In this document: in pieces, positions 1 through 64,000 of the stretch
How positions within the stretch are numbered: the first letter of the stretch is position 1
Layout of the letters: each line of letters begins with the position of its first letter
Source: an uncultured Spirochaetota bacterium
Lineage (GTDB): Bacteria; Spirochaetota; Brevinematia; Brevinematales; JAOACQ01
Assembly: GCA_963835575.1 (NCBI GenBank)
Contig: CAWIGG010000002.1
Span: 1,856,001-1,920,000, forward strand
Reading direction: 5' to 3'
DNA length: 64,000 bases
The notes under the pieces: generated by a model
Databases searched by the model: none
What the model saw: the letters and a program-made list of their open reading frames with translations, nothing else
Told to the model about the DNA's origin: nothing
Position numbers and translations under genes: made by a program

Positions 1-995
1 AGCATCCAATATATAGCGACAAGTACCTTTCTTACTAAAGCAACTCTCGCTTTGCCTTTAGTCTTGCCCTTACTCTTCTTTAAATAAAACAAATCCATCT
101 TCCGGCTTGATTTCCTGAAATGATTTATGGATTCCACCATTAAGGTCATCGTTAAATAACGCGATTGTTTGTTTAGATGACCTATTTTTACTGTATTACC
201 GGATGCGTCTATACCCGGTGCTGCCCTGAGATATGAACAGAAATGCTTCACGTTTTTGAATCGGTTGATATCAACAACATCTGCCATAATCCCGATTGCC
301 ATAAAAATGCTTATCCCCATTATACTGACAAGCAGATCTATTTCTTTCTGGAACATCTTACCCGCTATCATTATCTGCTTTTTTGTCTCTTCCATTTTAT
401 TCTCTAAGAAATTGATTATGCTTAAGAGTGATTCTATTTCCGCTCTGACAGTGTCGCTCATCTTGGCGGAAGTAAGATTTTTCTGCACATTCTGATATGA
501 TAAGTTTGCTTTTTTAAATCCGAATATCCCGTTTTGTTTCAACAAAGAGCGGATCATATTTTTATTCATATTCTTCTGTCTTTTATATATGTCATATACC
601 GTGAATAAACTTCTGACCTCCCGAACTTCCTTAGCCGGCATATATACCAGAGGAAACTCAACATCAGATGGATTGAATAAAATATAATACTTCAGTCTGG
701 CGGCTATCTTTTCCGCGTCAATCTTATCCGTCTTCTTATTCGTTCGGTAGATGGTCGAAAACTTCCAGGTATTAATGATATAACACTCCTTGACAAGGTC
801 CTTGATCTGGTCAATGAACCAGAAAGCGTTTGTTGTGGATTCCACCGCTACATAATCCTCTTTTGTCACTATTCTCTTGAACTTGCCGAAATACTCCGGC
901 AATAAAGAGCAGCTCATTCTTTTTGGAACAATCCCTGTGTTATCAAAGCAAGCTGCTTTAAAGTTTTCATCTCCCGGGTCTACTCCGTAAAACAT
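1..995 (-). CDS. IS110-family transposase/recombinase (3' end runs off window)
   Basis: Hand translation from ATG 995 with GGAGG RBS: MFYGVDPGD...VAVESTT...KKTDKIDAEKIA (DEDD RuvC-like) and LVSIMGISIFMAIGIMADVVDINRFKNVKHFCSYLRAAPGIDASG (Transposase_20 domain with SG serine). Absent from the ORF track because it has no stop in the window. Confidence 0.93.
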   Translation of the reverse strand, partial: MFYGVDPGDENFKAACFDNTGIVPKRMSCSLLPEYFGKFKRIVTKEDYVAVESTTNAFWFIDQIKDLVKECYIINTWKFSTIYRTNKKTDKIDAEKIAARLKYYILFNPSDVEFPLVYMPAKEVREVRSLFTVYDIYKRQKNMNKNMIRSLLKQNGIFGFKKANLSYQNVQKNLTSAKMSDTVRAEIESLLSIINFLENKMEETKKQIMIAGKMFQKEIDLLVSIMGISIFMAIGIMADVVDINRFKNVKHFCSYLRAAPGIDASGNTVKIGHLNKQSRYLTMTLMVESINHFRKSSRKMDLFYLKKSKGKTKGKARVALVRKVLVAIYWM

Positions 996-1020
996 TTGAC
1001 ATCCTCCAACTATCGTAGTA

Positions 1021-1282
1021 AAATACCTTTGAGGATCAAAAATTATCCTTCGGTTAAATAAAGGATAAACCTTGACGGGCTGAAAGGCAGCCATTCGTCT
1101 ATTCGGGTTCGGGAGATTCCTCAATTTTATCTCCAGTCCCATTTTGTTGGTAAGGAAGAAGGCTGGACTAAACGAAGGATCGGGCTCCTGACAGGATTTC
1201 TATCCTGGCATCATAATGTCCCAGACAGGCTCCCAGCCTTCTTCTGTCTTATTAATACCTCTACAGTATTTCCTAAAGACAG
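1021..1282 (-). ncRNA. candidate IS110 bridge RNA
   Basis: Downstream of TTGACG-N15-TATAAT (1309..1283, minus): a 5' stem-loop, a 12-bp stem 1155-1166/1233-1244 enclosing a large internal loop and inner hairpin 1192-1207, and further hairpins at 1112-1134, 1078-1092 and 1043-1068. Confidence 0.6.
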
Positions 1283-1386
1283 ATTATACCTTTCTTCCTT
1301 ATCCGTCAAGTCTTTCTATTCCTTTTATCATAACAGCGAAGGGATGGGATGGGAAGGGGTGAGGCCAGTTATTATTTTGATTAAAA

Positions 1387-1415
1387 TTGACAATCAAAAT
1401 CCAAGCTTGTAAAAT
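1387..1415 (+). promoter_or_regulatory. sigma70-like promoter
   Basis: TTGACA-N17-TAAAAT upstream of the 1478 CDS. Confidence 0.5.
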
Positions 1416-1477
1416 ATCATTCAATAGTGATAAAATAATTTATAATTCCTATTTATTACACATCGATTGGAGGAGAT

Positions 1478-3166
1478 ATGCGCCTTGCAGGCCAGGATAT
1501 ATGGTTGTTTATTCTTATTATATTCTTATCTTTTTCGGCAATCATAGTATTTTTTTATTTATACAAAACAAAAATCATTAACAAAATATTCTCGGAATCT
1601 CAGCGGGAGCTTCTTTTATCCAACCTCAATTTCCGCAGCCGTTTTTTGAAGATTGTCCTGATCATCACGGCTTTGTTTTTCATCTCTTTTTCGCTCCTGG
1701 ATCCCCGCTGGGGTACAAAAAATGTCCAGGCAAGCATCGAAGGCATCGATGTCGTATTTATCATGGACGTTTCCCGGAGCATGCTGACGCCGGATACCGT
1801 TCCCAACAGGCTCGAGGCCTCAAGAAAATTCGCTCTCCAGCTGATGAGCCTGCTTGTGGGAAACCGAATCGGCATAACGGCCTTTGCCGGCTTTGCCTTC
1901 AATGTCATCCCGCTGACGACAGACTTCGACGCGGCGGCGCTTTTTATAAACGAGCTTTCACCTGATATGATCGATATACAGGGTTCAAACTTGGAAGACG
2001 CGCTCAAAAAGGCGCTGGAACTTTTTGAAAAAGAAGCCCTCACTCATAAAGCGATTGTCATCTTTACAGACGGTGAAGACTATGAGTTTTCTCCTCTCAA
2101 AGAGGTAAACAGCATAAAGGAAAAAGGCATTTCCATCTTTACGGTAGGAATCGGTACGCCCGGCGGCGGGCAGATCCCTCTTTATGATGAAAATGGAAAG
2201 TTAACCGATTATCTGAAAAAGGACGGACAGATTGTCATATCCCGGCTGAATGAAGCCCTGCTTACCCGGATTTCCGAAGAAACAAAAGGGGCCTATCTTG
2301 CGGGCAGCGACAATTCGATCATAGAACTTGCCAGGAAACTTGATGAGATTAAAAAAACACAATTCGGCTCCAGCATTTATGATTTTATGGAACCCCAGTT
2401 TCAATATTTTCTCCTGATCGGGATCCTGCTGCTCTTCATATTCCTGTTTCTTCCTGAAAGAAGAATAATTTTCAACCGTTTTACGCTGATATTTTTCATA
2501 CTCTTTTCAAGTATAATTTTCAGCCGGCCTGCTTTCGCATCTGACGCTTCAAAAGGATGCAGAGAGTACCAAAAAGCTAATTATGAGGATGCTCTCAAGC
2601 TTTTTCAAAAATCCATCGTGAAAGACCCGAAAAATGAAAAGCTCCGCTTTAATGAAGGAGATAACTTTTACCAGCTCCAGCAGTTTGACAAAGCCGGCGA
2701 ATCCTTCAGCGCGCTGACAAACTCAAAAAACAAGGAACTCGGAGCCGGGGCTCTCTATAATATGGGTAATTCATACCTGGAAAAACAGGATTATGCCGGA
2801 GCGATCCGGTCTTATAAAAAAATCCTGGAAGATTCCGACGTTTCTTCTGAAATCTACAAGAAAGCCCTTCAGAATTTTGTTTACGCAAAACAGCATCTGA
2901 TGCTGAAAAATCATGACCAAAATCAGTCAAAAGATCAAAATAAGGATAAAAACAAAAAACAAAATGAAAAAGAAAATCCCAAAGATAAATCAAATAAGAA
3001 CAATAATCAGAAAAATAAAGAACAGCAGCAGCAGGTCCGGCAAAAGCCTGTCAGCCCTTCTGAAATAGAAAATCTATTGAATCTCATTGAGGAAGAGGAA
3101 AAAAAGCACCTGAGTGAAAAAGAAAAAACGAAAGGGATCAGGGTTTACCCGAAAAACGAATGGTAG
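1478..3166 (+). CDS. VWA domain + TPR protein (BatB/BatC-like fusion)
   Basis: MIDAS DVSRSM, 'PNRLE', 'FTDGED', TM segments, TPRs (ALYNMGNSY), Q/N/K-rich tail ending KNEW. Confidence 0.85.
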   Translation: MRLAGQDIWLFILIIFLSFSAIIVFFYLYKTKIINKIFSESQRELLLSNLNFRSRFLKIVLIITALFFISFSLLDPRWGTKNVQASIEGIDVVFIMDVSRSMLTPDTVPNRLEASRKFALQLMSLLVGNRIGITAFAGFAFNVIPLTTDFDAAALFINELSPDMIDIQGSNLEDALKKALELFEKEALTHKAIVIFTDGEDYEFSPLKEVNSIKEKGISIFTVGIGTPGGGQIPLYDENGKLTDYLKKDGQIVISRLNEALLTRISEETKGAYLAGSDNSIIELARKLDEIKKTQFGSSIYDFMEPQFQYFLLIGILLLFIFLFLPERRIIFNRFTLIFFILFSSIIFSRPAFASDASKGCREYQKANYEDALKLFQKSIVKDPKNEKLRFNEGDNFYQLQQFDKAGESFSALTNSKNKELGAGALYNMGNSYLEKQDYAGAIRSYKKILEDSDVSSEIYKKALQNFVYAKQHLMLKNHDQNQSKDQNKDKNKKQNEKENPKDKSNKNNNQKNKEQQQQVRQKPVSPSEIENLLNLIEEEEKKHLSEKEKTKGIRVYPKNEW

Positions 3167-3204
3167 TGCAGTTCCAAAAACCCAAATTATTTTGGAACTG
3201 CACT
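3165..3204. repeat. palindromic repeat family A (GCAGTTCCAAAA...TTTTGGAACTGC)
   Basis: 15-bp perfect arms; related copies at 3318-3351, 27081-27132 and 45654-45690. Confidence 0.85.
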
Positions 3205-3238
3205 GAGTTAAATAAACTTTTTGGTTTATATATATACC

Positions 3239-3299
3239 GCTGTCCCTCACCATTTTGTCAGGCTGCGCCGGTGGAGCTCAAAAAATGGTGAGGGACAGC
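3239..3299. repeat. palindromic repeat family B (GTCCCTCACCATTTT...AAAATGGTGAGGGAC)
   Basis: 18-bp perfect arms; second copy at 55969-56040. Confidence 0.85.
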
Positions 3300-3324
3300 A
3301 AAATACAGAACAACATTGGCAGTT

Positions 3325-4635
3325 CTAAAAATGCGAATTTTTTGAACTGCCCTTAGCCATCCTCTTTTTTATTGACTCTGCATGGGCCTGCAGCTCCTCG
3401 AACTCTGCCATGGCCGCGATTTCATTTCCATTTTCTTTTATATATTTCTTTGTGAGCGATATAAAGCTTGTCCTCTTGACAAAATCATATACTCCCAGGG
3501 GAGATGAGAAGACAGCCGTCCCGTTTGTCGGAATGACATGGTTCGGGCCAGCGTAATAATCGCCCGAAGCGACAGGAGACCAGTTCCCTATGAATAGTGC
3601 GCCGGCGTTCTGAATACGGGATATGATTTTATTTGCATCCATTTTAATCATCACCTCGACATGCTCCGGGGCTATCCTGTTCACAATATCAAATCCCTCA
3701 TCATAATTTCCGACAGTCACGGCATAGGCGTTTTCGTTAATCGATTTTTTAATCAGTTCATTCCTGGGCAGATCCGGAATAATTTCAGCGAGGGCTTTTT
3801 CAGTTTTATGTATGAGATTTTCTGAGGTTGATATCAGTATGACAGTATTATCACCTGTATGTTCGGCCTGGGCGCAGAGGTCAAGAGCGATCCAATCCGG
3901 ATTTGCCGAATCATCGGCAAATATCACAACCTCGCTCGGGCCGGCTATTGAATCGATGCCGACATGCCCCATCACAAGAAGTTTTGCCGCGGCGACATAA
4001 ATATTCCCGGGGCCCATTATTTTTGAGACGGCGGGAACCGTTTCCGTTCCGTAAGCCATGGCCGCGATGGCCTGCGCCCCGCCTGTCTTAAAAATACGGG
4101 TGACTCCAAGCTCGGCGGCTAACGCTATTGACAGCGGGTTTTTAATCCTGCCGTCCCGGCCCGGGGGTGTTGAAATATAGATTTCCGGAACACCCGCTAT
4201 TTTAGCCGGGATGACATTCATCAGTACAGTTGAAGGATAGAAGGCGGAGCCTCCCGGCACATATAGCCCCGCTCTTTCGAGCGGGCTGAATTTCATCCCG
4301 TAAAGACAGCCTTTTTTTTTATATAAAAAGCCCTCTTCCTTCTGCTTTTTATGAAATTCACGAATGTTCTTTGCCGCGTTGAGAAAATAACGGGAAACAT
4401 CAGAATAATTTTTTTCGGTCAATTCCCTCGCTTCCTCAATTTCCTTTTCAGTGACAGCAATCGAATAATCATGCGCTTCAACTTTATCAAATTTCCGGGC
4501 GTATTCAATCAGAGCGGCATCGCCGTTTTTCCTGACATTCTCTATCACTTCCGCCGCAATATCAAAATATTTCTGCTCAATTTCATTCATGCTTCTTTTA
4601 TAATTTTTCAATTCCGAATAAGACATCCTTTTCAT
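3325..4635 (-). CDS. hisD: histidinol dehydrogenase
   Basis: GLYVPGG, YPSTVLMN, GGAQAIAAMAYGT, GPGNIYV, AGPSE, QAEH, APEH, GDYYAGPNHVIPT motifs. Confidence 0.97.
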   Translation of the reverse strand: MKRMSYSELKNYKRSMNEIEQKYFDIAAEVIENVRKNGDAALIEYARKFDKVEAHDYSIAVTEKEIEEARELTEKNYSDVSRYFLNAAKNIREFHKKQKEEGFLYKKKGCLYGMKFSPLERAGLYVPGGSAFYPSTVLMNVIPAKIAGVPEIYISTPPGRDGRIKNPLSIALAAELGVTRIFKTGGAQAIAAMAYGTETVPAVSKIMGPGNIYVAAAKLLVMGHVGIDSIAGPSEVVIFADDSANPDWIALDLCAQAEHTGDNTVILISTSENLIHKTEKALAEIIPDLPRNELIKKSINENAYAVTVGNYDEGFDIVNRIAPEHVEVMIKMDANKIISRIQNAGALFIGNWSPVASGDYYAGPNHVIPTNGTAVFSSPLGVYDFVKRTSFISLTKKYIKENGNEIAAMAEFEELQAHAESIKKRMAKGSSKNSHF

Positions 4636-4837
4636 AAAAACTCCTTGAATCTCTTTGATATTACTAATCTATTTAGTTTAAAATAATCTGAAGCTTTAGT
4701 CAAAATGAGACCATGTATTCTTTGTTTTAAACATAAAATATTTGCCATTTCCCATATATTTTATTATATTATTCAAATAATATACTGAATATCCTTTTTT
4801 TAAAAAAAGATCGGTTATTCAATCAAAGGAGTTTTTT

Positions 4838-5365
4838 ATGCGTAAAGTTATTATAATAGTGATTATAGTTGCTGTTTTTGCCTCTGTAACGGCATTTGTT
4901 GTGTTAAGCGGAAAGAATAACAAAACCGGCAATAATAAGCAAACCGCTTCTGTGTCCGCGCCGGATTTCTCGGAGCTGGATCTATTCGGAAAAGACATGA
5001 TTTCGTTAAAAAGCTATTCCAATAAGGTCATTCTCCTTAATTTCTGGGCTACATGGTGCCCGCCCTGCAAAGCCGAAATACCCGACCTGATCCGGCTCTA
5101 CAACCAGTACAAGGGCAAATTCATCATCATCGGGATTTCAGTCGACCAGACCGGGGCCGATACAGTCCGTGAATTCTATAAGAATTATAAAATGAATTAC
5201 CCGGTTATCATGGCTACTTCCGGAATACTTCAAAATTACGGCGGCATCACCGCGATTCCGACATCATTTCTTATCAGCCCTGACGGCAAACTCATCAAGA
5301 CCATTGTCGGCTACCGGAGTAAAGACCAGTATGAGGCTGAAATAAAACCGTATCTGCCGAAGTAA
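4838..5365 (+). CDS. TlpA/ResA-like thiol-disulfide oxidoreductase
   Basis: N-terminal anchor, APDF, LNFWATWCPPC, IPTSFLI. Confidence 0.9.
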   Translation: MRKVIIIVIIVAVFASVTAFVVLSGKNNKTGNNKQTASVSAPDFSELDLFGKDMISLKSYSNKVILLNFWATWCPPCKAEIPDLIRLYNQYKGKFIIIGISVDQTGADTVREFYKNYKMNYPVIMATSGILQNYGGITAIPTSFLISPDGKLIKTIVGYRSKDQYEAEIKPYLPK

Positions 5366-5455
5366 TTGATCCGGTTCATATATCCCTGATTTCTCAAAAG
5401 TTTATTTAAGCATACCATTATTTAATATTCCAAAAATAATATTATTTTAAACTTC

Positions 5456-5502
5456 TTGACAAGCATATTATATCGATATATAATATATCGTTCTGATATA
5501 TT
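5456..5502 (+). promoter_or_regulatory. consensus promoter with palindromic operators (likely PadR)
   Basis: TTGACA-N17-TATAAT (5456-5484) overlapped by TATATCGATATA and AATATATC-N5-GATATATT. Confidence 0.7.
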
Positions 5503-5523
5503 GCATTTTGATAGGAAGTTATT

Positions 5524-6042
5524 ATGATAGAATTTATTATCCTCGGTTTTCTCATGGATAAAAAGATGAGCGGATATGAAATCAAACAGTTTATGACCAA
5601 CAGCACAGCTTATTTTTTTAACGCCAGCTACGGCAGCATATACCCTTTGCTTAAAAATCTGGAAAAGAAAAACTGGATACAATCGGAAGAAGTGGTGGAA
5701 GGCGGCAAATATAAAAAAATATATACAATACTGGAAAGCGGTAAAAAGGAATTCCTGCAATGGCTTTCCCTGCCGATAGAAAAGTCGAAAGAAAACGGAA
5801 GTCCTCTTATTAAAATCTTCTTTTATAACTTTCTGCCGAAAGAAAAAGTGATTTCACTTTTAACACATTTCATCTGTAATCTCCGGAAGCAAAAGAAAGA
5901 ACTTGAGGAACTGGAGCCCGTTATTTCTCCCATAGCTGATCAATACCAGCTTTTAATCCACCAGTACGGCAAGGATTTTTATCAGTTTATGGCAGACTGG
6001 TATGAAAATTATTTAAAAGAATTGAAGAGCAAGGAGAAATAA
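5524..6042 (+). CDS. PadR-family transcriptional regulator
   Basis: ILGFL..MSGYEIK..ASYGSIYPLL..KKIYTILESG plus Vir_act_alpha-like C-terminus. Confidence 0.92.
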   Translation: MIEFIILGFLMDKKMSGYEIKQFMTNSTAYFFNASYGSIYPLLKNLEKKNWIQSEEVVEGGKYKKIYTILESGKKEFLQWLSLPIEKSKENGSPLIKIFFYNFLPKEKVISLLTHFICNLRKQKKELEELEPVISPIADQYQLLIHQYGKDFYQFMADWYENYLKELKSKEK

Positions 6043-6043
6043 T

Positions 6044-6859
6044 ATGCCTGAAATGTCCGCCTCTCTGCGGTATTTTACAGGCACCGGAAATTCCTGGAGG
6101 GTCCTGGATACCTGCAGGGAAATTCTGGAAAAAAGAGGCTATTCCGTCACCAACCGTATCATAACACGGCCGGACGCCGAGCCTCTAAAGGATTCTTCCC
6201 TGACAGGCTTCTGTTTCCCTGTTTACGCCCTAGGCATTCCCAGAATAGCGCGGAATTACCTGAGATCTCTCAATAATACAACTCCAGGAACAAAAGCATT
6301 TATTTTCGTGACAGGAGCACATCCGAAGCCGGGCGGCAATTGCGGATGGGCGCTTGTTGAAAGCCGGAAAATCCTGGAAAGCAAGGGTTATCATGTCGCC
6401 TATACCGAACTGTTTGTTATGCCCGACAATTATCTTCCTTTTGATGAAATACTTTCACATGATGAAGCCGCGGCTGTGAACGCAATAGCGGAAAAAGAAG
6501 TGCGGGATCATATGGAAAAAATCCTCTGCGGGGAAGAATACCACAAGCCGCTGGACCTTCACGTTTTCGGTCCCCTGCTTTCAAGGATTACGCGTTTTGC
6601 CTTCCATAAAATCGGCATCCGCAGAGCATGGCAGATGTTCAACTCAACAAAGGAATGTTCTTCATGCGGCATCTGTGAAAAATACTGCCCCGTTAAAGCC
6701 GTGCGCCTTGTAAAAGGCAGGCCGCAATGGAACAGAGCCTGCGAGCAGTGCATGCGCTGCATCAACTATTGCCCGGAAAAAGCGATCCGACAGTTCTGGC
6801 TCGGCAAAAATAAAAACCGTTATCATGAGCCGCATTTTAAACCGGCGGAAAACTCATAA
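6044..6859 (+). CDS. EFR1-type flavodoxin/ferredoxin protein
   Basis: YFTGTGNS flavodoxin start, FPVYA, two CxxCxxCxxxCP motifs. Confidence 0.88.
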   Translation: MPEMSASLRYFTGTGNSWRVLDTCREILEKRGYSVTNRIITRPDAEPLKDSSLTGFCFPVYALGIPRIARNYLRSLNNTTPGTKAFIFVTGAHPKPGGNCGWALVESRKILESKGYHVAYTELFVMPDNYLPFDEILSHDEAAAVNAIAEKEVRDHMEKILCGEEYHKPLDLHVFGPLLSRITRFAFHKIGIRRAWQMFNSTKECSSCGICEKYCPVKAVRLVKGRPQWNRACEQCMRCINYCPEKAIRQFWLGKNKNRYHEPHFKPAENS

Positions 6860-6891
6860 GAATTTATTATTCTTATCCTGACGGAGGGTAT

Positions 6892-7275
6892 ATGAAAAAG
6901 GAACAATTAAATAGAATGACTGCTGTTTTTCTTCTTGCCGGCGCCGTTTGCCTTGTGCTTATCTGGGTTATTTTCTTTTTAACAGGAATAACAACTGATT
7001 TCTTTTCTCATTTCGGATTCCATAATCTATTCTTAATGATCGCTGAAATGATAACCGCAGTAATGATGGCCGCTGCCGGGACCGGGATTTTAAAAAAGAA
7101 GCTTTGGGCTGAAGGAATGAAATACCTCGCTCTGGGCATGCTCTCATACGCCCTCATACTGGGCACAGGCCAGTTTTTAGAAAGCGGAATATATATCGTT
7201 GTCATTTTATTTTTACTGGTTTTATCTGCCGCACTGGTTATTTTATACCTTAACCTTTTCAGGAAAAAAGAATAA
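6892..7275 (+). CDS. hypothetical membrane protein (4 TM)
   Basis: GGAGG RBS, hydrophobic segments. Confidence 0.7.
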   Translation: MKKEQLNRMTAVFLLAGAVCLVLIWVIFFLTGITTDFFSHFGFHNLFLMIAEMITAVMMAAAGTGILKKKLWAEGMKYLALGMLSYALILGTGQFLESGIYIVVILFLLVLSAALVILYLNLFRKKE

Positions 7276-7337
7276 CAGCTCTTTATATTGACTGACTTTA
7301 ATATATCAAAAAAACTATTTATTAACAGGAGTAATAT

Positions 7338-8252
7338 GTGAATAAAAGCATAACAAAGACAGAAATTGTTTTTCCCTTTGTAATTCTCTTTATATTTATC
7401 GCCTCGAGTGCCGGGATGTGGTTCTATACAAAAAACGGCTTCTTCTTCTTTGACCTGCCATACATCGGCTTTTCAATTTTTTTAGGAATGATGCTCAATA
7501 CTTTTCTGCCTCTTAGACACAAGGGATGGGGCAGAAGGATCACACAGCTCCTGGTCGGGTTTTATTTTCTCTATTTTCTCGGCTTTGTGCTGAAAGTAAA
7601 CATGCAGATTGAGGGATTCTTTTTCTTTATCTTTATGGGCATCTTCAGCGGCCCAACCCTGCACTATTCCATCGCCAAGATCTTCGGCCCTCTCGTTTTC
7701 GGCAGGGGCTTCTGCGGATGGGCATGCTGGACGGCGATGGTCCTGGATTTTCTTCCCTGGAAAAAAACGTCAATCAGGAAAAGATATTTCGGGATATTCC
7801 GCTATATCCATTTTCTGCTTTCATTAAGCCTCACTTTCATTTTGTTTTTTATTTTAAAAGCGTCGCCCGGTGATTATACAATTACCGCACTCTACTGGTT
7901 TGTAACCGGCAATCTGCTTTATTACGCGATTGCCGTAACCATTGCCGTGATACTGAAAGACAACCGGGCATTCTGCAAGTATGTCTGCCCTATCCCGACC
8001 CTGCAGAAGATCACCTCACGTTTCGCTGTTTTTAAACTGAAAGTGGATAACGGCAGATGTAATCAATGCGGCGTCTGCGAAAAATCCTGCCCGATGAATA
8101 TAAAAATCCTGGATTACGCGAAAAAAAATAAAAGGATTCTCTCAACAGAATGCATTCTCTGTACAACCTGCACCGGTGTCTGCCCCAAAAAAGCGGTCCA
8201 TATCACGGCCGGTTTTGACGCCGGTATAAAAGAAAAACTGAGTATAGAATAG
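7338..8252 (+). CDS. membrane 4Fe-4S binding protein (NapH/YccM-like)
   Basis: GRGFCGWAC, RAFCKYVCP, two C-terminal ferredoxin motifs. Confidence 0.88.
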   Translation: MNKSITKTEIVFPFVILFIFIASSAGMWFYTKNGFFFFDLPYIGFSIFLGMMLNTFLPLRHKGWGRRITQLLVGFYFLYFLGFVLKVNMQIEGFFFFIFMGIFSGPTLHYSIAKIFGPLVFGRGFCGWACWTAMVLDFLPWKKTSIRKRYFGIFRYIHFLLSLSLTFILFFILKASPGDYTITALYWFVTGNLLYYAIAVTIAVILKDNRAFCKYVCPIPTLQKITSRFAVFKLKVDNGRCNQCGVCEKSCPMNIKILDYAKKNKRILSTECILCTTCTGVCPKKAVHITAGFDAGIKEKLSIE

Positions 8253-8271
8253 TATAAAAAGGAGATAAAAT

Positions 8272-9651
8272 ATGAAGATCATAGTTTTAAACGGCAGCCC
8301 AAAGGGAAATATGAGCGTAACAATGCAGTACATTCATTACGCTCAGAAAATATTTCCCCGGCATGAACTAAAAATTATCAATATTGCCTCATCCATAACA
8401 AAAATTGAAAGAGACAGGCCGGCCTTTGACGCTATTATAAGAGAAATTAATAAAGCCGACGGCGTGCTCTGGGCATTCCCGCTCTATTATTGGATAGTTC
8501 ATTCCGGCTATATGCGCTTTATCGAACTGATCCGGGAAAGAGGCGTTAAAAAAGTTTTTAAAGACAAGTACGCGGCTGCATTTTCGACTTCGATCCATTT
8601 TTTTGATAACACGGCCCATAACTATATGCATGCCGTCTGCGACGATCTCGACATGAAATACACCGGTTTTTACTCAGCGGACATGCATGATCTTCTGGAC
8701 GCAAAAATGAGAGTTCAGATCACAGCCTTTTTTGAGGATTTCTTTTCCGCGATTGAAAATAAAGTTCCTTCAACAAAAGCCTATCTGCCGGTCAATTATT
8801 CGCCGAAAAAATACATTCCCGGCGCAGTGAAAAATAAAATTAATACTTCGGATAAAAGAATCCTCATTATTACAGATTACACTGATAAAGACACAAATTT
8901 AAAAGGGATGGCCCTTCGCTTAAAAGATTCATTTAAACAGCCGGCCCGGATTATCAATATAAATGATATTTCAATCAAAGGCGGGTGCCTCGGCTGCATC
9001 CAGTGCGGGTTTGATAATAAATGCGTCTACGGCGATAATGACGACATCAAAAAAGTCTATAATACGGAAATAAAAAACTCGGATGTCCTCATATACGCGC
9101 TTAAAATCACCGGCAGATATTTTTCTTCCCGCTTTAAGATGTTCCTCGACAGGAGCTTCCTCAACACCCATCAGCCGCGGAATATCGGCAAGCAGATCGC
9201 CTTTGTCATTTCAGGGCCGCTGGCTCAAAATCCGAATGTCCGTGAAATTGTTCAGGCCTACGCCGAATTGACCGGAGGGAATTTTAACGGCATCATAACG
9301 GACGAAGCGCCCAATCCGGCGGAAATCGACGGCCTGCTGGACAGCCTGGCTCTTAAACTTGTCTCTTCCGCGGTCAGGAATACCATTAAACCGATGACCT
9401 TTCTCGGCGTCGGCGGCTTAAAAATATTCAGGGATGACCTTTTTGCGAATCTCAAATTCGCTTTTCAGGGCGACTACAAGTATTATAAAAAGCATGGGCT
9501 TTTTGATTTTCCGCAGAAGAATTTCAGGATAAGGCTTTTTAACTTTTTTATGATCCCGTTCTCTAAAATTCCGCCAGTCAGAGAATCCATCCGGAAAGAC
9601 ATGAAAAAGCATATGATTGAACCGTATCAAAAAATCATGAATACAATTTAA
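8272..9651 (+). CDS. double flavodoxin-like NAD(P)H-dependent FMN reductase / iron-sulfur flavoprotein
   Basis: VLNGSPKG; second domain with CLGCIQC...C. Confidence 0.82.
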   Translation: MKIIVLNGSPKGNMSVTMQYIHYAQKIFPRHELKIINIASSITKIERDRPAFDAIIREINKADGVLWAFPLYYWIVHSGYMRFIELIRERGVKKVFKDKYAAAFSTSIHFFDNTAHNYMHAVCDDLDMKYTGFYSADMHDLLDAKMRVQITAFFEDFFSAIENKVPSTKAYLPVNYSPKKYIPGAVKNKINTSDKRILIITDYTDKDTNLKGMALRLKDSFKQPARIININDISIKGGCLGCIQCGFDNKCVYGDNDDIKKVYNTEIKNSDVLIYALKITGRYFSSRFKMFLDRSFLNTHQPRNIGKQIAFVISGPLAQNPNVREIVQAYAELTGGNFNGIITDEAPNPAEIDGLLDSLALKLVSSAVRNTIKPMTFLGVGGLKIFRDDLFANLKFAFQGDYKYYKKHGLFDFPQKNFRIRLFNFFMIPFSKIPPVRESIRKDMKKHMIEPYQKIMNTI

Positions 9652-9666
9652 CGGGAATAGCATATT

Positions 9667-10482
9667 ATGGAGATGCCTATGAACAAAAAATTAATCAGCC
9701 AGGGCAGGACCGCTGAAGTATATGATATCGGTAATAACAGAATTGTAAAATTATTCAGAAATAATTTTCCTTCCCGGGCAATTGAAGATGAATACAATAT
9801 CTCCCTCATGCTTAACACATCAGGTCTGAGCGTGCCGGAATTCTTTGAAAGAAATAAAACAGACGGCAGGACCGGCCTGGTTTTTGAAAAGATAAACGGA
9901 ACATCCATGTTGAATCTAATGTTTATGAAGCCATGGCGCATCAAATACTACGCCAGGAAAATGGCTGAAATTCACGCTCAAATTCATACAAAGAAACTCG
10001 ATGGGATTCCGGAATTAAAGACAAGGCTGGAATATTTTATCAATCGGACGGATGAGATATCTGATAAAATAAAAGAACCTGTCATAAAGTACCTGCGTCA
10101 ACTCATAACAAACGGGACTTTATGCCACGGCGACATGCATCCGGAGAATATTTTAATATCAAAGGACCGCTATTATATCATCGACTGGATGACGGCAGCG
10201 TCAGGATGCCCGGAGGCCGATGTCGCCCGGACTCTGGTTATTTTGAGGTACAGCAAGGTGCCCAGGAAAATCCCTTTGATATTCAGGATACTGGCTTCCA
10301 TCTCTAAAAATTTATTATGCGGCGCTTATTTAAAGCATTATCTCAAAATAAGCAGACTAAGCCTTGCCGAAATCAACAAATGGCTGCTGCCCACCGCCGC
10401 TGCCAGGCTTTTCGAGAACGGCCCGAATGAAGAAAAAACGGCGCTCAAAAAACTTGTCATGAAAGAATTAAACCGCTATTGA
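9667..10482 (+). CDS. APH-family phosphotransferase
   Basis: GRTAEVY, LCHGDMHPENI, IIDW, DVART. Confidence 0.88.
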   Translation: MEMPMNKKLISQGRTAEVYDIGNNRIVKLFRNNFPSRAIEDEYNISLMLNTSGLSVPEFFERNKTDGRTGLVFEKINGTSMLNLMFMKPWRIKYYARKMAEIHAQIHTKKLDGIPELKTRLEYFINRTDEISDKIKEPVIKYLRQLITNGTLCHGDMHPENILISKDRYYIIDWMTAASGCPEADVARTLVILRYSKVPRKIPLIFRILASISKNLLCGAYLKHYLKISRLSLAEINKWLLPTAAARLFENGPNEEKTALKKLVMKELNRY

Positions 10483-10588
10483 CAGCGCGTTTCCCGGCAG
10501 GGTATAATTTTTCCCGGCAGGAATAATAATTCTTTATAAAATTGTTATGATCCCTGGCTTGTAAATTTGATATTCTGCGAGGTGACAA

Positions 10589-11395
10589 ATGAAACGTGAT
10601 TTTAAAAGCCGGCCCAGGGTCGGGGCTCTTGTGGACAGGAATCCCGATGACGCCAGCAGGACCGCCAAGAGAGCGGCCAGGACCCTCGGCAGCTCATCCT
10701 TCGGCTCTGTTGTCTTAAGCATGGTCGGCGGTTATGTGGATACGTCCGGTTTTATCCTTCTTTTCGGCCTCTTTACCGCTCATGTCACCGGAGACCTTAT
10801 AACGGCCGCCGCGGCCATAACCCAGGGACCGGACAGGGGCGCCTGGGTTCGCCTGACCATGATCCCGGTCTTTATCGTAACAGTCGGGCTTATCACGCTC
10901 TTTACGCGCGCCATCCGCAGACGCGGCGCCGAGACCGTCGCGCCTCTACTCGCTTTGATGACCGTCGCCCTCGCGCTATTCGGCGCGTCGGGCTATTACC
11001 TCCAGCCGTATGCCAGGAAGGCCGGCGCTGTGGCCGTCGCTGTAATAGGCGGATTGGGCGTCGCCGCTATGGGCATCCAGAACGCGCTGATGAAGGGCGC
11101 CCTGCGGAGCTTTGCCCAGACGACGCTTATGACAGGCAACCTTACGCAGTTCACAATCGATCTTACCGACTTCCTTTTTCCTGCGGCACCAAAGGAGAAT
11201 AAAAGGGAACGCTCTCAATTGCGGCGTATCGCGGGGATACATTTGAATAAATCCGGCCTGCCGCTCCTCGGCTTTTTGGCCGGCGCCGCGCTCGGCGCAT
11301 GGCTCACAAAGCTCTACGGATTCCTTTCCATTGCCGCGCCGACCGGAGCCGTGGCATTACTCAGCCTGATCGCGGCCGTGAGGTCGAGAAAATAA
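10589..11395 (+). CDS. YoaK/DUF1275 membrane protein
   Basis: GGYVD, LFTAHVTG, AMGIQNA, TTLMTGNLT; visibly more GC-rich than its neighbours. Confidence 0.9.
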   Translation: MKRDFKSRPRVGALVDRNPDDASRTAKRAARTLGSSSFGSVVLSMVGGYVDTSGFILLFGLFTAHVTGDLITAAAAITQGPDRGAWVRLTMIPVFIVTVGLITLFTRAIRRRGAETVAPLLALMTVALALFGASGYYLQPYARKAGAVAVAVIGGLGVAAMGIQNALMKGALRSFAQTTLMTGNLTQFTIDLTDFLFPAAPKENKRERSQLRRIAGIHLNKSGLPLLGFLAGAALGAWLTKLYGFLSIAAPTGAVALLSLIAAVRSRK

Positions 11396-11430
11396 TGAGA
11401 TTAATAAATCTATTCTTTTTAGTTTTATTA

Positions 11431-11543
11431 TCACGCAAAGCCTGCACTGAGCTAGCCGAATGTGACGAAAAGCCCGCAAAGTTTCAATCAATAAAATTAG
11501 TGAACCCCATTCTCCTCGACCTCTGCGTCTCTGCGGTGAAATA
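11431..11543. repeat. REP-like imperfect inverted repeat (CGCAAAG...CTCTGCGTCTCTGCG)
   Basis: A similar unit occurs at 52272-52322. Confidence 0.5.
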
Positions 11544-11704
11544 AATACTTTTACTAACCAACTGTCTTAAATAATAACTAAATCCTCATAAATCCGTCTC
11601 ATCTGTGCAATTTTGTGAAATTGGGGACAGCATAATGGTTTCATTTTTTTGCCTTATTCATTATTTTCTTTTAAAATAATTCCAGAAGTTTTAAAGAGGA
11701 ATTT

Positions 11705-11809
11705 ATGTACTCTGCCGCAGACAGAATTTTAAGAACAACATCAAAGCCCGCTCATAAGATTGTCAATCAGAACCGGCGCAGCCTGTCTGCATGGAGTCCT
11801 GTTTTATAA
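11705..11809 (+). CDS. putative 34-aa leader peptide
   Basis: AGAGGA RBS, MYSAADRILRTTSKPAHKIVNQNRRSLSAWSPVL*, followed by a terminator just before the next gene. Confidence 0.5.
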   Translation: MYSAADRILRTTSKPAHKIVNQNRRSLSAWSPVL

Positions 11810-11829
11810 AAAATAAAACAGGATAAATC

Positions 11830-11870
11830 AAAACCCGCAGGCTTCCCGCCAGCGGGTTTTTTTATTTTTT
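11830..11870 (+). terminator. attenuator-type intrinsic terminator in 5' leader
   Basis: AAAACCCGC...GCGGGTTTT plus U-tract immediately before the AGGAGG RBS of 11881. Confidence 0.75.
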
Positions 11871-11880
11871 AGGAGGTATT

Positions 11881-12564
11881 ATGTTAAAGGCAAAACAAAT
11901 CAAAAAAATCGCCGCAAAACTCGGCGCTGACATCTGCGGGATCGCATCCGCCGGGCGTTTCAATGGAGCGCCGGAGGGATATCACCCGAAGGACATTTAT
12001 AGTGACGCGAAATCCGTGATCGCTTTCGCGAAGAGATTCCCTGTTTCCGCTCTTTCTTCGAATTCCTTCGCTCCCTACACTGTTTTCTCAGATATTGTAC
12101 GAGAAGAAGTCTCGAAAATAGCCCTTCAACTGTCCTATATAATAGAAGACAGCAGCGGCGTCGGAATACCCATACCTTCATCACCCTACACTTACTACGA
12201 TGAAGCGAAAAAAGAAGGCCGCGGGACCTTGTCGTTCCGGCATGCCGGTTATCTGGCGGGCCTGGGCTTCCTTGGTAAAAACACACTGCTTGTTAATAAG
12301 AAATACGGTAATATGATTACACTTGGGGCCGTCATCACAAACCTGGAACTGGAAAGCGATTCTATCGTTGATTACAACTACTGCCGGGAAAGCTGCTTGC
12401 TCTGTCTTAAAAATTGTCCCTCAAAAGCGCTGGACGGCACAACCGTCAATCAGAAGCTCTGCCGGGAAAACTCGGAGTTTATAAACAAAAAAGGGGATGT
12501 ATTTTACTCATGCGGCCGCTGCAGGACGGTGTGCCCGTATAAAACAGGATATAAAATAAATTAA
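11881..12564 (+). CDS. epoxyqueuosine reductase-like Fe-S protein
   Basis: LGADICGIA, HAGYLAGLGFLGKNTLL, CxxxCxxCxxxCP, CGRCRTVCP. Confidence 0.82.
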   Translation: MLKAKQIKKIAAKLGADICGIASAGRFNGAPEGYHPKDIYSDAKSVIAFAKRFPVSALSSNSFAPYTVFSDIVREEVSKIALQLSYIIEDSSGVGIPIPSSPYTYYDEAKKEGRGTLSFRHAGYLAGLGFLGKNTLLVNKKYGNMITLGAVITNLELESDSIVDYNYCRESCLLCLKNCPSKALDGTTVNQKLCRENSEFINKKGDVFYSCGRCRTVCPYKTGYKIN

Positions 12565-12593
12565 TTCACATCAAATATAATAATGGAAGCGGT

Positions 12594-13331
12594 TTGTTTA
12601 TGAAGGCATATAATTATCAGATCTGGAAGCTGCCGGATATAGTCAAAAATTATTTATCCGGCAGCAGGCTGGCTTTCCCCGGCGCTGTACAGCAGATCGA
12701 ACAGATGCTTAAATTGATTAATTATAATTCAAGCGCTGTTAATTCATTTCTCGATCTGGGCTGCGGCGACGGATTATTAGGTGCTTCAGTACTGGAGAAA
12801 TATCCGGGTTCCAGAGGCGTGTTTCTGGATTTTTCCGGGGAAATGCTTTCTTCCGCTAAAGAGAGGATGAAACAATTTAATAAAAGGATTAAACTGATCA
12901 ATTATGATTACAGTAATCCGGAGTGGACTGTAAAAGTCAATCCTTATGCTCCGTTTGATGTCATAATTACCGGCTATTCTATCCACCATCAGCCGGATAT
13001 CAGAAAAAAAGGGATATATTCTGAAATATACGGTCTTCTTCGGTCAGGCGGGATTTTTCTCAATATTGAACATGTCAAGGCCGGAAGCGTGTGGATCGAG
13101 CGTGTTCACAATGAAAACTTCATTGATGCTTTATATGAATATCAGAAAAATGCCGGCCCCCCAAAAACAAGGGATGAAATATCCAATGATTTTTATACCC
13201 GGGGCGATAAGCAGGCAAACATACTAACCCCGGTCGAAACTCAATGCGGTTGGCTCCGGGATATTGGTTTTAAGGATGTTGACTGTTATTTTAAGATTTT
13301 TGAAATGTCCCTGTTCGGAGGAAGAAAATAA
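12594..13331 (+). CDS. class I SAM-dependent methyltransferase
   Basis: LDLGCGDG, LDFSGEML, SIHH; true start may be ATG 12600. Confidence 0.88.
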   Translation: MFMKAYNYQIWKLPDIVKNYLSGSRLAFPGAVQQIEQMLKLINYNSSAVNSFLDLGCGDGLLGASVLEKYPGSRGVFLDFSGEMLSSAKERMKQFNKRIKLINYDYSNPEWTVKVNPYAPFDVIITGYSIHHQPDIRKKGIYSEIYGLLRSGGIFLNIEHVKAGSVWIERVHNENFIDALYEYQKNAGPPKTRDEISNDFYTRGDKQANILTPVETQCGWLRDIGFKDVDCYFKIFEMSLFGGRK

Positions 13332-13379
13332 ATTGGGTTTTTTACTCATTCCATTTAAAATAATTCTGGAGGAAGTTAA

Positions 13380-14128
13380 ATGTCCGATTCCATCAGACGT
13401 TTTTCAAACCGGGCCGATGATTATGTTAAATACAGGCCGGGCTATCCCCCGGAGATTATTGATTTACTCAGAAAGGAAATTCAACTCACCCCTCGGCAGG
13501 TTATCGCTGATATCGGCTCAGGAACAGAAATATCATCAGAGATGTTTCTAAAAAACGGCAATATTGTCTGCGGCATAGAGCCCAATAAGGAAATGAGGTC
13601 CGCAGCCGAAAAATCTCTAAAAGAATACAAATATTTCATCGGCATTGACGGGCAGGCTGAGAAAACTCAATTAAACGAAAGATCGATTGATATAATCATA
13701 GCCGCTCAATCATTCCACTGGTTTGACCGGAAAAGAATAAAAAAAGAATGGCCAAGGATTTTAAAAATAGACGGATATGTGGTATTATTATGGAACGAAA
13801 GAAAAAGAACCGGCAGTCAGTTCCTGGCCGGATATGAGCTTCTGATAAAGAAATTCGCGAAGGATTATGAAAAGGTCAGGCACTTAAATATCGACAGCAG
13901 TATTTTCAGGGATTTTTTCAAATCCGGTTCTTATGAAACGGTTCAATTTAAAAATGAACAGGTTTTCGGCTTCGAAGGATTGAAAGGCCGGGCTTTATCA
14001 TCATCCTATATGCCGGCCGAAGGCGAAGTCGGTCATGAAATGAACTGAAAGCCCTGTTTAACCGGTGTAATGAAGATGGAAAAATACGATTAGAATATGA
14101 CGTAAAAGTTTATTGGGGAGAAATTTAA
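13380..14128 (+). pseudogene. frameshifted class I SAM methyltransferase
   Basis: YVKYRPGYP, AQSFHWFD; ORF stops at 14048 while the family-typical tail ELKALFNRCNEDGKIRLEYDVKVYWGEI* continues in another frame to 14128. Confidence 0.75.
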
Positions 14129-14148
14129 TAAGCTGAAAGGAGATTTAT

Positions 14149-14520
14149 ATGAGTTCAAAATATTTGATGCCCGGCTTATTAATTATCATTTATATTATTC
14201 TGATGTTCCTCATCAAATCATTAAGGGATAAATTGATCCTATCCATTCCGTTATTTTCTCATGGCTTTTCTTTTATTTTAGTCTGCCTGTCTGTATTATT
14301 GAAACGGCCGGTATTGCTGGTCTCAATTTTCGCCTACCTGGTTTTATTTTCTTTGATCATTTGTTTTTTACTGGGCGTCATATTGCTATTTTTTATAAAA
14401 AAGGAAAACAAAAATCTATTGAATTACTCATTATTATCAGCATTCAGCCTGCTGAACGGAATTATTTTATTCCCGGCTTTCATAGTTTATGATGTATTTA
14501 TTTCCGGGCATTTTTTATAA
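14149..14520 (+). CDS. hypothetical membrane protein
   Basis: AGGAG RBS, highly hydrophobic. Confidence 0.65.
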   Translation: MSSKYLMPGLLIIIYIILMFLIKSLRDKLILSIPLFSHGFSFILVCLSVLLKRPVLLVSIFAYLVLFSLIICFLLGVILLFFIKKENKNLLNYSLLSAFSLLNGIILFPAFIVYDVFISGHFL

Positions 14521-14596
14521 ATTTAAATAATCCAAAAGTTTTTTGTAAAAAATATTTTAAAGATATTCCATTTATATTCAAATTAAGGGGATCCAT

Positions 14597-15274
14597 ATTA
14601 AATACAAGGGCATCATTTTCGACTTCAACGGCACGCTCCTATGGGACTCTGAATTCCATGACGAAGCCTGGAATATCATGTCATTTGAACTCAGAGGCCG
14701 TCCGTTCACATTCGATGAACTTCACCTGAATATGTACGGAATGACAAACAGAGACATCATAGAATATCTTATGCAGAAGAAGCCTGATGAAAAGACATTT
14801 TTGGAACTTTCCCGAAAAAAAGAAGAACTTTACAGAAAAATGTGCCTGTCACATCCCGATAAGTTCCTATTCGCGGAAGGCGTTACCCACTTTCTCGATT
14901 TTTTAAAAGAAAATCAAATTCCCCGCACTATTGCGACAGCTTCAGGCCGGGATAATGTAGAGTTTTTTAACCGGCATTTAAAATTAGAAAAATGGTTTGA
15001 TATAGACTCAATCATTTATGACAACGGCTCGATTCCGGGAAAACCCGCGCCGGATTTTTATCTCTTGGCGGCGGACAAGATAAGGTTAAAACCCTTCGAA
15101 TGCGTCGTCATTGAAGATTCGGCCGCCGGGCTTCTTTCCGCTGAAAGAGCTGGGATCGGAAAGATAATCGCGCTGGTTTCCGATCCGGAAACAAATACCA
15201 TGGAAAAGATGGATAGAATATCTCAAATCATTCATAATTTTAAAAGTATTGATTACTATGAGGTTTTTAATTAA
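14597..15274 (+). CDS. HAD-family phosphatase (beta-PGM-like), probable ATT start
   Basis: Motif I GIIFDFNGTLLWDS lies in frame upstream of the first ATG (14678); also IATAS, GKPAPD, IEDS. Confidence 0.8.
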   Translation: MKYKGIIFDFNGTLLWDSEFHDEAWNIMSFELRGRPFTFDELHLNMYGMTNRDIIEYLMQKKPDEKTFLELSRKKEELYRKMCLSHPDKFLFAEGVTHFLDFLKENQIPRTIATASGRDNVEFFNRHLKLEKWFDIDSIIYDNGSIPGKPAPDFYLLAADKIRLKPFECVVIEDSAAGLLSAERAGIGKIIALVSDPETNTMEKMDRISQIIHNFKSIDYYEVFN

Positions 15275-15313
15275 AATATACTTAAGAAAAAATAAAAACA
15301 TACGGGTATATTT

Positions 15314-16225
15314 ATGGAAAATTTTTCTGATATCATTATTTCAGAAAGCGCCAAGAAAAACAGTGTGCTGGTCGTAGGGCTTGACCCCGATTTGTCCAAC
15401 TTTCCTCATTTTATTACATACCAGGTTGACACGCATAACCTGGAAACTATTGAAAACGCCATCGTTCATTTTAATACGATTGTCATTGACAGTGTTTATC
15501 CGCACGCGCTGGCTGTTAAGACTCAGCTTGCCTATTATGAACTATACGGCAGTTACGGCATCAGGGGCCTCGAAAAAACCATCAAATACGCAAAATCAAA
15601 AGGCCTGATCGTCATCAATGACGCCAAGAGGGGAGACATCGATTCGACTTCCGCCGCCTACGCGAAGGCTTTTTTATCCGGCGGCCCGCTTACCGGCGAT
15701 ATGATGACAGTTAACCCATTTATGGGATCGGACAGCTACTGGCCGTTTATAGAAGAAGCGGAAAAGAATAAAAAAGGTATTTTTTTACTTCTAAAAACAT
15801 CCAATCCTTCATCCGATGATTTTCAGAACCAGATTTTAAAAAGCGGCAAAAAATTTTACGCTTATATGGCCGAACAGTTTTATGATCTTACCTATAAAAC
15901 AATCGGCAGGAATGGATACTCCTACATCGGCTTTGTTGTCGGGGCTTCTCAGCCCGAAGCCGCAAAAGAAATCAGAAAGATGCTCCCCTATTCTCTATTT
16001 TTAGTACCCGGCTTCGGTTTTCAGGGCGGCAAAGCGGACAAACTCGGCTTTTATTTCAGCAGCCAGGGAAACGGCGCATTGATTTCCTCCACAAGGGCCA
16101 TCATTTACTGCTATAAAATGGAATTCCCGGGGAAATCCATAACAGAAGAAGAAATGAAAAAATGCATCGGCGCGAAAGCGCTAAAAGACAATGCGGATTT
16201 AAACAAAGTCAGAAAACAAATTTAA
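15314..16225 (+). CDS. pyrF: orotidine-5'-phosphate decarboxylase
   Basis: VGLDP, DAKRGDIDST, TVNPFMG, KTSNP, VVGA, LVPGFGFQGG. Confidence 0.93.
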   Translation: MENFSDIIISESAKKNSVLVVGLDPDLSNFPHFITYQVDTHNLETIENAIVHFNTIVIDSVYPHALAVKTQLAYYELYGSYGIRGLEKTIKYAKSKGLIVINDAKRGDIDSTSAAYAKAFLSGGPLTGDMMTVNPFMGSDSYWPFIEEAEKNKKGIFLLLKTSNPSSDDFQNQILKSGKKFYAYMAEQFYDLTYKTIGRNGYSYIGFVVGASQPEAAKEIRKMLPYSLFLVPGFGFQGGKADKLGFYFSSQGNGALISSTRAIIYCYKMEFPGKSITEEEMKKCIGAKALKDNADLNKVRKQI

Positions 16226-16241
16226 CAGCAGGCTATTTTAT

Positions 16242-16835
16242 ATGAAGGCAATCGTCATAGTAGCGCATCCTGATAAAAAAAGCTTTAATCATGTGATCGC
16301 CGAAACAGCGGCGGAAGCACTTCATGAAATGGATTATTCTGTTATATTTCATGACCTTTACAGCGAAAAGTTTGATGCTCTTCTGCCCTCACATGAAATA
16401 CTGAAAAGCGGAAAGTTGGATAGTAAAATAATTAAATACTGCGATGAGTTAATCAGTGCCGACGGTATTATTTTTGTCCATCCCAACTGGTGGGGACAGC
16501 CGCCCGCGATTCTGAAAGGCTACATCGACCGTGTATTCCGTCCCGGCATAGCTTATGAATTCGAGGAAGGCGACAGCGGCGAAGGAATTCCAATAGGATT
16601 ATTAAAGGGTAAAACCGGCCTTGTTTTCAACACATCCAACACACTTCAGGAAAGGGAAATAAGTTTCTTCGGCGACCCTCTCGATCTGATCTGGAAAAAA
16701 TGCCTGTTTGAATTCTGCGGCATCACTCATTATCAAAGAAAGATGTTCAATGTAATCGTCACCAGCACTCTGGAACAAAGGCAAAAATGGCTTGAGGAAA
16801 CCGGAGAAACAGTCGCGGAATATTTTCAAAACTAA
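16242..16835 (+). CDS. NAD(P)H dehydrogenase (quinone), flavodoxin_2 family
   Basis: AHPDKKSFN, DLYSEKFD, PNWWGQPPAILKGYIDRV. Confidence 0.9.
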   Translation: MKAIVIVAHPDKKSFNHVIAETAAEALHEMDYSVIFHDLYSEKFDALLPSHEILKSGKLDSKIIKYCDELISADGIIFVHPNWWGQPPAILKGYIDRVFRPGIAYEFEEGDSGEGIPIGLLKGKTGLVFNTSNTLQEREISFFGDPLDLIWKKCLFEFCGITHYQRKMFNVIVTSTLEQRQKWLEETGETVAEYFQN

Positions 16836-16991
16836 CCGCTTTTTTAAGTCCCGGCAGTAATTTCACGGGCAGCCGGTTTAAATCAGAAATTGACATCTTG
16901 ATATCCAAATGATAATTATTTCCCTTTGACCGATCCAATTTATACTATGTTACACATTTTAAATATGTATAAAATATTTGCATCAGAACTA

Positions 16992-17049
16992 TTGACAAAC
17001 GGATTTCATCGTGTTACAATATATGCACAAGTATATATTTTGAGTAACA
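16992..17049 (+). promoter_or_regulatory. promoter with overlapping inverted repeat
   Basis: TTGACA...TACAAT; TGTTAC AATATAT ... ATATATT ... GTAACA. Confidence 0.5.
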
Positions 17050-17059
17050 GGATAATTTT

Positions 17060-17872
17060 ATGGATTTCAGAAAAAAATACCCTTTAACCATGTCCGAGGT
17101 CATCAATGATTTTGTTGTTTTCCGGGAAAACATCCCCTTCATGTCGAAGCTTCCCTTTCCCTCTCCCGCCGGGATCAGGGACTTTGCCGAATACGCCGGC
17201 TATTCCTACAGCGCGGTCCGGACGGCGCTGTCCCGTGCCAGGGCCGAAGGGAGAATCGGCTCTTTTACCGACAGCCGGGGAAAGATCCGCTACAGGCTGA
17301 CCGAACTGCATAAATCCATCAGCAAGGCCGTCAGCCAGCAGTTCAGCCGGCCCGAGGGATTCATTCTGGCCGTATTTTCGTTTAAAAAAGACAATGAAAA
17401 GGAAAGAAAATCGGTCAGGGACACTCTCAAGCTCCACGGCTTTAAAAAGCTGGCTCAAAACACTTATATCAATGGAAGGATCGACACGGAAGGTATGCTG
17501 AAGTCTATGCGTGAATACGGCGTGGAAAAAAATCTCTATCTCTTCCACTGCCCCGATATCAGCGACCCATCCCTGAAGGAAAAGATTCTTTCCGTATTCA
17601 ATATCGAAGGCAGAAAGATAATCCTTTCTGAATTCTATGAGAGTCTCGTTCAATTCCTGACCGAGAAAGACACATCCGATGATGAAACGGCCAGAAGGCT
17701 TTTTTATGTCGGTCCCGTTCATTACAGAATCTGCTTTGTCGAGGAACCGCCGTTTCCCGAAAAATACCTGCCCAATGATTATCCGTTAAAAAAGATCATT
17801 GATTTTTTCACTGAAACAGCAGAGAAGAACGGGAATAAATTTATTCAATATTACAGCCAAGTCAACAAATAA
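17060..17872 (+). CDS. PaaX-like transcriptional regulator
   Basis: AVRTALSR wHTH, central Cas2-like segment (R..L...GF..L), C-terminal P.LP..YLP..P. Confidence 0.72.
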   Translation: MDFRKKYPLTMSEVINDFVVFRENIPFMSKLPFPSPAGIRDFAEYAGYSYSAVRTALSRARAEGRIGSFTDSRGKIRYRLTELHKSISKAVSQQFSRPEGFILAVFSFKKDNEKERKSVRDTLKLHGFKKLAQNTYINGRIDTEGMLKSMREYGVEKNLYLFHCPDISDPSLKEKILSVFNIEGRKIILSEFYESLVQFLTEKDTSDDETARRLFYVGPVHYRICFVEEPPFPEKYLPNDYPLKKIIDFFTETAEKNGNKFIQYYSQVNK

Positions 17873-17886
17873 AAAGGAGGAATTAT

Positions 17887-19389
17887 ATGGATAAAAAGAT
17901 CGTTATTATCGGTGGCGGCATAGCTGGCCTTTCCGCAGGATGCTACGCCAGGATGAACGGCTATGATACCGAAATTTATGAAATGCATTCTCTGCCCGGC
18001 GGATTCTGTACCGCATGGAAAAGGAACGGCTATGTCTTTGACGGCTGTATACACTGGCTTTTCGGATCAGGTCCGGCTCAGCCTTTTTATAAATACTGGG
18101 AAGAACTCGGCGCTATTCAGAACCGACGGATTTTTAACGCGGATGTATTTTTTCGCTTTATCGGACAGGACGGCCGCATATTGAACTTTTACGCGGATGT
18201 TGACCGGCTGGAAAAACATCTGAAGGAGTTTTCGCCTCAGGATTCCGAAAGCTCTGAAGAACTCTGCCGGCTTATCCGGACTATAAGCAAAATGAAAATA
18301 GACATGGATAAACCCGCCGAATTATATAATATTAAAGATTTTTTAAAAATGATGCATGACATCAAGCCGATGATGAAGGAATTTTTATACTGTTCTTCCA
18401 TAAGCGTGTCTGATTTCGCTCAGAAGTTTAAGGACCCTATGATCCGCGAATGCCTGCCAAAATTGATCTCGCCGGACACAATTCTCAGCGGTCTCGTTAT
18501 GAACCTGGCCGCCCAGAACACAAAAAGCGCCGGATTTCCCGAAGGCGGTTCACTGGAATTCGCTAAAGCAATAGAAAAACGTTTTTCCGCGCTCGGAGGA
18601 AGAATTTTTTATAATAAACGCGTTGAAAAAATCCTTGTTAAAAATAATAAAGCCTGCGGCATCCGCCTTGATGATGGAACGGAAATTCCCGCAGACATTG
18701 TCGTTTCAGCAGGCGATGTCAAAACGGTTCTGGAGAAAATGCTGGACAGGAGATACAAGACCCAAAAGCTCGATTATTTATTCAGCGAGGTTCCAACCTA
18801 TTCCACCGGCTTGCAGGTATCTTTAGGCTTGAAAAATGATTTTTCTGCCGAGTCGGATACCGTAGGCACAAGATTCAAATTAGATAAACCAATGGAAATA
18901 GCCGGTGAAAAAAAGGAATGGCTGCATTTTAAAAATTACAATTTTGACAAAACCATGGCCCCGGCCGGCAAGACATTTGTAATGTCTTTGATTACATCCG
19001 ATTTTAATTACTGGAAAAAACTGCGGCAGGACACAGCGGCTTATAATAAGGAAAAAGAAAGTATCGCGGAACTGGTCATTAATGAGCTTGATAAAAAATA
19101 CCCCGGTTTCCGAAGCAGTGTCGAAACGATCGATGTCGCCACTCCAGTGACTTATGAGCGTTATACTGGAAGCTGGAAGGGGGCCTATATGACATGGAAA
19201 ATGATGCCTCAAAACAGCCGCCTGCTTCAAAGCATTCCCAAACAGATCAAAGGATTGAAGAACTTTTATCTCGCCGGTATGTGGGTTATGTCGCCTGGCG
19301 GCCTTCCATCGGCTGTTAAAACCGGCCGTGATGTAGTCCAGATCATCTGCAGAAAAGACAGGAATATTTTTAAGACAACAAAGCCTTGA
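17887..19389 (+). CDS. FAD-dependent oxidoreductase (phytoene dehydrogenase-like)
   Basis: IIGGGIAGL, DGCIHW, PEGGS, DVATPVTYERYT, PGGLPSAVKTG. Confidence 0.9.
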   Translation: MDKKIVIIGGGIAGLSAGCYARMNGYDTEIYEMHSLPGGFCTAWKRNGYVFDGCIHWLFGSGPAQPFYKYWEELGAIQNRRIFNADVFFRFIGQDGRILNFYADVDRLEKHLKEFSPQDSESSEELCRLIRTISKMKIDMDKPAELYNIKDFLKMMHDIKPMMKEFLYCSSISVSDFAQKFKDPMIRECLPKLISPDTILSGLVMNLAAQNTKSAGFPEGGSLEFAKAIEKRFSALGGRIFYNKRVEKILVKNNKACGIRLDDGTEIPADIVVSAGDVKTVLEKMLDRRYKTQKLDYLFSEVPTYSTGLQVSLGLKNDFSAESDTVGTRFKLDKPMEIAGEKKEWLHFKNYNFDKTMAPAGKTFVMSLITSDFNYWKKLRQDTAAYNKEKESIAELVINELDKKYPGFRSSVETIDVATPVTYERYTGSWKGAYMTWKMMPQNSRLLQSIPKQIKGLKNFYLAGMWVMSPGGLPSAVKTGRDVVQIICRKDRNIFKTTKP

Positions 19390-19727
19390 AATTACATTTA
19401 AACCGGTATATATTTTTAGACTATAAAATCGCGCTATCTGCGGAAACGTTCGTCACCCGGATCAAAAATAAAAAAATGCCGGTCCCGAAGATGTTCGACC
19501 TGATGCGGTTCCCTTTTACCCGCTCAATGATGGAATCCTATTTCAAGAAGGTTATGCCCAGGGACTGCGAGTATTATACAAAAAACGGCTGGCTGAAATC
19601 GGACTATTATTATGATGTAAAACTGAATCCATTGAAAAAAGCTCTCGGATTCTGGTTTGACTCGATGGGTAAAAAGTTCTCAAGAAAAATGGAAAATGAT
19701 ATTAAGAAGGAAGGGATTAGAAATTAA
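19386..19727 (+). pseudogene. C-terminal remnant of a flavodoxin-family protein
   Basis: RDCEYYTKNGWLKSDYYYDVKLNPLKK resembles the tail of iron-sulfur flavoprotein-like proteins; the N-terminal domain is absent. Confidence 0.5.
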
Positions 19728-19931
19728 AATTTCATAAAAAGCCAAATAAACCTTATGATAGTTTGTCAGAAAAACAAAGTTAGCGTAAAATAATTCCCAT
19801 ATTTTATTTTCTTTCCATATTTTATGGATTTACAATTTTTATTGACATAAAATATATGTTCAGGCAGAGTATTCCATGTTTCAATTAAAAAAATTTCTTT
19901 CTTTATCTGCCTGTCCAATCCAGGAGGCAAT

Positions 19932-20513
19932 ATGAATAAAAATATGAGAATTTCTATTATTACACTCTTGTTTGCTGCCGCTTTAACTTTTTCCGGCTAT
20001 AGCCAGATGGTTGTCTCAGGCGGTGGAAACAGCTATTTTGGATCTACGGGTTTAATATTCGGCGGCGGCCTGGGACTTGAATACTGGCTCAGTTTAACTG
20101 AGAAGCGTGCTTCAGAAGGTTTAATGATGGGTTTTGGCCTGGAGTACATTTCATTGACCACCGAAATTACTAAAACTCGCGGCAGCGGCTGGATCTTTCC
20201 GTTAACATTAAAATACGGCTTTAACGTTAATAAAAAATTCAATCTGGGCCTGGGAGGGGGAGCGGCCATGGTGATGAATGATGCGGATGTGGAAGATTAT
20301 GACGGCAACTATTATGTCAGCTCGGAATTAGGCTTCGCCCCTTTTACAGAGGCAGGTCTTACCTATTTCATATCTTCTCAATTTAATTTACAGATCGCTT
20401 TTCGGGGCGGAGAACTCATTAATGAAGGCGGCAGTTACCCCTTTTTCGGCATAAAGCTGTATGCGGGGTATTATATAAATTTACCGGAAAAATCTGATGA
20501 ATCAGACTATTAA
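19932..20513 (+). CDS. secreted outer-membrane beta-barrel-like protein
   Basis: Signal peptide, Gly/aromatic alternating strands. Confidence 0.65.
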   Translation: MNKNMRISIITLLFAAALTFSGYSQMVVSGGGNSYFGSTGLIFGGGLGLEYWLSLTEKRASEGLMMGFGLEYISLTTEITKTRGSGWIFPLTLKYGFNVNKKFNLGLGGGAAMVMNDADVEDYDGNYYVSSELGFAPFTEAGLTYFISSQFNLQIAFRGGELINEGGSYPFFGIKLYAGYYINLPEKSDESDY

Positions 20514-21745
20514 TTAGACTGGTTTATTTTGATACCTTTTTTTGCCACCTGCGGCAGGAGCTTTTCTATTTCCTTAAAGATCTGAGAGGAAACAGGCGGA
20601 CAGCCCTTAATAAAGATGCCGCTCTCTTTCTGTATCAATGTACAGTTCCCGATCAGGAGCGTATCCCCCGATTGAGGTCCGATCGTTTTCCCGATGGCGA
20701 TCCTCAACGGCTTTTCAAAGGAAAGATAATCGGCAAAATCATTGTAATAGCGCTTGAGAAACATCAGGACCGTCGAGAGGCACGCGCTGCATGAATCCTT
20801 ATCCTCAACAAGGACATTTTTATATTCAAGGGATACTTTCTGCGGCGGAGCCTGTAATGAAACGCCCCATTGCATATAATCCGCCGGATCGGCGGTTATC
20901 GGATCCTTTTCAAAATCATACCGGCTGTCTCTTTCCTTAAGCTGATTGACTGCTTCCCGCAGATGATAAACATTCAGAGGATCAAAGCCCATTAATTTTA
21001 CAGCTATTGTGTCAGCCGCAAGGCAGTTTTCCGAAGCGATGACAAGACCTGCCTCTTTCTGCTCGCCGGCGCTCGGCCCGAGACCTTCCTGCGCTATTGT
21101 ACCGTCAATAAGAGTCAAATCAGGAAGAAGGACCTTCGCCAGATCGGCAATGGCCATATCCAGCGGCTTAACCGGCGGAACTACTGATTCCGAAGGCGGA
21201 AGCTGATGGAGCAGGACCTTTTCCCTCCTGTACAGACAGCCCTTCATATTCTTCAATCCCAGCGACACCTGAGTATGCATATGGGTTTTCATTACAGGTA
21301 CTGAAACAATATAATTATTACCCAATATCTCGCGGCAGATTTTGAGCTTATGTATTACTTTTCCATCCGGGATATTTACTATTACTGGAGAAAGCGCGTC
21401 CAGGTCTATTATGGGGATATTCCGTTTTTTTGCCTCTCCGGCTATACCGCTCATCTCAAGGGACTCAAACGCCTTGACGCCCAAAATCGGGCTTTCAGCG
21501 ACAGCGATATTTTTAAAACCCAATTCAAGAAAATGATCCAAAACACCGGCGATTACATCTGGGTTTGTATTGATCCCCAGCCGGGGCTTTACCATTCTTC
21601 CGGCATTCGGCTTGATGATGATCCGCTTATCTTTTATTTTTTCCTCATCAAGCTTAAGGCATTCTAAAACTTCCCGGGGCAATTTATAATAATTATTCCC
21701 TTTACCCACATAAACCGTATTAAAACCCATACTGCGTTTCCCCAA
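20510..21745 (-). CDS. DUF362 domain protein with C-terminal Fe-S motif
   Basis: IKPN, PVMKTH, SLGLKNMKG, IDG...EGLGP, CSAC, GNC, GCPP. Confidence 0.88.
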   Translation of the reverse strand: MGKRSMGFNTVYVGKGNNYYKLPREVLECLKLDEEKIKDKRIIIKPNAGRMVKPRLGINTNPDVIAGVLDHFLELGFKNIAVAESPILGVKAFESLEMSGIAGEAKKRNIPIIDLDALSPVIVNIPDGKVIHKLKICREILGNNYIVSVPVMKTHMHTQVSLGLKNMKGCLYRREKVLLHQLPPSESVVPPVKPLDMAIADLAKVLLPDLTLIDGTIAQEGLGPSAGEQKEAGLVIASENCLAADTIAVKLMGFDPLNVYHLREAVNQLKERDSRYDFEKDPITADPADYMQWGVSLQAPPQKVSLEYKNVLVEDKDSCSACLSTVLMFLKRYYNDFADYLSFEKPLRIAIGKTIGPQSGDTLLIGNCTLIQKESGIFIKGCPPVSSQIFKEIEKLLPQVAKKGIKINQSN

Positions 21746-21859
21746 TCAATCATATTTAATTTATAAGAATAAATATTCTAAAACCTCCGGTCTTTATTTG
21801 CAAAAGATTCATAAAATTTATTTGAGACCTTTGAATAATTATAGAATTTGGCTTTAAAA

Positions 21860-21975
21860 CGCAAAAAGCCGCTCAATATGTCAATTTCGAGCCTTCAGGC
21901 AAAGCAATCTGATTAACTTTGTAGATTGCTTCGGCACAATTGAGCCTCGAAATGACAGTTAACAGGCTTTTTGCG
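21860..21975. repeat. nested REP-like inverted repeat
   Basis: CGCAAAAAGCC/GGCTTTTTGCG arms enclosing GTCAATTTCGAG..AAGCAATCT..AGATTGCTT..CTCGAAATGAC. Confidence 0.7.
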
Positions 21976-22201
21976 GCATGTTTTATGAATTATGAAAAGT
22001 TCAGATTTTTTCTCTTAATCAATTAAAACAATTTATTTTTAATATTTGCTGAAAAAGTAAAAATTTCAGCCCGCCTAATAATAGTTTTTGACTTTTTTAT
22101 CTTATGAAGATAGAATTTTTATCACTGATATCATTTATTTTATTGATTGTTTTTTTTAAACATATTGAAGATTAAAATATTATCAAATGGAGGAAAGATA
22201 T

Positions 22202-22843
22202 ATGAAGAAGCTACTCGGTCCGGCAGTATTAATACTGACAGCTTTGTTTATTGCTTCCTGCGGTACTCCGGTTAAAAAGGAAGCCAGCACAACGGCAAGT
22301 TCAGCGGCGACGGAAACAGCGGCAAAAAAGACCGCTGCAATGAACCCGGCTAACGGCATCGTGATCGCCAATTTTGAATATGATTCTCCGCAGGTGACCA
22401 CCTATCAGGGCCCGCAGTCCAAGGTGTCAGCGGTTTATATTAAGGATATTGTTAATAAAGGCAAACAATCCCTGCATGTCATGAACGATACAAAGGATTG
22501 GGGCGGAGCGCTTCTCGGCCTTTCCGATGAATTAGCCGATTGGTCTGCCTACAATACCTATAAGATGTGGGTATACGGTAAAAACTCGGGATGCGGGTTT
22601 ACCATTACTCTTGAAGAAACAAAAGATCTGGAACTCTGGGTCTATCCTGTTGTTGATAACTGGAAAGGCTGGAAACAGATCATTATTCCTTTAAAGTCCT
22701 TTACTGAAAGGGCAGACTGGCAGCCGGATAAAGCCGTGAAAAACGGAAAAATTGATTATCCGCTTAAGTCATTCCAGTTCTGCACAACGGCCAACGGCAC
22801 ATTTGATCTTTATTTCGGGCAGATAGAGGTGACAAAAGAATAA
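22202..22843 (+). CDS. lipoprotein with CBM11/CIA30-like carbohydrate-binding domain
   Basis: Lipobox IASC, DWS.Y..MWVYG.NSG, DNWKGWKQIIIPLKSF..R.DWQP. Confidence 0.75.
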   Translation: MKKLLGPAVLILTALFIASCGTPVKKEASTTASSAATETAAKKTAAMNPANGIVIANFEYDSPQVTTYQGPQSKVSAVYIKDIVNKGKQSLHVMNDTKDWGGALLGLSDELADWSAYNTYKMWVYGKNSGCGFTITLEETKDLELWVYPVVDNWKGWKQIIIPLKSFTERADWQPDKAVKNGKIDYPLKSFQFCTTANGTFDLYFGQIEVTKE

Positions 22844-22854
22844 ACAATAGATAA

Positions 22855-22887
22855 AAATAAAGCGGCGATCATTTCACCGCTTTATTT
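22855..22887 (+). terminator. intrinsic terminator
   Basis: AAATAAAGCGG...CCGCTTTATTT. Confidence 0.65.
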
Positions 22888-22976
22888 AACGACCTCTTTT
22901 TTTAGAGAAAAGCCTTCCGCCGATTATCCCGAATATATTTTTAGTGAATGTTATTGACTGAGAAGAATCATGGCCT

Positions 22977-23741
22977 TTGAAGGACACAGATATGAGAATT
23001 AATTTTCATCAGGTATTAATCGGAATTCTACTCCTGATGTCTTCAGCAGTGATCTATTATTTAAGTATCTTTTTATTCAAACAGCCGGGAACCACTCTTT
23101 TTTATATAGTCCAGGACATCGCTTTTATTCCGCTCCAGATACTTATTGTCACGCTCATTTTAGACCGGCTGCTGTCAAACCGGGAAAAAAACGCCATCCT
23201 GCAGAAACTCAATATGGTCATCGGGGTATTCTTCGGCGAAATGGGCAATTATCTGATCCGGTCTTTCCTGGATATGGATGAAAAGGCGCCGGAATTACGG
23301 GATAAAATACTGCTGATTCAGAACTGGGACAGCGGGGATTTAAAGCAGTTTCAATCCTTCCTTAAATCAGTTAATACTTCTGCACAAACCAGCGGGAAAA
23401 GGCTGGAAGCGTTGAAAAAATTCCTTCTGGAAAAAAGGGGGTTCCTGCTTGAACTTATGGGCAATCCCAACCTGCTCGAACATGAAAGATTCTCCCAGCT
23501 CCTCTGGGCGGTCTTCCATCTCACTGAAGAACTTCAGTACAGGAGCAATGTGTTGAATTTAACCGCTCCCGACCGGAAGCATGTGGAAAATGACATTCTG
23601 AGGGCAGATCAGCTCCTGATTCTGGAATGGGTTTATTATATGCGGCATCTTAAATCGCATTATCCCTATCTCTTTTCGCTGGCAGTCCGGCTGAACCCGT
23701 TCCTGGAACATCCATCCGCGGCAATAAAACAAAATTCCTGA
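22977..23741 (+). CDS. conserved hypothetical membrane protein
   Basis: 2 TM, KLNMVIGVFFGE, NPNLLEHE.F..LLWAVFHL, YPYLFSLA.R.NPF. Confidence 0.78.
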   Translation: MKDTDMRINFHQVLIGILLLMSSAVIYYLSIFLFKQPGTTLFYIVQDIAFIPLQILIVTLILDRLLSNREKNAILQKLNMVIGVFFGEMGNYLIRSFLDMDEKAPELRDKILLIQNWDSGDLKQFQSFLKSVNTSAQTSGKRLEALKKFLLEKRGFLLELMGNPNLLEHERFSQLLWAVFHLTEELQYRSNVLNLTAPDRKHVENDILRADQLLILEWVYYMRHLKSHYPYLFSLAVRLNPFLEHPSAAIKQNS

Positions 23742-23880
23742 CATGGATTATGAGTTATAAATATATGATTTACAGAGCAGTTAATATTATCCTGACATTG
23801 ACGGATTTAGTTTCCTGAACTTGATAATTATATTATAATAGTTATAATTCAATCATAAAATCAAAATTAAGGATTTAATT

Positions 23881-24570
23881 ATGCCTATGATAGCAGAGTT
23901 TCAAAACGTGACAAAATCTTATGCGGCGGGAGAGTCAAAAACAGCCGTCCTGCATAATCTCAATTTTTCCATCGGCACGGAAGAGATGACGGCCTTTGTC
24001 GGGCCATCCGGCTCCGGAAAAACCACAATACTGAACCTTCTCGGCTGTATAGACCAGCTGGATTCGGGGCGCATCAGCCTGGACAATCAGGATGTGACAG
24101 CGCTTTCGTCCGGCCGTCTTGCCGAGCTCAGGAACGAAAAGATCGGTTTCATCTTTCAGAGCTTCAACCTGATCCCGGTGCTGACGGCTTTTGAAAACGC
24201 GGAATTTCCACTCCTTCTCGGCGGTATGAAAGATGCCGGTGAACGTAAAGAAAAGGTGATGGAAATTCTAAAGCTTGTCGGGATAGAAAAGCTCTCGCAC
24301 AGAAGGCCCAGCCAGCTTTCCGGCGGCCAGCAGCAGCGCGTCGCCATAGCCAGGGCGCTCGTAAAAAAGCCCCTGCTGGTACTCGCCGACGAGCCGACCG
24401 CGAACCTTGACTCCAAATCCGCCGCGGAAACGCTGGAGATCATGCGCAGGATGAACAACGAGCTCAAGACGACCTTTGTCTTTTCGACCCACGACCAGAA
24501 GCTCATGCAGTTCGCGCGGCGGCTGATGGTCCTTGAAGACGGGAATATTATTAAGGATGAGACAAAATGA
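23881..24570 (+). CDS. ABC transporter ATP-binding protein (LolD/MacB-like)
   Basis: GPSGSGKT, LSGGQQQR, LADEPT. Confidence 0.95.
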   Translation: MPMIAEFQNVTKSYAAGESKTAVLHNLNFSIGTEEMTAFVGPSGSGKTTILNLLGCIDQLDSGRISLDNQDVTALSSGRLAELRNEKIGFIFQSFNLIPVLTAFENAEFPLLLGGMKDAGERKEKVMEILKLVGIEKLSHRRPSQLSGGQQQRVAIARALVKKPLLVLADEPTANLDSKSAAETLEIMRRMNNELKTTFVFSTHDQKLMQFARRLMVLEDGNIIKDETK

Positions 24571-25844
24571 TAGAGCCGAAGGAATTGTTCAAGCTGGCCG
24601 CCAGGAATGTCCGGCGCAACCATGTCAGGACCTTGCTGACCGTGGCGGCGATCGCCATTGGAATACTGGCCTATCTGATGTCAAGCGCCGTGATCGGCGG
24701 TATTGACGAGACATCCATCAGGAATATGATCAACGCTGAAACCGCCCATATCAAAATTTATGATAACGCCTACTATCCGGATAGAAAAGAGATGTATCTT
24801 GAAAACCTCATTTCAAATTATGAGGCGCTTTCAGGAGAGATAACTTCATTGAATAAAAATATTTCCGTTACGGCGCGGCTTAAATTTCTCGGTTCCGTGG
24901 CGATGCCGGATGAAGACGCTCCATGCACCGTAATCGGCGCCGACCCGCAGAAAGACGGCCTTGTCTTTAATGTCCTCAGAAGCATTGTGCCTTATACAAA
25001 AAGTCCTGAAAATGAAAAAAGAGAAGCCCTCAATAAGTTTCAAAGCGATCCCCACTCATGCCTTGTCGGCATCAAGTTCGCCGATTACATCGGCGTGAAG
25101 CCCGGAGACGAGATACTGGTTTCAGGACGAACAATGCACGGCACATACAACGCCGACAGTTATACAATAGCAGGCCTTGTATCCAGCGATAATCCCGGGA
25201 TCGACGCCTTTGCCGTTATTCTGCCCCTTCAATCGGCCCTCGTTTTCGCTGATACAGGCGGCAGAGTCAGCGAAATCGATATAAAAGCGGATTCCAGAAA
25301 CCCGGCGAAACTAAACATCATTAAGGATGAATTAACAAGGATTCTCCCGGCGGGCCTTTCCGCCTATACATGGGAAGAGGAGCTTTCCGACATTCTGACC
25401 GTATTTAAAATCAGGCGCCTGGCGCAGAAAATTATCATCGCTCTTCTCCTGATCGTCGCTATCGCTGGAATAGCCAATACCATGCTGATGGCAGTTTTTG
25501 AACGGACCAAAGAGATCGGCACGCTGGCGGCGATGGGCATGAAAAAACGCGAGATAGTCCTCCTCTTTCTTTTTGAGGGAATGCTCATCGGCATCATCGG
25601 CGGCATCGCCGCCATGGTTATTTCAGCCGTGCCGATGACGCTCCTGATCAATGTCGGTATTCAGGTCAAGGGGACTGAAATGCTCGCTAATATCCCCGTA
25701 TCGAGCAGGATATACGGCTACATCGAGTGGTACCAGCATATCCTCGCTTTCATTATCGCGGCGCTGACGGCTGTTTTTGCCTCGGCCTACCCGGCTTTAA
25801 AAGCCGCGAGGCTCAACATCGCCATGATACTCAGGAGTAAATAA
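24567..25844 (+). CDS. ABC permease (FtsX/LolE-like)
   Basis: ERTKEIGTLAAMG, periplasmic domain, 4 TM. Confidence 0.92.
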   Translation: MIEPKELFKLAARNVRRNHVRTLLTVAAIAIGILAYLMSSAVIGGIDETSIRNMINAETAHIKIYDNAYYPDRKEMYLENLISNYEALSGEITSLNKNISVTARLKFLGSVAMPDEDAPCTVIGADPQKDGLVFNVLRSIVPYTKSPENEKREALNKFQSDPHSCLVGIKFADYIGVKPGDEILVSGRTMHGTYNADSYTIAGLVSSDNPGIDAFAVILPLQSALVFADTGGRVSEIDIKADSRNPAKLNIIKDELTRILPAGLSAYTWEEELSDILTVFKIRRLAQKIIIALLLIVAIAGIANTMLMAVFERTKEIGTLAAMGMKKREIVLLFLFEGMLIGIIGGIAAMVISAVPMTLLINVGIQVKGTEMLANIPVSSRIYGYIEWYQHILAFIIAALTAVFASAYPALKAARLNIAMILRSK

Positions 25845-27079
25845 TGCATTATCTTATTTCATTCTCCTTTAAAAATATCACACGTAATAAACGCAGGACG
25901 GCATTGACCCTTATCGGAATCACACTGGCCGTGGCTGTGCTGATCATGGGCAATTCCGTATTGAATGGCGTGCTGAACCAGGTGCTGGAAGCGGCGATGA
26001 AATCCAGCGGCCACATCAGCATCCAGACAAAAGAATACACAAAGTCCGAAAGGCTTCTGCCTCTCGACAAGGGAATTGACAACCTTCAGGGCCTGATGGA
26101 GACATTAAAGAAATACAGTGAAATAGAATACGCCGTGCCCCGCCTGAACTTCGGCGGTCTTTTTGTCACGAATGACGAAAGCTACGCCGCTTTCGGAAGT
26201 TCCATAGATCCGGTCCTGGAAAGCAGCTTTATCCGGCTGGCGAATAATATCGTCGCCGGTTCCTATTTTACCGGCGGAACAAACGAGGCCGTCATCGGCC
26301 TGGAAATAGCCAAAAAATTATTCTATAAGCCGGGCGATACCGTCCTACTAGTATCCAGGAACAGCTATAACTCAATCGCCGCCAAAAAGCTCAAGATCGT
26401 CGGCATCGCGGACTTTAATATGTTTGATCTGAACCGGACATTTTACATCGATCTGAAAACAGCTTCAGATCTGCTGAAAATCAATGACAGCCCGCAGAAG
26501 GTCATTGTGATCCTCAAAAACCAGGACGATATGAATATGATGAAGTGGAAGCTTTTGAGGGACCCGTTTATTAAGGAATCCGGCCTTCAGGTTTTTAAAG
26601 CCGACGAGGTCGGCCTTTTCCAGACAATGTTTCCCATCATCTTCTGGATATTCAGGTTTGTGATGCTGATATTCCTTCTCGCCGCGACAATGACAATCGC
26701 CAACACAATGATGATGACGGTGCTGGAAAGAACGGCCGAGATCGGCGTGCTGGAAGCCATGGGTATGAAGCGGTATACCGTAATCCTGATGGTTGTGCTG
26801 GAAGCGGCCGTCATCGGGCTGATCGGGAGCCTTATCGGGGCCCTGGCCGGCGGCTCTCTCGCGTTTTACCTCAAGAAGACCGGCATACTCCTGGGCGAGA
26901 ACATAGCCAAAGGAATGCCGATACCGATGAAGAATGTCATTTATCCCGGTGTTAATGTATCTTTGATCCTGACCATTATGGCCGTCGGCATCGGCATCTC
27001 GATGATCGCCGGCGCCGTACCCGCCATCCTCAAGCTGAGAAAGCTCAAACCCGCCGAAGCGATTAGAACGAAAGGATAA
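25844..27079 (+). CDS. ABC permease (FtsX/LolE-like)
   Basis: RNKRRTALT, ERTAEIGVLEAMG. Confidence 0.92.
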   Translation: MHYLISFSFKNITRNKRRTALTLIGITLAVAVLIMGNSVLNGVLNQVLEAAMKSSGHISIQTKEYTKSERLLPLDKGIDNLQGLMETLKKYSEIEYAVPRLNFGGLFVTNDESYAAFGSSIDPVLESSFIRLANNIVAGSYFTGGTNEAVIGLEIAKKLFYKPGDTVLLVSRNSYNSIAAKKLKIVGIADFNMFDLNRTFYIDLKTASDLLKINDSPQKVIVILKNQDDMNMMKWKLLRDPFIKESGLQVFKADEVGLFQTMFPIIFWIFRFVMLIFLLAATMTIANTMMMTVLERTAEIGVLEAMGMKRYTVILMVVLEAAVIGLIGSLIGALAGGSLAFYLKKTGILLGENIAKGMPIPMKNVIYPGVNVSLILTIMAVGIGISMIAGAVPAILKLRKLKPAEAIRTKG

Positions 27080-27080
27080 A

Positions 27081-27132
27081 GCAATTCCAAAACTTGCGGT
27101 GAGCTATTCGAACCGCAATGTTTTGGAATTGC
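27081..27132. repeat. family A palindrome with nested inner hairpin
   Basis: GCAATTCCAAAAC [TTGCGGT GAGCTATTCGA ACCGCAA] T GTTTTGGAATTGC. Confidence 0.75.
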
Positions 27133-27255
27133 CGGTTATATAGACTACAATATGACAAAAAGGCCGCAACCGCGTTAGTATGCGCAGCATACGCAGCGGC
27201 TGCATGCCTCTGCACTATGGCATTGGTTCCAAAAACCCTGGTTTTTGGTTGTGCC

Positions 27256-27298
27256 TTTAATAAAAAGAGAGGGATTAAATCCCTCTCTTTTTATTAAA
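27256..27298. terminator. bidirectional terminator
   Basis: TTTAATAAAAAGAGAGGGAT/ATCCCTCTCTTTTTATTAAA between convergent genes. Confidence 0.8.
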
Positions 27299-27318
27299 TT
27301 ATTTTTTATATTATTCTT

Positions 27319-28737
27319 CTAATCATTCGAAAGAATAAATGCATCAATCGAATAATATAAATTCAGCCATTGACTGGTATATCCGGCGTTTGTGAATGGT
27401 ATGCATTCAATTCCGTTTGAGTCCGGACCGGCTATTTTCACATATCCGCCCGGTAAAAGAACTTCATTAAAGACCGGGATAATATTTGTAAAATCAGTAT
27501 CTTTCAGGCTGCTGTTTGTCAATTCCGTATAAAGATTATGATCCAGCAAGCCTCTCAATGTAAAATTAGTGTCTGAAAGCTTAAGACAATAAACACCTCC
27601 ATTTATGGCGCCTGTTACTGTATGATTATCATTGGTTGTATAAAAAACAGGGTCTCCGGCGCCGTCCAGTTCAACAAAAAGGCTTCTGAGCGATGGCGCA
27701 TTGTCCAGATATCTTCCCAGATTTATTTTTATACCCAATGAGTCGATCGTATTCGTCACATTTGAAACGACGGTCTGCAGATATAAAGCGACCGAATTGC
27801 CGTTGAGAGACGAACCCAGATTCGTGGCCAGATAACCTAAAATCTGCTGTAAATCAGCAGGCATACCTGATGGAATTAAATCCAGGTTCGTTTTGCTTAT
27901 TCGCATAGCTTCATATTGAATTAAAAATTGGTCCAATTTATCTGCGGCGCGGAGCAGATAGGTCTTTGCCGCGGCATATTTTGAAGCGTTCCTCAGCGTT
28001 CCGAAACCGGGCGTGCTGAAGGGGTTGTAAAATATGCTGTTTATGAATGACGGGGCCGGCATACCCTTGCCGTCATAGGCCATTAAATTTGTCATCATAT
28101 TGATCATATTGGGCATATTGACGTCCAGATTCTGCGCGTCCAGGAGGCTGGCCAGTCCCGCAAAAGCAGAGAGAATGACATCCGCAGCGTAAAATTCAAC
28201 CGCGTCGAATTTGATCAAATTCGTATTTGTTTCATGGTTTCCTGTTAAGAGTTCCCTGAAATGCAGGACATCGAAAATGATGCAGGCGTTTTCCGTCTCC
28301 AGAGCACTCAGTTTGGGCAGAATAAGGTCAACTCTTGTCAAAACTTCCGAATCCAAAAAATTCTGGATTGTGCTGACATTTTTAGAATTGAGATAATTCA
28401 GGAGTTGGTTCATATTTGTCGGAACTGTCGGCGCGTTCGTTTCAGTCATTTTCATTAAATCGACTATAGAATGCGGAAGACCGCTGACGCCGAAACCGGA
28501 CGCGAAAGAATGCACACCGGAATCCGCCATAAAGGCATTGGCCGTGTTGATGATAAAAATAAAATTGTCGTTGGATACGCCGCACTGATTAAGCTGGTCC
28601 TTGAATGAAGTTTCCTGCGGAGTTGAAGTATTTGAAGACTGCCCTGAAGACGGGCTGACGGCGCAGCCTGACAGCGCAAGTGCAAAGGCGATCATGAAGG
28701 CTAAAATAAGAGTTGAAAATACACTTTTTTTTCTCAT
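27319..28737 (-). CDS. hypothetical lipoprotein
   Basis: Lipobox LSGC, Ser-rich linker. Confidence 0.75.
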   Translation of the reverse strand: MRKKSVFSTLILAFMIAFALALSGCAVSPSSGQSSNTSTPQETSFKDQLNQCGVSNDNFIFIINTANAFMADSGVHSFASGFGVSGLPHSIVDLMKMTETNAPTVPTNMNQLLNYLNSKNVSTIQNFLDSEVLTRVDLILPKLSALETENACIIFDVLHFRELLTGNHETNTNLIKFDAVEFYAADVILSAFAGLASLLDAQNLDVNMPNMINMMTNLMAYDGKGMPAPSFINSIFYNPFSTPGFGTLRNASKYAAAKTYLLRAADKLDQFLIQYEAMRISKTNLDLIPSGMPADLQQILGYLATNLGSSLNGNSVALYLQTVVSNVTNTIDSLGIKINLGRYLDNAPSLRSLFVELDGAGDPVFYTTNDNHTVTGAINGGVYCLKLSDTNFTLRGLLDHNLYTELTNSSLKDTDFTNIIPVFNEVLLPGGYVKIAGPDSNGIECIPFTNAGYTSQWLNLYYSIDAFILSND

Positions 28738-28987
28738 ATAATCCCCCTATCCTTTTTTTATATTTTTATGAATTATTCAAATATAATCAACTTTAAAGGG
28801 ATTAAATATTTTTATGGGGAATTTGTATTTTCACCAGATTTTATATTATTTTATCATCAATTTATCAATAAAACAAATAAATCTATTTTTTATTATCAAT
28901 TCTGTTTCAATTGACACCTTTTTAAAAAATTGTATAATATTACAGATTTAAAAATACTACTGTAATTTTTAAATTCCGGAGTGATTT

Positions 28988-29350
28988 ATGGAAGAAAGAA
29001 GGCAGGAAATACGCACAATCCTTGACTCAATGCCGGACAGCATGAAAAAGGTGGAAATAAAACCAGATGGAATGAAAAACTGTCCGGCCGTTACCGTTGA
29101 TATCAGCAGCATCGGGATGGCTTTTATGACAACCGGAAAACCGGAACGCAATCTGGAAATCGGCAGCCAGGTCGTCATTCACTTCAATGAGCCGAATTAC
29201 ACTTTAAAGGCTAACGTCGTCTATTCCTATCCTGTCCTTGATTCCTACAGCAGGATCGGCGTTCTCTTTAAAAAAGATAATGCCATCAAGCAGTTTTATA
29301 AGATGCTCGACAAAGCCATGGAAATGATCAACAGCGGAAAGAATAAATAA
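28988..29350 (+). CDS. PilZ domain protein
   Basis: ERRQEIR (RxxxR) and DISSIG (DxSxxG). Confidence 0.88.
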   Translation: MEERRQEIRTILDSMPDSMKKVEIKPDGMKNCPAVTVDISSIGMAFMTTGKPERNLEIGSQVVIHFNEPNYTLKANVVYSYPVLDSYSRIGVLFKKDNAIKQFYKMLDKAMEMINSGKNK

Positions 29351-29373
29351 AAATTCATTTTTTTAAAAAATTT

Positions 29374-30390
29374 ATGGGGTCAATAATGATTAAAAACAGA
29401 ATCAGAATAGAATGGTTTACAGCGCTCATGTTTTTCACTCTCTCAGCGGCATGCGCAGGGGAACCTTCCATAATCAACAAATCTGATTTTATCCCGGATA
29501 ACGGCTGTTATACCGGGATTTTTACCGGCGGCGAAAGTATTGTCGCTGTTGAAAAAAGAATGAAGGTCAAATTCGCAATCAACATGGTGTTCTCTTCCTT
29601 CCAGACAGGCAATGAAAGCCTTCCACTCGGTTTTATTGAAGCAAACTGGGCTTTAGGCCATCTTTCCAGCTTTACTATTGAACCCCAGCTCTGGACTCTG
29701 CAGGAAATCATAGACGGAAAACATGACAATTCCTTTAAAAGATGGGCCGGAGACGCGGCCAAATTCGGCAAACCTATCATGATCCGCCCGATGCATGAAA
29801 TGAACGGCAACTGGTACGCATGGAGCGGCGTGAAAAACGGCGGAGGAGAGACAAAAGGCTACGGCGACCCGTCAAAGCCCGACGGCCCTGAAAGGTATGT
29901 CGACGCCTTCCGCCATATTCACAGGATCTTTGACGAGGCCGGCGCGGCGAATATCATCTGGGTATGGTGCCCGAACGACGATGTCGGCCAGAATGAGTGG
30001 AACGGCCCCTGGAACCGCATCGCCAATTACTACCCGGGCGATGAATACGTCGACTGGCTGGGAATGGATGTCTACAACTGGGGCGACGGCGCCGGATTTA
30101 TCTGGAGAGATTTTTCATCGATGTACTCGGGAATATATTATGATATGGAAGCGATCAATAAAGACAAACCGATGCTGATCGGCGAATTCGCCTCGGAAGA
30201 CGACGGCTCCCGAAAAGCAGGCTGGATGAAAGACGCCTTTTTTCAAATCAGGAACAATTTTAAAAGAATTAAAGCCTTTGTGTGGTTCAACATTTACAAG
30301 GAAAGAAAATGGCCCATCGATTCCAGCCCTGAATCGCTGAAAGCTTTCCAGGAAGCCATGAACGATCCCTATTTCAAAAAAGGATTTTAG
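29374..30390 (+). CDS. GH26 glycoside hydrolase
   Basis: IRPMHEMNGNWYAW, YYPGDEYVDWLGMDVYN, KPMLIGEFA. Confidence 0.92.
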   Translation: MGSIMIKNRIRIEWFTALMFFTLSAACAGEPSIINKSDFIPDNGCYTGIFTGGESIVAVEKRMKVKFAINMVFSSFQTGNESLPLGFIEANWALGHLSSFTIEPQLWTLQEIIDGKHDNSFKRWAGDAAKFGKPIMIRPMHEMNGNWYAWSGVKNGGGETKGYGDPSKPDGPERYVDAFRHIHRIFDEAGAANIIWVWCPNDDVGQNEWNGPWNRIANYYPGDEYVDWLGMDVYNWGDGAGFIWRDFSSMYSGIYYDMEAINKDKPMLIGEFASEDDGSRKAGWMKDAFFQIRNNFKRIKAFVWFNIYKERKWPIDSSPESLKAFQEAMNDPYFKKGF

Positions 30391-30491
30391 ATATTAAAGT
30401 TTTTATATATTCAAAAAGATAAAGACTTACTAAATACGGACCTACTGTGAATAGCGATACAGCATATTGTTATATTAAGGGTTTGGGGTCA

Positions 30492-30585
30492 ACCACGAAG
30501 AACGCGAAGCACACGAAGTTTATTTATTCTAGAGTCCAGACTCTTTCATGGATAGCAGCTTCGTACACTTCGTGCGCTTCGTGGT
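30492..30585. repeat. REP-like inverted repeat (ACCACGAAG x3 / CTTCGTG x3)
   Basis: Arms built from tandem 9-mers in inverted orientation. Confidence 0.75.
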
Positions 30586-30629
30586 GTAAAAAACCGCTCA
30601 GTTTTGAAAAGAATCTCTGGAGGTTAAAA

Positions 30630-32411
30630 ATGAAGATTGTTTTTATATCCGTTTTTTTTCTTTTGACGCTATCCGCCTATTCCGCCGACTGGCCTATATA
30701 TAAGGGCAATCTTTACTTTACCGGCAATAACGATCAGATCATCGTGAAGAACAACAGCCTGAAGTGGCTATTCATGGCTTCTAATTACATCTTCAACCCG
30801 ATTGTTTCCGACGGCAGGGTCTATTTCTCCGATATGGACAAGATCGTATACTGCGTCGACGAGGAAACCGGCAGGCAGATCTGGAATCTGGACATGAAGG
30901 CCGTCTCCAGCCACTTTGCCGGTTCTGCCGGAGTGCCGGGCAAGGTCAAATACCCGATCATCCGCGGGAATTCCCTTTTTCTATCCGACGCGACGGCGAT
31001 CTACTGCCTGGACAAGACCAATGGAAGGATCCTCTGGGCCAGGGCCGGGCTGCAGGAAAACGAAAAGAAGGCCGCCGTCATCGACGGAATCTATGCCGAC
31101 CCCATTCTGTCCGGCGATAATCTCTATTACGGCACCAGAAAGAATTTCATCGCCCGCGAGGTCTATAACGGTCATGTTGTCTGGTCAAACCAGGAGATAG
31201 AAAGCTACAGCGGCTTTCCCACATATTACGACGATAAAATACTGGCGCAGTCCAGGGATTATAAGAACAATGCTTTCTTTATCCTCTGCCTGGACCAGTA
31301 TACGGGAAAAACTATCTGGAAAAAGCAGATCGACAATCCCCTCCAGATCTTTTCGCCGGTCGTTTACCAGGAAAAAGTCTTCATTCCGTCCGGTAAAAAG
31401 ATTTACTGTCTTTCTTTAACCGACGGCGCGATACTCTGGCAGAAGGAGTACGGGGATTACATCACATCCAATCCAAGCTTTACCGACAGGGAAGTGCTCC
31501 TCACGATCGGAAATCAGAGGATCGCCGTTTTAAATCCCGACACAGGTTCTGTCAATTATGAACTGGATTTCGGCGCGAGGTCCGCTCCTTATTATGTGAC
31601 GGTAAACGACCAGATCTACACGGCATTTAATTATAATAAGAACGTCGGCGGTAAGGATATCACATTCACTTCCGCCAGAGCTTACGCCTTCGGCGATAAC
31701 AAACCCATCTGGGAATTCCTGCCGCCTTTTCCCGGCAGCGCTTCCCAGCCGATCGCTTCCCGCGGGACATTATTCATCCCGGCGGGCAATTATCTTTACG
31801 CGATCGGCACCTATTACGACCGGCCTATTATTTTCGGAAATGACGGCAGCTCGACACTGGCTCCGGAGGAAAGCTCATCCGGAACGGCATCATCCGCGGC
31901 AATGCTGGCATTAGCGGATACTTCCTCATCCTCTGCTCAATCCTCAATTGAATGGAATGACAGTTCTGAAAAACAGTCCGTTTCAAGCGTTTCCTCATCA
32001 CAGGAACCGGTCAAGGAAACACCGAAGCATCCTGAAAAGCCGGTAAATCTTGAGGAAACAAAGCCGGGTGAAAGCGTCGTTGTTCATAATATCTATTTTG
32101 AATTTGATAAAGCCTATCTCAGGCGGGAATCCATCTCGACGCTGGATGATATCGTCAGACAGCTGAAGAGAAATCCGAAGATCAAACTTGAAATACAGGG
32201 ACACACTGATAATATAGGCACAAAGGAATACAACAGGAAACTATCCGAGCGGCGCGCCGACGCCGTAATGGAATATTTCATCAAGAACGGCATCAGCCCC
32301 GAAAGGCTGCGCTCCAGAGGTTTCGGAGAGACCAAGCCTATAGCAGATAATAAGACCGAAGAAGGAAGGAGTAAGAACAGAAGGACGGAATTTCTGATTC
32401 TGGAAAAATAA
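30630..32411 (+). CDS. PQQ-like beta-propeller + OmpA-like domain protein
   Basis: Start at ATG 30630 (GGAGG RBS, signal peptide); repeated 'D..TG..IW' blades; C-terminal GHTDNIG..YN..LS..RA..V, NRRTEF. Confidence 0.88.
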   Translation: MKIVFISVFFLLTLSAYSADWPIYKGNLYFTGNNDQIIVKNNSLKWLFMASNYIFNPIVSDGRVYFSDMDKIVYCVDEETGRQIWNLDMKAVSSHFAGSAGVPGKVKYPIIRGNSLFLSDATAIYCLDKTNGRILWARAGLQENEKKAAVIDGIYADPILSGDNLYYGTRKNFIAREVYNGHVVWSNQEIESYSGFPTYYDDKILAQSRDYKNNAFFILCLDQYTGKTIWKKQIDNPLQIFSPVVYQEKVFIPSGKKIYCLSLTDGAILWQKEYGDYITSNPSFTDREVLLTIGNQRIAVLNPDTGSVNYELDFGARSAPYYVTVNDQIYTAFNYNKNVGGKDITFTSARAYAFGDNKPIWEFLPPFPGSASQPIASRGTLFIPAGNYLYAIGTYYDRPIIFGNDGSSTLAPEESSSGTASSAAMLALADTSSSSAQSSIEWNDSSEKQSVSSVSSSQEPVKETPKHPEKPVNLEETKPGESVVVHNIYFEFDKAYLRRESISTLDDIVRQLKRNPKIKLEIQGHTDNIGTKEYNRKLSERRADAVMEYFIKNGISPERLRSRGFGETKPIADNKTEEGRSKNRRTEFLILEK

Positions 32412-32671
32412 ATAATAAGACATTATTGAAATTTTTCTAAATGATATTTTTTTGGTGAATTAATCAATGCAGACATCCATTATTGCAGGATCATAAAAAC
32501 AATATTTTTTCTATTTCATTTAAAGAAGTATCATTCCCCGCCGGGCGGCCAGGCCGGTTCAAAATCATGATTTCCAAACATTAATACGAAGCCTATCAGT
32601 CTGCCGCAAGATGAAGATATAATAAACAACGTAAATTGTATCAACTTTTCGGTCTTAATCGGTCAATACTT

Positions 32672-33097
32672 TCAAAATATAAAACTATAAACGATGACCG
32701 GGACCACGCTTACGGCCGAATAACCATATGAAGTATAAGGCGTCGCACCCTGATTAAGACCTTTATCCAGCGTTGCAGATACTGAAAGCCAGATACTTGC
32801 CGCCAGAACGGAAAATCCGACAATCCTATGCACCAATAGCATATCAGTATAATCTCCTACTCCCAATATAGTTAATGTGCCCAAGGCCGCTTGAGAGACC
32901 AGAAGCGTCATATTAACAATTGCGGCAGCTTTAGTCCAATCACTCTGCCCGTACATAACAGATGTTATAGAAGAATACCAGCCTAATCCCTCTCCGACAA
33001 CCACTCCCGCTATATGATAGGGCAGCATAAAGGTCGCAAACATTGACCGGACTGATAATGCCAGAAATAAAACTGTAAGAATGAGAATTTTTTTCAC
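32672..33097 (-). CDS. hypothetical membrane protein
   Basis: GTG start with AGGAGG RBS, hydrophobic segments. Confidence 0.7.
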   Translation of the reverse strand: MKKILILTVLFLALSVRSMFATFMLPYHIAGVVVGEGLGWYSSITSVMYGQSDWTKAAAIVNMTLLVSQAALGTLTILGVGDYTDMLLVHRIVGFSVLAASIWLSVSATLDKGLNQGATPYTSYGYSAVSVVPVIVYSFIF

Positions 33098-33387
33098 ATT
33101 ATCCTCCTTTTTTTTATAATATTTATGCCATTAGTGTTATAGCATTTCTTCCTAAAAATAAATTGAATGAATATTTTACTGATCTAAATATAAGGTTTGT
33201 GAATGCGGCGAAGGGGAATATATTTGATGTTTATACAGCTTCATCCTGCCCTTCATGCAATCATATTAATCAACTGATTGTAAAAATTATAATCAACGGC
33301 AGGAAATATTGCAATAGAAAATTGTGAAAAGCGGGGAGAAATCACTTTTTTCTTTACGACAAATCTCAATCCCGGCAAAAAAACAAT

Positions 33388-33481
33388 ATATTTCATCAAG
33401 AACGACATCAGCCCCGAAAGGCTGTGCTCAAGGGACTTCGGAGAGACAAAACCCGTTGCCGATAATAAAACCGAAGAAGGA
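33388..33481 (+). pseudogene. 94-bp OmpA-domain remnant similar to 32273-32366
   Basis: Ungapped match, about 13 mismatches by hand count. Confidence 0.85.
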
Positions 33482-33563
33482 CAGAATTACTGCTGCAGGA
33501 AAAATGATAACATCACTTTTACTGATGGATTAACACCTATAAATTTTCAAGGACATCAGCCGA

Positions 33564-34985
33564 TCATTTCCCGGAAGAAACCTCTATTTTCTTCTCAGAA
33601 CGGTTTAAGAACCTGTCGAATGAATCAACCAGGATTTCATGACTTCCGGAAGAAAGCTTCCCGAGATCAACGGCACTATCATTAAAATCCTTAGTGATGA
33701 CCGGCTCGATTAATTTTCCGTCGCAGTAAACCTGGATTTTTGTTGTTTTTTTATCAGTCTGAAGAGAGAGATGAAGAATGCCCCCGTCCAGACTATTGCT
33801 TATAATTGATAATGACGGAGGAGTTTTATCATACACCCTTTCTCCGCCCGCCGAAGGAGTAACTCCGGCAAAATCCTTCCGCACCTCATCCACCTGTTTA
33901 CCGGCAACAATGATATTAGCCGTATTAAGGTTTCCCATTCCATCATCGCTGAGGTATCTGAGATATTTGACCGATTCCGGGTCCCAGTTCATAACAAGGG
34001 CCTCAATGGTATCCAGCGCGACAGGATCGCGGCTTGCCAGGATCATCCGCATATTCTTCTGATCATTTTCTATTGCCGTAGTCTTGCTGATTTCATAGCT
34101 CGGGGTCGGGCCGTTCTGAATCCCCTGAAGGCCGTCCATTACCGCAAAATTAATCGGACGGCACATATTATAGTCATGAATCCATTTGTGAAGCGCGGAA
34201 CCATTGTGATCGACCATATTCTGCCTGCCGAATGTATTCCCTCCCGGGCCTCCGCCATAGATGTTTGACGGTGTGGCTCCGATGCCAACATTTTTTAAAG
34301 CGCCTGTAATACATGCATTCCAGTGGTTCTTCAGACATGGAAGGCTGATCAGAACATCCGCCTCATAATAACGTCTGTTCAGATAAAATACTTTCCTTAT
34401 GAGGCCGTTCGGAAGTTCCTTTTTTACCAGTCTGGGCGAATTGACATCCCTGCCGTTTCCGCTGTCTTCTTCAATGGCTATGAATTCCGTAACGCCGGGG
34501 ATATATTCCTTTGTATATTTTAAATATTCCATAACTATAAGAGTTGGCTCCTCCGCACAGCCTTCCATTACATAGACTTTGCCGTCCGGATCAAAATGCC
34601 TGACCAGTTCAGCGACGGCTTTTGTCACGCGCCAGTCCGTACAGTTGCCGTTGACTTCAGTCTTCAAGAGCGGTCCGGTCCATCCGGAGCCGGTATAATC
34701 ATTCCGGACAACCAGGTTGGGCTTAAGGACAACGGTCATCCCGTTAGTGATCAGGCTTTTAAAACCGCCGGCCGCTTCCACAGCGTTTGAAACGAGCGAG
34801 AGGATATCATTGTAATTTAAATCCGCGGCTTTTTCCTTGGCTGACTGCATAATAGCAACTCTGGATGGCAGTAAATTTACAGCCGACAGCGGTTTCGTTT
34901 CAGGAAGGCATTTTAAAAACAATACGGCTGGTATTAAAACCGCAATTATATTAAAAATCCATTTTTTCAACAGGCCGGGCTTCAT
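33564..34985 (-). CDS. exported DUF362 domain protein
   Basis: VLKPN, TDWRV, PCLKNH, GALKN, MDGLQG.QNGP, DPVALD; N-terminal hydrophobic segment, Ig-like C-terminus. Confidence 0.82.
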   Translation of the reverse strand: MKPGLLKKWIFNIIAVLIPAVLFLKCLPETKPLSAVNLLPSRVAIMQSAKEKAADLNYNDILSLVSNAVEAAGGFKSLITNGMTVVLKPNLVVRNDYTGSGWTGPLLKTEVNGNCTDWRVTKAVAELVRHFDPDGKVYVMEGCAEEPTLIVMEYLKYTKEYIPGVTEFIAIEEDSGNGRDVNSPRLVKKELPNGLIRKVFYLNRRYYEADVLISLPCLKNHWNACITGALKNVGIGATPSNIYGGGPGGNTFGRQNMVDHNGSALHKWIHDYNMCRPINFAVMDGLQGIQNGPTPSYEISKTTAIENDQKNMRMILASRDPVALDTIEALVMNWDPESVKYLRYLSDDGMGNLNTANIIVAGKQVDEVRKDFAGVTPSAGGERVYDKTPPSLSIISNSLDGGILHLSLQTDKKTTKIQVYCDGKLIEPVITKDFNDSAVDLGKLSSGSHEILVDSFDRFLNRSEKKIEVSSGK

Positions 34986-35025
34986 ATCAATACTCCTGCT
35001 TAATTATATAACAAAATAATTAATA

Positions 35026-36601
35026 CCTAAATTCCCAAAGTAAAAATACCAAATGGGGCCCCAATCTGTTATAATATATTGCTTTACAAAACAACAGAAG
35101 GAGCACCCAAATGGTGAAAAATATCAAAGTTGGTTTTACGGCGCAGGATTTGAGCAGCGTGAGCGGGATTTATCCCGTGCTGGTATTTTTGAAAAAGATT
35201 GGGTTCAATCAGTTGCTCAAAAAATTTATTCCAGTGCGGGAATATTGTAACCAGAAATTCTCGTTCGGGCAAATTATTACGGGAATCGTGTGCGCGCTGA
35301 TGGCAGGGTATAACCGGATCAAGAAGGTCGAGAATTTTACTGAAGATCCATTGTTCCGGGCAGCTCTGGGCTTGAAAGGGCCGATCAGTGATTCTACGAT
35401 CATCAAGCGGATTGAAAACGTTGGTATGAAAGAATCTTACGCGATGAATGAGTTGAACGGAAAGCTTTCCCGCAAAGTCCACGCGAAGTTCCGGGTAAAA
35501 ACGAAAATCGTGGACTGCGATTCGACCGTCAAGACGGTTTACGGAAGCCAGGAAGGAGCGGCGGCAGGCTACAATCCGCATAAAAAGGGAGCGAAGAGCT
35601 ATCATCCGCTTCTGGCATTCCTGAACAGCACAAGGGAATGTATTCTCTCCTATTTCAGGCCGGGCGACGCTTACACAGCGAATAACGCGCCTGAATTTAT
35701 CCGGCACATTTACGGAATACTCCATACCGGCTGGAAAAAACTTGTGTTCCGGATGGACAGCGGATTTTTCGACGGAAGGATTTTCGATGTCATCGAAGAA
35801 ATGAAAGGGGCTTTTTTTCTGGTCAAAGCCAAAATGAAAAACCTCGCGGCGTTTCTGGAAAACAGGGGTTGGACAGCGGTTCCGGATCGAAGCGGCTGGG
35901 AACAGGCGGAATTTGAGTACCGGGCGCATGGATGGAAACATGTGAGGCGGTTCATAGCTGTCAGAAAGCTGATCCGGATAGAAACGGAAGGGCTGGTATT
36001 CCCGAAAGCGGTTTATGACTATTTTTGCTATTGTACGAATATGCGTTTGAAACCTTGGCAGGGCCATAAATTTTACGGTGACCGGGGTACGTGTGAAAAC
36101 TGGATCGAAGCCGTGAAGCAGCAGATGTTCGCCGGGATGCTTCTGACGCAAGATTTCTGGGTGAATGATTTTCTGTGGAGCTGCAGCGTGCTGGCGTATA
36201 ACGTTGGAATCTGGATGCGGTATCTGGTTGACCGGAAAAGTCACCGGGAAGAACCGGAAACATTCCGGGCGTGGTTTATTCGGGTTGCGGGGAAAATCGT
36301 GAGACAGGGCCATCAGGTAAAACTGGTGTTGAGCCGTTATTTTGCGGATAAGGACCGGTGGCGGAAATTTTACTGCCACTTATGTGAGCTGCAGATATAG
36401 CGAGTTCCCAACCGGATGATGTGAAGGCCGCCACAAGGGTGTGTTGCGCCCGGAGCAGCGGAATTTGTGGATTTACGAGTATTCAGGCATCGCCAAGGCT
36501 TGTAATTGCAGCAGCCGCGAGACTGGGATGATAAACCGATGCCAAGCAGTGCCGCGCAAGGCTGATTTCAAGCGGAAATCGCGGAACTCTGGGAATTTAG
36601 G
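35026..36601 (+). mobile_element. IS1380-family insertion sequence (1576 bp)
   Basis: TIR CCTAAATTCCCAaAGT / ACTcTGGGAATTTAGG (15/16), 5-bp TSD TAATA at 35021-35025 and 36602-36606. Confidence 0.95.
35111..36400 (+). CDS. IS1380-family transposase
   Basis: DCDSTV..YG.QEGA..GYN..K.G..SYHPL, RMDSGF, Y..RG.CENWI...K. Confidence 0.95.
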   Translation: MVKNIKVGFTAQDLSSVSGIYPVLVFLKKIGFNQLLKKFIPVREYCNQKFSFGQIITGIVCALMAGYNRIKKVENFTEDPLFRAALGLKGPISDSTIIKRIENVGMKESYAMNELNGKLSRKVHAKFRVKTKIVDCDSTVKTVYGSQEGAAAGYNPHKKGAKSYHPLLAFLNSTRECILSYFRPGDAYTANNAPEFIRHIYGILHTGWKKLVFRMDSGFFDGRIFDVIEEMKGAFFLVKAKMKNLAAFLENRGWTAVPDRSGWEQAEFEYRAHGWKHVRRFIAVRKLIRIETEGLVFPKAVYDYFCYCTNMRLKPWQGHKFYGDRGTCENWIEAVKQQMFAGMLLTQDFWVNDFLWSCSVLAYNVGIWMRYLVDRKSHREEPETFRAWFIRVAGKIVRQGHQVKLVLSRYFADKDRWRKFYCHLCELQI

Positions 36602-36770
36602 TAATAAAGTAAATATTCTATCAGCACTGCCTGCCGTATGCCGGCCTCCTGTTCTGAAATTAATAAATACCTCATCTGATATCATTATTCATTTCTATCT
36701 CAGTTTCAATTGAATAAATGATGCAGGATCAATAGTCCGGTTTTCACTTTGATGCCGGCCGTTATATTCA

Positions 36771-37211
36771 TTAATTTAAATTTACCTGATTTTCCTTGTC
36801 TCTGACATAAAATGCGATGTAATTTATTCCATAAGATCTTGCAAGGTCCGTTAGATAGACTATCCTGTCGTATGGGCATTTTTTGTCGCCGTAAATGACA
36901 ATCGCCTTTTCATTTTTTCCCTGCAGTATAAAATAAGCATCAAGCGCTTCCGCATCGTATTTTTTTTCCTTTATATAATAATCCCCGTTTAATTTTACGC
37001 TGATTATCAGCGGATCCTCAAGCTTTATCGCCTCATGATTTTTAGAAGCAGGAAGCTCTATCCCCAGGACCTGTTTTTCTTCGGGCTTGAATATTTTCTC
37101 CTTAAATGTCAATGCCGTAACAAGGAACACGATCAGGATAAACAGGCAGTCTATAAGAGGTATCAGGTTTAATAATTCTTCATCGGCATCGAAATTAATA
37201 CCCTTTTTCAT
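36771..37211 (-). CDS. exbD: biopolymer transport protein ExbD/TolR
   Basis: LNLIPLIDCLFILIVF, LP, GDK...Y. Confidence 0.85.
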   Translation of the reverse strand: MKKGINFDADEELLNLIPLIDCLFILIVFLVTALTFKEKIFKPEEKQVLGIELPASKNHEAIKLEDPLIISVKLNGDYYIKEKKYDAEALDAYFILQGKNEKAIVIYGDKKCPYDRIVYLTDLARSYGINYIAFYVRDKENQVNLN

Positions 37212-37216
37212 AAGCG

Positions 37217-37750
37217 TTATTCCTCCTGTCCGGTTTTATTGCCGTTCCTGCCGCTTTCGGAAATCGTATAGATATGTTTGATCTGGTTTATTTCATATTC
37301 AGCCTCTTCCTAATACTGCATCAGCTTTGATTTAAAATAGCGGTGGAATATGATCCCCGGAATGGCGACCGCCAGTCCCCCGATCGTCGAATAAAGCGCA
37401 TGTCCGATGCCCATTGCCAATTGCCTTTTTTCATCCGCAGTGCCCGCCCCCAGCTGTGAAAAAATAATGATCAGCCCTATCAGCGTGCCTAACAGGCCGA
37501 AAAGCGGAGCAATTGACGCTATTGTACCGATTGCCGTAATATTTTTCTTCAACGGATTCAGCATTAAATAAGTCGATTCAGTCAAAGATTCAAAAAGCTG
37601 GACATTACCATGAATATATTCTTTAAATCCCTTGCTCCATGCCTTGCCCAATAAACTCTGGGAACTGCCGGCCCTTTCTTCCGCTTTTTCAAAATCAAGA
37701 GCTTTTGCATGCATTTTAATATCGTTTATCATGGCAGAATCAAATATCCT
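37217..37750 (-). pseudogene. exbB: ExbB/TolQ/MotA-family remnant (5' truncated, internal TAG)
   Basis: IASIAPLFGLLGTLIGLI, GI..AL.ST..GLAVAIP; TAG at 37310-37312 followed by 30 in-frame codons to TAA 37217; first TM missing. Confidence 0.75.
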
Positions 37751-38165
37751 TTTTTATTTAATATTTCTGATAGTGAATACAGGAATTCTGATCCTGGTCA
37801 ACATCGAGTTTTTCAGGATCTCTATTTTATTAAAGTATGATACCTACAGCAGTATCTGGACAATATTGTTTCATAACTTTCTTTACGGCATCCTGTTTTT
37901 AATAATTCCGCTTTATATTCATAAATTCATCAATACCCCTTTTAAACTGCTCCATAAAGCGGCATTCGGATTGTTTTTTGTTAACCCTTCTGCTGGGCTT
38001 TCTGCCGTCTTTTTATACCGGGCTTATGCAGGGAACTGTTATTATATTAAACTTCAAGGCCGTCTTCTGGATGAATTTCCTCATCTTCCTTTATACATTT
38101 ATACTGTTATTGAACCGGCTCAACAAAACAGAAATAAAAGAGAAAAAGACAATCATCAAATTTTT

Positions 38166-39684
38166 GTAACTATCCAGCCGCATATTTAATAGCGGAGCCG
38201 TTCAACGCGTCAATAAGGGCTTGATAAACACTGACGCCCATCTTTTTTACTGTAGATATATAACCCCTGATTCTGCAAAAGGCAGCCGCTCCATTCCAGC
38301 TTCTGAATGTACCTGATATTTTCTGCTGGACTTTTATCATTCTGATATCCCGTTCCGCCAAATTGTTGCTGAATGGAACATCTTTTTCCCGCATAAATAA
38401 AAGGACAGATTCTTTATATTTTCTTAATCGGTCTAATAGGCATAAAACCTTGCCCCGCTTTTTTCTGCCGCGTTTAACAAGTCCTTCCGGCTTTTCAGGC
38501 GTTGGATTTACAGCAAATCCTTTCGCGATGATCCGGTCATATTCCGTATCATATTCTATAATCCTTTCCGCCGGTATTGGAAAACTTGCCTCTTTATCAT
38601 TCTTAATCCTTATAAGAAGATTACCCATCTCCTTAGCCCATTCCTGACCCATTTCCTCATGTATCCAGATTAGCTCTCTCAAATGGTGTACATTACACAA
38701 TCCATGACGGCATAAGAATTCCAGATAACTTTTCCATCCATCGTGGATAATAATACCGGTAAATCTTGTGAGAATGTCCATCGCACGCATCGCCTCTGTG
38801 CCGCGTTTGTCATGAGAAAAATAATAGGTAAAACGTTCATTCGAGGCAACATGGAGCCATTTTAATAACCCTTTTATCCGAATACCGGTTTCATCACAGT
38901 GAAGAACCACTTCTTTTAGTATCAGTTCTATGACTTTCTGTTCATACTCTTCTAATTTATTGTAGGTCTCCCGGATAAATCCTTCAATCGTTGCCTTGCT
39001 GAGCGGCACTCCCAATAAACATTCGGCGTATTCCGAAAGCCTTTCATAGGGTATCAACCCATATGTTTTCATATAGACCAGATGCGCTTTAATGTTTTTT
39101 CCATACTGTGCCTTATTGGTTATGCCTTCCGGAAACTCCGCCGTTACTCTCGCACCGCAATGCGGACAATCTTTTACTTCCGAGCGATGTTCGGTAACTT
39201 CCACTTTTATCGGAGGTATATCGAACACCTGCCTTCTTTCCGTCCGCTTAACTGATTCGGAACTTAAATCAATTCCACAACAGGAACATTTTTCAACCTG
39301 ATGTTCTATGATCTTATCAGGGCTTTCTACTTTCTTCAGAGTATTTCCCTTATGTCCAAACTGGCCGCCTTGTTTTTTACCGCTCTTTTTCCGTAAATTC
39401 TTTACTGTATTTTGGAATGGATTATCGGAAGACGGCGGTTTATTGCTGTTATGGCTGTCCTTATTAAGCTGTTCTTCCAATTTCTTAATCTTTTCCGCTT
39501 GTCTTTGAATGATTAAACCCTGCTCCTTTATCTGGTTTTGTAAATCAGCAATGATGCCTTCAAATCGTTTTAAGCAGGCCGCACAGTCTTTTTCTCTTCT
39601 ATCTTCATTCATGCTATAGAATAGCATGGTTCATGCTCAATGCAAATATTTCATGTGACTATTTTTTAGTGGCTGGATAGTTAC
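38166..39684 (-). mobile_element. IS66-family (single-ORF, ISBst12-like) insertion sequence, 1519 bp
   Basis: Perfect 14-bp TIR GTAACTATCCAGCC; 8-bp TSD AAATTTTT at 38158-38165 and 39685-39692. Confidence 0.95.
38170..39627 (-). CDS. IS66-family transposase
   Basis: DSHNSNKPPSSD, GGQ.GHKG, zinc finger, HCDETG, HDGW..Y, CNVHHLREL, NNLAERDIR. Confidence 0.95.
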   Translation of the reverse strand: MLFYSMNEDRREKDCAACLKRFEGIIADLQNQIKEQGLIIQRQAEKIKKLEEQLNKDSHNSNKPPSSDNPFQNTVKNLRKKSGKKQGGQFGHKGNTLKKVESPDKIIEHQVEKCSCCGIDLSSESVKRTERRQVFDIPPIKVEVTEHRSEVKDCPHCGARVTAEFPEGITNKAQYGKNIKAHLVYMKTYGLIPYERLSEYAECLLGVPLSKATIEGFIRETYNKLEEYEQKVIELILKEVVLHCDETGIRIKGLLKWLHVASNERFTYYFSHDKRGTEAMRAMDILTRFTGIIIHDGWKSYLEFLCRHGLCNVHHLRELIWIHEEMGQEWAKEMGNLLIRIKNDKEASFPIPAERIIEYDTEYDRIIAKGFAVNPTPEKPEGLVKRGRKKRGKVLCLLDRLRKYKESVLLFMREKDVPFSNNLAERDIRMIKVQQKISGTFRSWNGAAAFCRIRGYISTVKKMGVSVYQALIDALNGSAIKYAAG

Positions 39685-40166
39685 AAATTTTTTATCATTT
39701 ATAATGCCCTTTCCTTACTGACATCACTGATCGAATACTTCTGGAACTTTAATGATCAGAATTTATTAAGGCCCCTTACTTTCAGCAACCTTCTCTACTT
39801 TATCCTGAATTTATTAACAATTATTTTTGTTTCGAAGCACTTTTTCATCTCACAGCCGCAGGCTGCCGCAGGCGAGATTCCGGAATCGTCCTTACAGCAG
39901 TACGGCATAACACCCAGGGAAAAGGAAATCATTATTATGATATCAAAGGGATTTACCAATAAAATGATGGCTTCAGCGTTAGGCATCGCCACATTGACTG
40001 TAAAAAATCATGTCTATAATATCTATCAAAAAACCAATGCCCTCAGCAAGATTGACTTAATAAATAAAATGAATCAAAACACCCTGACCATGGAATCCAG
40101 GATCGCGTCTATTTTTTCATAAATCATTTACGGTCGGCCGAAAAACAAAGAACAACTTTGACAGTT

Positions 40167-41318
40167 CTATAAATTTGATTTTTTAGAACTGACTTTATTC
40201 AATTCCATTTTGACGGATAATAAATCCATAATGTCTTTTGATGTAAGAATCCCGACCAGCTGATCCCCGGAAGCCACCATCAGCATGCCGCTGCCGGTCC
40301 GGTTCATCATCGACCAGGCTTTCTGCACTTCCATATCCGGTGTAATAGTATTTTGAACCGAACAGTCTTTTGACACATCGCCGACTTTTTTATTTTTCCA
40401 ATCGTCTCTTGGTATTTCCTTAATCTGTTCAGTTGAAATGCATCCTGTCAATTTCCCGTTATCGACAACCGGGAAAATTTTATAATGATATTTATAGATA
40501 TAATCTTCAACAAGCTCTTCTATTGTAATAAACGGCGGTACATTGACCGGATTTTCATTCATAACCTTCGCGGCAGATACACCTGCAATGACCTCATCCA
40601 TTAAAAGCTTTTTGTAAGAAGACCTTGCCGAGTTGTCCAGGAAAAATCCGATGATAAACCACCAGACCCCGTTGACAATATAGCCGGTTATGAATTGAAT
40701 AATCCCCAGGGCAATCAGCATAAATCCGAAGCCGGAACCTATTAAAGAGGCAATCCTTGTCGCTTTTTTCATATTATTTTTCCATTTCCACAAAGCCGCC
40801 CTCAGAATTCTACCGCCGTCAAGAGGAAAGGCGGGTATGAGGTTGAATCCCGCAAGTATCCAGTTGATAAAAGCAAGATAGCCGAAAACACCATAAACCG
40901 GGACAGGCCATTTTATCCATTTTCCCATATGCATCATACCGAAACAGAACAGCCCGATAACAATGCTGGCAAGAGGCCCGGCAATTGCCATCAGGAATTC
41001 TACTTTCGCGCTTTTAGGTTCCTCAGCAATACTGGCCACTCCGCCGAACAAAAAAAGCGTAATGGAACGGATCGGCACGCCGTATTTCCTGGCCACAAGC
41101 GAATGACTGACCTCATGTAATATTATGGAAGCAAATAAACCAATCGCTCCGATAAAGCCCATCAGCCACAGAGATAACTGTGATAAATTCTGGTAATATG
41201 AGGGAAAAAGTCCCGTGGCAAGCGACCACGTTATTAATACTACTATAATCAGCCAGCTTAAATCAATTTTGATATCAAATCCAAAGAGGCTGAATATTTT
41301 TATTGACCTGCCGAACAT
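40167..41318 (-). CDS. site-2 protease (M50) with CBS domains
   Basis: LHEVSH, AIAGP, FNLIPAFPLDGGR, CBS pair. Confidence 0.93.
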   Translation of the reverse strand: MFGRSIKIFSLFGFDIKIDLSWLIIVVLITWSLATGLFPSYYQNLSQLSLWLMGFIGAIGLFASIILHEVSHSLVARKYGVPIRSITLFLFGGVASIAEEPKSAKVEFLMAIAGPLASIVIGLFCFGMMHMGKWIKWPVPVYGVFGYLAFINWILAGFNLIPAFPLDGGRILRAALWKWKNNMKKATRIASLIGSGFGFMLIALGIIQFITGYIVNGVWWFIIGFFLDNSARSSYKKLLMDEVIAGVSAAKVMNENPVNVPPFITIEELVEDYIYKYHYKIFPVVDNGKLTGCISTEQIKEIPRDDWKNKKVGDVSKDCSVQNTITPDMEVQKAWSMMNRTGSGMLMVASGDQLVGILTSKDIMDLLSVKMELNKVSSKKSNL

Positions 41319-41446
41319 AAATAACTCCTCATAAATCTTATCTTATTACTTAAATATAATACAATATTAAACAGGGGGCAATAGTTCTTTCAAACCTGTT
41401 TTGAACAATTTATTCGACAAAGGACTAAATAATTTGTTTTATATAT

Positions 41447-41484
41447 TTGACAAAATAGAGCATTTATCGTATTATTATAATATA
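41447..41484 (+). promoter_or_regulatory. promoter and putative ArsR operator
   Basis: TTGACA-N17-TATTAT overlapped by TATCGTATTATTATAATATA; motif repeated at 41780-41799 and 42671-42690. Confidence 0.65.
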
Positions 41485-41503
41485 TAAATTTTTTGGACAA
41501 AGT

Positions 41504-41764
41504 ATGGATTTTAAGGTTAACAGTGAAATATTAAAAGCCCTTGGTCATCCTATCCGTCTCCAGATAGTCAGCGGCCTGGCTGATGATAACGACTGCAATG
41601 TGAACAGTATGGCGGAAAAGCTGAAAATACCTCAATCGACTGTGTCCCAGCATCTCGGGATCCTGAAGTCAAGAGGAATTATAACTGCGCGCAAGAAAGG
41701 CGTGGAAACATGTTATTTTGTTTCTGACAGCCGTGTAAAGAAAATACTTGATATTCTCAATTAG
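41504..41764 (+). CDS. ArsR/SmtB-family regulator
   Basis: LKALGHPIRLQI, QSTVSQHL..LK..G. Confidence 0.92.
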   Translation: MDFKVNSEILKALGHPIRLQIVSGLADDNDCNVNSMAEKLKIPQSTVSQHLGILKSRGIITARKKGVETCYFVSDSRVKKILDILN

Positions 41765-41818
41765 TTTTTTTAAGAATTATATCGCATTATTGGAATATAC
41801 AAATATAAGGAGTTAAAT

Positions 41819-42184
41819 ATGCTGGAACATTTGACAGATGAAAGCTTTAAAAAAAAGGTGTTCGATTATGAAAGCTGTAAAGAATGGAAATTCAACGGGG
41901 ACCTTCCCTGCCTTGTCGATTTTTATACGGACTGGTGCGGACCCTGTAAAATGGTCGCGCCTACGCTGGAAAGCCTGGCAGAGGAATTCAATGGAAAGGT
42001 CAATATATATAAAGTCAATACCGACCAGGAAGCCCGGCTCGCGGGCGCATTCGGTATAAACACGATCCCTTCCCTTCTTTTTATTCCGAAGGAAGGACAG
42101 CCGCAGATGGCAGTCGGGGCTATGAGCCGTAAAAATTTTGAAGAAGCCTTTGAAGAGATTTTAAAAGTAAAAAAAGAGGTTTAA
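41819..42184 (+). CDS. trxA: thioredoxin
   Basis: DFYTDWCGPCK, IPSLLF. Confidence 0.9.
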   Translation: MLEHLTDESFKKKVFDYESCKEWKFNGDLPCLVDFYTDWCGPCKMVAPTLESLAEEFNGKVNIYKVNTDQEARLAGAFGINTIPSLLFIPKEGQPQMAVGAMSRKNFEEAFEEILKVKKEV

Positions 42185-42185
42185 T

Positions 42186-42407
42186 ATGGCCCAGATCGCT
42201 TTTGTCAATCCCGGGCTTTGCGATAAAAGGCCGGCATGCCCTTCCAGATACTTTTGTCCGCAGAAAGCAATTTACCAGAAAAATAATAAAGGCTCAATCA
42301 ATCCGTTCCTGGGCGGCTTATCTATAGTCGATCCGGCTAAATGCACCGGATGCGGCATCTGCGTGCGTTACTGCCCGCATAAAGCAATCAGTATAATAAA
42401 TGCATAG
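42186..42407 (+). CDS. small 4Fe-4S ferredoxin
   Basis: C..C..CP and CTGCGICVRYCP. Confidence 0.85.
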   Translation: MAQIAFVNPGLCDKRPACPSRYFCPQKAIYQKNNKGSINPFLGGLSIVDPAKCTGCGICVRYCPHKAISIINA

Positions 42408-42437
42408 TAGAGACGTACGGCCGTACGTCTCTACTAT
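42404..42437. repeat. GTAG-type REP-like perfect palindrome
   Basis: ATAGTAGAGACGTACGG|CCGTACGTCTCTACTAT, 34-bp perfect palindrome. Confidence 0.85.
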
Positions 42438-42447
42438 ATGGAATAAA

Positions 42448-42654
42448 TTATGCCTTCTTCTTTTTTGTCGAAATTCCGAAAGGAAAATAGAGAGGGCAAA
42501 AACCGATCAGGCTTGTCACTACAAAAATGACAGCAATTACCCCCAGGATAATCGCCGCCAGTCCGCTGATCTGATGCATGAGATAAAGGACAAGAACAAT
42601 AACAGCAAGAACAACCCGGATAATTCTGTCAATAACACCCATATTCTTAGGCAT
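42448..42654 (-). CDS. DUF2892 (YgaP-like) membrane protein
   Basis: MPKNMG.IDRIIR...T..IGFCPLY..FGIST; GGAGG RBS before 42654. Confidence 0.9.
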   Translation of the reverse strand: MPKNMGVIDRIIRVVLAVIVLVLYLMHQISGLAAIILGVIAVIFVVTSLIGFCPLYFPFGISTKKKKA

Positions 42655-42894
42655 AAGAAACCTCCATATATATTGTATTATCACAATATATTAATATAAT
42701 AAAAGTAATCAAAATATAAAAATTAGTCAAGCTCTGTTCATTTTATTTTATTAAATGGCGGAAAATAAATGCCATGAATAAAGAGCGGTCTTAAGGACCT
42801 GTGGTTTTTGGGTAAGCCCATGATTACAATACGCCCTTAAAGTTTAATTATTTTTGTTTTTAAATTACAATATATATGATTCAAGGAGGCTGTA

Positions 42895-43401
42895 ATGCGT
42901 TTTTTATTAATCGGTATCATATTATCAGCGGCAGTTTCGGCCCAGGCCCTTGACATTAACGGCAAGCTGCCGGACGTCAACTCGAAAAAGCTTTCGGGAG
43001 CCGATGTTTCCGACTCGGCCATGCAGGAACTGTCTAAAGAGCTCAAGAATGTTCAGAATGATAAGGGACCCATTGTCTTTAAAACGGGAAGCGCCGTACT
43101 GGAAGCGTCAAAATGTGAAATAACCCTCAAAGCGATACATGAAATTATTTTAAGGTTCCCCGGGTTTCTTGTTCAGATCGAAGGGCATACCGATAATGCC
43201 GGAAAATCAAAGTTTAACATGACCCTTTCCAGGAAACGCGCAGAAGCGGTGAGGGCTTATCTGATAAAAAAATACAGAACGCCGGCAAAAAGAATGACGG
43301 CAAAGGGTTTCGGGGATACCAGGCCGATCGCCGACAATAAAGCGGAAGAAGGCAGGTCAAAAAACCGCCGTGTCGATTTCTCGGTCTTCAGGATGAAATA
43401 A
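42895..43401 (+). CDS. OmpA-family protein
   Basis: Signal peptide, IEGHTD, LS..RA.AV, KGFG..RP, NRRVDF. Confidence 0.9.
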   Translation: MRFLLIGIILSAAVSAQALDINGKLPDVNSKKLSGADVSDSAMQELSKELKNVQNDKGPIVFKTGSAVLEASKCEITLKAIHEIILRFPGFLVQIEGHTDNAGKSKFNMTLSRKRAEAVRAYLIKKYRTPAKRMTAKGFGDTRPIADNKAEEGRSKNRRVDFSVFRMK

Positions 43402-43446
43402 ATTCCCGATTTTAAAAAATAATAGCGAAAGAAACAACGGAACGTG

Positions 43447-43529
43447 ACCACAGATTACACTGATTTCACAGACTCGCAGTGCGTCTGTCGAATCTAAACT
43501 TCCAAAAATTAATCTGTGTCATCTGTGGT
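43447..43529. repeat. REP-like inverted repeat (ACCACAGAT.../ATCTGTGGT)
   Basis: Tandem 9-mer arms in inverted orientation. Confidence 0.7.
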
Positions 43530-43582
43530 TCCAACTTGTAAGATTTAAATTCTAAGACAAAGACAGATATATCGAGGCGCCT

Positions 43583-44449
43583 ATGACTATCAGGAAAATC
43601 AGCGTTTCCCGCTCTTACAGCGGCGGCGGTCAGTTCCTTCATTTAACAGAAGATCTCTCTGATGATAAAAAAGAAAAGAAATTGACTAAATACGATCCCC
43701 TGGGGAATTTAATTCATTTACAGCGGATCAATTTCGATGATAAAGGACGCGTTTTGAGCCAGGAAGATTCCTTTCCAGCCGACAATATGTCCACAAAATT
43801 AAAAACGGAATACATGGATGACAGCCGGAAAAAAATCGACCGCGAGTTTTATCAGGACGGATCCAACAGCAAAATCATTTCATATTATAACGCTCAAAAC
43901 AAATTCCTTTCCATCGAAAAATTTGAGGACGAGACATCAGAAGTTCCCTTTGAAACCACTTATTTCGATTATAACGGTTCGGGGCATCTTCTGGAAGTCA
44001 GGATTGAGGATCAAGAAAAAAATATTCTTGAAAAAACACTCATGATATACGATAAGAAATCCCGTCCGGCAAAAATTGAAATCATAAAGGAAGAAACGCA
44101 TCAGGAAAGGACACAGGAATACGACGGCAAAGGCCGCGTTGTAAAAAGCGCGACATATCAAAACGGGAATTTGACCGAGGAAATTGAATCCGCGTATAAC
44201 GACGAAAATTGCACCCGGGAGGATAACATCCGGGCTGAAGGCCATGAAATCAAGATAAAATATGACAAAAACGGGCGCATGATTTATCAGGAAAGGATCA
44301 TTCCGCACGGAAATCATCAGAAGGAAATAATCAAAATAAGCATGGAATACGATGAGAAAGGATTTCTTCTTTCCGAATCGCATCTGGACAGCGTCAATCC
44401 TCAGGGCTGCTTTACAGACCGTTATGAATATGAGTTTTTTCCTGAATAA
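43583..44449 (+). CDS. hypothetical protein with YD-like repeats
   Basis: Recurrent 'YD.KG' motifs. Confidence 0.7.
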   Translation: MTIRKISVSRSYSGGGQFLHLTEDLSDDKKEKKLTKYDPLGNLIHLQRINFDDKGRVLSQEDSFPADNMSTKLKTEYMDDSRKKIDREFYQDGSNSKIISYYNAQNKFLSIEKFEDETSEVPFETTYFDYNGSGHLLEVRIEDQEKNILEKTLMIYDKKSRPAKIEIIKEETHQERTQEYDGKGRVVKSATYQNGNLTEEIESAYNDENCTREDNIRAEGHEIKIKYDKNGRMIYQERIIPHGNHQKEIIKISMEYDEKGFLLSESHLDSVNPQGCFTDRYEYEFFPE

Positions 44450-44458
44450 GGAAACTGT

Positions 44459-45409
44459 ATGAACCGAATTGACCGGCTTTCGGCAATCCTCATCATCCTG
44501 CAGTCAAAAAGAATAGTCAAAGCTCAGGAAATCGCGGAAAAGTTTGAAGTCAGCATGCGTACAATCTACCGTGATATGCTGGCTTTAGGCGAGGCCGGCG
44601 TGCCTATCCGGTCGGAAGCCGGCATAGGATATTCACTTATGGAAGGTTATACTCTGCCGCCTGTCATGCTGACAAGGGACGAAGCAGGAGCAATCCTTAC
44701 CGCCGGAAAGGTCTTCGATAAATATGCCGGGAATTATATGAAAACCCAATTCGATTCGGCCCTTGCCAAGATTAAGGCTGTTTTAAAAACTCTCGATAAA
44801 GATTATCTCGAGAACCTGGACGGGAAAATATCTTCCATCAGTTTTGATAAACCGGCCGCCGGCGAAGGCTCCACACTCGCTTTACTCGAAACAGCGCTCG
44901 CCGGAAACAGGGTTGTTTTTATAGAATACTTTTCAAACAGCAGTCATGAAACGACTTCCAGGGAAATTGAACCGATGGGCGTCTTTTTCTACTCCGGCAG
45001 CTGGCATATGATCGCATACTGCAGGCTGAGGAAAGGATTCCGCCAGTTCAGGCTGGACCGGATTAAATCGGTTCATCTCAGGGATGAAACTTTCAACCCG
45101 GACAAATTTAAGTCAATCGATAAAATATTACAGGATTCTTTTGAAGGCATTGCGCTTCACAAAGTCATCATCCGTTTTAAAAAAAACAGCCGTTATTCCG
45201 AGTTCAAAAACCGCATTATTTTCGGTTTTCAGCAGGAAAAAGAATTGGACGGTAAAGTTGAACTGACCTTCCTTGTCGATTCCCTTCCATTTATCTGCCG
45301 CTGGCTGATCAATTTTGGAAACGAAGCCGAAATCATTTCCCCTCAGGAGCTGAAGGATTTAATGAAAAAGCTCTTATCCGAATTATCAAGCCATTATCTG
45401 AAAGAATAA
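44459..45409 (+). CDS. YafY-family HTH-WYL transcriptional regulator
   Basis: MNRIDRL, EVS.RTIYRD, G.GY, REIEP...WH..AYC.LR..FRQFRLDRI. Confidence 0.94.
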   Translation: MNRIDRLSAILIILQSKRIVKAQEIAEKFEVSMRTIYRDMLALGEAGVPIRSEAGIGYSLMEGYTLPPVMLTRDEAGAILTAGKVFDKYAGNYMKTQFDSALAKIKAVLKTLDKDYLENLDGKISSISFDKPAAGEGSTLALLETALAGNRVVFIEYFSNSSHETTSREIEPMGVFFYSGSWHMIAYCRLRKGFRQFRLDRIKSVHLRDETFNPDKFKSIDKILQDSFEGIALHKVIIRFKKNSRYSEFKNRIIFGFQQEKELDGKVELTFLVDSLPFICRWLINFGNEAEIISPQELKDLMKKLLSELSSHYLKE

Positions 45410-45653
45410 AATATTTCATTGTACTGAGTTTAGCAGCCGCCGCATATGCCGTGCAAATTCTCGCGGCCGGGTCATAGTGCGGAATCATGCGGCCGCTGGG
45501 TTCGCTGGTTGGCAAGCCCTTCGGCAAGCTCAGGGCAGGCTCTGTCGAACCACGAACTCCACTGCTTGCCCTGAGCACTTCGTTTTACTCAGTGTAAACT
45601 CCGCGAATGGGCAGCAGCGGTATTTGCATCAACAAAACAATTATATCAGCAGC

Positions 45654-45690
45654 GGGCAGTTCCAAAAACCTGAAATTTTTGGAACTGCCC
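45654..45690. repeat. family A palindrome
   Basis: GGGCAGTTCCAAAAA-N7-TTTTTGGAACTGCCC. Confidence 0.85.
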
Positions 45691-45752
45691 TTGAAGCATA
45701 TTTTATAGTTCAATACATTATCAAAAACTATTAGTTTTTTATATTGTATTGC

Positions 45753-45768
45753 TGACATAGGGTTGTCA
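45753..45768. promoter_or_regulatory. putative WYL/YafY operator
   Basis: TGACA-N6-TGTCA upstream of the gene following yafY. Confidence 0.6.
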
Positions 45769-45809
45769 CTCCCGCATGTTAAACTCATGCGTAATAAAGG
45801 AGGAACCTT

Positions 45810-46298
45810 ATGGAATTGAATTATCAGGTCCTGGAAAACGAGATTATAGAACTGCTTTCGAAGAAAAAGACAATGGTTTTTGCGACATCAGACGGGAACC
45901 ATGTCACTGCCCGTTCCATGTCGGTCATAACGGACGGATTGAATGTTTATTTTCAGACATCAAGAGATTTCCAGAAATGTTCCCAGATCGCCGGCAACCC
46001 GAGCGCTGCGCTCTGCTCCGATAACATCGCGTATGAGGGGAAAGCGTTTATCACCGGGGGACCGTATGAAATCCATAACACTTTTTTCAGGGAAAATTTC
46101 CCGAAAGCCCATGCCGCTTCGTTTGAAAGTTACAGCCGCCTTCCGGATCAAACAGTCATCATGGTCAAACCGAGCCTGATCACACTCTGGAAATACGGCG
46201 AACCAAACCCCTTCCGCGATTTTCTTGATGTTGAAAACCGGAAAGCATGGAGGATAATTCAGCCTGTTTTCCGCGACGGGGTTTTTTATGACGCCTGA
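45810..46298 (+). CDS. pyridoxamine 5'-phosphate oxidase-like (split barrel) protein
   Basis: MVFATS....VTARSMS, YFQT...K..QI..NP..ALC. Confidence 0.85.
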   Translation: MELNYQVLENEIIELLSKKKTMVFATSDGNHVTARSMSVITDGLNVYFQTSRDFQKCSQIAGNPSAALCSDNIAYEGKAFITGGPYEIHNTFFRENFPKAHAASFESYSRLPDQTVIMVKPSLITLWKYGEPNPFRDFLDVENRKAWRIIQPVFRDGVFYDA

Positions 46299-46393
46299 AA
46301 TCCCGATCATGAATGAAATCAGCCTGGACGGCGATTTTCTTGATTTATAATCGCGGGGAAGCTAACAAAGAACCGGCTGATATGTATGGATAA

Positions 46394-47224
46394 TTATTGA
46401 TTCAAGCGGTCAAACCCGGCCATCAGATCGGCCGTTTTGACCATAACCAGTCCGGCGAGATAGGCGGGGAAACTTTCATTCAGCTGAGGGCGCCTTTCCT
46501 GGCAGATGATGGTCAGACCGGAACCTTCATCCATCCAGGGAAGCAGCTTCGCTTCCACCGGAGGCAGTTCGCCGGCCCCGGGCGCCTCTATTGTCACAAG
46601 CTCCGGAACACGCCCCTCTTCCTTTTTCCAGTACAGGTCCAGGGTACCGAAGGAAGCTTTCACGGCGCCCTCCAGATATTGGACCCCTTTTCTCACGGTT
46701 ATATTATTCCACACAATACTCCGGGGTGTTTTCATTTCGGGGGCAGATGGCGGTTTTTTCAATTCCGGCAGAGCGGAAAAAAGGTCCGCTGTCGATACGC
46801 CCGCTACCGCTCGGATCGTATACGGCTTTTTAGAATGAAGGAGGGGAGGCCATTCCAGGAACAAAATCGTGACCCCGCTGTTGACAACCAGCGGTAATAC
46901 CTTCTTTTCTTCCGCCGGCAATTCACCGGCCCCGGGGGCTTCTATTGTGACCAGCCGGATTGTTTTCTTTTCCGGCTCCAGTATCCATTGAAATTCAAAC
47001 CTGCCGAAATCAGCCGCGACGGCGCCGGTTTTTACAATCCTTCCCTTTTCCTCATGAGGCGCCTGCCAGACGATCTTATTCTTTTTTAAATGTCTCAGGT
47101 GTTTTGTAAAGTCCTGGTCCGGGCTGCCCGCCATGGCGGAAAATACCGACGTGATGAAAACCAGTATAAAAATAACCGAAATTCTGGAAAGCCTGCCTGT
47201 ATTATCGGATTTGCTCAACATCAA
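46394..47224 (-). CDS. secreted hypothetical protein with tandem duplicated domain
   Basis: Signal-like N-terminus; LVTIEAPGAGELP occurs twice. Confidence 0.7.
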   Translation of the reverse strand: MMLSKSDNTGRLSRISVIFILVFITSVFSAMAGSPDQDFTKHLRHLKKNKIVWQAPHEEKGRIVKTGAVAADFGRFEFQWILEPEKKTIRLVTIEAPGAGELPAEEKKVLPLVVNSGVTILFLEWPPLLHSKKPYTIRAVAGVSTADLFSALPELKKPPSAPEMKTPRSIVWNNITVRKGVQYLEGAVKASFGTLDLYWKKEEGRVPELVTIEAPGAGELPPVEAKLLPWMDEGSGLTIICQERRPQLNESFPAYLAGLVMVKTADLMAGFDRLNQ

Positions 47225-47380
47225 TTTTGTTCCCCCTATTTATTAATGCCAACGGATAATGCTATTCCCCGCCTCTATCCTGCATTCCGGGACTTTTCCT
47301 GTTCCGCATTTTCTAGAATGAGCGCCTTCCGCCTAAACAAACGGAAAAACCCGTCAGCAATCGCAGGAAAAAGAACCAGG

Positions 47381-48853
47381 TCAAAATCCGAAGGCCGTGC
47401 AAACCCAGTAATCGCCGGAGATGGACATAGACGCGAAAGTACCGTTCCATTGGAAAAATAACAGAGAATAGGGAAACCATCCACTCGATGAATAGGTTGA
47501 AGTACCAGCGGAATATGTCATTAAAGGCAGTAGGCCTTTCCGTCCGAGCGGTTGTAAAGTCTGAAAATTGAGTGTTGTAAAATTATAGCGCGGATCGCTT
47601 GAAACACCTGTCCCCGATAATACCAGGGCCAGAGTGAAGTTATTGAATATGGCATTGAAATCGGCGCCGGTTGCTGATTCCACGGCCGCCACCCCTACTT
47701 TCGAGGTCGAGCACATATTCGATGTTACCGTATCGCCGTACTGTTCGATCAAATAGCGGATAAACAGGGCGCCGTAGCCGTAATTAATAATTGTCCAGTA
47801 GGTCAGAGACAATTGATAATTGTAGCTGGTATCAGATAGAAAACTATTAATCCAATTGGTATGGTTATCGACATAACCGTTATAATACTCCGCCGCCTGG
47901 GAAAGTGCCTCATTCAGCCATGTATATGTGTATGTGACCCCATTGTTGAAATGCTGATCAAAATAGATCATGTGCTGAAATTCGTGCGCCAGCGTAGCTT
48001 TGACAATATTGCCCTGATATGCAGGCGAAGTAGTTATATAAATAATATCCCCGTCGTTCGAATAGGGATTATTGGTAGAATTAGCATATTTGTCGTTCGG
48101 ATAAAAATATCCGAGAAGACCGGCGTTAGTGTTCGGTAATGCCTCTGAAAAAACTATGATCACCTTTCCGTTGCCGTCAACGTCATTCTCGGTGCCGAAT
48201 TTGGCATTATTTGTTGCATGGATCTTATCGAAAGTCGACCCATACGAATTAGCGCTGATATAAGGAGCCATTGATGCCAGATCGCGGTTATCCACATAAA
48301 TGTAAGAATAGGTTGAAATATTGGTGCAGGTGGCGGTTATGGTACTTCCATCAACGGCGATAATGAAAGTCCGGCTGTCTCCAATCGAAACACCGGCCTT
48401 TGCAGACGCGTCCGCGCTTAAGCCGGAAACATTTCCGGAAAACTGTTTTTCGCGGCTTGCCAGCAATCGGTTTTCCTCCGAACGCATCTTTTCATCCCAT
48501 GAAATCTGGCCTTGATGATAAACCAGATTGGCCGGACGGGCGCTATTTGGAAGAAAGCTGATAGACGCCGCCATGGAAGGAGAAACAGACGCGGCTGTTG
48601 TCAGTGTAAAAGGGTATAATGTTAAAGGGGGATAAGTATTACCTTCCGGTTTGGCCGACGGCTGGGCTGAAAGGATCGTATAAATGACTTTACCGTTTAA
48701 ATCGGTTATGCTGTTTGTACCAAAAATAACCAAACTCGCCGGAGTACCTCCGCCTCCCCCGCCCCCACCACCGCCGGGCTGGACGGTACAGCCGGACAAC
48801 ACCATAAACACAAGAATCGGGATAAAAAACATAACTGAAAACTTACGATACAT
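47381..48853 (-). CDS. lipoprotein, M30-like zinc metallopeptidase
   Basis: Lipobox LSGC, DVDGNGK, TLAHEFQHMI, WLNEALSQ.AE. Confidence 0.85.
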   Translation of the reverse strand: MYRKFSVMFFIPILVFMVLSGCTVQPGGGGGGGGGGTPASLVIFGTNSITDLNGKVIYTILSAQPSAKPEGNTYPPLTLYPFTLTTAASVSPSMAASISFLPNSARPANLVYHQGQISWDEKMRSEENRLLASREKQFSGNVSGLSADASAKAGVSIGDSRTFIIAVDGSTITATCTNISTYSYIYVDNRDLASMAPYISANSYGSTFDKIHATNNAKFGTENDVDGNGKVIIVFSEALPNTNAGLLGYFYPNDKYANSTNNPYSNDGDIIYITTSPAYQGNIVKATLAHEFQHMIYFDQHFNNGVTYTYTWLNEALSQAAEYYNGYVDNHTNWINSFLSDTSYNYQLSLTYWTIINYGYGALFIRYLIEQYGDTVTSNMCSTSKVGVAAVESATGADFNAIFNNFTLALVLSGTGVSSDPRYNFTTLNFQTLQPLGRKGLLPLMTYSAGTSTYSSSGWFPYSLLFFQWNGTFASMSISGDYWVCTAFGF

Positions 48854-49201
48854 TTAAACCTCCCTAAAAATACTTTATCTTGTTAACTTTATAATAAAAT
48901 AACATAATTTGCAATAATTTCAATGAATTAAACAGATTTAAAATTTTTAAGAAAAAAACCGGCATTATCTAATATCTATTCAAATGCCGAACAAATATTC
49001 AGTGTTTTTTTTACCGCAACTCCGGTTCTTAATACCGGCAGTATAGTCTGCAGATAAAACGGGATACTCCATCATTTCGAATGGTGAATTTAACTTTATC
49101 AATCATTTATATTTGTAAATTTTCCCACCAGACATTAAAATATTCCTGCTTAATAATTACATTATCTAAACAGCCAAAAATAATTCAGGAGAATACATAT
49201 T

Positions 49202-50254
49202 ATGGAAACAGGATTGATCGGCCTTCCTCTATCGGGGAAAACGACTATTTTTAATACATTGACGGGAAAGAACGCGTCGACTTCCGCTTTTTCCGGCGGG
49301 AAGAAAGAGATGAATATCGCGGAAATCGGCGTGCCGGACGCACGCGTGGACGAGCTTTCAAAGCTTTTCAAGCCGAAAAAGACAATCCATGCCGCGGTGA
49401 CGTTCAAGGACCTGCAGATCGAATTCAACGACCAGGGCGGCATCACTCCCTCTTCCATAGCCGACATCAGGAACCTGACCGCCATAGCCGTCATTATCCG
49501 GGCTTTTGTGAATGAATCCGTTCCCCACCCTTTTGAAAAGATCGACCCGGCTGCGGATTTGAAGAAGACCCTGGATTCCCTCATATACAGCGATTATGAG
49601 ATGATCGAAAAGAGAAAGCAGAGGCTGGACAAGGAAGGAAAAAAGACTACAAGAGAATACACCCTCCTGGACTCTATGAGCGAAAAGCTCCTCTCCGGCT
49701 CGCTTCTCGGGAAGGATTATTTAACGGATGAGGATTTAAAACTCTTCGCCGGATTCAGCTTTATTACAACCAAGCCCATCATAGCAGTCGCCAACCTGGG
49801 TGAAAAAAGCGCCGACATGGCGGGACTTGAGAAAATGATCGCCGAATATCAGATAACGCTCTTCCCGCTCCGCGGCGACCTGGAAATGGAAATATCCCAG
49901 CTGGCCAAAGAGGACCAGAAGGACTTTCTGGCAGACATCGGAATGACCGAACCGGCGATGTACAGATTCCTTCAATACATTTATAAGACATTGAACCTGA
50001 TCTCCTTCCTCACTGTCGGCGAGGACGAAGTGAGGGCATGGAGCATACAGAACGGCTTTAACGCCCAGAAAGCCGCCGGCAGGATCCATACGGACCTTGA
50101 GCGCGGGTTCATCCGGGCGGAAGTGGTGACTTACGGGGACCTCATGCAGGCGGGAAGCCTGGCAGAAGCCAAAAAGACCGGTAAGCTCCGGCTGGAGGGA
50201 AAGGAATACATCGTCAAGGATGGAGATGTGATGAATATCCTTTTCAATGTTTAA
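49202..50254 (+). CDS. ychF: YchF-like ATPase/GTPase
   Basis: GLPLSGKTT, VPD.R, FLTVGEDEVRAW, AAG.IHTDLERGFIRAEV, EGKEYIVKDGD. Confidence 0.88.
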   Translation: METGLIGLPLSGKTTIFNTLTGKNASTSAFSGGKKEMNIAEIGVPDARVDELSKLFKPKKTIHAAVTFKDLQIEFNDQGGITPSSIADIRNLTAIAVIIRAFVNESVPHPFEKIDPAADLKKTLDSLIYSDYEMIEKRKQRLDKEGKKTTREYTLLDSMSEKLLSGSLLGKDYLTDEDLKLFAGFSFITTKPIIAVANLGEKSADMAGLEKMIAEYQITLFPLRGDLEMEISQLAKEDQKDFLADIGMTEPAMYRFLQYIYKTLNLISFLTVGEDEVRAWSIQNGFNAQKAAGRIHTDLERGFIRAEVVTYGDLMQAGSLAEAKKTGKLRLEGKEYIVKDGDVMNILFNV

Positions 50255-50590
50255 ATGATTTCCTTACGGTATTCAATCCGTTTTTTGAAATTTTTTGAGT
50301 TTTTTATCGAAGCGGCGTAATATATATCTTCCGTTTTTTTTACAATGGGATCTGCATTTTAACGGGCAAATAATCGATCAGCTTCTGAGAAACCGGCACT
50401 GAATGAATTCCCCCGTCACACAGCATTTCAGGCTGCCTGATCCGAAGAATGATTTTTATCCGGCCTTGTTCCATGGCTATTGTCAAAATGCAAAATACAG
50501 TCAAAGCCTTATTGGAAAATTAACCGTCTTAAAATACGGATTTAACATTATGAATCAATAATTTCTGTTTAGAAAATACAAGGGGGTATT

Positions 50591-52234
50591 ATGAAAAAGA
50601 AAATCCTTCTCATGCCGCTTGTGGTGGCAGCGGCGATGACTCTGCTGCGGTGTTCCGTTTCATTAACCGGTCCGGACGCAGGAAACAGTTTAAAAAATCC
50701 GCACAGGCTCGGGGCCGTGCCGGACAGTCCCGCGCTTCTGGAGAAAAAGCTCGTCACAAAATCGGAGATGTACTCCGTCCTTTTTCCGCAGACAAGAGCG
50801 GAACTGCCGGCAGCCGTCGATCAGACAGCCTCGATCCCGCCTGTCGGCGACCAGGGCTCTCAAAATTCCTGCGTGGCATGGGCCACGGCGTATTACACAA
50901 AGACTTTCCAGGAAAAGATGGAGGAAAAATGGGATATCACCCTTTCCTGCCACCAATTTTCCCCTTCCTGGGTTTATAACCAGCTGGACGGCGGCGGGGA
51001 TAACGGCATTTCTCCCGCGGCGGCCTTTGACCTCCTGATCGAAAACGGCTGCGACACGCTCGATCATTTTCCCTATAATCAATATGACTGTACGACCCAG
51101 CCGGACAGCGCCTCGTTTCAGAGAGCCCAGGGCTTTTACGCCGCCGCATGGTTCACTCTGCCGGAGGATATCAATATGATCAAACAGTATCTGGCGCAGA
51201 ACAAAGTCGTCATCGGCGTCATTTCCATCAAGCCGGATTTCGACGCCATCAGCCCTTCGAACAAAATCTATGATGACTTTACAGGGGATACAAGAGGCTT
51301 TCATGCCGTCTGTATCATCGGCTATGACGACAGCATCCAGGCGCTGAAATTCGTCAACTCCTGGGGAAGCGAATGGGGGACCTGGAAAGACGACGCCGAC
51401 ACTTCCAAGGGGAAAGGCTACGGCTGGCTGTCCTACAGCCTGATCAATCCCGTCCACCCCGAGCTATTCTCATCCTACATCCTCGTGGATACCAATAATT
51501 ACCAGGTCAAAGCGCCCGGTTTTTCGCCTTCCGGAGGCGCCTACACAACCCCTCAGACCGTCACCATCGCATGCGATACGACGGGGGCTTCGATCCGTTT
51601 CACAACAAACGGCCAGAATCCATCGCCCAATTACGGAATCCTTTATAACGGTCCTATCACGGTCAGCTCCTCTGTGACAATAAAAACCATTGCCACTAAA
51701 GCGGGGTTTACAGACAGCGGAATTGCATCCGCCGGCTATTCAATCCTGTCTCCGGTAAAAATCCTGTTCTATAATGAAGACCGGTCGGTAAATATGAACG
51801 CGCTCTATCTTGATTTTATTGTATCCAACACAAGCGGCGCCGTTATCGACCTGTCAAAATTGAAATTACGGTATTACTATACTAAGGATTTTGCGGCCGG
51901 CCAGAGCTTTTACTGCGATTATTCCGGCAGCTACTGCACGCCGCTCAACACATTCTACCGGCTGGAATCCAATGTCACAGCCGCCTGCATTGCCATGCCG
52001 AATCCCGTCAGCCTGGCGGACACTTATGCGGAAATCGGCTTTAGTTCCGGGACGGGAACGCTTTACACCGGCGACGCTGTGGAAGTCAAAGGCCGCATTT
52101 TAAATTCCCTGTGGGGATTCTACACACAAACCAATGATTATTCCTTCAATCCGACGGCCGCCTGTAATACGGATTGGAACAATGTAACCGGTTATCTTGA
52201 CGGAACTCCGGTGTGGGGCATCGAGCCTAAATAA
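50591..52234 (+). CDS. exported C1 (papain-like) cysteine protease + Fn3/chitobiase-like + CBM3
   Basis: DQGSQNSCVAWA, HAVCIIGYDD, NSWG; FSPSGGAYT..Q.V...T.GA.IRFTT.G; LKLRYYYT.D, ADTYAEIGF, QTNDYSF, VWGIEP. Confidence 0.88.
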   Translation: MKKKILLMPLVVAAAMTLLRCSVSLTGPDAGNSLKNPHRLGAVPDSPALLEKKLVTKSEMYSVLFPQTRAELPAAVDQTASIPPVGDQGSQNSCVAWATAYYTKTFQEKMEEKWDITLSCHQFSPSWVYNQLDGGGDNGISPAAAFDLLIENGCDTLDHFPYNQYDCTTQPDSASFQRAQGFYAAAWFTLPEDINMIKQYLAQNKVVIGVISIKPDFDAISPSNKIYDDFTGDTRGFHAVCIIGYDDSIQALKFVNSWGSEWGTWKDDADTSKGKGYGWLSYSLINPVHPELFSSYILVDTNNYQVKAPGFSPSGGAYTTPQTVTIACDTTGASIRFTTNGQNPSPNYGILYNGPITVSSSVTIKTIATKAGFTDSGIASAGYSILSPVKILFYNEDRSVNMNALYLDFIVSNTSGAVIDLSKLKLRYYYTKDFAAGQSFYCDYSGSYCTPLNTFYRLESNVTAACIAMPNPVSLADTYAEIGFSSGTGTLYTGDAVEVKGRILNSLWGFYTQTNDYSFNPTAACNTDWNNVTGYLDGTPVWGIEPK

Positions 52235-52429
52235 TCAAAAAGAAAAATAAATCGTCTTCAAGGTGCAGTGAACGCAAAGACTTTTTGAACCAATCCATCT
52301 GTTCTTTGCGTCTCTGCGCCTTGATTTTTTTTGTGCCTGCCATATTTTGTTCCGGGAACCGATGCCTTTCTTACTCATTGACAATATTCCTGCAAATGAC
52401 TAATTTTATTTAAAAAAAGGAGTGTTTTT

Positions 52430-53377
52430 ATGATTATTTCCCTTGTTCCGCAAAACCTGCTGACAAAAGAACAGCTGGGTCTTTTTGAAAAAGAAACGGG
52501 CGAAAGCATACTCTCTTTTGCCGATCTCAATGAAGCCTTAAAATTTCTGCCGGAAGCGGATATCCTTATCGTTTTCGGGAGGATTGATAAAGAAGCCTTG
52601 AAAATCTGCTCTAAATTAAAATGGCTCTTCAGCGTCAGCGCCGGAGTGGAACACCTGCCTTTTACCGAATTGAAGGAAAAAGGCGTGATTGTCACCAATA
52701 CCAGGGGCATCCATGGCGAGCAGATTTCCGAGCATGTTTTCGGTATGGTCCTTTCCTTTTCACGTCAGCTTATGCTGAGCCGGAAAAACCAGCTTCAGAA
52801 AAAATGGGCCCAGCTTCTTCCCGTCGACGAACTGCCGGGGAAGACTCTCTGTATTATCGGGGCCGGCAGCATCGGCAGTGAAATCGCCAGGAAGGCAAAG
52901 GCTTTCGATATGCATGTCATTGGACTGAAAAAACATCCTGAAGCCATGGAGTATTTTGACGATGTTTTTGGGATTGAAAAGCTTCATGATGTCCTCGGCC
53001 TTGCCGACTACGCTGTTCTCATCACTCCGCTGACGGATGAGACCTATCATATCATGGGCGCTGAGGAATTTAAAGCCATGAAAAGAACCGGCGTCTTCAT
53101 TAATATGTCCCGCGGCGATACCGTTGACGAAGCGTCTCTTATCGACGCGCTCAGGAACGGCATTATAGCCGGCGCCGGCCTGGATGTGTTTCATACCGAG
53201 CCGCTTCCCCCGGAAAGCCCGTTGTGGGAAATGGAAAACGTGATCATCACGCCGCATAATTCCGGGGTCAGCCCGCATTATTTTGAGAAGACATTGAAAG
53301 TATTCAGAGAAAGTCTCGCACTGTACCGGCAGGGAAAAGAGCTTCCCAACCGGATCGATCTTGAGAGAAAATATTAA
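52430..53377 (+). CDS. D-2-hydroxyacid dehydrogenase
   Basis: SAGV, IIGAGSIG, INMSRG, LDVF..EPLP, ITPHNSG. Confidence 0.93.
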   Translation: MIISLVPQNLLTKEQLGLFEKETGESILSFADLNEALKFLPEADILIVFGRIDKEALKICSKLKWLFSVSAGVEHLPFTELKEKGVIVTNTRGIHGEQISEHVFGMVLSFSRQLMLSRKNQLQKKWAQLLPVDELPGKTLCIIGAGSIGSEIARKAKAFDMHVIGLKKHPEAMEYFDDVFGIEKLHDVLGLADYAVLITPLTDETYHIMGAEEFKAMKRTGVFINMSRGDTVDEASLIDALRNGIIAGAGLDVFHTEPLPPESPLWEMENVIITPHNSGVSPHYFEKTLKVFRESLALYRQGKELPNRIDLERKY

Positions 53378-53462
53378 GATGCCTCTTGACTTTTCCCCAG
53401 CAGTGATTATTTTTGATTTAAGAGAGAAAGTTTACTTATAAGTAATTAATACGGAGGTTTAT

Positions 53463-54347
53463 ATGATCAACAAAAAAGGCAAAGCTATATTGGTTACAGG
53501 GGCCACCGGCCATCAGGGCGGCGCCGTAGTCAGCAGTCTGATCAAATCCGGCTGGGAAGTTTACGCGCTTTCCCGCGGGCATCTTGAGGCCCCAATGAGA
53601 TCTTTAAGGGAACGCGGAGCGCGGATTGTCATCGGCGATATGGAGGACAAAGCCGTACTGGAAAACGCCATGAAAGAAATGTACGGGGTTTTTGCAGTCA
53701 CTTCATTCATGGAAAAAGGGATTGAAACCGAAAAAATTCAGGGCAAAAATCTCGCCGGTGCCGCGAAAAAATCCGGCGTTAAGCATTTCATATTCAGTTC
53801 CGTCGGATCGGCGGACAGGAATACGGGCATACCGTATTTTGAAAGCAAGCGGGAGATCGAGCTTTATATCAAAGCTCTCGGGCTCCCCGCGACGATTTTC
53901 AGACCGGTCACATTTATGATCAATTATGAGAGGCCTGAAATGCGGGACTCAATTTTGAACGGAGTTTTCAGGACCCCGAATCCGCCCGATAAAAAAATCC
54001 AGCTCATAGCGCTGGAAGACCTGGGAGATTTTGTCAGCCTGGCCTTTGAAAATCCCGGTGAATACATCGGAATGGAGATCGATCTTGCCGGCGATGAACT
54101 GACCATGACGGAGATTACCGGCGCTTTCTCGAAGGTCCTGGGACAGAATATTCGTTATGAGCAGATACCTCTTGAAGAAATCAGAAAACAGAATGAAATG
54201 ATGTATCTATCTGCCAGATGGGGAATTGAATCCGGACATAAAGCCGATATCGGGGCCCTCAGAAAACTGTATCCGAAGCTGACAAAATTCGAAGACTGGC
54301 TGCACAGGCACAACTGGAGCAAGATGAGGATTATCAAGGCGGCATAG
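53463..54347 (+). CDS. NmrA/HSCARG-family protein
   Basis: VTGATGHQGGAV, AAKKSGVKHFIFSSV, FESK. Confidence 0.92.
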   Translation: MINKKGKAILVTGATGHQGGAVVSSLIKSGWEVYALSRGHLEAPMRSLRERGARIVIGDMEDKAVLENAMKEMYGVFAVTSFMEKGIETEKIQGKNLAGAAKKSGVKHFIFSSVGSADRNTGIPYFESKREIELYIKALGLPATIFRPVTFMINYERPEMRDSILNGVFRTPNPPDKKIQLIALEDLGDFVSLAFENPGEYIGMEIDLAGDELTMTEITGAFSKVLGQNIRYEQIPLEEIRKQNEMMYLSARWGIESGHKADIGALRKLYPKLTKFEDWLHRHNWSKMRIIKAA

Positions 54348-54380
54348 AAAATCCGGAATTACATAAAAGAGAATTTGATC

Positions 54381-54417
54381 AAAGCCTGCTTTTCTGAAAG
54401 AAAAGCAGGCTTTTTTT
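54381..54417 (+). terminator. intrinsic terminator
   Basis: AAAGCCTGCTTTTC...GAAAAGCAGGCTTTTTTT. Confidence 0.85.
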
Positions 54418-54676
54418 ATATTAAACAGTTCCTTTTCAATAATGAAAAAAAAACTGTAAAAAATCATTTTGGACTTTATTTAAATATTTTTTAAGAGTTT
54501 TATTGATTTATTGATTGTTTTAATTTATTGTATATTAACAAATAATAAAATATTTGCATTTTCCGGCTGTTTCTGGACTATTATAATCAGAACAAAAGTT
54601 TTGCGCGGGGGCTATACGGACTGGGCCCGTCCGGACCGCGCGGAATGGACCATTTAATAATAGGAGGTATTCCAGA

Positions 54677-55945
54677 ATGAAAGGAAAATATTTAATCACC
54701 ATTCTTTCGGCGGGAATAATAATCGGCCTTACCGGATGCAGTCTGATGCCGAACCCGGTCAATCCCGGATCTTCACCATCCAGTTCTTCATCAAATAGTT
54801 CCAGCAGCGTTTCGAGCAGTATTCCTTCTTCCGGTTCTGCTTCAAGTTCCAGTGCTTCTTCATCTTCGGTAATTCAATATACTATTACTGCAGGCACCCT
54901 TGGCAACGGATCCATAAACCCTTCAGGCAGTGTGAAAGTAAATTCCGGAACAAATCAGGAATTTTTTATGACACCCGACACAGAGTATCAGGTGGACACA
55001 GTATGGGTTGATGGTATAAACCAGGGCTCGGTAACTAATTATACATTTACTAACGTCCAGACAAACCATACCATAACTGTCATATTTAAGATTCTGCAAT
55101 ATACGATCACAGTAAGCACCGGACCAAACGGCACGATTAATCCTTCCACCAATGTGTCTTTAAATTACGGGGCAAACCAGGGTTTTACCATAACACCCGG
55201 CGCCGGGTATCAGGTGGACACGGTATTGGTCGACGGAGTAAACCAGGGTTCCTTAACTTCTTATGCGTTTACTAACGTTCAAACAAACCATACCATTAGT
55301 GCATCATTTAAGCCGCTCCAATTTACGATCACATCAAGCGCCGGGGCCAACGGTTCAATAAACCTTTCCGGCAAAGTGCCGGTTAATTACGGAGCGAATC
55401 AAAGCTTTACAATATCGCCATACACCGGGTATCATATATCCATGGTATTGGTCGACGGAGCTAACCAGGGCGCTGTTTCATCCTATACCTTTTATAATGT
55501 ACTGACAAATCATACCATAACAGCGACATTCGCGGCAAATACCTATAATATACTCGTCACTAATACTGTTACGGCAAGCAGCGGAAGTTATTATCTTGTA
55601 GGAGTTATCAATGAAACCGGCACAGTAAACAGTAAATGGGCGACTGTTACGGAGAATAGCGGCTCTCCTATTAATAACAACCCTACTGTAAGCGTATTAT
55701 TCGCAAATGTAACTGCAAGCGATACTATTACCGTTGCCAGTTCTGCTAATATTACAATTATTTCCCAATATATATCAAATCCTTATCCAACAACAAATAC
55801 CAGCGATTATAGTTGCTCTGCGACAATTTCATTATCCGATTTCCTGGCCAATCCTTCCGGATATGTAAATGTAACTTACAGCTATCCGGGAGGATCAAAT
55901 AATCCATTTACATTATACGGCACATACAGCATAATTCTGCAATAA
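54677..55945 (+). CDS. surface lipoprotein with three ~75-aa repeat (InlB B-repeat/Ig-like) domains
   Basis: Lipobox LTGC, Ser-rich linker, YTIT...G.NG.I.PS...GY....V.VDG.NQG....YTF.NV..NHTI x3. Confidence 0.82.
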   Translation: MKGKYLITILSAGIIIGLTGCSLMPNPVNPGSSPSSSSSNSSSSVSSSIPSSGSASSSSASSSSVIQYTITAGTLGNGSINPSGSVKVNSGTNQEFFMTPDTEYQVDTVWVDGINQGSVTNYTFTNVQTNHTITVIFKILQYTITVSTGPNGTINPSTNVSLNYGANQGFTITPGAGYQVDTVLVDGVNQGSLTSYAFTNVQTNHTISASFKPLQFTITSSAGANGSINLSGKVPVNYGANQSFTISPYTGYHISMVLVDGANQGAVSSYTFYNVLTNHTITATFAANTYNILVTNTVTASSGSYYLVGVINETGTVNSKWATVTENSGSPINNNPTVSVLFANVTASDTITVASSANITIISQYISNPYPTTNTSDYSCSATISLSDFLANPSGYVNVTYSYPGGSNNPFTLYGTYSIILQ

Positions 55946-55968
55946 AAACATTTGATAAAAACACAGTT

Positions 55969-56040
55969 GGCTGCCCCGTCCCTCACCATTTTGTTTACAG
56001 ATAACTGAGGCCTGACAAAATGGTGAGGGACGGGGCAGCC
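55969..56040. repeat. family B palindrome (26-bp arms), probably also a terminator
   Basis: GGCTGCCCCGTCCCTCACCATTTTGT / ACAAAATGGTGAGGGACGGGGCAGCC followed by T-run. Confidence 0.85.
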
Positions 56041-56147
56041 TTTTTCATGACAATAATTTAATCATAAAATTGTTCTTTAATTACTTGCTTTTAAACAAAA
56101 TACTGAATATGCTATAATACTAAAAAATAACCAGAGGCTTCCGGGCT

Positions 56148-57518
56148 ATGGCTAGCGGAAAAAAGAGCTTTTTGAAGTTCATGAGAATTTCTGCATCAGG
56201 CCTGTTCATCATGTTTTTTGTCTTCACATTCTTTTTTCCCGTCCGCGGCAATTCCGATCAGACAAGAAGCACCGCTGTAATTGGCTTTATTAACAGCGTT
56301 TCCTCCGATAACGAAACAGGCGTCTTATTGACGCGCTCTTTCATTTCTTTCTTTTCCAGGCTTCCGGGCTCTAAAATCATTCCATACGATGTGTCGGACA
56401 AATCGGCTGAAGACAACGGTTTTTTTATCAATAAAAATCTGGATCCCGGGCTGGCGGTCCAGATAGGCCAGAAGCTCGGCTGCCGCCAGGTGGTTTTCGG
56501 AAGCTATAAAACGGACGAATCCCGGATGACGATTGAAGTTGATGTTTTCGCTTATGATACGGCAAGCGACGAAATTCTTTTTAAAAGGCATTACAGGGGA
56601 AAAACAGGCACCGCTCTTCTGGACACAATCGATGCCATCCGGAAAGATGCCGCGGGGATCCTCTCCGGACGGGAAATGACAATTGTCGAGCTGAAGATCA
56701 CCGTAACCAACACGGCGCAATCGTATAATGTTCTTTTGGGCGGCAATCCCGATGGGACCGCCGCGCCGTTATATAAAAGAGAACTGCCCGCGGGCTCGCC
56801 TTTCGATCTTTCTCTGAAGAGAACTGCCGATGGGCTGGAAGTATTCCGGACCAATATCGTCCTGACCAGGGGAAAAGACTCATCGATCATTTACTATCCG
56901 ACAGCGCCTGTTCTCATTCAGTCTTCGGTCTATCCAGTTGAAATCCGCCGAGACGGCCTAAAGACCGGCATCATAACGACAAATGAAACTTTCAGCCTTT
57001 CCGGCCTTCCGTCTGGATTGACCTACAACTTCTATCTGCAGAATGATACAATGCAGAGCCTCAGCAGGAATGTCAGCCTTTCGGAAGGAAAACCCTCCGT
57101 TTTAAACTTTGATGAAAGGGATTTTCATCCGCGCGTCATTTACCGCGGCCTAACTCCCGCCTGGGACCTTCTTCTTCCGGGATCAGTCCAGCTGCAGGCG
57201 CGTGACTATTGGGCTTCTCTCCTCTTCGGCGGATTATGGGCGGTTGATATTGGAATTCTGGGCGTATCCCTTCTTGGTTATTTTCAAGCCGACGATATAA
57301 TCAGGAATGACCCGCGTCTTTATTACAGGGACCAGGTGAAGCCGTACCGCGATTTTTATATGTATGCCTCGATCATCAGCGGCGGGGTATGGCTTGTAAT
57401 CTCCGCCGGAAGCTGGCTTCATGCGGAAGGCATGAAAACGGATCAGGAAAAAGAAAAAGGAACCGGGCTTAATATCATACCGGCTGACGGCGGTTTAGCG
57501 TTTTATTGGAATTTTTAA
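56148..57518 (+). CDS. exported hypothetical protein (TolB-N/CsgG-like N-terminus, C-terminal TMs)
   Basis: AVIGF.N, A..IG.KLG...VVFGSY; C-terminal LLPG..QL and TM helices. Confidence 0.6.
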   Translation: MASGKKSFLKFMRISASGLFIMFFVFTFFFPVRGNSDQTRSTAVIGFINSVSSDNETGVLLTRSFISFFSRLPGSKIIPYDVSDKSAEDNGFFINKNLDPGLAVQIGQKLGCRQVVFGSYKTDESRMTIEVDVFAYDTASDEILFKRHYRGKTGTALLDTIDAIRKDAAGILSGREMTIVELKITVTNTAQSYNVLLGGNPDGTAAPLYKRELPAGSPFDLSLKRTADGLEVFRTNIVLTRGKDSSIIYYPTAPVLIQSSVYPVEIRRDGLKTGIITTNETFSLSGLPSGLTYNFYLQNDTMQSLSRNVSLSEGKPSVLNFDERDFHPRVIYRGLTPAWDLLLPGSVQLQARDYWASLLFGGLWAVDIGILGVSLLGYFQADDIIRNDPRLYYRDQVKPYRDFYMYASIISGGVWLVISAGSWLHAEGMKTDQEKEKGTGLNIIPADGGLAFYWNF

Positions 57519-57540
57519 CTCTCATAAATCCGGAGTCTTT

Positions 57541-58116
57541 ATGTCCTATGAAGAATGCAGCGACGAAGAACTGATGAAAATGTTTCAGCTCTCCGCCGCG
57601 GACAATATTAATGAACCCAATGAGGCCGAACTTTATTTCAAGGAACTCTTCCGGAGGTATTATTCGAGCGCTTACAGCTTTTGTCTCCATTACGGCCTGC
57701 GGCATAATGACGCTCTTGAGACCATTCAGGAAGCTTTCATCAATATATTCAGATATTCATCCAGCTATCAGGCCGGCAGGACTTTCAAGCCCTGGTTCTT
57801 TAAAATTCTCTACAACAATGTCAACCATAAATTCCGGGAATTAAAGAATTTCCTTCATGAAGACAGTGATGAACAGGCCGAATCCCTGGGCAAGGAAAGC
57901 AGTGAAATAAAATTGTTGCACGATCGGGAGGTCTTAAACACTATTATATATAGACTGCCAAAGCATCTTAAAGAATGCCTGCTTTTGTATATTTACCAGG
58001 AAATGGATTTTAATTCGATCGGCAAAACCATCGGCATCAGTCCGAGGCTTGCAAGAAACCGGGTCGATGAGGCTGTACGGGAACTAAAGCGTCTGGCAGG
58101 AGAAAATGATGTCTAA
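57541..58116 (+). CDS. ECF RNA polymerase sigma factor
   Basis: SDEELM, F.EL..RY, QEAF, FKPW...I..N, region 4 helix-turn-helix. Confidence 0.88.
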   Translation: MSYEECSDEELMKMFQLSAADNINEPNEAELYFKELFRRYYSSAYSFCLHYGLRHNDALETIQEAFINIFRYSSSYQAGRTFKPWFFKILYNNVNHKFRELKNFLHEDSDEQAESLGKESSEIKLLHDREVLNTIIYRLPKHLKECLLLYIYQEMDFNSIGKTIGISPRLARNRVDEAVRELKRLAGENDV

Positions 58117-60121
58117 AAAAATAATTTTACCCGAAGAAAGAGACGACCTGATTAATTACATCAGAGAAATAAATGGGACCCACGATCCTTCTCCGGATTA
58201 TATGGATCATGTCATGGCCGGAGTTAAAGCTGTAATTAATGAAAAAAAGAAAGCGCCCTGGTTCAATATCCCGCTTAATAGATTAAAACCGGCCGCAGGG
58301 ATAGGATTTGCCGCTCTCGCGGCCCTGACTGTTCTCATCATCATCGGATTCTCCGGCATAATTGATATAAAAGGAAAAACCCATGAAATAAGGATTACCC
58401 GCTTCAGTAAAGGGCTTGATATAGAAAGGAACAGCCTGAGGATTAATTATGAGAATAATCCGGTGATTAATCCGGGCGATACAATCATTAATGAAAGCGG
58501 TATACCTGCGGTTTTTGCCGCTGAAAACAGCTTCAGGGCATTATTAAGCCCGGACGGAAGGGCTGAATTATTTTCCGCCGCCAGAAAAGATAAATTGGAA
58601 ACTTTAATCCGGCTGGAAAAAGGCACCCTGGACCTGCATGTAAAAAAATTAGGACCGGACGAGAGTTTTAAAATCATTTGCGCTGATAAGACCGTATCCG
58701 TCATTGGAACGGTATTTCGCGTAAGTCTGACAAATAATGGTTTGCTGATAGCGGCCGAGGAAGGAGAGGTCAGCGTACTCCGGAACATGAATGACCTGAA
58801 TCCCCTTCATATCGCCGGAGGCAGGCAGGTTTTTATTCCAGACCGGGGCGGTTCAAAATTATTGCCGATCTCGAAAAATAATTCATCGGCATTGTCCTCA
58901 TTCTCCAGGGAAGGGTTATCCCGTCTATCCAGCAAAACGGCCCTTCTTGTGATAAAGACAACCGGCTCTTCCGGGACAGTATTTATTAACGGCGATAAAC
59001 TCTGCCGTACTCCCGCCGGAATGGAAATCCATGAAAAAAAGATTTTTGATCTGGAGATTGCCGGCGACAACGGCCTGGTGACGCGGTTCCTGGGAACAAA
59101 TCTGCAAAGCGATTCATCTCTTTCCATTGATTTAAATCATAATAACAACCCCCTTTCATCAGTTCTAACTGATAATGGGCAGTCAGCGCCGAAAATGGAA
59201 CTGGCCGGAGAACTCCTTACGGTGATAAAGGGAAAAACCGGATTCATATACAATCTCAATTCAAAAAACATAAACAGGCTGAGCACTGCGGAAGGCGAAT
59301 GGAAACTTCCGCCTGTGGTTAACAACGGCCGTATAGTACTGCTTAACTCCGGCGGGTCCGCCGAATGTTATAATACAACCGGGCAAAAACTATGGGAACT
59401 CTCTGTTCCCGGGACTCTCTGGTATAACGCTTTATGCGCCTGCAATGATACTTATGCATCTATCGCGACTGTTGACAGAGGCATCACTATTTTTGATTAC
59501 TCCGGCAGACTGATCCGTCATATTGAAACCGCTAAAGCCGGGCCGGGATACTCGTCCCCGATCCTGGATCAAAATAATATTTTATATTATATCAATGAAT
59601 CCGGCAGATTGACCTCCTATTCCGTTCGGGACGGCAGGGAAATCTGGCAGGCCCCTCTGCCGTCAATTTCCGCCCACCCTCTGTTTGAAACAGACCTGTC
59701 CATAATTATTTTCTTCAGGGAAAAAGGCAGTTTTACCGCTTTCTCAAAATCGGACGGGCGGCTGCTGTGGACATATAACATACCGGAAATAATACGGCAG
59801 GAAGTTCGCTTAACAGCGAATGACGGCATTTTGACAGTCTATTATAATATCAATAGAACCGGGAAGTTATGGTCGATCGATTTGATAAGCGGCAGGTTAA
59901 CAGGAAAACTTCAAACTGCGGCTGAAATTGATTCGGTTTTACAGAAACGGGATACGATATGGGTAGCGACATCGGACCTGCTTTTAATTTCTTACGATCC
60001 GCTATCTTATAATATTAAAAGACGCATTCATCTGGAAAGAAAAGCATTTGATCTCAAAATGCGGGAAAAGAGCCTGATAGTTTTATACCCTCAGGGCATT
60101 GAGGAAATTACGCTCAATTAA
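58106..60121 (+). CDS. FecR-domain anti-sigma factor with PEGA-like and beta-propeller domains
   Basis: Single TM, L.KG.L...V.K, VSVIGTVF.V, EG.V.V; G.V.ING....TP; propeller 'G..LW' repeats. Confidence 0.8.
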   Translation: MMSKKIILPEERDDLINYIREINGTHDPSPDYMDHVMAGVKAVINEKKKAPWFNIPLNRLKPAAGIGFAALAALTVLIIIGFSGIIDIKGKTHEIRITRFSKGLDIERNSLRINYENNPVINPGDTIINESGIPAVFAAENSFRALLSPDGRAELFSAARKDKLETLIRLEKGTLDLHVKKLGPDESFKIICADKTVSVIGTVFRVSLTNNGLLIAAEEGEVSVLRNMNDLNPLHIAGGRQVFIPDRGGSKLLPISKNNSSALSSFSREGLSRLSSKTALLVIKTTGSSGTVFINGDKLCRTPAGMEIHEKKIFDLEIAGDNGLVTRFLGTNLQSDSSLSIDLNHNNNPLSSVLTDNGQSAPKMELAGELLTVIKGKTGFIYNLNSKNINRLSTAEGEWKLPPVVNNGRIVLLNSGGSAECYNTTGQKLWELSVPGTLWYNALCACNDTYASIATVDRGITIFDYSGRLIRHIETAKAGPGYSSPILDQNNILYYINESGRLTSYSVRDGREIWQAPLPSISAHPLFETDLSIIIFFREKGSFTAFSKSDGRLLWTYNIPEIIRQEVRLTANDGILTVYYNINRTGKLWSIDLISGRLTGKLQTAAEIDSVLQKRDTIWVATSDLLLISYDPLSYNIKRRIHLERKAFDLKMREKSLIVLYPQGIEEITLN

Positions 60122-60135
60122 TCGCGATTCCAGTT

Positions 60136-60327
60136 TTAAAATCCCAGTATCCTGTTGCAGTAATTAACAACTCTTTCTTCCTTGATAAAGCCGAGCTTGA
60201 TTAAAGATTCCTGAAAAGACAGTCTGCTTGCCTTTTGATAGGCCAGGGCTTTCCTGTATTCTTCTTCCGTTATTAAACCTTTCTTGACATAAATATCCAT
60301 ATGCCGCTCCTTTTTTAAATTTTTCAT
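60136..60327 (-). CDS. small stand-alone MshEN-like protein
   Basis: V.KGLITEEE...AL..Q and LI.LGFI.EE resemble the two MshEN repeats. Confidence 0.6.
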   Translation of the reverse strand: MKNLKKERHMDIYVKKGLITEEEYRKALAYQKASRLSFQESLIKLGFIKEERVVNYCNRILGF

Positions 60328-60707
60328 TCTCTAAACAGATTATCGGATAAATTTGAAAGGGCTCAATTGAATGAATTAAAATCTATATAGCATAGGAACG
60401 GGTAATCCGCTAATGCACGTGAATTTAAAAAAATATGTAATGATTAAAAGGAAGGCGGAAAGACGGGAAGAGTAAAAAATGAGTATAATTAAAGTCTGCA
60501 ACCTGTATAAAAAAAACATTTCGTTATTTATATAACCTGAAAAAGGATAAAACAAGTTAATGTATTAGTGCCAATAAACAATATGATCTTACCGTCTTCT
60601 TGTCTTTCTGTTAAATTAAATATTGTGATAATTCAAGGATTTATTAGCGTACCTTCGCGTGGCTTAGCGGAAGACAAATTCGTTAATGCTTGCTAATAAA
60701 AGTAAAA

Positions 60708-62156
60708 TTACCGTCGGACTAATTTGATAAAAAACCTCATCAGTTTGCCGAATTTTCTGTAGGGCGGATACCGGAGCGCTATTTCCACCAGAAAGTTCTT
60801 TCTGAAAACGCTTTTCATATGCGAAAAGGCCTCGAAACTCATCCTTCCATGATATTTTCCCATGCCGCTTTCGCCGACGCCGCCGAAGGGAAGAGAAGTG
60901 GAAGCGAAATGGACCAGGGTATCGTTTATACAGAGCCCTCCGGAAGAAGTTTCACTGAGGACCCGCCTCTGGATTTTTTTATCCCTGGTAAACAGGTACA
61001 TGGCAAGGGGCTTCTGCATGCTGTTGATCATATCAACGGCTTCTTCTATTTTATTATACTGGAGGACCGGAAGGACGGGACCGAAAATTTCTTCTCTCAT
61101 AACAGCGCCCTTTATTTTAACATTATCCAGAAGCGTCGGGGATATTCTCAGGCTGGATGGATCCCTCTTTCCGCCCGCGGCTATATCTCCTTCCCTTAAA
61201 TACCTGCAGAGCCTTTCATATTCCTGCCTGTTGATAATTTTAGCCAGGTCCGGGGAATTAAGAGGATCATTCCCGTAAAATTTCATCAGGGCTTTTTTCA
61301 TCTCAGCCGTCAGTTTGTTTTTGATCTTTCTATTCACCAGAATATAGTCCGGCGCGATGCAGGTCTGCCCGTCATTAAAAAATTTGCCCCAGATAATGCT
61401 CCTCGCGGTTTTGGCGATATCTATATCCGCATCCGCTATGCATGGGCTTTTTCCGCCGAGCTCAAGCACGACAGGCGTCAGATGTTTTGCCGCCGCTTCC
61501 ATTATTATTCTTCCTACCGGAGCACTTCCGGTATAGAAGATAAAATCGAATTTCTGCAGAAGAAGCTTTTGAGAACGGGCGCCGCTGATCTGAATGACAT
61601 CCAGATAGGCCGGATCAAAATTTTCCGCGATCAGATCCGCCATCAGCTGTGAAGTATGTATTGTGACGCTTGAGGGTTTTATCAGAACGCAGTTGCCGGC
61701 AGCCATTGCGCCGATGACAGGCGCCATTGTCAGCTGAAAGGGGTAATTCCAGGGGCCGATTATGAGCGAGAGCCCGTACGGTTCCGGGATGATAAAACTC
61801 CTGCCGGGAAAATGAAGAAGAGGCGTATGCACGCCGCGGGGCTTCATCCATTTATGGAGACGGCCGGCCGCATAGTCTATCTCGTCTATGACCAGGGATG
61901 TTTCGCTGAAAAAAGATTCTATCTCGGGTTTCTGGAAATCTTTTTTAATGGCCTGATATATCTTGTCTTCACTTTTTTCTATGACTTTCTTCAGAATTCT
62001 TAATTGTTCCAGGCGGAATGAAAGAGGCCGGGTTTTTCCCGACCGGAAGAAAGAGCGCTGGTTTTCAAGGGATTTGATCATATTTTTATTATCCATACAG
62101 CCCCCAAACATAATAATAACTAATAGTATCATATTTCTAAATTTGTTTTTTGACAA
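60708..62156 (-). CDS. aldehyde dehydrogenase (ALDH3-like)
   Basis: IGPWNYP, YTGS, LELGGKSP, GQTCIAPD, EEIFGP, PFGGVGESGMG; true start may be downstream. Confidence 0.94.
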   Translation of the reverse strand: MSKNKFRNMILLVIIMFGGCMDNKNMIKSLENQRSFFRSGKTRPLSFRLEQLRILKKVIEKSEDKIYQAIKKDFQKPEIESFFSETSLVIDEIDYAAGRLHKWMKPRGVHTPLLHFPGRSFIIPEPYGLSLIIGPWNYPFQLTMAPVIGAMAAGNCVLIKPSSVTIHTSQLMADLIAENFDPAYLDVIQISGARSQKLLLQKFDFIFYTGSAPVGRIIMEAAAKHLTPVVLELGGKSPCIADADIDIAKTARSIIWGKFFNDGQTCIAPDYILVNRKIKNKLTAEMKKALMKFYGNDPLNSPDLAKIINRQEYERLCRYLREGDIAAGGKRDPSSLRISPTLLDNVKIKGAVMREEIFGPVLPVLQYNKIEEAVDMINSMQKPLAMYLFTRDKKIQRRVLSETSSGGLCINDTLVHFASTSLPFGGVGESGMGKYHGRMSFEAFSHMKSVFRKNFLVEIALRYPPYRKFGKLMRFFIKLVRR

Positions 62157-62185
62157 TATTAAAAATATTATATTTTATTAAACAC

Positions 62186-62216
62186 TTGACCTGTCTACAA
62201 CTTTATAGTTTAAACT
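62186..62216 (+). promoter_or_regulatory. MerR-type promoter (19-bp spacer)
   Basis: TTGACC-N19-TAAACT; a MerR gene lies two genes downstream. Confidence 0.6.
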
Positions 62217-62250
62217 TATTGAAGCAATAAAATATTTTAAGGAGTTTGAT

Positions 62251-62751
62251 ATGTTAAATTTTAAATCAAAAAGAATCGTCAGAAGTGGGACCTGCAGGTT
62301 CAACGCAAGCCCGGAATGCATCATCCCGCTGTTATGCCCGGTCAGGGAAAAAGAATGGGTCGGCGGCTGGGATTACCGGATGATTTATTCAGATTCAGGT
62401 TTGAATGAAAAGGGATGCACATTCAAAAACCGTTTTTTCGGCGGAGAAGCCCTCTGGACGGTTGTATCGTATTCTAAAGAAAATTACGAGTTTGAGGCTG
62501 TGATTTTCGTTAAAAACAGGCTGGTCGTGAATTTTTACATCAAGTTAAATAAAAATGACGGCGGCACTACAGACGCCCGGATAACTCAGACATTTACAGC
62601 CCTATCCGGAAAAGGAAATAAATTCATTGGCAATAACACCGAGGAAAAATACGCGAAAACCATGGCTGGTATTGAAAAATCGATGAATTATTTCCTGGAG
62701 CATGGCAGAATGATCGGCGGTTTATCGCTTCATCTGCAGATGAAAAACTGA
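62251..62751 (+). CDS. SRPBCC-like hypothetical protein
   Basis: PLLCPVREKEW..GW...IYS.SG..E.G..F. Confidence 0.7.
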   Translation: MLNFKSKRIVRSGTCRFNASPECIIPLLCPVREKEWVGGWDYRMIYSDSGLNEKGCTFKNRFFGGEALWTVVSYSKENYEFEAVIFVKNRLVVNFYIKLNKNDGGTTDARITQTFTALSGKGNKFIGNNTEEKYAKTMAGIEKSMNYFLEHGRMIGGLSLHLQMKN

Positions 62752-62784
62752 AATAACCGATATTCTTTAAACAGGAGAAATGTT

Positions 62785-63552
62785 ATGGATAATATAGTAC
62801 GGAATAAGAAGAAGATTAACGGGATACCCGTCCTGGAATATTTTCCTGCTGCCAAAAAAGGAACTAAACTTCCCTTGGTTTTTATACTGCATGGCTTTAC
62901 CGGCCGTAAAGAGAATTGTATAACCGATCTTGAAGAATATGCCCGAGGCGGCTATTATGCCGTCGCGCCGGACCACCGGGAACATGGCAAACGGAGGACC
63001 CTGCGTTTTTTCACAAAGGTCCTGAAGGGGATTAAGATCAACATGGCTGAGCTTATGAAGCTCGTAAAGGAAAGCGCGGACGATTATATTTCTCTCATTG
63101 ATCATTATGAAAAGCATGACTGTATCGATCCGGGAAGGATCGGCGTCGCGGGCGTCTCCATGGGCGGCTGCATCACTTACAGGATGATGGTCATCGACAG
63201 CCGCATCAAAACGGCCGCCCCTATGATCTCAACGCCGCACTGGGGCGATCTTCCGGAAGACAGGAAGGTTTCAAATGATCCTATTGTCATGAAAAGCCTC
63301 GATAGCTTTGCCCGGCTTTACAGCCCCGATCTTTACCCTGACAAATTTTATCCCAGGCCCCTCCTCATGCAGATCGGCGAAAACGACCGGCACTTTGCCG
63401 CTGTAAAGGTCAAAAAGTTTTACGAAAAGCTCAAACCATTTTACAATCAAGAGCCGGATAAACTCGAATATGTTCTCTACAAAAACACCGGCCATGAAAT
63501 AACCCCGGCTATGCTTTCAAAAACCGCCGGCTGGTTTAAAAAATGGCTTTGA
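62785..63552 (+). CDS. alpha/beta hydrolase (esterase, YjfP-like)
   Basis: LHGFTG, HG.R, GVSMGG nucleophile, D and GH triad residues. Confidence 0.88.
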   Translation: MDNIVRNKKKINGIPVLEYFPAAKKGTKLPLVFILHGFTGRKENCITDLEEYARGGYYAVAPDHREHGKRRTLRFFTKVLKGIKINMAELMKLVKESADDYISLIDHYEKHDCIDPGRIGVAGVSMGGCITYRMMVIDSRIKTAAPMISTPHWGDLPEDRKVSNDPIVMKSLDSFARLYSPDLYPDKFYPRPLLMQIGENDRHFAAVKVKKFYEKLKPFYNQEPDKLEYVLYKNTGHEITPAMLSKTAGWFKKWL

Positions 63553-63562
63553 GAGGAAACGC

Positions 63563-64000
63563 ATGCCCTGTTCCATCGGAATGATCGCAAAAAAAGCGGG
63601 GATTTCCCGGACTACGCTTCTCTATTACGATTCCATCGGGCTTTTCTGCCCTTCGGGAAGAAGTGCCGCCGGCTACCGGCTTTATGACGACGCCGATTGG
63701 GACAGACTCCTCAAGATACGGGCATACAGGGAAACCGGAATACCGCTCGATGAAATAAAGCGCCTCCTCGACAGCGATGAGAACGGCAAAGAAATAGTCA
63801 TTGCATCAGCTTTGCTGAAGAGGCTGGGTGAATTGAACAGCGAGGTCGCCGCCTGCCGCGCACAGCAGAAAATTATCCTTCAAATCCTGAAGAGGCAGGA
63901 TATTGTTAAAGATATCAAGAAAGCCGACGCTTCCGTCTGGAGACGCCTGCTTAAGGAATCCGGCATTCAGGAAAAAACAGCCCTGAAATGGCATGCCGAT
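63563..64000 (+). CDS. MerR-family transcriptional regulator (partial)
   Basis: Hand translation MPCSIGMIAKKAGISRTTLLYYDSIGLFCPSGRSAAGYRLY...; runs off window. Confidence 0.92.
   Translation, partial: MPCSIGMIAKKAGISRTTLLYYDSIGLFCPSGRSAAGYRLYDDADWDRLLKIRAYRETGIPLDEIKRLLDSDENGKEIVIASALLKRLGELNSEVAACRAQQKIILQILKRQDIVKDIKKADASVWRRLLKESGIQEKTALKWHAD

Follow-up and report, generated by a model that had tools for sequence, protein, structure and literature searches.

The non-coding region in front of the recombinase gene that opens the window (the whole stretch of 64,000 nucleotides analysed here, from an uncultured Spirochaetota bacterium) is, with a probability that we put at about 0.87, the left end of a 1,465-bp insertion sequence that belongs to a deep, unnamed IS110-superfamily branch, carries ends of the IS1111 type and encodes a two-loop bridge RNA. 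The two loops, the guides, the handshake bases, the ends, the core and the target are established here at the level of sequence comparison. The first-pass annotation of this DNA had proposed the bridge-RNA locus of an RNA-guided IS110-family recombinase, a proposal which the covariation of the guides and the conservation of two loops now support.

The element and its genomic setting

The element lies on the minus strand, its 1,465 bp being counted between the two cores, and it is present as one copy in its genome (G000). Its coding features are:

1-995, minus strand: IS110-family recombinase gene, 361 aa, with the start codon at 995, running 88 bases beyond the window start to G000:C2:1855913
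1003-1007, minus strand: Shine-Dalgarno GGAGG of the recombinase gene, assigned from sequence

A DEDD RuvC-like domain and a catalytic-Ser domain place the protein among the IS110-superfamily recombinases, and its residues D6, E52, D90, D93 and S265 are unchanged in all 40 aligned homologues. In profile searches it reached 163 bits against NF033542 (cut-off 140) and passed the cut-off of PF02371; PF01548, with the protein truncated at the window edge, gave 26.4 bits, slightly below its cut-off of 29. The ~340-bp non-coding end that had been described upstream of a DEDD+Ser IS110 recombinase is confirmed in front of this minus-strand gene (996-1336), the non-coding lengths being 337 nt at the left end and 36 nt at the right.

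The insertion point is situated between divergent genes. A BatB/BatC-like VWA-TPR gene (1478-3166, plus strand) and hisD (3325-4635, minus strand) are the neighbours within the window, and rseP follows past the far end of the element (L001:2020-2727, minus strand). A true empty allele was not found among five relatives, three of which matched the rseP side, with the batB side unmatched. In these three congeners no transposase is located within ~1.5 kb of rseP, which is consistent with a lineage-specific insertion. The empty target consequently rests on a paralogous repeat and on covariation within the family.

Ends, core and target repeat

The left boundary of the element is composed of the following parts:

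1322-1332, minus strand: left subterminal inverted repeat TATGATAAAAG, 11 bp, which opens with the six bases of the -10 box in the circle-junction promoter
1333-1336, minus strand: left-end extension CTGT, 1336 being the element's first base after the core
1337-1338: CG core dinucleotide, with a second copy at the far end (G000:C2:1855870-1855871)
1339-1350, plus strand: host flank, one half of the interrupted GAGCCTGYCGAAGG-type repeat; an uninterrupted paralogue (G000:C4 near 143,290) aligns over the insertion point

The repeat (1332-1322) has a perfect inverted copy directly past the recombinase stop codon. The distance from CAT to ATG over the junction is 10 nt with the core counted once (3 + 7 bases), and the 7-bp left and 3-bp right terminal extensions of the IS1111 type are thus present. 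The first-pass annotation took ATCATAA at 1327-1333, identical to 1210-1216, for the terminus. Both copies exist; the stretch 1327-1333 is the outer end of the 11-bp repeat, and the element extends to 1336. The CT core resembling that of IS621, which had been read at the junction, gives way to CG (1337-1338), of which the far end carries a second copy.

The loci retrieved numbered 79 from metagenomes, 29 from genomes and 7 from related genomes, duplicates and the focal locus included; a transposase match was obtained in 114 of them and both ends in 75. Reading the 2-nt core as the two letters that lie six bases out from the left repeat and two bases out from the right one, we found it to be the same at both ends in 62 of the 75 loci (CG in 47, TG in 14, CA in 1; four of the 62 are duplicate fetches). 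The end-finding procedure gave no ends for ISEc11 or the Ruegeria element and mis-called those of IS5708.

The insertion site is a dispersed repeat, GAGCYTGYCGAA, found 43 times in the genome against 2.85 expected. Joining the two flanks restores the repeat GAGCCTGCCGAAGG, of which the genome holds 4 intact copies, and seven relatives with 48-53% identity are inserted in similar repeats. Since a nearby inverted partner accompanies just 6 of the 43 copies, 'REP-like' is a loose label for this repeat. The target repeat might be linked to GIY-YIG genes; our literature search found no paper on such a link.

Architecture of the RNA

The predicted RNA is read from the minus strand and has these structural parts:

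1244-1282, minus strand: 5' stem-loop before the target loop, from the fold
1155-1244, minus strand: target-binding loop, closed by a perfect 12-bp stem (1244-1233/1166-1155) in which 8 of 10 pairs have changes on both sides
1185-1219, minus strand: distal hairpin within the target loop, of variable length (35 nt in this element, 7-36 nt in relatives)
1091-1151, minus strand: donor-binding loop with a basal CCA/UGG stem, a distal UGGG (1141-1138)/CCCG (1107-1104) stem and a variable hairpin
1071-1078, minus strand: CCGUCAAG, the 3' arm in a predicted long-range helix with 1310-1303 as its partner; this helix would enclose the whole RNA

The minus strand of the region folds better than its shuffles (z -3.15), as does the plus strand (z -3.08). 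After removal of 4 duplicates and of 2 loci without a donor-loop anchor, 56 left ends were aligned, forming 38 clusters at 85% identity. Both loops follow a common plan, which runs through a stem, a guide, UGGG, a variable hairpin, CCCG, a guide with the core as its last part, the pair of handshake bases, and the stem again. In this alignment 89% of 900 stem cells are paired, a value that drops to 26-47% in slid controls; double changes occur in 13 of 24 stem pairs, and the stems have a covariation score of 0.327, which falls to 0.156 after shuffling and does not exceed 0.10 when the partners are slid. U-G pairs are present in 35/38 and 32/38 elements and assign the RNA to the minus strand. 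An RNA from the plus strand was considered and rejected because of the gene orientation, the U-G pairs and the wobble in the guides, despite the good folding of both strands. The search of the region against Rfam gave no real match, only two chance ones, and one DNA sequencing run yielded no more than short fragments of relatives.

Several structural details of the earlier reading hold, namely the 5' stem-loop, seen as a hairpin at 1282-1244, and the 12-bp stem 1155-1166/1233-1244, which is perfect and closes the target loop only. The open internal loop of ~25 nt per side has to be replaced by 54 nt folded as guide-UGGG-hairpin-CCCG-guide around the distal hairpin. Judged from the aligned sequences, the combination of a separate target loop and a separate donor loop is the canonical architecture. 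The pairing between the 5' and 3' parts of the RNA is strong (z<-2) in 19 of the 38 elements.

Guides and handshake bases

Six short segments are assigned to recognition:

1224-1232, minus strand: right target guide GAGCCUGUC, complementary, with one G-U, to the flank past the element's far end (outside the window)
1173-1179, minus strand: left target guide UCCUUCG, pairing with plus-strand 1337-1343 (core and flank), with one G-U
1143-1148, minus strand: right donor guide AACA(AA), in the focal copy with 4 pairs (1148-1145) to the left-end extension and then two mismatches
1096-1102, minus strand: left donor guide AUAGACG, the same sequence as the element's right end plus the CG core
1171-1172, minus strand: target-loop handshake dinucleotide UU, assigned by its first base
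1094-1095, minus strand: donor-loop handshake dinucleotide AA, assigned by its first base

The guides were tested for covariation in fixed registers with the core excluded, on 36 cluster representatives that had sufficient flank (the focal element among them) and against 5000 shuffles of the flanks, which came mainly from single insertions. In the first loop the 5' guide (right target guide) complements the right flank at 193 of 288 positions, with a null of 0.28, and the 3' guide (left target guide) copies the left flank at 153 of 216, with a null of 0.32. In the second loop the 5' guide (right donor guide) complements the left-end extension in 108/144 cases (null 0.45), and the 3' guide (left donor guide) copies the right end and core in 143/144 at 4 variable positions (null 0.89). 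None of the 5000 shuffles reached the observed value for any of the four guides; the relatives are kin and not independent, and such tests therefore overstate significance and their figures are not probabilities. With the reversed polarity of IS621, G-U pairs allowed, the agreement is 0.47 and 0.39, close to the null of 0.40 and 0.43. Relative to the gene direction, each loop thus has its top-strand guide 5' and its bottom-strand guide 3', which is the order of IS1111 and the reverse of that of IS621.

Among 35 elements, 33 have a target-loop handshake whose first base agrees with the base that opens the left-end extension (null mean 18), and in 22 the donor-loop handshake starts with the base that begins the right target flank (null mean 9.1). 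These are the partners after strand exchange; the pre-exchange partners fit in 4/35 and 0/35. In the focal copy both first bases are imperfect (U against C, A against G). Window position 1336 is C, whereas T would be expected both from the guide at 1148-1143 and from L004, a relative that has the same guide, and this suggests drift in the left end of the focal copy.

The resemblance of CGAAGGATCGGG at 1173-1184 to the flank at 1337-1348, one of the two matches on which the first-pass annotation was built, is genuine for its first 7 nt: 1173-1179 is the true target guide, although it, like several of the motifs listed, had been read on the wrong strand, and the covariation sought there is the 153/216 agreement with the left flank given above for the 36 elements. 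The rest of the match is the conserved CCCG stem arm, and the right target guide (1232-1224) had been missed.

The RNA model also detects the upstream RNAs of two further elements of this genome, with a protein identity of 25-27% and an AG core. Judged by eye, the guide slots of each agree with its own flanks and ends. One is a two-copy IS110-family element with 27% identity to the focal protein (G000:C2:474,500-475,900 and C5:6,900-8,300; L143 and L144); its core is AG, and the two-loop RNA upstream is built on the same plan, with guides that fit a CACRG-AG-(G)ACAC target. A third related element (L145, G000:C2:1,620,041-1,621,203) likewise has an AG core and an upstream RNA, and its gene contains an internal TAG stop. 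The same search left unmatched the upstream RNAs of ISMch4 and of a haloarchaeal element, as well as the RNAs of core IS1111 members.

Promoter-like signals and a proposed mechanism

One further motif lies upstream of the target loop:

1283-1309, minus strand: internal promoter-like TTGACG-N15-TATAAT (1309-1304 and 1288-1283), both hexamers overlapping arms of predicted long-range helices

When the ends are joined, a junction promoter with at least 5 of 6 consensus matches in both boxes, mostly 17 bp apart, appears in 34 of the 38 elements. The internal motif, already pointed out in the earlier reading, is present and belongs to the minus strand. As an ordinary sigma-70 promoter it is doubtful, with its spacer of 15 and its absence from the promoter scan, which covers spacers 16-18. 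Pairing is possible between its TTGACG and CCGTCAAG at 1078-1071. The hexamer at the N15 spacing is poor in close relatives and a complete internal promoter exists in only 3/38 elements; a -10-like hexamer upstream of the target loop (at least 5/6) is found in 23/38, with a null mean of 11.2 and a maximum of 18 in 200 shuffles. The internal motif may serve as an arm of a helix, as a weak promoter, or in both ways. Excision of IS621 depends on read-through transcription, according to a 2026 Nature paper, so an internal promoter here would be a genuine difference.

From the literature on IS621, ISEc11 and ISEc21 it would be logical to suggest the following course of events. The element would excise as a circle, joining a TTGACT -35 box in the right end to the TATGAT -10 box at 1332-1327, 17 bp apart, and this circle-junction promoter would transcribe the minus strand from ~1320 through the RNA and the recombinase gene. 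The target loop would pair with both strands of the GAGCYTGYCGAAGG repeat and the donor loop with both strands of the circle junction, and a tetramer of the DEDD/Ser recombinase would exchange strands around the CG core. The handshake bases would pair only after the first exchange and would in this way drive insertion; Perry 2025 describes the handshake arrangement as pushing IS621/IS622 recombination forward.

Alternative readings

The first-pass annotation favoured a single internal loop of variant architecture, with a donor guide at 1210-1216, a target guide at 1173-1184 and a CT core. It drew on the genuine match at 1173-1179 and on a heptamer shared in full with the inverted repeat's outer end, and yet we find it hardly credible at all, since the donor guides sit in a second, separate loop (1148-1145 and 1102-1096) which covaries with both ends, the core is CG, and covariation at 1210-1216 is absent. 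The heptamer there is a chance match: it falls in a hairpin that varies from 7 to 36 nt, TATGAT or its complement occurs in this place in 2 of 56 loci, and among 2000 dinucleotide shuffles of 1010-1320, 103 contain ATCATAA itself and 1514 (76%) at least one 7-mer derived from the ends. It is also very improbable that the RNA is a correct feature of the family while the focal copy is an immobile relic. The single copy, and the mismatches of the right donor guide and handshake bases with this copy's left end and flank, would agree with a relic; its 361-aa frame is nevertheless open with all catalytic residues, its repeats, promoter boxes and stems are intact, similar mismatches are found in other members, and the lack of a transposase beside rseP in three congeners is consistent with a lineage-specific insertion.

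More weight, though still little, goes to a seekRNA-type form, in which a long RNA would be trimmed to a short target-loop RNA (~1245-1155), the ends would be recognised mainly through the inverted repeats, and the donor loop would be a part of the precursor or auxiliary. In IS1111-family elements seekRNAs of 70-100 nt are the abundant form and an 82-nt form supported movement, as reported in Siddiquee 2024 (PMC11187229), and the focal element combines 11-bp inverted repeats with a weak right donor guide. We consider this form unlikely nonetheless. Conservation is equal in the two loops, and the guides and handshake base of the donor loop vary with the ends, the core and the target, which needs selection on donor pairing. 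The loops could also work as separate pieces, and the donor loop would still keep its role. The two-loop bridge RNA with paired target and donor guides remains the reading that we adopt.

Relation to known elements

The best-scoring named relatives in the profile search are ISMch4 (NZ_CP006994, L118) and an ISH18/ISHvo10-like haloarchaeal element (NZ_CP053942, L119), with 163 and 167 bits, the likeness of the latter to ISH18/ISHvo10 being judged by eye against printed sequences; ISMch4 and ISHvo10 are labelled as family IS1111 in the source data of Siddiquee 2024 (PMC11187229). Like the focal element, both have the RNA upstream of the gene and the same guide order. All four guides of the haloarchaeal element could be mapped in this order, the left guides of ISMch4 by eye, and the haloarchaeal element also shares the spacing core + 5 nt + ATG and CAT + 3 nt + core. 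They differ in protein sequence (24-28% identity), cores and targets, and the focal clade forms a branch separate from them (98/94 support, P0107 included). At the ISMch4-type loci L118 and L120 the left junction reads TA and the right one TG, so that a single T may be the shared core, and the flanks of L118 resemble by eye a part of another transposase gene.

With the core IS1111 members IS4321, ISEc11 and ISPa11, as described in Siddiquee 2024 (PMC11187229), the focal element shares a subterminal repeat of 11-13 bp, the 7 + 3 extensions, the junction promoter and the top-strand guide in first place, and the right end CAT-AGA of IS4321 is the same as ours. In core IS1111 elements, however, the RNA is downstream (255 nt in IS4321), whereas here it is upstream; IS4321, ISEc11 and IS5708 give only 40-62 bits in the profile search and form a separate clade; and many core members have a multi-loop donor region, as given in Durrant 2024 (PMC11208160), in place of the simple internal loop of the focal element.

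IS621 and ISCro4/IS622 (PMC11208160; PDB 8WT6, 9T56), so far as these sources describe them, resemble the focal element in the left-end RNA, the succession of 5' stem-loop, target loop and donor loop, the handshake logic, the repeat target and the DEDD + Ser protein. The IS621 template in the supplement of Durrant 2024 (PMC11208160) shares the scaffold as well (guide-TGGG, A-TGG, CCG-guide-core-handshake-TGG). Their proteins are distant, at 30 and 27 bits; the guide order of IS621 relative to the gene is the reverse of ours; IS621-type elements have a CT core and a 2-3-bp subterminal repeat against CG and 11 bp; and the focal RNA has an extra 5' leader, predicted to pair with its 3' end, unlike IS621/IS622.

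Thus the 11-bp subterminal repeat and the guide order agree with IS1111, in which the long non-coding region would be downstream, and the left-end RNA agrees with the narrow IS110 group (IS621, ISEc21), whose repeat is absent or 2-3 bp and whose guide polarity is opposite. In a tree of 39 rows, without a named IS110-group outgroup, the focal element falls outside the IS4321/ISEc11/IS5708 clade and stands in a poorly resolved group with ISMch4, the haloarchaeal element and ISEc45, the deep order of branches being tentative. The combination of a left-end RNA with IS1111-type ends and polarity leads us to file the element, on its sequence characters, as an IS110-superfamily member in neither strict subgroup, since it departs from each in one defining feature. 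Siddiquee 2024 (PMC11187229) mentions that a few IS1111 members have an upstream non-coding region, and Durrant 2024 (PMC11208160) that the vast majority of IS110/IS1111 elements, not all, follow the rule of RNA position. A 2026 preprint describes 32,190 bridge RNAs modelled in 86 clusters, which may include the focal clade. Our literature search turned up no account of this clade, nor any mapping of guides in IS1111 elements with an upstream RNA; Supplementary Table 5 as well as Extended Data Fig. 10c in Durrant, and the bioRxiv supplements, may list such elements.

Two observations were made on more distant members. The downstream region of ISEc45 (L125) contains a TGGGG...CCCCG-AATAAG motif like the focal donor-loop scaffold. 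A very distant IS110-like gene on a long branch is present six times in almost the same form (L130-L135, on C2, C5 and C6 of the focal genome); the sequence common to all six starts ~14 bases before the start codon, and subsets share more upstream.

One might go further and see in the clade a third, intermediate class of bridge elements, with an IS621-like two-loop left-end RNA, IS1111-type ends and polarity, CG/TG/AG cores and self-regulation by two transcripts. Through a short RNA from the internal -10, the integrated element could supply itself with a guide for excision, and the leader of the longer circle-promoter RNA would pair with the 3' end, compete for the target-loop stem and act as a switch between excision and insertion. 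We regard this proposal as possible, though doubtful.

Significance

The mechanism itself is already known, and the focal element is, on the comparisons made here, a well-supported bridge-RNA locus from a little-described branch, unusual only in that IS1111-style ends and guide order occur with an RNA in front of the gene. The clade offers about 36 naturally reprogrammed elements in which the four guides and the handshake bases are readable throughout. The published IS621 design code, as given in Durrant 2024 (PMC11208160), cautions against cores outside NT, and the CG-core set is a candidate for widening the sites open to bridge recombinases. The position of the RNA at the left or right end and the polarity of the guides are shown to be independent characters, polarity being associated here with long subterminal repeats and not with RNA position. 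This independence bears on the proposal of Durrant 2024 (PMC11208160) that IS110 and IS1111 were split through translocation of the RNA.
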